Part shown: positions 1 through 13,638 of the stretch, in pieces
How positions within the stretch are numbered: the stretch's first letter is position 1
How the letters are laid out: each line of letters begins with the position of its first letter
From: a virus
Lineage: Duplodnaviria; Heunggongvirae; Uroviricota; Caudoviricetes
DNA length: 13,638 nucleotides
Reading direction: 5' to 3' (one strand)
Virus record (IMG/VR): IMGVR_UViG_2531839476_000010
The notes under the pieces: model-generated
The model's database searches: none
Told to the model about the DNA's origin: nothing
What the model saw: only the letters and a program-made list of their open reading frames with translations
Translations under genes and position numbers: made by a program

Positions 1-47
1 GGCTCATTTAAACCGTCTGGTCTGTTTCCTCCGGCTCTACAAAAATA

Positions 48-725
48 ATGTCCATCATTTTTAATGGACACTATCGTATGAAACACCGGACCTGGATCAC
101 TGAAGCTTTACGTCTTCACTTTGAAGAACATTTACCCCGGGTTGTGGCCGGGCGTCGCCTGGGTGTACCAAAATCAACAGTTTGTAGTATGTTCGTGCGC
201 TTTCGGAGAGCTGGCCTTTCGTGGCCTTTGCCCGCAGGCATGTCGGAGCAGGAACTTGATGCCTGCCTTTACGGACAATTTTCCACGGTACCAGTCGTAC
301 GTCCTGAAAGCACCGTTATATCCGAAGCCCCCGTGGTAAAAAAACGTCCCCGGCGGCCCAACTTCCCTTATGAGTTTAAAATCGCCTTAGTGGAGCAGTC
401 ACTGCAGCCCGGAGCCTGTGTGGCGCAGATCGCCCGGGAAAACGGAATCAACGATAACCTGCTCTTCAACTGGCGCCATCAATACCGGAAAGGTGGCCTG
501 CTGCCTTCCGGAAAAAATATGCCGGCACTGCTTCCCGTGACGTTAACGCCGGAGCCGGATAATAAAATCCCGGCCCCCGCACAGGAACCAGAGCAGATAA
601 ATACACCGTCCGACAGTCTGTGTTGTGAGCTGGTTCTGCCGGCCGGAACTCTCAGGCTTAAAGGTAAACTGACGCCGGCGTTATTACAGACACTTATCCG
701 CGAAATAAAAGGGAGCAGCCACTGA
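48..725 (+). CDS. tnpA: IS66-family accessory protein (orf1/TnpA-like), start codon uncertain
   Basis: C-terminal ~130 aa (PNFPYEFKIALVEQSLQPGACVAQIARENGINDNLLFNWRHQYRKGG...) resembles IS66 orf1 HTH proteins. At 225 aa the ORF is longer than the ~130-150 aa I expect, so the true start may be an internal Met (e.g. 79) or the N-terminal part is an extra HTH domain. Stop overlaps the orf2 start by 1 nt (TGATG). Confidence 0.65.
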   Translation: MSIIFNGHYRMKHRTWITEALRLHFEEHLPRVVAGRRLGVPKSTVCSMFVRFRRAGLSWPLPAGMSEQELDACLYGQFSTVPVVRPESTVISEAPVVKKRPRRPNFPYEFKIALVEQSLQPGACVAQIARENGINDNLLFNWRHQYRKGGLLPSGKNMPALLPVTLTPEPDNKIPAPAQEPEQINTPSDSLCCELVLPAGTLRLKGKLTPALLQTLIREIKGSSH

Positions 726-1072
726 TGATATCTCTCCCTGCAGGTTCGCGTATCTGGCTGGTTGCAGGTATCACCGATATGCGAAATGGCTTTAACGGCC
801 TGGCATCAAAAGTTCAGAACGTCCTGAAGGATGACCCGTTCTCCGGACACCTGTTCATCTTCCGCGGACGCCGGGGTGACCAGATAAAAGTGTTGTGGGC
901 TGACAGTGACGGACTGTGCCTCTTCACCAAACGCCTGGAGCGGGGCCGCTTCGTCTGGCCAGTCACCCGTGACGGCAAGGTGCACCTTACTCCGGCTCAG
1001 TTATCCATGCTTCTTGAAGGTATCAACTGGAAGCACCCGAAACGAACGGAACGCGCTGGAATCCGCATATAA
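725..1072 (+). CDS. tnpB: IS66-family TnpB (orf2) accessory protein
   Basis: 115 aa; translation MISLPAGSRIWLVAGITDMRNGFNGLA...LFIFRGRRGDQIKVLWADSDGLCLFTKRLERGRFVWP matches the conserved IS66 Orf2 family as I recall it; position and size fit. Confidence 0.9.
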   Translation: MISLPAGSRIWLVAGITDMRNGFNGLASKVQNVLKDDPFSGHLFIFRGRRGDQIKVLWADSDGLCLFTKRLERGRFVWPVTRDGKVHLTPAQLSMLLEGINWKHPKRTERAGIRI

Positions 1073-1091
1073 CCCGTTGTAAAGTGAGGAT

Positions 1092-2663
1092 ATGGACACC
1101 TCACTTGCTCATGAGAACGCCCGCCTGCGGGCACTGTTGCAGACGCAACAGGACACCATCCGCCAGATGGCTGAATACAACCGCCTGCTCTCACAGCGGG
1201 TGGCGGCTTATGCTTCCGAAATCAACCGGCTGAAGGCGCTGGTTGCGAAACTGCAACGTATGCAGTTCGGTAAAAGCTCAGAAGAACTTCGTGCAAAAAC
1301 CGAACGGCAGATACAGGAAGCACAGGAGCGAATCAGCGCACTTCAGGAAGAAATGGCGGAAACGCTGGGTGAGCAATATGACCCGGTACTGCCATCCGCC
1401 CTGCGCCAGTCTTCAGCCCGTAAACCGTTACCGGCCTCACTTCCCCGTGAAACCCGGGTTATCCGGCCGGAAGAGGAATGCTGTCCTGCCTGTGGTGGTG
1501 AACTCAGTTCTCTGGGATGTGATGTGTCAGAGCAACTGGAGCTTATCAGCAGCGCCTTTAAGGTTATCGAAACACAACGTCCGAAACAGGCCTGTTGCCG
1601 GTGCGACCATATCGTGCAGGCACCAGTACCTTCAAAACCCATTGCACGCAGTTATGCCGGAGCGGGGCTTCTGGCCCATGTTGTCACCGGGAAATATGCA
1701 GACCATCTGCCGTTATACCGCCAGTCAGAAATATACCGTCGTCAGGGAGTGGAGCTGAGCCGTGCCACACTGGGGCGCTGGACAGGTGCTGTTGCTGAAC
1801 TGCTGGAGCCGCTGTATGACGTCCTGCGCCAGTATGTGCTGATGCCCGGTAAAGTCCATGCTGATGATATCCCCGTCCCGGTCCAGGAGCCGGGCAGCGG
1901 TAAAACCCGGACAGCCCGGCTGTGGGTCTACGTCCGTGATGACCGTAACGCCGGTTCACAGATGCCCCCGGCGGTCTGGTTCGCGTACAGTCCGGACCGG
2001 AAAGGTATCCATCCACAAAATCACCTGGCCGGTTACAGCGGTGTGCTTCAGGCCGATGCTTACGGTGGTTACCGGGCGTTATACGAATCCGGCAGAATAA
2101 CGGAAGTCGCGTGTATGGCTCATGCCCGGAGAAAAATCCACGATGTGCATGCAAGAGCGCCCACCTACATCACCACGGAAGCCCTGCAGCGTATCGGTGA
2201 ACTGTATGCCATCGAGGCAGAGGTCCGGGGCTGTTCAGCAGAACAGCGTCTGGCGGCAAGAAAAGCCAGAGCCGCGCCACTGATGCAGTCACTGTATGAC
2301 TGGATACAGCAACAGATGAAAACACTGTCGCGTCACTCAGATACGTCAAAAGCGTTCGCATACCTGCTGAAACAGTGGGATGCACTGAACGTGTACTGCA
2401 GTAATGGCTGGGTGGAAATCGACAACAACATCGCAGGGAACGCCTTACGGGGAGTGGCCGTAGGCCGGAAAAACTGGATGTTCGCGGGTTCCGACAGCGG
2501 TGGTGAACATGCGGCGGTGTTGTACTCGCTGATCGGCACATGCCGTCTGAACAATGTGGAGCCAGAAAAGTGGCTGCGTTACGTCATTGAACATATCCAG
2601 GACTGGCCGGCAAACCGGGTACGCGATCTGTTGCCCTGGAAAGTTGATCTGAGCTCTCAGTAA
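1092..2663 (+). CDS. tnpC: IS66-family transposase (orf3/TnpC)
   Basis: 523 aa; N-terminal coiled-coil/leucine-zipper-like region, CxxC...CxxC zinc-finger-like motif (CPACGG...CCRCDH), then the transposase core, as typical of IS66 transposases. RBS GTGAGGA upstream of the ATG. Confidence 0.9.
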
Positions 2664-2669
2664 ATATCA

Positions 2670-2693
2670 ATACGGTTCTGACGAGTCGCTTAC
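2670..2693. repeat. Putative IS66 right terminal inverted repeat (ATACGGTTCTGACGAGTCGCTTAC)
   Basis: Ends in ...GCTTAC, reverse complement GTAAGC..., 30 bp after the tnpC stop. Partner IRL not in window. Confidence 0.5.
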
Positions 2694-2735
2694 ACTCAAC
2701 GGGATAATTAGGGCTTTTTTTACGCACTGCGGTTA

Positions 2736-3140
2736 ATGATTTCATGGATAGCGTCCACCATATTTGGTGTCCACTATTCTCTCAGGAATTTCAGGATCTG
2801 CCAGACGGTGCTGAGACGACGCTTACGGATAAATAATTACCCGGATAAGATTACTGTTACTGTGGCACTGGAAATTGGTGGGTATCCGTCACTGTTGTTG
2901 CCATATGTGGCGATTAGTCTTGACCGTACTGAAGGTGCCACGCTGGAGTTTTACGAAGCTGAGGCGAAAAAGCAGGCGAAGCAGTTTTTCATGGATGTTG
3001 CTGCCGGGTTATGTGAAGGGGATGGTCCGTTGCCGGAAAAGCGGCCCATCATTTTAGAGGCGCAGGATGTGTTGATAACCTACAGAGGAAAACTACCGGG
3101 AATAATTACTGGTTCTCTGAAGACTCCACCGCTGGCCTGA
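2736..3140 (+). CDS. Hypothetical protein; possibly a C-terminal fragment of a gene disrupted by the IS insertion
   Basis: 134-aa ORF from the track. Its first ~30 codons overlap the second IS-end-like sequence, so the native gene, if any, likely begins downstream or was truncated. No family recognised; not holin-like (no transmembrane segments). Confidence 0.3.
   Translation: MISWIASTIFGVHYSLRNFRICQTVLRRRLRINNYPDKITVTVALEIGGYPSLLLPYVAISLDRTEGATLEFYEAEAKKQAKQFFMDVAAGLCEGDGPLPEKRPIILEAQDVLITYRGKLPGIITGSLKTPPLA
2803..2826. repeat. Second IS66-end-like sequence (AGACGGTGCTGAGACGACGCTTAC), direct copy 133 bp downstream of the first
   Basis: 17 of 24 positions identical to 2670-2693 when aligned by eye, including the terminal CGCTTAC. 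Could be the true IRR or a solo-end remnant of another IS66 copy. Confidence 0.4.
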
Positions 3141-3190
3141 AGACTTAACATATCCAGGGATTTGAAATCGATAAATCCTGATAAATATCC

Positions 3191-3724
3191 ATGAACGCAA
3201 AAATCAGATACGGCCTGTCGGCTGCCGTTCTGGCGCTGATTGCCGCAGGTGCGCCTGCGCCTGAAATCCTCGACCAGTTTCTGGATGAAAAGGAAGGTAA
3301 CCACACCACGGCATACCGTGATGGCGCGGGTATCTGGACCATCTGTCGCGGTGCCATTCTGGTGGATAGTAAACCTGTCGTCCCGGGCATGAAGTTGTCG
3401 AAGGAGAAATGCGACCAGGTTAACGCCATTGAACGTGATAAGGCGCTGGCATGGGTGGATAAAAACATCAAAGTGCCACTGACCGAACCCCAGAAAGCGG
3501 GGATCGCGTCATTCTGTCCGTACAACATTGGTCCCGGTAAATGTTTCCCGTCGACGTTTTACAGACGAATTAATGCAGGTGATCGCAGGGGAGCGTGTGA
3601 GGCGATTCGCTGGTGGATTAAGGACGGTGGCAGAGACTGCCGTATTCGCTCAAATAACTGTTACGGTCAGGTATCCCGTCGCGACCAGGAGAGTGCGCTG
3701 GCGTGCTGGGGAATTGACAGATAA
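3191..3724 (+). CDS. R: Phage endolysin, T4-lysozyme-type (GH24) with N-terminal signal-anchor-release (SAR) segment
   Basis: 177 aa. N-terminal Ala/Gly-rich weakly hydrophobic stretch (YGLSAAVLALIAAGAPAP) followed by a Glu-x8-Asp-x5-Thr catalytic arrangement (KEGNHTTAYRDGAGIWTICRG). Closely resembles the R lysozymes of 933W/21-type lambdoid phages as I remember them. Confidence 0.9.
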   Translation: MNAKIRYGLSAAVLALIAAGAPAPEILDQFLDEKEGNHTTAYRDGAGIWTICRGAILVDSKPVVPGMKLSKEKCDQVNAIERDKALAWVDKNIKVPLTEPQKAGIASFCPYNIGPGKCFPSTFYRRINAGDRRGACEAIRWWIKDGGRDCRIRSNNCYGQVSRRDQESALACWGIDR

Positions 3725-3813
3725 GCAGAATATTTTGCTGAAAAATGCGGTTTGCTCACACGGACGGATAACACGAAATCCTGAGAACTGACAAAAACTA
3801 AGTGAATAAAAGT

Positions 3814-3850
3814 AAAACCCCCATTTGTTGGCTGCAAGCGGGGTTTTGTG
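3814..3850 (+). terminator. Hairpin with flanking A- and T-tracts downstream of R (possible intrinsic terminator)
   Basis: AAAACCCC(C) at 3814-3822 pairs with GGGGTTTT at 3840-3847, followed by GTGTTT. The loop is long (~17 nt), so terminator function is uncertain. Confidence 0.35.
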
Positions 3851-3883
3851 TTTCCTGACTCCGGAAAAGTCAAAGGAGAAAGT

Positions 3884-4021
3884 GTGTTTGATTTTAGCAA
3901 ACTGATTCGGGAGATTCGAGTGATGGCTGAAAAATTATCCACCTGGAAGTTCATCCTTATCTGGCTGGTGTTTGTGATTATGGCCTCCGGTTATTTCATC
4001 GGTCAGATACGCTGGTGGTGA
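3884..4021 (+). CDS. Small hypothetical single-pass membrane protein, translationally coupled to Rz
   Basis: Below the ORF-track length cutoff; found by reading the frame. GTG at 3884 preceded by AGGAG (3874-3878, 5-nt spacing); alternative ATG at 3923. Encodes ...MAEKLSTWKFILIWLVFVIMASGYFIGQIRWW with one hydrophobic helix. Stop TGA at 4019-4021 sits 1 nt before the Rz ATG. Confidence 0.3.
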   Translation: MFDFSKLIREIRVMAEKLSTWKFILIWLVFVIMASGYFIGQIRWW

Positions 4022-4022
4022 A

Positions 4023-4517
4023 ATGAACCGCGTACTGTGCGTGGTCATCATTGCCCTGCTGGTGGCCTGTGGTGCGCTTAGTCTGGGGCTGAATCATTAC
4101 CGTGATAACGCCATAACCTACAAAGAGCAGCGCGATAAAAAAGTCAGTGAGCTGGAGCTGGCAAATGCAACCATTACTGATATGCAGCAGCGCCAGCGTG
4201 ATGTTGCTGCACTTGATGCCAGATACTCGAGGGAATTAGCCGATGCGAGAGCTGAAAATGAAACTCTTCGCGCTGACGTTGCCGCTGGTCACCGCAGCCT
4301 GCGGATCAACGCCACCTGTCCAGGTCCCGTGCGTGAAGCCACCGGCACCGCCCGCGTGGATAATGCAACCGGCCCCCAACTGGCAGACACCGTTACACGG
4401 GATTATTTCACCCTCAGAGAGCGGCTGATGACGATGCAGAAGCAACTGGAAGGGGCACAGGACTATATCCGCACTCAGTGTACTAAGCAGGCTTTTTATT
4501 ATCCGGAGGATGTATGA
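4023..4517 (+). CDS. Rz: Rz i-spanin (inner-membrane spanin subunit)
   Basis: 164 aa; N-terminal TM helix then ...NHYRDNAITYKEQRDKK...DMQQRQRDVAALDARYSRELADARAENETLRADVAAG...RDYFTLRERLMTMQKQLEG, near-collinear with lambda Rz as I recall it. Confidence 0.92.
   Translation: MNRVLCVVIIALLVACGALSLGLNHYRDNAITYKEQRDKKVSELELANATITDMQQRQRDVAALDARYSRELADARAENETLRADVAAGHRSLRINATCPGPVREATGTARVDNATGPQLADTVTRDYFTLRERLMTMQKQLEGAQDYIRTQCTKQAFYYPEDV
4243..4428 (+). CDS. Rz1: Rz1 o-spanin (outer-membrane lipoprotein) embedded in the +1 frame of Rz
   Basis: 61 aa; lipoprotein signal with lipobox (LVTAA|C), proline-rich mature part ...CVKPPAPPAWIMQPAPNWQTPLHGIISPSE matching lambda Rz1 (CVKPPPPPAWIMQPPPDWQTPLNGIISPSE). 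Classic embedded-gene architecture. Confidence 0.88.
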   Translation: MRELKMKLFALTLPLVTAACGSTPPVQVPCVKPPAPPAWIMQPAPNWQTPLHGIISPSESG

Positions 4518-4738
4518 AGAAATTGCAGGTAACGGTAAAACCTTTTCAGGGAACAATTCCGTTCCGTGTTTTGCAACATGGCCGTGTTCTGCTTGAAGAG
4601 GTGTTCAGAGGTAAATGCACTGAATGTTATTCACGAACATATGAAGTGAATGCCACGCATGAAGAATTCACCGTTGAGTGTGTGATGAATACTGATAAAT
4701 GCCGAATGGTATCCGCTGAATTACAGCCAGTGTGTTGA
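4514..4738 (+). CDS. Hypothetical small Cys-rich protein, translationally coupled to Rz
   Basis: 74 aa; ATG overlaps the Rz stop (ATGA at 4514-4517); GGAGG 4 nt upstream. Contains CxxC (CTEC) and a further Cys pair (ECVMNTDKC); no signal peptide. AT-richer than flanking phage genes. No family recognised. Confidence 0.5.
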   Translation: MKKLQVTVKPFQGTIPFRVLQHGRVLLEEVFRGKCTECYSRTYEVNATHEEFTVECVMNTDKCRMVSAELQPVC

Positions 4739-5045
4739 GCGACCTTATTATCCATGCGCGGTATTGTCGCCGTATTCCTGCATTAACAGAGACCGCAGCC
4801 CGACAGGGAGACTCCTCTGCGAGAGTGTGCGGGGATAATCAAAAACGATACACACCGGGGTTTACCGCGTAAACGGAGCGCGGCGTTGTCCCCTCATGGT
4901 CGCTGGTCCGGTGCGATGGTGGAAGAAACCGGACGATGTGTTACCTCGCAAACTCTGTTATGTCATGTGTCTGATTTGTGATTTAAGTCGGATAATTGTC
5001 ATTGCCATTAAGCAGAGGATTGATGACCGACAGGGCTGCATTGTT

Positions 5046-5062
5046 AGAATAAGACTTATTCT
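5046..5062. promoter_or_regulatory. Perfect 8-1-8 palindrome AGAATAAG-A-CTTATTCT, ~20 bp upstream of the lipoprotein ATG; candidate operator
   Basis: Read directly. It overlaps a -10-like hexamer TAGAAT (5045-5050). A 1-nt spacer cannot form an RNA hairpin loop, so it is more consistent with a site for a dimeric DNA-binding protein. Confidence 0.3.
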
Positions 5063-5082
5063 TATCTATGCCGGGAATAAAA

Positions 5083-5409
5083 ATGAAAAGAAATCTTCCG
5101 TTAATTATTTTGTTGTCTTCTTTGGTTATGGGCTGTACGCAACATAAAACAGATATGCCTCGACAGTTGGTTAAGGCATTACCACAATATCCGGCCTATG
5201 CCGCGGCAAATTATATAAAGGGACGGGTTGATGTGAAGTTTGATATTGGTGCTGATGGTACTGTCACCCGAATTGAGTTTATCCGTTCAGAGCCGCACCA
5301 TCTGTTTGATGAGCAGGTTGTAAAGGCGATGGCAAAATGGCGATTTGAGAAGGACAAGCCGCGTAAAGGCGTGAAGAAAACATTTATCTTTAGTCCTTCA
5401 GCACCCTGA
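5083..5409 (+). CDS. Lipoprotein with TonB C-terminal-like domain (moron gene)
   Basis: Start taken at the second ATG (5083), giving signal MKRNLPLIILLSSLVMG|C with Cys+1 and Thr+2. Mature region QYPAYAAANYIKGRVDVKFDIGADGTVTRIEFIRSEP...VVKAMAKWRFE aligns by eye with E. coli TonB C-terminal domain (QYPARAQALRIEGQVKVKFDV.PDGRV...AMRRWRY). No TonB N-terminal anchor or Pro-rich spacer. AT-rich relative to the head genes. Confidence 0.7.
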   Translation: MKRNLPLIILLSSLVMGCTQHKTDMPRQLVKALPQYPAYAAANYIKGRVDVKFDIGADGTVTRIEFIRSEPHHLFDEQVVKAMAKWRFEKDKPRKGVKKTFIFSPSAP

Positions 5410-5865
5410 TTATTTTATCAGAAGTTAATTATCACTCTGTTGCTATTCAGTACATCCCTGCAGGGTAAAGTCTTGTTTCGCCGGATATGAAGATGAAATA
5501 TTGTTAGAAGACAGTAGCTACCGGTTCCTGTAACCGAACGTTCATTTCTCGTTATTTTTCATGCTGGCCGGGCGCAGGTGCTTTGCATCTGTTGCCAGCC
5601 TTCTCCTGCAGGCTTCAATAACCCATGCCGAAAAATTACCCGATCCCTTACGTTCAAGGGCAATATGGATTTGATTAATCATCTGGTTTGGGAAGCTTTA
5701 TTTTTTGATGACATTGTGTTTTTCCGTGTTCAGTGCTGCTGATTTGTATTGTCTTAAGATGTCTTTACGTTAAGTTGACACAGATCAATTAATGCATGAC
5801 TTGGACAAAATTGATTATTTGTCGTGGTTTTATGGTGTACGTGGGATGTGTGATGGTATTTATAT

Positions 5866-5886
5866 AAATGATAATTATTATCATTT
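5866..5886. repeat. Perfect 21-bp palindrome AAATGATAAT-T-ATTATCATTT; core TGATAATtATTATCA matches the 7-1-7 Fur-box pattern
   Basis: Read directly. It lies ~35 bp upstream of the cohesive-end sequence, in the cosQ-proximal AT-rich region. Function unknown. Confidence 0.4.
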
Positions 5887-5888
5887 AT

Positions 5889-6100
5889 TGGATCCTTTCC
5901 GGCGATCCGGCAGGCTACGGGGCGGCGACCTCGCGGGTTTTCGCTATTTATGAAAATTTTCCGGTTTAAGGCGTTTCCGTTCTTCTTCGTCGTAACTTAA
6001 TGTTTTTATTTAAAATACCCCCTGAAAAGAAAGGAAACGACAGGTGCTGAAAACGAACTTTTGGGCCTTTGTCGTTTCCTTTCTCTGTTTTTGGCCGTGG
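5889..6100 (+). other. cos: Lambda-type cos site: cosQ-like segment, cosN with 12-nt cohesive end at 5920-5931, cosB with three CGTTTCC-type terminase-binding repeats
   Basis: GGGCGGCGACCT at 5920-5931 followed by CGCGGGTTTTCGCTATTTATGAAAATTTTCCGG..., nearly identical to the lambda left end as I remember it. CGTTTCC at 5972-5978 and 6073-6079, inverted copy GGAAACG at 6033-6039, AT-rich stretch between (IHF-site position in lambda). Nu1 ATG follows 189 nt after the cohesive-end start. Confidence 0.85.
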
Positions 6101-6108
6101 AATGAACA

Positions 6109-6628
6109 ATGGAAGTCAACAAAAAGCAGCTGGCTGACATTTTCGGTGCGAGTATCCGTACCATTCAGAACTGGCAGGAACAGGGAATGCCCGTTCTGCG
6201 AGGCGGTGGCAAGGGTAATGAGGTGCTTTATGACTCTGCCGCCGTCATAAAATGGTATGCCGAAAGGGATGCTGAAATTGAGAACGAAAAGCTGCGCCGG
6301 GAGGTTGAAGAACTGCGGCAGGCCAGCGAGGCAGATCTCCAGCCAGGAACTATTGAGTACGAACGCCATCGACTTACGCGTGCGCAGGCCGACGCACAGG
6401 AACTGAAGAATGCCAGAGACTCCGCTGAAGTGGTGGAAACCGCATTCTGTACTTTCGTGTTGTCGCGGATCGCAGGTGAAATTGCCAGTATTCTCGACGG
6501 GCTCCCCCTGTCGGTGCAGCGGCGTTTTCCGGAACTGGAAAACCGACATGTTGATTTCCTGAAACGGGATATCATCAAAGCCATGAACAAAGCAGCCGCG
6601 CTGGATGAACTGATACCGGGGTTGCTGA

Positions 6629-6654
<26 letters not shown>
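6109..6654 (+). CDS. nu1: Terminase small subunit (gpNu1)
   Basis: 181 aa; MEVNKKQLADIFGASIRTIQNWQEQGMPVLRGGGKGNEVLYDSAAVIKWYAERD... matches lambda Nu1 along its length (winged-HTH N-terminus); overlaps the A start by 26 nt as in lambda. Confidence 0.95.
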
Positions 6655-10333
<3,679 letters not shown>

Positions 10334-10353
<20 letters not shown>

Positions 10354-11653
10354 TCTCCCGCATATTGCCAGCATGGCCTTTAATGAGCCGCTGATGCTTG
10401 AACCCGCCTATGCGCGGGTTTTCTTTTGTGCGCTTGCAGGCCAGCTTGGGATCAGCCGCCTGACGGATGCGGTGTCCGGCGACAGCCTGACTGCCCAGGA
10501 GGCACTCGCGACGCTGGCATTATCCGGTGATGATGACGGACCACGACAGGCCCGCAGTTATCAGGTCATGAACGGCATCGCCGTGCTGCCGGTGTCCGGC
10601 ACGCTGGTCAGCCGGACGCGGGCGCTGCAGCCGTACTCGGGGATGACCGGTTACAACGGCATTATCGCCCGTCTGCAACAGGCTGCCAGCGATCCGATGG
10701 TGGACGGCATTCTGCTCGATATGGACACGCCCGGCGGGATGGTGGCGGGGGCATTTGACTGCGCTGACATCATCGCCCGTGTGCGTGACATAAAACCGGT
10801 ATGGGCGCTTGCCAACGACATGAACTGCAGTGCAGGTCAGTTGCTTGCCAGTGCCGCCTCCCGGCGTCTGGTCACGCAGACCGCCCGGACAGGCTCCATC
10901 GGCGTCATGATGGCTCACAGTAATTACGGTGCTGCGCTGGAGAAACAGGGTGTGGAAATCACCCTGATTTACAGCGGCAGCCATAAGGTGGATGGCAACC
11001 CCTACAGCCATCTTCCGGATGACGTCCGGGAGACACTGCAGTCCCGGATGGACGCAACCCGCCGGATGTTTGCGCAGAAGGTGTCGGCATATACCGGCCT
11101 GTCCGTGCAGGCTGTGCTGGATACCGAGGCTGCAGTGTACAGCGGTCAGGAGGCCATTGATGCCGGACTGGCTGATGAACTTGTTAACAGCACCGATGCG
11201 ATCACCGTCATGCGTGATGCACTGGATGCACGTAAATCCCGTCTCTCAGGAGGGCGAATGACCAAAGAGACTCAATCAACAACTGTTTCAGCCACTGCTT
11301 CGCAGGCTGACGTTACTGACGTGGTGCCAGCGACGGAGGGCGAGAACGCCAGCGCGGCGCAGCCGGACGTGAACGCGCAGATCACCGCAGCGGTTGCGGC
11401 AGAAAACAGCCGCATTATGGGGATCCTCAACTGTGAGGAGGCTCACGGACGCGAAGAACAGGCACGCGTGCTGGCAGAAACCCCCGGTATGACCGTGAAA
11501 ACGGCCCGCCGCATTCTGGCCGCAGCACCACAGAGTGCACAGGCGCGCAGTGACACTGCGCTGGATCGTCTGATGCAGGGGGCACCGGCACCGCTGGCTG
11601 CAGGTAACCCGGCATCTGATGCCGTTAACGATTTGCTGAACACACCAGTGTAA
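10334..11653 (+). CDS. C: Head maturation protease / scaffold fusion protein (gpC), GTG start
   Basis: Translation from GTG at 10334 gives (M)TAELRNLPHIASMAFNEPLMLEPAYARVFFCALAGQLGIS... matching lambda gpC; 20-nt overlap with the B stop as in lambda. The ORF-track start at 10199 is an in-frame upstream extension. Confidence 0.9.
11048..11653 (+). CDS. nu3: Scaffolding protein gpNu3 (in-frame internal start within C)
   Basis: ATG at 11048 in the C frame gives MDATRRMFAQKVSAYTGLSVQAVLDTEAAVYSGQEAIDAGLADELVNSTDAITVMRDALDARKSRLSGGRMTKETQSTTVSATASQ..., the lambda Nu3 arrangement. Confidence 0.8.
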   Translation: MDATRRMFAQKVSAYTGLSVQAVLDTEAAVYSGQEAIDAGLADELVNSTDAITVMRDALDARKSRLSGGRMTKETQSTTVSATASQADVTDVVPATEGENASAAQPDVNAQITAAVAAENSRIMGILNCEEAHGREEQARVLAETPGMTVKTARRILAAAPQSAQARSDTALDRLMQGAPAPLAAGNPASDAVNDLLNTPV

Positions 11654-11662
11654 GGGATGTTT

Positions 11663-11995
11663 ATGACGAGCAAAGAAACCTTTACCCATTACCAGCCGCA
11701 GGGCAACAGTGACCCGGCTCATACCGCAACCGCGCCCGGCGGATTGAGTGCGAAAGCGCCTGCAATGACCCCGCTGATGCTGGACACCTCCAGCCGTAAG
11801 CTGGTTGCGTGGGATGGCACCACCGACGGTGCTGCCGTTGGCATTCTTGCGGTTGCTGCTGACCAGACCAGCACCACGCTGACGTTCTACAAGTCCGGCA
11901 CGTTCCGTTATGAGGATGTGCTCTGGCCGGAGGCTGCCAGCGACGAGACGAAAAAACGGACCGCGTTTGCCGGAACGGCAATCAGCATCGTTTAA
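11663..11995 (+). CDS. D: Head decoration protein gpD
   Basis: [110 protein letters not shown] matches lambda gpD. Start at the second ATG of the track ORF. Confidence 0.95.
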
Positions 11996-12015
11996 CTTTA
12001 CCCTTCATCACTAAA

Positions 12016-12037
12016 GGCCGCCTGTGCGGCTTTTTTT
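12016..12037 (+). terminator. GC hairpin (GCCGC-CTGT-GCGGC) followed by a T7 run between D and E; terminator-like or attenuator-like
   Basis: Read directly: AAAGGCCGCCTGTGCGGCTTTTTTT, flanked by A-run upstream and T-run downstream (potentially bidirectional). Confidence 0.45.
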
Positions 12038-12050
12038 ACGGGATTTTTTT

Positions 12051-13076
12051 ATGTCGATGTACACAACCGCCCAACTGCTGGCGGCAAATGAGCAGAAATT
12101 TAAGTTTGATCCGCTGTTTCTGCGTCTCTTTTTCCGTGAGAGCTATCCCTTCACCACGGAGAAAGTCTATCTCTCACAAATTCCGGGACTGGTAAACATG
12201 GCGCTGTACGTTTCGCCGATTGTTTCCGGTGAGGTTATCCGTTCCCGTGGCGGCTCCACCTCTGAATTTACGCCGGGATATGTCAAGCCGAAGCATGAAG
12301 TGAATCCGCAGATGACCCTGCGTCGCCTGCCGGATGAAGATCCGCAGAATCTGGCGGACCCGGCTTACCGCCGCCGTCGCATCATCATGCAGAACATGCG
12401 TGACGAAGAGCTGGCCATTGCTCAGGTCGAAGAGATGCAGGCAGTTTCTGCCGTGCTTAAGGGCAAATACACCATGACCGGTGAAGCCTTCGATCCGGTT
12501 GAGGTGGATATGGGCCGCAGTGAGGAGAATAACATCACGCAGTCCGGCGGCACGGAGTGGAGCAAGCGTGACAAGTCCACGTATGACCCGACCGACGATA
12601 TCGAAGCCTACGCGCTGAACGCCAGCGGTGTGGTGAATATCATCGTGTTCGATCCGAAAGGCTGGGCGCTGTTCCGTTCCTTCAAAGCCGTCAAGGAGAA
12701 GCTGGATACCCGTCGTGGCTCTAATTCCGAGCTGGAGACAGCGGTGAAAGACCTAGGTAAAGCGGTGTCCTATAAGGGGATGTATGGCGATGTGGCCATC
12801 GTCGTGTATTCCGGACAGTACGTGGAAAACGGCGTCAAAAAGAACTTCCTGCCGGACAACACGATGGTGCTGGGGAACACTCAGGCACGCGGTCTGCGCA
12901 CCTATGGCTGCATTCAGGATGCGGACGCACAGCGCGAAGGCATTAACGCCTCTGCCCGTTACCCGAAAAACTGGGTGACCACCGGCGATCCGGCGCGTGA
13001 GTTCACCATGATTCAGTCAGCACCGCTGATGCTGCTGGCTGACCCTGATGAGTTCGTGTCCGTACAACTGGCGTAA
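12051..13076 (+). CDS. E: Major capsid protein gpE
   Basis: 341 aa from ATG 12051: MSMYTTAQLLAANEQKFKFDPLFLRLFFRESYPFTTEKVYLSQIPGLVNMALYVSPIVSGEVIRSRGG... matches lambda gpE; the track ORF start at 12024 is an upstream in-frame extension. Confidence 0.95.
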   Translation: MSMYTTAQLLAANEQKFKFDPLFLRLFFRESYPFTTEKVYLSQIPGLVNMALYVSPIVSGEVIRSRGGSTSEFTPGYVKPKHEVNPQMTLRRLPDEDPQNLADPAYRRRRIIMQNMRDEELAIAQVEEMQAVSAVLKGKYTMTGEAFDPVEVDMGRSEENNITQSGGTEWSKRDKSTYDPTDDIEAYALNASGVVNIIVFDPKGWALFRSFKAVKEKLDTRRGSNSELETAVKDLGKAVSYKGMYGDVAIVVYSGQYVENGVKKNFLPDNTMVLGNTQARGLRTYGCIQDADAQREGINASARYPKNWVTTGDPAREFTMIQSAPLMLLADPDEFVSVQLA

Positions 13077-13117
13077 TCATGGCCCTTCGGGGCCATTGTT
13101 TCTCTGTGGAGGAGTCC

Positions 13118-13516
13118 ATGACGAAAGATGAACTGATTGCCCGTCTCCGCTCGCTGGGTGAACAACTGAACCGTGATGTCAGCCTGACGGGGACGAAAGA
13201 AGAACTGGCGCTCCGTGTGGCAGAGCTGGAAGAGGAGCTTGATGACACGGATGAAACTGCCGGTCAGGACACCCCTCTCAGCCGGGAAAATGTGCTGACC
13301 GGACATGAAAATGAGGTGGGATCAGCGCAGCCGGATACCGTGATTCTGGATACGTCTGAACTGGTCACGGTCGTGGCACTGGTGAAGCTGCATACTGATG
13401 CACTTCACGCCACGCGGGATGAACCTGTGGCATTTGTGCTGCCGGGAACGGCGTTTCGTGTCTCTGCCGGTGTGGCAGCCGAAATGACAGAGCGCGGCCT
13501 GGCCAGAATGCAATAA
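13118..13516 (+). CDS. FI: DNA packaging accessory protein gpFI
   Basis: 132 aa from ATG 13118: MTKDELIARLRSLGEQLNRDVSLTGTKEELALRVAELEEELDDTDETAGQDTPLSRENVLTGHENEVGSAQPDTVILDTSELVTVVALVKLHTDALHATRDEPVAFVLPGTAFRVSAGVAAEMTERGLARMQ matches lambda gpFI. Confidence 0.92.
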   Translation: MTKDELIARLRSLGEQLNRDVSLTGTKEELALRVAELEEELDDTDETAGQDTPLSRENVLTGHENEVGSAQPDTVILDTSELVTVVALVKLHTDALHATRDEPVAFVLPGTAFRVSAGVAAEMTERGLARMQ

Positions 13517-13527
13517 CGGGAGGCGCT

Positions 13528-13638
13528 GTGGCTGATTTCGATAACCTGTTCGATGCTGCCATTGCCCGCGCCGATGAAACGATACGCGGGTACATGGGAA
13601 CGTCAGCCACCATTACATCCGGTGAGCAGTCAGGTGCG
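13528..13638 (+). CDS. FII: Head-tail connector gpFII, 5' partial (continues beyond window), GTG start
   Basis: GTG at 13528 gives (M)ADFDNLFDAAIARADETIRGYMGTSATITSGEQSGA..., matching the lambda gpFII N-terminus; truncated by the window end. Confidence 0.8.
   Translation, partial: MADFDNLFDAAIARADETIRGYMGTSATITSGEQSGA

Follow-up and report, generated by a model that had tools for sequence, protein, structure and literature searches.

A small gene after Rz in lambdoid prophages, with a predicted beta-sandwich product and a place in a variable cargo slot

What is the short open reading frame that begins on the stop codon of Rz in a lambdoid prophage, and does its product serve the lysis genes that precede it? 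The window, by which we mean the whole 13,638-nucleotide stretch of DNA that was analysed, is a lambdoid prophage segment according to its ORF list and its Pfam and PHROGs matches. A sequence-only reading had described a 74-aa ORF after Rz as a Cys-rich, probably late-expressed gene, translationally coupled to Rz, possibly zinc-ribbon-like and possibly one of the small morons of this junction. The features on which the argument depends are as follows.

48-2663: IS66-family element with three ORFs
Between the IS66-family element and the lysozyme gene: ydfR (DUF1327), truncated
3191-3724: lysozyme
3848-4021: small membrane ORF
4023-4517, plus strand: Rz (i-spanin); Pfam Phage_lysis PF03245 at E=9.9e-48, and phrog_13
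4243-4428, plus strand: within Rz in the +1 frame, a lipoprotein beginning MKLFALTLPLVTAACGS... with a lipobox, which we take to be Rz1 (o-spanin) from established knowledge of lambda Rz/Rz1
4488-4517, plus strand: 3' extension of Rz, nine codons (QAFYYPEDV) and a stop, from the junction census and alignment
4505-4509, plus strand: Shine-Dalgarno sequence GGAGG, 4 nt from the ATG; GGAG in the majority allele
4514-4738, plus strand: 74-aa ORF, in the ORF list and matching phrog_2571 (E=1.2e-28)
4739-4935, no strand assigned: unannotated non-coding segment of about 190 bp, directly 3' of the ORF
5068-5409: TonB-C-domain lipoprotein
3' of the TonB-C lipoprotein: Nu1/A terminase and head genes

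The junction with Rz and the state of this prophage

The ORF starts with ATG and encodes a product of 8.6 kDa. The features first read from the letters stood up to measurement: the Rz stop TGA (4515-4517) overlaps the ATG (4514-4516) in an ATGA arrangement, a GGAGG Shine-Dalgarno sequence lies 4 nt 5' of the start, and the ORF is AT-richer than Rz, with a GC content of 42.2% (GC3 37.3%), Rz having 54.7% and the segment that follows the ORF 57.9%. The overlap itself proved to be a property of some alleles. Rz ends '...IRTQCIN' at a TAG lying 23 nt before the ORF ATG in 50 of 78 scorable junctions, and reads through to the overlapping TGA in the other 28, the window included. The nine additional Rz codons and the ATGA overlap are present because the TAG of the majority allele has been lost, the window having CAG at 4488-4490; the extension runs through the leader and Shine-Dalgarno sequence of the ORF, and the Pfam Rz domain stops at residue 153 of 164. 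From the alignment, the ATGA overlap is best regarded as derived and allele-specific rather than as a defining feature of the gene. The proposed translational coupling may apply to the arrangement seen here and cannot be generalised, the overlap being present in only those 28 junctions.

Upstream of the 91 homologous loci, GGAG(G) is kept in the E. coli upstream types and GGGGG is found in a Salmonella prophage. The ORF would accordingly be read from the late transcript by way of its own GGAG(G) Shine-Dalgarno sequence, and in the window-type allele alone, ribosomes stopping at the Rz TGA could re-initiate at the ATGA. A crude consensus scan found no promoter-like site between Rz and the ORF, and the only terminator-like site in a similarly crude scan was a weak 5-bp stem within the ORF, in a count below shuffle expectation; the promoter and terminator of its own that would mark a moron were not found at this level of scanning. 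Because no promoter-like site follows Rz and the ORF is the last cistron on the same strand, late co-expression with the lysis genes is the natural expectation, as had been supposed.

For this particular copy the expectation weakens. Sequence matching intact prophages restarts only at 2827, 31 nt into ydfR, so the IS66-family element lies between the holin and late promoter side on the one hand and R, Rz and the ORF on the other. In comparison with an intact relative, single bases are missing from the terminase large-subunit gene near 8279 and near 8346, and through an insertion at 8743 gene W has become fused to the portal gene. Unless these frameshifts are sequencing errors, the prophage in the window would appear to be defective. 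With the insertion and the head-gene frameshifts, late co-expression of the ORF is therefore doubtful in this prophage. The ORF allele of the window is also present in apparently intact Stx phages, of which Stx2_EH1846 (LC567840) is an example.

Evolutionary evidence for a coding gene

Since the window holds 107 ORFs of at least 40 aa, the ORF by itself is within what chance would produce, and the case for a gene is a comparative one. The frame is intact in all 91 homologous loci from genomes and IMG/VR, which comprise 25 distinct DNA alleles; the sole length variant among them is an in-frame 9-nt deletion (locus L005), and proteins of the P0009 type, obtained from the protein search, have a 5-codon deletion. 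One identical protein is encoded by nine DNA alleles. Variable sites fall 20/14/36 on codon positions 1/2/3. In the frame of the ORF, dN/dS between the three main clades is 0.27-0.43 (Nei-Gojobori; Fisher p 0.02 to 6e-5), and reading in either of the other frames gives values above 1 and 5-9 stops. The substitution pattern thus bears out the coding assignment of the sequence-only reading, and the conservation is, as judged from these alignments, beyond chance.

Homology at the protein level extends this picture. A profile of the family returned 43 matches at E<=1e-3 among 1.84 billion representative proteins, most of them separate proteins, some 70-80 aa long, that show the same motif pattern. 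The stand-alone relatives of 70-81 aa are about 30% identical to the ORF product, and the named sources of some are Xenorhabdus and Yersinia. In a 17-sequence alignment (E. coli, Salmonella, Yersinia, Xenorhabdus, metagenomes), the residues common to the genera are M1, V6, F17, Q21, G33-K34, Y43, V45 and A68. Matches to the 602-aa multicystatin P0036 and to two very long repeat proteins were set aside as repeat-inflated chance matches, P0036 because it carries the cystatin QVVAG motif.

Could the ORF instead be a chance one, or its conservation be that of a DNA- or RNA-level element? Such an element would have a precedent immediately alongside, as the adjacent segment of about 190 bp (4739-4935) is strongly conserved without coding. 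Of 5,426 E. coli genomes, 1,911 have this segment, at 4,552 places and mostly at 95-99% identity; it is also found where the ORF is absent, and sits where other lineages have a partner gene described below. It showed no coding signature, in-frame stops being present in several copies, and neither an Rfam match nor an excess of fold stability. The annotated orf48 of VT2-Sakai ('Rz-like spanin', phrog_6954), which lies on this segment, was considered as a coding partner and rejected for want of codon-position bias (8/16/12) and for the in-frame stops in several copies, the window included. Small RNAs of the Pas group have been placed beside the holin/lysozyme operon (PasA, PasC, PasD) and in the structural-gene operon (PasB), and none is described there after Rz (10.64898/2026.05.13.724894). 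For the ORF, by contrast with its neighbour, the third-position bias, the dN/dS below 1 solely in its own frame, the in-frame indels, the protein homologues at 30% identity in other genera and a confident predicted fold all argue against an explanation by chance or by an element of DNA or RNA. That explanation is, to judge by the evolutionary signature, already contradicted, and we regard it as highly improbable; the ORF is almost certainly a real protein-coding gene.

By megablast, the DNA of the ORF was detected in no fewer than 700 of the 5,426 complete E. coli genomes, at 775 places, and a more sensitive search returned at most about 1,260 of the 5,426, a figure that is an upper bound since the query took in some Rz sequence. 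Phages that convert for Stx1a, Stx2a and Stx2c carry it, and it is found where the H-19B record ends. A tblastn search of 50,697 phage records matched 26, namely Stx-converting phages, H-19B and a few other coliphages; no lambda record was among them, in agreement with the earlier statement that lambda lacks an equivalent. The product is identical to WP_000736096.1, annotated 'hypothetical protein', which is also the PGAP label for the copies in E. coli genomes, and WP_000735655.1 is another RefSeq 'hypothetical protein' of the same family. The gene is thus already catalogued, though uncharacterised, and finding it is not in itself new.

A predicted beta-sandwich and a frequent partner

The only family match of the ORF product is phrog_2571 (E=1.2e-28, 101 bits), annotated in PHROGs v4 as 'unknown function', with residues 1-73 aligned to positions 100-172 of a 291-column profile; distant relatives match the same positions. 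The profile has this length because it is built on a three-part protein of 280 aa, P0046 from phage PhiR46_1, of which the 74-aa ORF corresponds to the middle domain and whose gene lies between Rz and Nu1. Neither Pfam, NCBIfam nor PADLOC gave a match for the ORF product, the PDB searched by sequence had nothing resembling the family profile, the partner protein or the relative of 280 aa, and a literature search on the WP accessions, phrog_2571, mEp237 gp60/gp61 and 17-20-mers of the downstream segment returned nothing relevant.

An AlphaFold2 model from a 15-sequence alignment (pLDDT 88.6, pTM 0.74) has seven beta-strands and one short helix. The N-terminus, MKKLQVTVKPFQGT, and a highest Kyte-Doolittle mean of 0.64 over a 15-residue window gave no indication of a signal peptide, transmembrane segment, signal-anchor or lipobox, and the absence of a signal peptide noted earlier is upheld. 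The product is confidently predicted to be a soluble, cytoplasmic, stand-alone, all-beta sandwich, the core domain of phrog_2571. Foldseek found no significant match (E>=0.3 against the PDB, E>=0.08 against viral models). The model resembles CBM6/35/36, the hemocyanin C-terminal domain, PNGase F and a domain of lambda J at 6-16% identity, a resemblance of fold class only, and such generic beta-sandwich or jelly-roll likeness gives no sign that the ORF product binds carbohydrate.

This fold also bears on the suggestion that the product is zinc-ribbon-like, its cysteines coordinating metal and a zinc knuckle mediating binding to nucleic acid or protein. The cysteines are indeed there in the window allele, at positions 35 and 38 (the CxxC), 56, 63 and 74, and C35, C38 and C56 are kept in the Salmonella allele as well. 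They are not, however, conserved. Where the window reads C-T-E-C-Y, the commonest E. coli allele reads CTQLH, without a second Cys, and further alleles read CTKLF, CTQSY and CTESY; C63 and C74 are lost in Salmonella, so that C38, C63 and C74 all vary among close E. coli and Salmonella alleles, and the five positions are not consistently kept in the Xenorhabdus, Yersinia and mEp237 relatives. There is a single CxxC, confined to the window allele and a few others and hence a trait of the allele rather than of the family. Two CxxC/CxxH knuckles with four conserved ligands are not present, no Cys column being conserved in the 17-sequence alignment. No zinc-ribbon Pfam family matched at E<=1, and the confident model is a seven-strand beta-sandwich with neither zinc knuckles nor a three-stranded ribbon. 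The suggestion was rejected on the grounds of the unconserved cysteines and the predicted fold; a zinc ribbon would be most surprising here, we conclude with high confidence that the product is not one, and its cysteines are incidental.

In other lineages the gene does not stand alone. A partner gene of about 70 aa lies 39-75 nt 3' of the family gene on the same strand in a Salmonella prophage, in E. coli SBF22, in mEp237 (gp60/gp61) and in two Xenorhabdus species, and also in four further distinct metagenomic contexts on five contigs. It reads MFV..GLK.DPDN.GWVLGW.VVR..PWHLVGVYATK...YGSHR.GSDDF and belongs to phrog_4280 (E=2.6e-38, 'unknown function'); the UniRef name of one relative is DUF2188 protein. 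The first gene of the mEp237 pair, gp60, is like the ORF product a phrog_2571 protein of the same length and motif pattern encoded after Rz; unlike it, gp60 has no Cys and is followed by a partner, gp61. Outside the Stx-type lineage the family gene is usually paired in this way. By tblastn the partner was absent from the window and from every Stx-type locus, and about 35 E. coli genomes have both genes. The ORF would once have headed a cassette of two genes, the second encoding a DUF2188-like phrog_4280 protein, the partner being lost in the Stx-type lineage, to which the window belongs, and the ORF being retained there under purifying selection.

Another interpretation is that the ORF is the orphaned half of a two-component module: it would work only in company with phrog_4280, as in a toxin/antidote-like or sensor/effector pair, and in the partnerless Stx-type lineage, the window included, it would persist without function through its linkage to Rz. 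The conservation of the gene pair across genera at a spacing of 39-75 nt and the lack of the partner in the window and all Stx-type loci speak for an orphan. Against this, the alleles of the two partnerless E. coli clades, that of the window and that of the common alleles, differ at 17% of nucleotides with a dN/dS of 0.32, so that the ORF evidently functions without the partner, and no frameshift or stop was found in about 80 partnerless copies. Furthermore, phrog_4280 has a far wider range (Pseudomonas, Serratia, Vreelandella) and is often encountered in the absence of the ORF, hence there is no obligate link between them, and PADLOC matches neither protein. We consider such an orphan improbable.

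A cargo slot after Rz and the role of the product

The relation of the ORF to its surroundings is that of an optional gene. In a prophage of EDL933 the end of Rz is 90-94% identical and the same downstream segment follows, with the ORF missing; among complete E. coli genomes the ORF occupies 775 places as against 4,552 for the segment. The gene lies directly 3' of Rz in all E. coli, Salmonella and mEp237 loci examined. What follows it differs, being the TonB-C lipoprotein in about 20 of 91 loci and elsewhere ylcI/HNH/terS, DUF1398 or Nu1. Of the order Rz, ORF, lipoprotein and cos that had been put forward for comparison across prophages, it is thus the Rz-ORF adjacency that is kept. The equivalent slot of K-12 DLP12 holds borD, ybcV, ybcW and ylcI; YbcW, at 68 aa, proved unrelated when compared as a candidate relative. 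More distant members of the family have other neighborhoods: a metagenomic contig has one next to Ail/Lom and a BamE-like gene, in Xenorhabdus one lies about 475 nt upstream of a holin, and in Yersinia the early region carries one, close to ParDE and a protein kinase and far from lysis genes.

Is the gene then a moron? Presence and absence between homologous phages, and a composition unlike that of its neighbors, are as expected of one. Lambda bor and the DLP12 genes borD, ybcV, ybcW and ylcI share with it the Rz-to-cos slot, the presence/absence pattern and an AT-rich composition, and have no sequence relation to it. The ORF differs from bor-type morons in being on the strand of the late operon, where neither a promoter nor a terminator belonging to it was detected; bor and other classic morons are independent transcription units expressed from the prophage (PMC3594210). 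The moron label thus fits in distribution and composition and falls short in transcription, the latter on a crude scan. The ORF behaves as a mobile accessory gene in a recombination hot-spot and not as a core lysis component; it would be gained and lost as a unit in the hypervariable Rz-to-terminase cargo slot, among whose small accessory genes it is, in this respect, ordinary.

What the product does can be approached from its neighbors in distant relatives. At one Xenorhabdus locus (L010) the gene overlapping the Rz stop encodes an Acb2/Tad1-hairpin protein (44.5 bits, gathering cutoff 27), in a post-Rz, stop-overlapping position equivalent to that of the ORF, and at another (L097) the gene directly 5' of the family member encodes a Tad2-like protein (44 bits, cutoff 25). 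The sponges Acb2/Tad1 and Tad2 are, like the ORF product, small soluble phage accessory proteins. We have found no sequence or structural similarity between the ORF product and Acb2, Tad1 or Tad2, and no match to PF24729 or PF11195; it belongs to none of the known anti-defence families. Early synthesis is usual for counter-defence proteins, whereas the ORF stands at the very end of the late operon. Anti-defence neighbors were met in two distant contexts only.

On balance we lean slightly towards a soluble accessory binding protein of the late operon, acting in conflict and lying outside the lysis machinery. Conflict is favored because families of counter-defence genes adjoin distant relatives, in two loci only. 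As a small module, the ORF product would then bind a ligand or a protein of the host or of a phage, acting in phage-host or phage-phage conflict through counter-defence or host modulation, and would not form part of the lysis machinery. Within this reading the parts differ in strength. That the ORF is a dispensable accessory gene rather than a lysis effector is probable; that the role is specifically of a counter-defence type is possible and, on the present analysis, doubtful. It is tempting to speculate that the phrog_2571 beta-sandwich, with or without phrog_4280, constitutes a new counter-defence or host-modulating family, though we think this quite unlikely. Were it so, such a family would occupy the Rz-to-terminase slot of about one fifth of complete E. 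coli genomes, Stx phages included, and would sequester an immune signal or bind and block a host defence or envelope protein.

The main competitor is a role within lysis after all, the ORF being the terminal cistron of S-R-Rz and its product an accessory or regulator of timing, of spanin or holin function, or of endolysin release. The gene follows Rz directly in all the E. coli, Salmonella and mEp237 loci examined, in Xenorhabdus it has the holin about 475 nt downstream, and in PhiR46_1 the 280-aa member of the family is encoded between Rz and Nu1. In another relative, P0032, the domain is joined to a C-terminal module that phrog_2091 also has, and that family matches the YdfR/DUF1327 protein of the window, itself a lysis-cassette accessory. 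Holin, spanin and SAR-endolysin control, however, takes place in or across the membrane, and the ORF product has no transmembrane segment, signal peptide or lipobox; a direct holin, endolysin or spanin role is argued against because the product is soluble and without membrane or export signals. No lysis PHROG or Pfam family matches it. In addition, the gene is absent beside closely similar Rz genes, as in EDL933, its Yersinia relative lies in the early region far from lysis genes, and the slot is a general cargo site. We consider a lysis accessory unlikely, though the strict adjacency to Rz and the P0032 fusion leave it real weight.

Beyond the catalogue entries, the present analysis adds purifying selection and a confident, stand-alone predicted beta-sandwich without a characterised relative, as well as the finding that the gene is half of a two-gene cassette in other lineages and resides in a cargo slot of phages that encode Shiga toxin. 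Among the many small accessory genes of phages that are still uncharacterised, it is a reasonable rather than outstanding candidate for anti-defence or exclusion screens, exclusion being, with host takeover, a role originally suggested for genes at this junction and speculative for this one. Should the product act in defence evasion, in exclusion or in lysis and toxin release, it would bear on the spread of Stx1a, Stx2a and Stx2c phages. The constant position after Rz in E. coli, Salmonella and mEp237 would fit a lysis-linked role too.

A conserved segment at the 3′ end of the ORF

Directly abutting the 3′ end of the 74-aa ORF is a segment of approximately 180-195 bp that carries no annotation, and a spanin call made in the Shiga-toxin phage VT2-Sakai maps onto it.

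4739-4935 (core 4754-4928), window: conserved segment without annotation
4732-4872, window: counterpart of VT2-Sakai orf48
2479-2739, related locus L093: VT2-Sakai orf48 (NP_050547.1; phrog_6954), annotated as 'Rz-like spanin'

Conservation of this segment is far above that of the ORF, and loci lacking the ORF still carry it. Of 5,426 complete E. coli genomes, 1,911 carry it, with 4,552 copies in total, up to nine per genome and identities mostly of 95-99%; it also occurs in 139 phage records. No coding signature could be detected within it: variable sites are distributed 8/16/12 by codon position and several copies contain in-frame stops. A search of the segment against Rfam returned no match, its fold-energy z-score was -0.24, and no compensatory pairs were found. 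The segment could mark the place where an RNA has its 3′ end or is processed, encode a small RNA, or serve as a recombination linker between modules.

The orf48 CDS falls on this non-coding sequence. A TAA interrupts its frame in the window, other copies are broken by other stops, and variable sites show no bias towards any codon position; for these reasons we rejected orf48 as a coding gene. The CDS and its 'Rz-like spanin' annotation are probably erroneous.

Partners, fusions and neighbours of the ORF family

In several genera, relatives of the ORF are followed directly by a conserved gene of phrog_4280 (approximately 70 aa, DUF2188-like), such that the two form a two-gene cassette. The partner gene was located in the following related loci, including two from Xenorhabdus (L010 and L097):

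L011, 5265-5471: phrog_4280 gene
L102, 3307-3522: phrog_4280 gene
L101 (phage mEp237), 3001-3222: phrog_4280 gene, gp61
L010, 1736-1951: phrog_4280 gene
L097, 2325-2540: phrog_4280 gene
L095, L096, L099 and L100: phrog_4280 gene also present

It was not found in the window or in any Stx-type prophage, and solitary homologues occur in Pseudomonas phages and genomes.

The 74-aa domain is also found fused to other modules. In P0032 (181 aa) it is joined to a C-terminal extension belonging to phrog_2091, the N-terminal part of which matches the DUF1327/YdfR protein of the window; in P0044 (225 aa) it follows a weak Phage_Tail_Tip-like region; and in P0046, a three-part protein of 280 aa from phage PhiR46_1, it occupies the middle position.

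Both Xenorhabdus loci contain anti-defence-like genes, in clusters that adjoin a PixA gene:

L010, 3699-3941: Acb2/Tad1-hairpin protein gene (44.5 bits), overlapping the Rz stop
L097, 1153-1935: Tad2-like plus DUF7823 protein, immediately upstream of the ORF relative

Surrounding genes of the window

Further features lie beside or among the lysis genes:

1-2826 (lies within): IS66-family element with three ORFs (48-725, 725-1072 and 1092-2663)
3848-4021: small ORF, single-TM protein of phrog_6632 (function unknown)
5068-5409: lipoprotein with lipobox LVMGC and a TonB C-terminal domain (PF03544, E=2.7e-15)

The lipoprotein gene is AT-rich (43% GC) and present in only a subset of related prophages. 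Its PHROGs family, phrog_1267, is labelled 'Rz-like spanin', a label that looks wrong. The gene could be cargo whose product interferes with TonB-dependent uptake or phage entry.

The small ORF ends 1 nt upstream of the Rz start; for related prophages, RefSeq lists a shorter form of it as a hypothetical protein, and in many relatives an antirepressor gene intervenes between the lysozyme gene and its counterpart.

Within the terminase large-subunit gene, single-base deletions at ~8279 and ~8346 split the frame into 6629-8290 and 8331-8552. Gene W has a single-base insertion at ~8743 that makes its frame run on into the beginning of the portal gene, which is itself split (8549-9160 and 9094-10353). 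The breaks at ~8279, 8346 and 8743 may reflect either a defective prophage or sequencing errors.

The IS66-family element interrupts ydfR (DUF1327) 31 nt into the gene. The holin and the late promoter side, which fall beyond the window, are thereby separated from the lysozyme gene R, from Rz and from the ORF.

Follow-up and report, generated by a model that had tools for sequence, protein, structure and literature searches.

Gene content, mosaic make-up and a conserved 180-nt element of the AT-rich region between Rz and cos in a lambda-group prophage

Genes and sites between the lysis genes and Nu1

The region under study lies within a window of 13,638 nt (the whole stretch of DNA that was analysed). 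Its left flank is a Cys-rich 74-aa ORF of the ORF list at 4514-4738 on the + strand (phrog_2571, E=1e-28), the ATG of which overlaps the Rz stop codon (ATGA), and its right limit is the gene of the small terminase subunit Nu1 at 6109-6654 on the + strand (Pfam Phage_Nu1, E=2.5e-100), with one substitution relative to lambda nu1. An identical 74-aa ORF is annotated as 'hypothetical protein' in the Stx2a phage Stx2_EH2201. The lysis region contained IS66 genes at 48-2663, and no holin was present between these and the endolysin. Compared with lambda, 1-bp indels break the reading frames of A (two indels), W and B (one each). Because of the IS66 element in the lysis region and these indels, the prophage looks defective, and it has probably ceased to be a functional phage; three of the four indels are situated in homopolymer runs, so that they could be sequencing errors and not decay. 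During lytic growth, Q-modified RNA polymerase would read the whole + strand from the lysis genes through cos into the Nu1/A late operon, as follows from the established biology of the lambda late operon.

An AT-rich block of 596 bp (4936-5531, 40.8% GC), carrying a gene for a TonB-domain lipoprotein on the + strand, was flanked by the near-repeats AACCGGACG (4927-4935) and AACCGAACG (5532-5540). The relative L021 was collinear with the window at 4007-4935 and 5532-5694 and had this block missing, the two matches overlapping by 9 nt in L021. At the level of aligned sequences, 4936-5531 was shown to be an insertion/deletion cassette, in line with the initial annotation, which had regarded the interval as an insertion slot for morons; in other phages the same slot is taken by bor, DUF1398, KilA-N or HNH genes. 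The order 74-aa ORF, core element (4754-4933, see below), TonB-domain gene and DUF3950 gene was also found in L023, L054 and L122 (91-92%).

The lipoprotein gene (108 aa, 5083-5409, + strand, with the best start at 5083) encodes a signal peptide, MKRNLPLIILLSSLVMG/C with the lipobox LVMG/C as seen in the translated sequence itself, and after it a TonB C-terminal domain (Pfam TonB_C, PF03544: 57.2 bits, cut-off 24.6, E=2.4e-15; TIGR01352: 57.1 bits, cut-off 27.1). Residues 26-104 matched residues 153-233 of E. coli TonB in solved C-terminal domains (PDB, E=1e-16), sharing the region of the conserved PQYP motif and the last strand, and at the corresponding position relatives carry WP_000828067.1, named 'TonB family protein' in RefSeq. 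Against the NCBIfam TonB equivalogs the best score was 74 bits, with cut-offs of 265-448, and only profile positions 152-240 were covered. Unlike TonB, the protein starts with a lipoprotein signal peptide and has neither an N-terminal transmembrane anchor nor a Pro-rich spacer, so that it is unable to transduce energy from ExbBD. By analogy, the protein would be a periplasmic decoy that fills the TonB boxes of outer-membrane transporters. Competing phages or colicins that depend on TonB for uptake might thereby be hindered, and a role as a superinfection-exclusion or colicin-protection factor is plausible.

The promoter scan placed a candidate promoter of this gene (ATGACC, 16 nt, TG-n-TAGAAT) at 5023-5062 on the + strand, overlapped by the perfect palindrome AGAATAAG-A-CTTATTCT (5046-5062, inverted repeat I5). 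Both are conserved in the copies of E2348/69, JLK-2012 and Z1323CEC0019. Altogether three sites were scored in the region, with 3.5 +/- 1.8 expected from shuffles, and one of them was an extended -10 candidate (5023-5050). No terminator-like site was detected after 5409 on either strand, the folding z of 5400-5550 being +0.5 and +1.0, and the identical gene E2348C_1253 is almost silent in EPEC RNA-seq (base mean of about 3 reads; PMC8550237 supplement). In accordance with the moron concept, as Juhala et al. (2000) are cited for it in PMC4104026, the cassette resembles lambdoid morons such as lambda bor in being present or absent between collinear phages, in its AT-richness and in its position downstream of the lysis genes, and its predicted product is an envelope lipoprotein like lambda Bor. 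The cassette gene lies, however, on the late-operon strand, whereas bor is antisense, and unlike morons it has no terminator, no convincing promoter of its own and no sign of lysogenic expression. As a moron, the cassette is atypical.

The lipoprotein ORF had been described as the only convincing one of the interval. The ORF itself is real, but it is not the only one, since a second RefSeq-annotated gene (WP_001339565.1), a DUF3950 ORF of the YlcI/YnfO type with 46 aa, is located at 5542-5682 on the minus strand. It matched Pfam DUF3950 over profile positions 1-30 of 30 (67.7 bits, cut-off 25, E=8e-19) and stayed below the cut-off of 30 bits for NCBIfam YlcI_YnfO_N (NF041551; 20 bits); the whole Pfam domain is kept and a basic N-terminal arm is lost. 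Alignment with lambda, 434, DLP12 and Qin revealed a remnant of the ancestral gene start at 5679-5714 on the minus strand. Here the ATG at 5714-5712 opens an 11-codon frame, the TGA of which overlaps the ATG of the 46-aa ORF (ATGA); the frameshift is due to a 28-bp deletion between 5696 and 5697. A degraded gene remnant, as had been suspected in the ORF-free stretches, is hence present in the form of this frameshifted N-terminus. Intact 64-aa DUF3950 ORFs were found in 434 and lambda, and the alignments showed the gene to belong to the ancestral lambda right end, as lambda, 434, DLP12 and Qin all have it. The non-coding stretch upstream of the gene (5721-5860) is common to the same four at 73-79% identity and is presumed to be its promoter or 5' leader; the promoter scan gave no sigma-70 consensus site in it.

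A Fur-box-like operator was located at 5864-5888 as a perfect 12+1+12 palindrome, ATAAATGATAAT-T-ATTATCATTTAT (inverted repeat I2). The 19-bp Fur consensus GATAATGATAATCATTATC was matched at 15/19 positions at 5864 and, overlapping, at 14/19 positions at 5870. These were the two best sites in the window on either strand, and no match was obtained at three or fewer mismatches. The palindrome has homologues in lambda (16/19), 434, DLP12 and Qin. For the Qin site, which lies 233 bp upstream of nohA, gel shifts have demonstrated Fur binding in vitro (Chen et al. 2007, PMC2189734); in the same study, the DLP12 site (nohB) ranks with the strongest predicted Fur sites. Like the window, the K-12 sites at nohA (Qin) and nohB/nohD (DLP12) possess a TGATAAT-N-ATTATCA core, and they are equally distant from cosN and from the Nu1-type gene, about 230 bp upstream of its start. 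The window palindrome differs from these K-12 sites in its central T instead of C, its longer perfect arms (12+1+12) and its match of 15/19 instead of 16/19. From its homology to the nohA site, the palindrome may be bound by Fur and appears to be an operator of the kind that had been proposed for the ORF-free stretches. In this way, an experimentally known and unexplained Fur site, the one upstream of nohA, is assigned to a position next to cosQ that is conserved throughout the lambda group and that raises the question whether iron status touches the expression of packaging genes or of the DUF3950 gene.

The packaging-termination signal cosQ was placed at 5890-5896 on the + strand by aligning the window with phage 434, in which a cosQ feature is annotated. 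It reads GGATCCT in the window. The canonical 7-bp form, some 30 bp to the left of the nick, is GGGTCCT and has been reported as essentially invariant in nature (PMC4669245). The canonical form was found in 38 of 38 loci with this cos and the window variant in none, so the G-to-A change is private to the window; lambda, E2348/69 and Z1323CEC0019 are canonical, unlike the window. The 12-nt cohesive-end sequence of cosN, GGGCGGCGACCT (5920-5931, + strand), is identical to that of lambda and is flanked by the CG nick contexts. From left to right, DNA of the E2348/69 type gives way to lambda DNA at cosN, identity to lambda rising from 87% (5890-5919) to 99.7% (5920-13638). The adjoining cosB (5932-6108, + strand, 42.9% GC) is of the lambda type and comprises R3, the IHF site I1 and R2/R1, the latter as an inverted repeat (6028-6053/6059-6084). 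Eight differences from lambda were counted in bp 1-190, none of which affects base pairs 56, 58 and 59, the critical ones of R3 (for the roles of the subsites, see PMC4669245). At cosQ, cosN and cosB, terminase would end and start packaging.

A conserved 180-nt element at the lysis/packaging boundary

A GC-rich element (58.3%) with sharp edges on both sides, the core, occupies 4754-4933 on the + strand and is unannotated in nearly all records. It was present in 4141 of 5426 complete E. coli genomes (about 76%), with a median of 2 and up to 11 copies, and in 398 phage records, mostly without any annotated feature. The core was confined to Escherichia phages and always had one orientation and place within the late operon. 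In lambda, its left half is found at 46885-46986; lambda and DLP12 keep only this half, from which it follows that the whole core is dispensable for lambda. Rates within the core were very uneven, with invariant blocks of 26-43 nt, such as the near-invariant block A (4817-4859), and a replaced segment between them. Its most likely mode of action would be that of a nucleic acid, the core being either a part of the late mRNA that folds or simply a stretch of common homology where modules are swapped. With this very widespread, frame-independent conserved element flagged, the core is the only lead in the region.

Its borders are in accordance with a core without any function of its own, i.e. a neutral relic, such as what is left of an old gene, which has survived as a homology patch ('linker') for lambdoid recombination. 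Among the 128 IMG/VR copies (71 core versions) used for comparison, at least eight different right flanks and at least four left ones, many of them unrelated, met the same end points. Likewise, Stx2-type identity ends at 4933 and E2348/69-type identity begins at 4754, so that the two parental lineages of the window overlap exactly on the core. Sharp borders with many different neighbours would be explained by such a linker. Divergence of the core between lineages (76-83% identity) is similar to that of neighbour genes such as Rz (70-85%), and the narrow host range and the missing right half in lambda fit as well. The very uneven rates within only 180 nt, however, are against a neutral relic, and strand-asymmetric G.U-compatible substitutions together with a hairpin architecture kept through sequence turnover would not be expected of one. 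A relic serving as a linker is a possible reading, though less likely than not.

The hairpin architecture was derived from the aligned copies, with RNAalifold giving -31.4 on the + strand and about -14 on the minus strand for a candidate structured RNA in the late transcript (4754-4933), and a column-shuffle z of -3.16 and -0.32, respectively. The proposed 5' domain (4761-4851, + strand) includes most of block A and has 98-100% of cells paired per helix. It consists of P1 (4761-4767/4845-4851), P2 (4773-4779/4831-4837), P3 (4781-4787/4825-4829), P4 (4794-4798/4817-4821) and P5 (4799-4801/4806-4808). Variation in this domain is almost entirely from Watson-Crick to G.U pairs, about 11 transitions preserving and about 2 breaking the pairing, and fits the + strand only. 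A variable hairpin follows at 4857-4893 (+ strand) with a GGGG/CCCC clamp and the inner stem CCGCG (4865-4869)/CGCGG (4879-4883), which is replaced by CUGUG/CGCAG in the 434 type, by UCUCA/UGGGA in the 933W type, by CCGCGC/GCGCGG in L075 and by CGCG(U)/(A)CGCG in L043. Clamp plus hairpin was the MFE fold of the window, 434, L041, 933W and L075 types when folded independently (L043 was outside the fold set); the thermodynamic z of this segment was weak (mean -0.7). The terminal hairpin TCCGGT/ACCGGA (4907-4933, + strand) has a conserved 15-nt loop, GCGATGGTGGAAGAA. It showed a compensatory change from G-C to U-A (TCCTG/CAGGA) in 5 of 32 aligned sequences and G.U pairs in 6, and its 3' base coincides with a module boundary: past CCGGA, different phages continue with unrelated sequence. 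Over the whole core fold, 97.9% of cells were paired and the covariation score was 0.120, values that were each reached by 0 of 500 shuffles. Double-sided changes occurred in 4 pairs only, a number reached by 10 of 500 shuffles, and the structure had been derived from the same sequences on which it was tested. Single-sequence folding gave no extra stability over shuffles (z of -0.62 for the window and of -0.1 to -2.5 for other copies). Taken together, these alignments offer moderate evidence for a predicted fold of the + strand RNA.

An undescribed functional RNA might be considered, either as a cis element of the late mRNA (processing, stability, translation coupling) between the lysis and packaging modules or as a separate small RNA; the core would then be what matters most in the region. 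Conservation at the nucleotide level independent of reading frame, two near-invariant blocks around a segment that keeps clamp and hairpin with at least four stem sequences, the compensatory change in the terminal hairpin, the paired fraction and covariation score beyond all shuffles, the G.U-preserving transitions, the strand-specific column-shuffle z and the constant orientation and place in the late operon all argue for it. Besides the low number of double-sided pairs and the unremarkable single-sequence folds, the confinement to Escherichia phages speaks against it, because the conservation could then reflect recent spread and recombination, and so does the fact that lambda and DLP12 lack the right half. 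Also, the core has neither a terminator-like 3' end nor a promoter and no Rfam match, and no sRNA was recorded at homologous sites in the E2348/69 RIL-seq or Sakai Hfq-CRAC tables. A functional RNA, which would be compatible with the main explanation given below, is considered a tentative and rather unlikely reading. Equally doubtful is the fuller proposal that the core is an undescribed, Escherichia-phage-specific structured RNA of the late transcript at the lysis/packaging boundary, with the terminal hairpin as the exchange point of accessory cassettes. If it were a structured RNA, it would have been overlooked because annotators ignore the core or call spurious ORFs (ECs1218, 'Rz-like spanin').

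A known small RNA in the ORF-free stretches, as had been envisaged in the initial annotation, was not borne out: the Rfam 15 covariance search found nothing at E<=1 within 4000-6700 and nothing at gathering score anywhere in the window, the tRNA/tmRNA search found none, and the Hfq-dependent prophage sRNAs of EHEC and EPEC (AgvB, AsxR, PasA-D) map elsewhere. Like the core, these sRNAs are short conserved non-coding sequences at fixed late-region positions and often multicopy. They are, however, 51-240 nt long, sit at the pR' moron site, which is upstream of the lysis genes, and have Rho-independent terminators and Rfam models or published coordinates, whereas the core is found downstream of Rz/bor, lacks a terminator and an Rfam match and coincides with no published coordinate.

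The core is not protein-coding and not consistently translated. A coding or recently frameshifted gene at 4732-4985, belonging to the ECs1218/phrog_6954 family (67-81 aa) annotated in 933W-type Stx2 phages, is very improbable. The ORF 4732-4872 does match positions 4-39 of the 81-aa phrog_6954 profile and the ORF 4896-5147 positions 53-80, one base out of register; VT2phi_272 has an intact 81-aa ORF, Sakai Sp5 has ECs_1218, and two 933W-type copies carry a 9-nt, i.e. in-frame, deletion. Across 79 distinct copies, of which 65 could be scored for block B, the conserved blocks nevertheless occurred in all three relative frames (frame 2, 56; frame 1, 5; frame 0, 4). ORFs through block A were 5-110 aa long with inconsistent starts, half of them ended before block B, and only 3 of the 79 copies had both blocks in one ORF. 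Changes between lineages were mostly non-synonymous in the frame in question, and no Pfam or NCBIfam family was matched. The PHROG label 'Rz-like spanin' for core ORFs found no support. The 83-aa ORF at 4896-5147, which extends into the TonB-like gene and lacks any credible link to a family, bears on the claim that 4739-5040 and 5410-5865 are free of ORFs of 60 aa or more. This is correct for 5410-5865, where the longest has 54 aa; none is contained in 4739-5040, yet the 83-aa ORF overlaps its 3' end.

Composition and lineage blocks of the interval

The interval 4739-5919 had been described as an AT-rich island, and its GC content was indeed 43.4% compared with 54.1% for the whole window, among the lowest 3.2% of 1181-nt windows. 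Windows of 300 nt had 40-44% GC inside the AT-rich region and a mean of 55.5 +/- 4.1% (minimum 46%) outside. The edges of the island did not hold: the lowest 1181-nt window was 4945-6125 (40.8% GC), the trough starting at 4945 extends past cosB up to the start of Nu1, and the leftmost 200 nt are rich in GC (58%; 57% over 4739-4950). Lambda shows an equal dip at the equal place, with 40.0% GC from bor to the end and 56.5% in the head genes; low G+C is a lasting feature of lambda-group genomes in this part and no sign of a single recent import.

The lambda right end (Rz-bor-lambdap78/79-cosQ-cosN; NC_001416, 46.4-48.5 kb) has the same late-operon position and orientation, the same drop in G+C (40%) and a homologous DUF3950 ORF with its conserved upstream stretch, Fur-box palindrome, cosQ and cosN. 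Lambda has bor and a DUF1398 gene where the window has its 74-aa ORF and its TonB-domain cassette; over the sequence common to both, identity is only 69-87%. The resemblance of the last 150 bp or so to the lambda right end, noted in the initial annotation, was confirmed (5770-5919, 73.5% identity with gaps and 77.6% without), and the homology reaches back to 5608 (lambda 48169-48502, 69%). BLAST revealed about 99% identity (98.6-99%) of 4754-5965 with prophages of E. coli E2348/69 (PP5; NC_011601, 1295225-1296432) and others, among them that of Z1323CEC0019, where the match continues to 6120 and beyond. E2348/69 PP5 and Z1323CEC0019 share the core, WP_000828067.1, WP_001339565.1 and the palindrome with the window; left of the core they have a minus-strand hypothetical gene and not the 74-aa ORF of the window, and the terminase module of E2348/69 differs. 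Positions 4500-4933 were 98.8% identical to Stx2 phages. The stretch accordingly proved not to be unknown sequence, as it aligns with annotated prophages and Stx2 phages, an outcome that the initial annotation had itself named as refuting, and the content of the AT-rich region is fully represented in public prophage sequences.

The interval is best explained, with a probability of roughly 80%, as an ordinary right-end accessory region of a lambda-group prophage that was recombined from three lineages: Stx2-phage-like DNA would lie to the left of about 4933, E2348/69-PP5-like DNA at 4754-5919, and lambda itself from cosN rightwards. It is ordinary because all its parts occur already in many sequenced E. 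coli prophages. Recent gain of the whole 1.2 kb as a single foreign island, for which the low G+C and the accessory lipoprotein gene might speak, is hardly tenable and is already refuted by the block map: insertion/deletion behaviour is confined to the roughly 600 bp of the cassette (4936-5531), the GC-rich 4754-4933 is common to hundreds of phages, the cos-proximal 390 bp (5532-5919) are lambda-group ancestral, with homologues equally AT-rich at the right ends of lambda, 434, DLP12 and Qin, and the trough goes on into cosB, which is lambda DNA.

As a finding, an AT-rich, ORF-poor island beside cos carries little weight, being the normal state in lambda-group genomes. What is gained is a precise content map of 'empty' stretches that annotation pipelines leave blank. 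Such blanks reach the reference record of lambda itself, in which the 64-aa DUF3950 ORF (complement 48109-48303) is missing from the annotation.

Mosaic structure and composition of the late region

The window represents the late region of a prophage of the lambda group. Its leftmost genes belong to an IS66-family element with three ORFs (an HTH ORF, TnpB_IS66 and a DDE transposase; 48-2663), followed by a DUF1327 ORF (2736-3140), the endolysin gene (3191-3724), Rz and Rz1 (4023-4517 and 4243-4428) and a 74-aa ORF (4514-4738) translationally coupled to Rz. To the right of the studied region (4739-5919) lie cos and then Nu1, A, W, B, C and onwards. The 74-aa ORF carries a cysteine cluster (CTEC...C...C...C) and matches just the middle (positions 100-172) of a 291-position PHROG profile, and might from this alignment be a fragment of a larger protein family.

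From cosN (5920) to its end the window corresponds to phage lambda, with 25 differences in 7719 nt, while DNA to the left of about 4933 showed 96.7% identity to the Stx2a phage Stx2_EH2201. Prophage PP5 of EPEC strain E2348/69 and several further E. coli prophages shared about 99% identity with the window over 4754-5965, and one of the latter, in strain Z1323CEC0019, matched 4754-9118 at 98%. Three IMG/VR contigs (L023, L054 and L122) had the same gene order at 91-92% identity. The whole 4500-6120 mosaic was found at high identity in none of the complete E. coli genomes.

The initial annotation had described 4739-5919 as an AT-rich island, and a compositional shift was confirmed (43.4% GC vs 54.1% for the window). 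Windows of 300 nt had 40-44% GC inside this stretch and 55.5 +/- 4.1% outside it. The trough is, however, displaced: the lowest 1181-nt window (40.8%) starts at 4945 and takes in cosB, the GC content of 4739-4950 being high (57%). A matching contrast is present at this position in lambda (40.0% GC from bor to the right end vs 56.5% in the first 8 kb), indicating that the dip is a lasting feature of this part of the genome. The report of long ORF-free stretches was nearly right, except that 5410-5865, thought to be empty, holds an annotated 46-aa DUF3950 gene on the minus strand. The last 150 bp did resemble the lambda right end (73.5% identity), with homology reaching back to 5608. No tRNA or tmRNA was found, and scans for consensus promoters and terminators gave site counts at or below shuffle expectation. 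The initial observation was largely correct, and the region, about 99% identical to annotated public genomes, is ordinary. Such an alignment to annotated sequence was what the initial annotation itself had named as refuting its reading. Its parts are of known kinds, i.e. an accessory cassette, a TonB_C lipoprotein, DUF3950, a Fur site and a lambda cos; the sole item that might be new is a conserved element of 180 nt.

A conserved 180-nt element downstream of the lysis genes

In alignments of the window with its relatives, the element (4754-4933, plus strand) kept its sequence while the flanks on both sides changed. Of 5426 complete E. coli genomes, 4141 contained it, at a median of 2 and a maximum of 11 places. 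It was also present in 398 phage records, phage 434 and 933W-type Stx2 phages among them, and a copy almost never had an annotated feature over it. A pattern scan of IMG/VR gave 128 copies in 71 distinct versions. Lambda and DLP12 carry the left half only. Its placement was constant, 3' of Rz or bor and 5' of the packaging module, whatever the type of that module.

We consider the element a candidate for a cis-acting RNA within the late transcript, and put the probability of a functional structured RNA at roughly three in ten. RNAalifold analysis of 32 diverse copies gave a plus-strand consensus of -31.4 kcal/mol and essentially none on the minus strand (about -14). In the consensus fold 97.9% of cells were paired, and pairing and covariation score were each matched by 0 of 500 shuffles, the structure having been derived from the same sequences that tested it. 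A column-shuffle control likewise separated the strands (z=-3.16 for plus vs -0.32 for minus). Variation in the long-range stems was almost entirely from Watson-Crick to G.U pairs, which fits the plus strand only. The terminal hairpin (4907-4933) showed a true compensatory change from G-C to U-A, and the inner stem of a variable hairpin (4857-4893) had been swapped outright in several lineages with its architecture kept.

A neutral recombination linker would be about equally likely, however. Single sequences of the element folded no better than their shuffles, thermodynamic stability of the whole element was not significant and double-sided changes were seen in four pairs only. Among species-representative genomes the element was confined to Escherichia, plus three contigs that are probable contaminants, so that no deep phylogenetic covariation is obtainable. 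No Rfam family matched it; neither was any match obtained at a permissive E-value for 4000-6700, or at the gathering score for the whole window. Nor does it coincide with the AgvB/AsxR/EcOnc or Pas small RNAs. AgvB and AsxR sit at the pR' moron site, the E2348/69 coordinates of PasA-D do not overlap the element, and no EcOnc entry was found at ECs1217-1219 in Sakai. Among the RIL-seq entries listed for E2348/69, none fell within 1295100-1296099.

A protein-coding function was suggested by PHROGs in the form of a frameshifted 81-aa gene, and an ORF of this kind is annotated in 933W-type phages and, under the name ECs_1218, in Sakai. This reading was rejected: across 79 distinct copies the two near-invariant blocks of the element occurred in all three relative frames, within ORFs of 5-110 aa, and shared one ORF in 3 copies only, indicating that the constraint acts on nucleotides and not on protein.

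Several further observations were made on the element. It opens with a 10-codon mini-ORF (4754-4786; MRGIVAVFLH*), whose ATG and TAA are kept in most copies; copies of the 434 and 933W types begin it with CTG or GTG instead, and those of the 933W type reach a stop after two codons. Chi-like (GATGGTGG) and IHF-like motifs in the conserved blocks were dismissed on inspection by eye, being not conserved across variants and showing no fit to the consensus. The three contigs with the invariant block (L135, L138 and L140) belong to assemblies labelled Candidatus Nanosynbacter, Thiomicrorhabdus (a 468-bp contig) and an unclassified Proteobacteria MAG; L135 also carries a canonical lambda-type cosQ-cosN, and contamination of the assemblies by E. 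coli phage is the likeliest source of these copies. Published RIL-seq data for PP5 list chimeras of MgrR with a minus-strand intergenic transcript left-adjacent to the element (NC_011601, 1294679-1295039). This transcript overlaps a small hypothetical gene, which the window does not contain. Both phrog_6954, which covers the non-coding element (hits at 4732-4985), and phrog_1267, a TonB_C lipoprotein family (hit at 5083-5406), are labelled 'Rz-like spanin', and these labels have spread into phage annotations, e.g. VT2phi_272.

The TonB-domain lipoprotein cassette

The IMG/VR contig L021 is collinear with 4007-4935 and 5532-5694 of the window and lacks the 596 bp in between (4936-5531). Its two alignments share nine bases, AACCGGACG (4927-4935) and AACCGAACG (5532-5540), and the left-hand copy shares bases with the 3' arm of the terminal hairpin of the 180-nt element. 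From this comparison the block could be either an insertion in the window lineage or a deletion in L021. No inverted repeats longer than 5 bp, as a sign of transposition, were found at its ends. The proposal that the region is a slot for morons, the self-contained accessory cassettes of lambdoid phages, held in part: the accessory TonB_C cassette is an indel unit, but it is not a textbook moron.

The cassette has 40.8% GC and contains one gene, whose best start (5083, as in RefSeq) gives a product of 108 aa that combines a lipoprotein signal peptide (LVMG|C) with a TonB C-terminal domain (57 bits in Pfam; E=1e-16 against E. coli TonB C-terminal domains of solved structure). AlphaFold without an alignment gave a pLDDT of 55. 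In contrast to TonB, the protein has neither membrane anchor nor proline-rich spacer and scored far under the TonB equivalog cut-offs, and with this predicted architecture it cannot be an energy transducer. TonB contacts outer-membrane transporters by binding of its C-terminal domain to their TonB box. By analogy, the lipoprotein would most likely be a periplasmic decoy hindering TonB-dependent entry of phages or colicins. A literature search on phage TonB-like lipoproteins yielded nothing relevant.

One extended -10 candidate promoter was found for the cassette gene. A perfect palindrome, AGAATAAG-A-CTTATTCT (5046-5062), overlaps its -10, is conserved in relatives and may act as an operator or as a hairpin in the 5' leader. 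The terminator scan detected no terminator for the gene or between the convergent genes. The identical gene in E2348/69 was almost silent in published RNA-seq (PMC8550237). A near-consensus sigma-70 promoter (TTCACA, 16 nt, TATAAT; 11/12) could also be observed antisense inside the TonB-domain gene (5237-5210, minus strand), which could be chance in AT-rich DNA.

The DUF3950 gene, the Fur box and cos

Positions 5532-5919 form the ancestral right end, and the stretch from the DUF3950 gene to cosN is common to the lambda group, as aligned for lambda, 434, DLP12 (ylcI) and Qin (ynfO). In the window the gene (5542-5682, minus strand) encodes 46 aa with a complete Pfam DUF3950 domain. A 28-bp deletion between 5696 and 5697, found in the window lineage and in E2348/69, has shifted the ancestral start codon (ATG 5714-5712) into another frame, so that the basic N-terminal arm of the protein is lost. 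An ORF of 11 codons now follows from this ATG, ending in a TGA that overlaps the start codon of the 46-aa ORF, and the latter scored under the cut-off of the NCBIfam YlcI/YnfO N-terminal model. Our impression was that DUF3950 resembles a ribbon-helix-helix protein; sequence searches returned no relative of known structure, Pfam showed no match, even a weak one, to ribbon-helix-helix or other DNA-binding families, and the literature offered nothing relevant on its function. Lambda itself carries an intact 64-aa DUF3950 (YlcI-like) ORF near its right end (complement 48109-48303), which the lambda reference record (NC_001416) leaves unannotated; its homologues in 434 and K-12 are annotated.

A perfect 12+1+12 palindrome at 5864-5888 contains the two best Fur-consensus matches of the window (15/19 and 14/19) and is predicted to bind Fur. 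The suggestion of a promoter or operator region held here, and the site is not new: homologous palindromes occupy the same position in lambda (16/19), 434, DLP12 and Qin. The Qin site, 233 bp upstream of nohA, was recovered by selection in vivo and gave a shift with Fur in vitro, and that of DLP12 (nohB) is one of the strongest Fur clusters predicted for K-12 (PMC2189734).

The adjacent cosQ (5890-5896) reads GGATCCT instead of the canonical GGGTCCT. The latter was present in all 38 related loci examined, making the change private to the window, and the Feiss laboratory has described cosQ as without natural variation (PMC4669245). The altered site may impair packaging termination. Single-base indels relative to lambda were found at 8279 and 8346 (A), 8743 (W) and 9103 (B); terminase A is split and truncated (553 aa instead of 641), and W is fused to the start of the portal gene B. 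The IS66 element, upstream-adjacent to the lysis genes, occupies the place of the holin gene in the Stx2-phage relative, and homology to this phage resumes only at 2827, inside the DUF1327 ORF, so that the relative's holin gene is missing from the window. Together, the IS66 element, the indels and the cosQ change suggest a decaying prophage. Since three of the four indels are in homopolymer runs (T5>T4, A7>A6, T3>T2), sequencing error is a live alternative to real decay.

The cosN site is identical to that of lambda. Differences in the lambda part clustered in cosB (8 in 190 bp vs 17 in the next 7.5 kb), none of the eight affecting the critical R3 base pairs. Left of cosN (5920) the identity to lambda was about 75-87% and right of it 99.7%, with the break exactly at this site, and cos therefore appears as a recombination joint.

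What the first reader, a model, noticed from the sequence alone, without database searches (positions are those of the whole stretch)
5083..5409. Moron lipoprotein with a TonB C-terminal-like domain between the lysis cassette and cos: candidate TonB-mimic exclusion factor
The ORF pairs a lipoprotein signal peptide (MKRNLPLIILLSSLVMG|C) with a domain whose motifs line up with the C-terminal, TonB-box-binding domain of TonB, but it lacks TonB's membrane anchor and proline-rich spacer. It sits where lambda carries bor, in an AT-rich island with its own promoter-like sequence and an upstream palindrome. A periplasmic lipid-anchored TonB C-domain could act as a decoy that engages the TonB boxes of outer-membrane transporters (FhuA, BtuB, FepA and others) or competes with TonB, blocking TonB-dependent phages and colicins or altering siderophore uptake. 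I do not recall a characterised prophage protein of this architecture, but I cannot exclude that it is already annotated.
Basis: partly seen in the sequence, partly recalled or inferred. Interest (0 to 1): 0.72.

Follow-up and report, generated by a model that had tools for sequence, protein, structure and literature searches.

The report
Prophage lipoprotein carrying a TonB C-domain
A small prophage gene between the lysis genes and cos encodes an outer-membrane lipoprotein that is only the receptor-binding end of TonB; it is common in E. coli and already annotated, but I found no study of its function, which is most plausibly to block TonB-dependent entry of phages and colicins.

Summary
Window 5083-5409 (+) encodes a 108-aa protein with a lipoprotein signal peptide (LVMG|C, Thr at +2) followed after about 7 residues by a complete TonB C-terminal domain. 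Pfam TonB_C scores 57 bits against a cutoff of 24.6. The predicted fold superposes on TonB in the BtuB:TonB complex at 1.0 Å. The gene lies in an AT-rich, roughly 650-bp replaceable cassette between Rz/Rz1 and cos.

The gene itself is not new. RefSeq calls it 'TonB family protein', and phage 21 carries a 70%-identical allele. The two alleles occur in 415 and 1225 of 5426 complete E. coli genomes.

New here: it belongs to a distinct subfamily of motor-less, exported TonB C-domains found on prophages, plasmids and chromosomes of Enterobacterales, under purifying selection (dN/dS 0.13). It is not a tonB fragment. A Serratia relative sits in a conserved three-gene unit with a colicin immunity gene and a colicin bearing a TonB-box-like motif.

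The decoy or exclusion function is plausible (confidence about 0.45). It has a precedent in engineered periplasmic TonB fragments but is untested, and I found no functional study. The claimed promoter and palindrome are not above chance and are not conserved.

The parts
5083..5409 (+). CDS of the 108-aa lipoprotein with a TonB C-terminal domain (stop codon included)
   Evidence: Identical to RefSeq WP_000828067.1 'TonB family protein' at 100% DNA identity in NZ_CP027544.
5083..5136 (+). Signal peptide and lipobox (residues 1-18, MKRNLPLIILLSSLVMG|C). Cys18 is the predicted lipidated first residue, and Thr at +2 predicts outer-membrane sorting.
   Evidence: The lipobox pattern matches in the window protein, in all 80 IMG/VR copies, and in 15 of the 16 Cys-bearing relatives at 35-70% identity. 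The sixteenth (P0040) has an LSAC box that the strict pattern misses. The sorting rule is established knowledge, not tested here.
5158..5394 (+). TonB C-terminal domain (residues 26-104, predicted alpha-beta-beta-alpha-beta)
4934..5587 (.). Replaceable cassette that carries the gene. A related prophage with the same Rz and Nu1 (L119) has about 900 bp of unrelated DNA here.
   Evidence: blastn break points. GC 38-43%.
4754..5082 (+). Upstream segment that accompanies the gene in every TonB_C-bearing phage compared (L001, L118, phage 21, PhiR47_2). It holds the only promoter-like site.
   Evidence: All four share the left junction at 4754/4755. Conserved islands at about 4907-4929 and 5039-5054 against phage 21.
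5023..5050 (+). Sigma-70 promoter-like site ATGACC-16-TAGAAT with TG. Weak: not above chance.
   Evidence: The -10 part, TGTTAGAAT, is retained as TGTCAGAAT in phage 21.
5046..5062 (.). Palindrome AGAATAAG-A-CTTATTCT overlapping the -10. Best Fur-box match in the region is 13 of 19.
   Evidence: The right arm is not conserved in phage 21. A match of 13 or more of 19 arises in 5% of shuffles.
5210..5237 (-). Antisense promoter-like site inside the gene (TTCACA-16-TATAAT, 11 of 12). It lies at the same codon position in the phage 21 allele.
   Evidence: It could be a by-product of the conserved ANYIKG coding sequence.
5542..5682 (-). DUF3950 (YlcI/YnfO family) small gene, the usual neighbour on the cos side
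5920..5931 (+). cos cohesive-end sequence GGGCGGCGACCT (exact lambda match)
4023..4517 (+). Rz i-spanin, with the Rz1 o-spanin embedded at 4243-4428. This is the end of the lysis cassette.
   Evidence: Pfam Phage_lysis 162 bits. The Rz1 translation has a lipobox and a Pro-rich tail.

Best explanation
[quoted passage not shown] There it faces the periplasmic side of TonB-dependent transporters.

The proposed mechanism is that it pairs its exposed beta3 edge with TonB-box strands of transporters such as FhuA, BtuB, FepA and Cir, or with the TonB boxes of incoming group B colicins. It may alternatively bind TonB's own C-domain. Because it is not coupled to ExbB-ExbD it cannot energise anything. 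It would therefore occupy the sites that TonB needs and lower TonB-dependent entry of competing phages, colicins and microcins, at some cost in siderophore and B12 uptake.

Shown here: the ORF, lipobox, domain and fold; its cassette-like mobility; purifying selection; and its wide distribution.

Inferred: export and lipidation, outer-membrane location, TonB-box binding, and the exclusion phenotype.

The gene is co-oriented with the late operon, so it is presumably made during lytic growth. Expression from the repressed prophage is not shown.
For: 1. Complete TonB_C domain and fold, closest to TonB as seen bound to BtuB and FhuA. The core and aromatic residues Y163, P164, F180, G186, F202, W213 and F230 are kept, and Y215 is replaced conservatively by Phe.

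2. A lipobox with a non-Asp +2 residue is conserved down to 35% identity across Escherichia, Klebsiella, Rahnella and Sodalis homologues.

3. dN/dS is 0.13 between the window allele and the phage 21 allele, with dS near saturation. All 80 of the 80 best IMG/VR copies are intact.

4. It is a discrete cassette found in phages with different lysis and packaging modules, on plasmids and in chromosomal islands. This fits a stand-alone accessory function.

5. Precedent: overexpressed periplasmic TonB domain inhibited iron import by TonB-dependent transporters (Howard et al. 2001, as summarised in PMC9841981). From my own knowledge, not checked here, that study also reported reduced phi80 and colicin M sensitivity.

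6. In Serratia, a 32-34% identical exported TonB_C-only protein lies 67 bp upstream of, and co-oriented with, a colicin E1-type immunity gene. That gene faces a ColA-like pore-forming colicin whose N-terminus carries a conserved DSMTV TonB-box-like motif. The three genes recur in four different chromosomal and plasmid contexts, and orphan copies also occur.

7. The phage 21 lineage carrying the gene also carries sitABCD, a TonB-independent Fe/Mn importer that could offset a cost in iron uptake.
Against: - No experiment on this protein was found in ten literature searches.
- PADLOC has no model matching it.
- TonB Q160 is Leu or Tyr here, and R166 (the FhuA Glu56 contact) is Tyr throughout the subfamily. 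The binding specificity may therefore differ from TonB.
- No promoter above chance and no terminator were found, so expression in lysogens, which a superinfection-exclusion role needs, is unproven.
- Chromosomal copies in Raoultella and Klebsiella sit in an ordinary-looking locus (lacZ-lacI ... glycine-zipper lipoprotein-TonB_C-DUF1440) and suggest a housekeeping envelope role for some members.
- The Serratia proteins are cleaved by signal peptidase I rather than lipidated, and are only about 33% identical. Their colicin also has a ColA-type TolA-binding region, so the partner could belong to the Tol system rather than the Ton system.
- The sit linkage lies within one near-clonal prophage lineage and is not independent evidence.
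Confidence: 0.45

Rival explanations
1. Host-fitness or envelope moron unrelated to exclusion. The outer-membrane-anchored TonB-like domain would bind another periplasmic partner, such as peptidoglycan, an outer-membrane protein or a signalling domain. It would alter envelope properties, iron signalling or serum/host interactions, as the neighbouring lipoprotein Bor does.
For: - It lies in the same accessory slot as bor and coexists with bor in phage 21.
- Chromosomal, non-prophage orthologues in Raoultella and Klebsiella sit beside a glycine-zipper lipoprotein and a DUF1440 membrane protein. The Klebsiella phage also carries a DUF1440 gene nearby.
- The receptor-contact residues Q160 and R166 are not kept.
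- Subfamily-specific motifs (YPxYAxAN, SEPxHLFD) differ from TonB.
Against: - The only binding mode documented for this fold in the solved structures returned is strand addition to TonB-box-type or Tol-box-type peptides.
- No partner is suggested by conserved gene neighbourhood in the phages.
- The Serratia colicin linkage points to import systems.
Confidence: 0.25
2. Late-function accessory of the phage itself. It would be made with the lysis genes and act at the outer membrane during or after lysis. It could be a spanin-like or lysis-modulating factor, or it could neutralise receptors on debris so that progeny are not lost, as Llp does for T5.
For: - It is co-oriented with, and immediately downstream of, holin-endolysin-Rz/Rz1 in E. 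coli, Rahnella, Sodalis and Klebsiella phages.
- No independent promoter or terminator was demonstrated.
- PHROG 1267, which it matches end to end (E=3e-42), is labelled 'Rz-like spanin'.
Against: - These phages already have complete Rz/Rz1 pairs.
- The fold has nothing in common with spanins, so the PHROG label is probably carried over from position and lipoprotein character.
- Homologues occur on plasmids, in chromosomes and at colicin loci with no lysis genes.
- The gene stays intact in a window whose terminase and portal read as frameshifted.
Confidence: 0.15
3. Non-functional relic: a captured 3' fragment of host tonB, as in the old annotation 'partial tonB-like membrane protein', carried along passively.
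For: - Historical annotation.
- Truncated and frameshifted variants exist in some genomes.
Against: - dN/dS is 0.13.
- A lipoprotein signal peptide was acquired and is conserved.
- 80 of 80 viral copies are intact.
- It is closer to other small lipoproteins (46-56%) than to any enterobacterial TonB C-domain (38-42%).
- It is present in about 8% plus about 23% of complete E. coli genomes.
Confidence: 0.03

Closest known systems
TonB (E. coli energy transducer), C-terminal domain residues about 150-239; structures 1U07, 2GSK (with BtuB), 2GRX (with FhuA)
   Same: - Same domain family and fold: 41% identity over the domain, rmsd 1.0 Å.
- The structural core and aromatic cluster are kept.
- The beta3 strand that pairs with TonB boxes is present.
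   Different: - No N-terminal transmembrane anchor for coupling to ExbB/ExbD and no proline-rich spacer. A lipoprotein signal peptide takes their place.
- Q160 and R166 are not conserved, and the C-terminal tail after beta3 is shorter.
- It forms a separate subfamily with its own motifs.
Engineered periplasmic TonB fragments (Howard, Herrmann, Stratilo & Braun 2001, J Bacteriol 183:5885)
   Same: A TonB C-terminal portion placed in the periplasm without its membrane anchor. It is reported to inhibit TonB-dependent import (summarised in PMC9841981). This is the mechanism proposed here.
   Different: Those were artificial, soluble, overproduced fragments of TonB itself. The protein here is a natural, diverged, lipid-anchored paralogue on a phage. 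I could not read the original paper.
Phage superinfection-exclusion lipoproteins that silence FhuA: T5 Llp, and Cor of phi80, N15 and HK022
   Same: A small phage-encoded outer-membrane lipoprotein acting from the periplasmic side on a TonB-dependent transporter to block other phages. The Llp description is in the abstracts returned. Cor is from my own knowledge.
   Different: - No sequence or fold relationship: the Pfam scan at E<=1 gave only TonB_C and TonB_2.
- Llp and Cor are receptor-specific, whereas a TonB C-domain would in principle act on many transporters.
- Different genome position.
Lambda Bor / Iss lipoprotein
   Same: A small outer-membrane lipoprotein moron in the Rz-to-cos region of lambdoid phages.
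   Different: Unrelated sequence, opposite strand, and it coexists with the TonB_C gene in phage 21 and PhiR47_2.
Serratia exported TonB_C protein in the unit TonB_C / ColE1-type immunity / ColA-like colicin (RefSeq 'TonB family protein', e.g. WP_165366317.1)
   Same: A small, exported, motor-less TonB C-domain on mobile DNA, 32-34% identical to the window protein.
   Different: It has a signal peptidase I site rather than a lipobox. It is tied to a bacteriocin locus rather than a prophage. I found no study of it either.

Membership tests
TonB energy transducer (TonB proper) | N-terminal transmembrane anchor that couples to ExbB/ExbD | tested here: not met
   The protein has 108 aa. Its only hydrophobic segment is the cleavable lipoprotein signal peptide, residues 1-17. 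NCBIfam TonB equivalog models score 50-74 bits against cutoffs of 265-448, matching only their C-terminal 70-85 positions.
TonB energy transducer (TonB proper) | Proline-rich periplasm-spanning spacer | tested here: not met
   Seven residues (TQHKTDM) separate Cys18 from the start of the domain.
TonB energy transducer (TonB proper) | C-terminal TonB_C domain | tested here: met
   PF03544 57.2 bits against a cutoff of 24.6. TIGR01352 57.1 against 27.1.
Pfam TonB_C (PF03544) domain superfamily | Alpha-beta-beta-alpha-beta fold superposable on solved TonB C-domains | tested here: met
   AlphaFold model with block-mean pLDDT 94-98 over the domain. Foldseek 1u07_A E=3e-8; 2gsk_B rmsd 1.0 Å, TMt 0.94; TolA domain III only at E>0.04.
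Pfam TonB_C (PF03544) domain superfamily | Binding of a TonB-box strand along beta3 | not testable with these tools
   Complex prediction with a peptide was not possible. The beta3 strand (residues 94-103) is predicted, but binding is only inferred.
Bacterial lipoproteins (Lgt/LspA/Lnt substrates) | Lipobox [LVI][ASTVI][GAS]C at the end of a signal peptide | tested here: met
   LVMG|C matches the PROSITE-type pattern. It is conserved in relatives (LAVGC, LLGC, LSAC and others).
Bacterial lipoproteins (Lgt/LspA/Lnt substrates) | Actual lipidation and outer-membrane sorting (no Asp at +2) | not testable with these tools
   The +2 residue is Thr, Ser or Ala in all lipoprotein members. Sorting is inferred from the +2 rule.
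Moron (independent accessory transcription unit in a phage) | Discrete insertion with deviating composition, present or absent between otherwise similar phages | tested here: met
   Window 4934-5587 is replaced in L119. GC 38-43% against 50-57%. The cassette occurs in phages with different packaging modules.
Moron (independent accessory transcription unit in a phage) | Own promoter and terminator | tested here: inconclusive
   One site matching 9 of 12 with TG, where the count of such sites equals the chance expectation. No terminator after the gene. No matching sites in the phage 21 or Rahnella loci.
Spanins (PHROG 1267 is labelled 'Rz-like spanin') | o-spanin: short Pro-rich outer-membrane lipoprotein paired with an i-spanin and required for outer-membrane disruption | tested here: not met
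   The window has its own Rz (Pfam Phage_lysis, 162 bits) and embedded Pro-rich Rz1. The query is a globular TonB_C domain, and homologues occur away from any lysis genes.
Known anti-phage defence or exclusion systems (PADLOC-DB) | Match to a catalogued defence protein model | tested here: not met
   0 families at E<=1.

The most novel reading that the evidence does not exclude
Motor-less, exported TonB C-domains form an unrecognised class of mobile 'import-blocking' immunity factors in Enterobacterales. They would be carried by lambdoid prophages (present in up to roughly 30% of complete E. coli genomes, counting both alleles), by plasmids, and as a third gene of colicin-immunity modules. They would protect the carrier by capturing the TonB boxes of outer-membrane transporters or of incoming bacteriocins and phage-receptor complexes. 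In the phage 21 lineage they would be paired with the TonB-independent SitABCD importer, which pays the iron cost.
Probability: 0.35. Interest if true: 0.72.

Novelty: new variant of a known kind. Interest (0 to 1): 0.55.

Why it matters
If the decoy function is real, a gene present in a large fraction of E. coli, including EHEC and ExPEC prophages and textbook phage 21, would be a broad-spectrum exclusion and bacteriocin-tolerance factor. It would act on the shared energy-coupling step rather than on a single receptor.

That would bear on phage-therapy host range, since many therapeutic and temperate coliphages use TonB-dependent receptors. It would also bear on colicin and microcin ecology in the gut, on siderophore-antibiotic conjugates that enter through TonB-dependent transporters, and on the interpretation of 'TonB family protein' annotations.

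It would be a natural counterpart to the engineered periplasmic TonB fragments. It would also give structural biologists a stable, motor-free TonB-box binder.

Tried and rejected
- **Fur regulation.** The palindrome overlaps the best Fur-box match, but that match is only 13 of 19. A score this high arises in 5% of shuffles, and the right arm is not conserved in phage 21. I rejected it as evidence and kept it as a lead.
- **Own promoter or terminator.** The scans of the window, phage 21 and the Rahnella prophage gave nothing above chance and nothing conserved on the sense strand.
- **Recent capture of host tonB.** Rejected: the protein is closer to other small lipoproteins than to any TonB C-domain and has subfamily-specific motifs.
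- **Spanin (PHROG label).** Rejected.
- **A shared 74-aa ORF between Rz and TonB_C in E. coli and Rahnella phages.** There is no similarity.
- **First structure prediction.** A 5-sequence alignment gave pLDDT 60, too low to use. I redid it with 18 sequences.
- **The search for related loci with the 13-sequence alignment.** It failed because no conserved stretch was available. I narrowed the alignment.
- **Howard et al. 2001.** The paper could not be read by DOI or PMC id.
- **Sakai locus tag for expression data.** Sp15 does not carry the gene, and I did not pursue it further.
- **Rfam.** Nothing in the window.
- **Literature.** None of the ten searches returned a functional study of this protein or of the Serratia three-gene unit.
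Full report
**1. What is at the coordinates**

Window 5083-5409 (+) is an intact ORF of 108 codons plus a stop. It translates to MKRNLPLIILLSSLVMGCTQHKTDMPRQLVKALPQYPAYAAANYIKGRVDVKFDIGADGTVTRIEFIRSEPHHLFDEQVVKAMAKWRFEKDKPRKGVKKTFIFSPSAP.

Residues 1-18 are a lipoprotein signal peptide: a basic n-region, a hydrophobic core and the lipobox LVMG|C. The +2 residue is Thr. By the established +2 sorting rule this predicts transfer to the outer membrane.

Residues 26-104 are a complete TonB C-terminal domain:
- Pfam PF03544 gives E=2.4e-15 and 57.2 bits against a gathering cutoff of 24.6.
- TIGR01352 gives 57 bits.
- phmmer against PDB sequences aligns residues 24-104 with E. coli TonB 151-231 at E about 1e-16.
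- An AlphaFold model built on 18 homologues has block-mean pLDDT of 94-98 over the domain.
- That model superposes on TonB from the BtuB:TonB complex (2gsk_B) at 1.0 Å with TM 0.94, and on 1u07 and 2grx_C likewise. TolA domain III is a far weaker match.

There is no room for TonB's membrane anchor or proline-rich spacer.

**2. Surroundings**

The window is part of a lambdoid prophage of E. coli. The gene order is as follows.

| Coordinates | Feature |
|---|---|
| 48-2663 | IS66-family element |
| 2736-3140 | DUF1327 gene |
| 3191-3724 | Endolysin |
| 4023-4517 | Rz, with Pro-rich lipoprotein Rz1 embedded at 4243-4428 |
| 4514-4738 | 74-codon ORF |
| 5083-5409 | TonB_C gene |
| 5542-5682 (minus strand) | DUF3950/YlcI-type gene |
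| 5920-5931 | Exact lambda cohesive-end sequence GGGCGGCGACCT |
| from 6109 | Nu1, terminase A, W, portal, protease, D, E |

GC falls to 38-43% between about 4950 and 6150, against 50-57% on either side.

Comparison with a prophage that has the same Rz and Nu1 but no TonB_C gene (L119) shows that window 4934-5587 is a replaceable cassette. Every TonB_C-bearing phage compared shares a left junction at 4754/4755. The same cassette sits in O157:H7 prophages that have a different packaging module, HNH-TerS-TerL.

In phage 21 and PhiR47_2 the gene lies next to bor, which is on the other strand. It is therefore an addition to bor and not a substitute for it.

**3. Regulatory claims**

- The promoter-like site at 5023-5050 (9 of 12 matches, with an extended -10 TG) is one of three sites found where 3.4 are expected by chance.
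- The 8+8 palindrome at 5046-5062 exists. Only its left half, which is the putative -10, is retained in the phage 21 allele.
- The best Fur-box match overlaps the palindrome but scores 13 of 19, a value reached in 5% of shuffles.
- No terminator follows the gene.
- Scans of the phage 21 and Rahnella loci gave no matching sense-strand sites.

The gene is co-oriented with the late operon. It should therefore be transcribed late in lytic growth. Expression in the lysogen is unproven.

**4. It is already annotated and very common**

RefSeq names it 'TonB family protein' (WP_000828067.1, 100% identical DNA). GenBank phage records call it 'protein TonB', 'TonB C-terminal domain protein' (phage 21), 'TonB fragment', or 'partial tonB-like membrane protein encoded within prophage CP-933N'.

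The window allele is in 415 of 5426 complete E. coli genomes, always on the chromosome. The 70%-identical phage 21 allele is in 1225 of 5426. It matches PHROG 1267 end to end, and that PHROG is labelled 'Rz-like spanin'. I consider the label a mislabel: these phages have their own Rz/Rz1, and the fold is TonB_C.

None of the ten literature searches returned a functional study. The phage 21 genome announcement does not mention the gene.

**5. It is not a tonB fragment**

Over the domain, the window protein is 46-56% identical to other small lipoproteins from Klebsiella phage, Raoultella, Sodalis and metagenomes. It is only 38-42% identical to enterobacterial TonB C-domains.

The subfamily has its own motifs. 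It has YPxYAxAN and S-E-P-x-H-L-F-D where TonB has YPARAQAL and AKPANMFERE. The lipobox is kept at 35-45% identity.

Between the window allele and the phage 21 allele, dN/dS is 0.13 with dS of about 1.5. All 80 of the best IMG/VR loci carry an intact 108-aa ORF with the lipobox, in only six protein variants.

An exhaustive search of 1.84 billion representative proteins found at least eleven separate 50%-identity clusters of 105-150-aa lipoprotein TonB_C proteins among the top 150 hits.

**6. Where relatives live**

- Rahnella and Sodalis copies occupy the same prophage slot, after the endolysin or Rz and before the terminase.
- A Klebsiella phage has one after its lysis genes.
- Raoultella and Klebsiella species have a chromosomal copy in a non-prophage locus: lacZ, lacI, glycine-zipper lipoprotein, TonB_C, DUF1440.
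- Other copies are on a plasmid beside ParM/StbA and a Qat defence system, and in a cellulose-synthesis region beside a Tle1-like gene.

The gene is thus a stand-alone accessory gene on mobile DNA.

**7. The Serratia lead**

A 119-aa exported TonB_C-only protein of Serratia has a signal peptidase I site and is 32-34% identical to the window protein. It lies 67 bp upstream of, and on the same strand as, a colicin E1-type immunity gene. A convergent pore-forming colicin follows.

The three genes recur in four different contexts, one chromosomal and three plasmid or plasmid-like. Across these, TonB_C is 82-100% identical, immunity 92-100% and the colicin 73-100%. Orphan TonB_C copies occur at the chromosomal site.

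All four colicins begin MLFN..KF.YHSPDDGDSMTVTGD. The DSMTV segment at residues 18-22 resembles the TonB boxes of group B colicins (DTMVV in ColB, from my own knowledge). It is followed by a region like the TolA-binding part of colicin A (Pfam ColA_N).

An exported copy of the energy transducer's C-domain, co-transcribed with immunity, is what one would expect of a second line of protection that intercepts the colicin's translocation domain. This is association evidence from a distant relative, not proof. I found no description of it in the literature.

**8. Mechanism proposed**

Established knowledge is as follows. TonB energises transport by pairing its beta3 strand with the TonB box of a transporter (review PMC11658791). 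Overproduction of the periplasmic TonB domain inhibits TonB-dependent iron import (Howard et al. 2001, as summarised in PMC9841981).

[quoted passage not shown] This places it where TonB boxes emerge.

The most likely action is competitive occupation of TonB boxes on transporters or on incoming colicins. The result would be resistance or tolerance to TonB-dependent phages, colicins and microcins.

Shown: architecture, fold, selection, mobility. Inferred: export, lipidation, location, binding, phenotype. My confidence is about 0.45.

Caveats:
- TonB Q160 is Leu or Tyr here, and R166 (which contacts FhuA Glu56) is Tyr throughout the subfamily.
- The chromosomal Raoultella and Klebsiella copies hint at a housekeeping role for some members.

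**9. Rivals**

- An envelope or host-fitness moron with a different partner (0.25).
- A late-function accessory of the phage's own lysis or release (0.15).
- A dead tonB fragment (0.03, essentially excluded).

**10. Verdict**

The gene is already annotated, so the novelty lies in three things:
- It belongs to a distinct, selected, mobile subfamily of motor-less exported TonB C-domains.
- It is very common in E. coli.
- It has suggestive links to a colicin module and, in the phage 21 lineage, to the TonB-independent SitABCD importer.

I rate it a new variant of a known kind, with interest 0.55.

Noticed in passing
L103/L104 5001-7510; L108 5001-7447; L113 4001-6498; L114 4001-6547 (Serratia chromosome and plasmids): A conserved three-gene unit: an exported TonB_C-only protein (119 aa, signal peptidase I type), then 67 bp downstream a colicin E1-type immunity gene on the same strand, then a convergent ColA-like pore-forming colicin. 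The colicin N-terminus carries a conserved DSMTV TonB-box-like motif. The unit is found in four different flanking contexts. Orphan TonB_C copies are in L105-L107.
   Followed up: partly
L120 7468-9501 (phage 21, OL657228 21967-24502) and L121 5345-8794 (E. coli O18:H1 prophage next to an icd fragment): Phage 21 and the related prophage beside a partial icd copy in ExPEC carry sitABCD, a TonB-independent iron/manganese ABC importer. It sits in the same genome as the phage-21-type TonB_C allele, which is present in 1225 of 5426 complete E. coli genomes at 99% identity or more. It could compensate for dampened TonB-dependent uptake, but the linkage lies within one near-clonal lineage.
   Followed up: partly
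window 5210-5237 (- strand); L002 2628-2655 (- strand): A strong antisense promoter-like site lies inside the TonB_C gene: 11 of 12 matches in the window, and 10 of 12 with TG in phage 21. It is at the identical codon position in two alleles that are otherwise 72% identical at the DNA level. The surrounding 100 nt are more conserved than the rest of the gene. It could be a by-product of coding conservation or an antisense transcript.
   Followed up: partly
window 8280, 8347, 8743, 9104: Single-base indels, three of them deletions in T or A runs, relative to the 97%-identical prophage L001. They break the large terminase subunit (553-aa ORF against 641 aa in L001) and split the portal gene into two ORFs (8549-9160 and 9094-10353). 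This is either homopolymer sequencing error or a decaying prophage in which the TonB_C gene is still intact.
   Followed up: partly
window 48-2663: A three-ORF IS66-family element (annotated ISCro1-like in matching genomes) lies immediately upstream of the DUF1327 gene and endolysin. No holin gene is visible between it and the endolysin. The Pfam DUF1327 match begins only at residue 32 of the ORF, so the insertion may have disrupted the start of the lysis cassette.
   Followed up: no
PHROG phrog_1267: The PHROG family that this protein matches end to end (E=3e-42) is labelled 'Rz-like spanin'. The members are TonB_C lipoproteins in phages that have their own Rz/Rz1, so the label looks like an annotation error that will spread to new phage genomes.
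   Followed up: yes
L005 5422-7298 and L010 (Raoultella / Klebsiella chromosomes); L003 277-903 (Klebsiella phage): Chromosomal, non-prophage TonB_C lipoprotein genes lie between a glycine-zipper lipoprotein and a DUF1440 (YagU-like) membrane protein, near lacZ-lacI. The Klebsiella phage that carries a TonB_C lipoprotein also carries a DUF1440 gene about 3 kb upstream.
   Followed up: no
window 4907-4972; L002 2346-2483: A short ORF starting ATGGTGGAAGAAAC... is conserved at its 5' end upstream of the TonB_C gene in both alleles. It has 21 codons in the window and 45 in phage 21, where it is annotated as a hypothetical protein. The first 22 nt or so are nearly identical in an otherwise diverged region. 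Its function is unknown.
   Followed up: no
L112 5001-9646 (plasmid-like contig) and L110 5001-7034: Other small TonB_C lipoprotein genes sit next to a Qat anti-phage system (KAP NTPase + QatB) on a ParM/StbA plasmid, and next to a T6SS Tle1-like lipase gene inside a cellulose-synthesis cluster. These are defence- or competition-type neighbourhoods.
   Followed up: no
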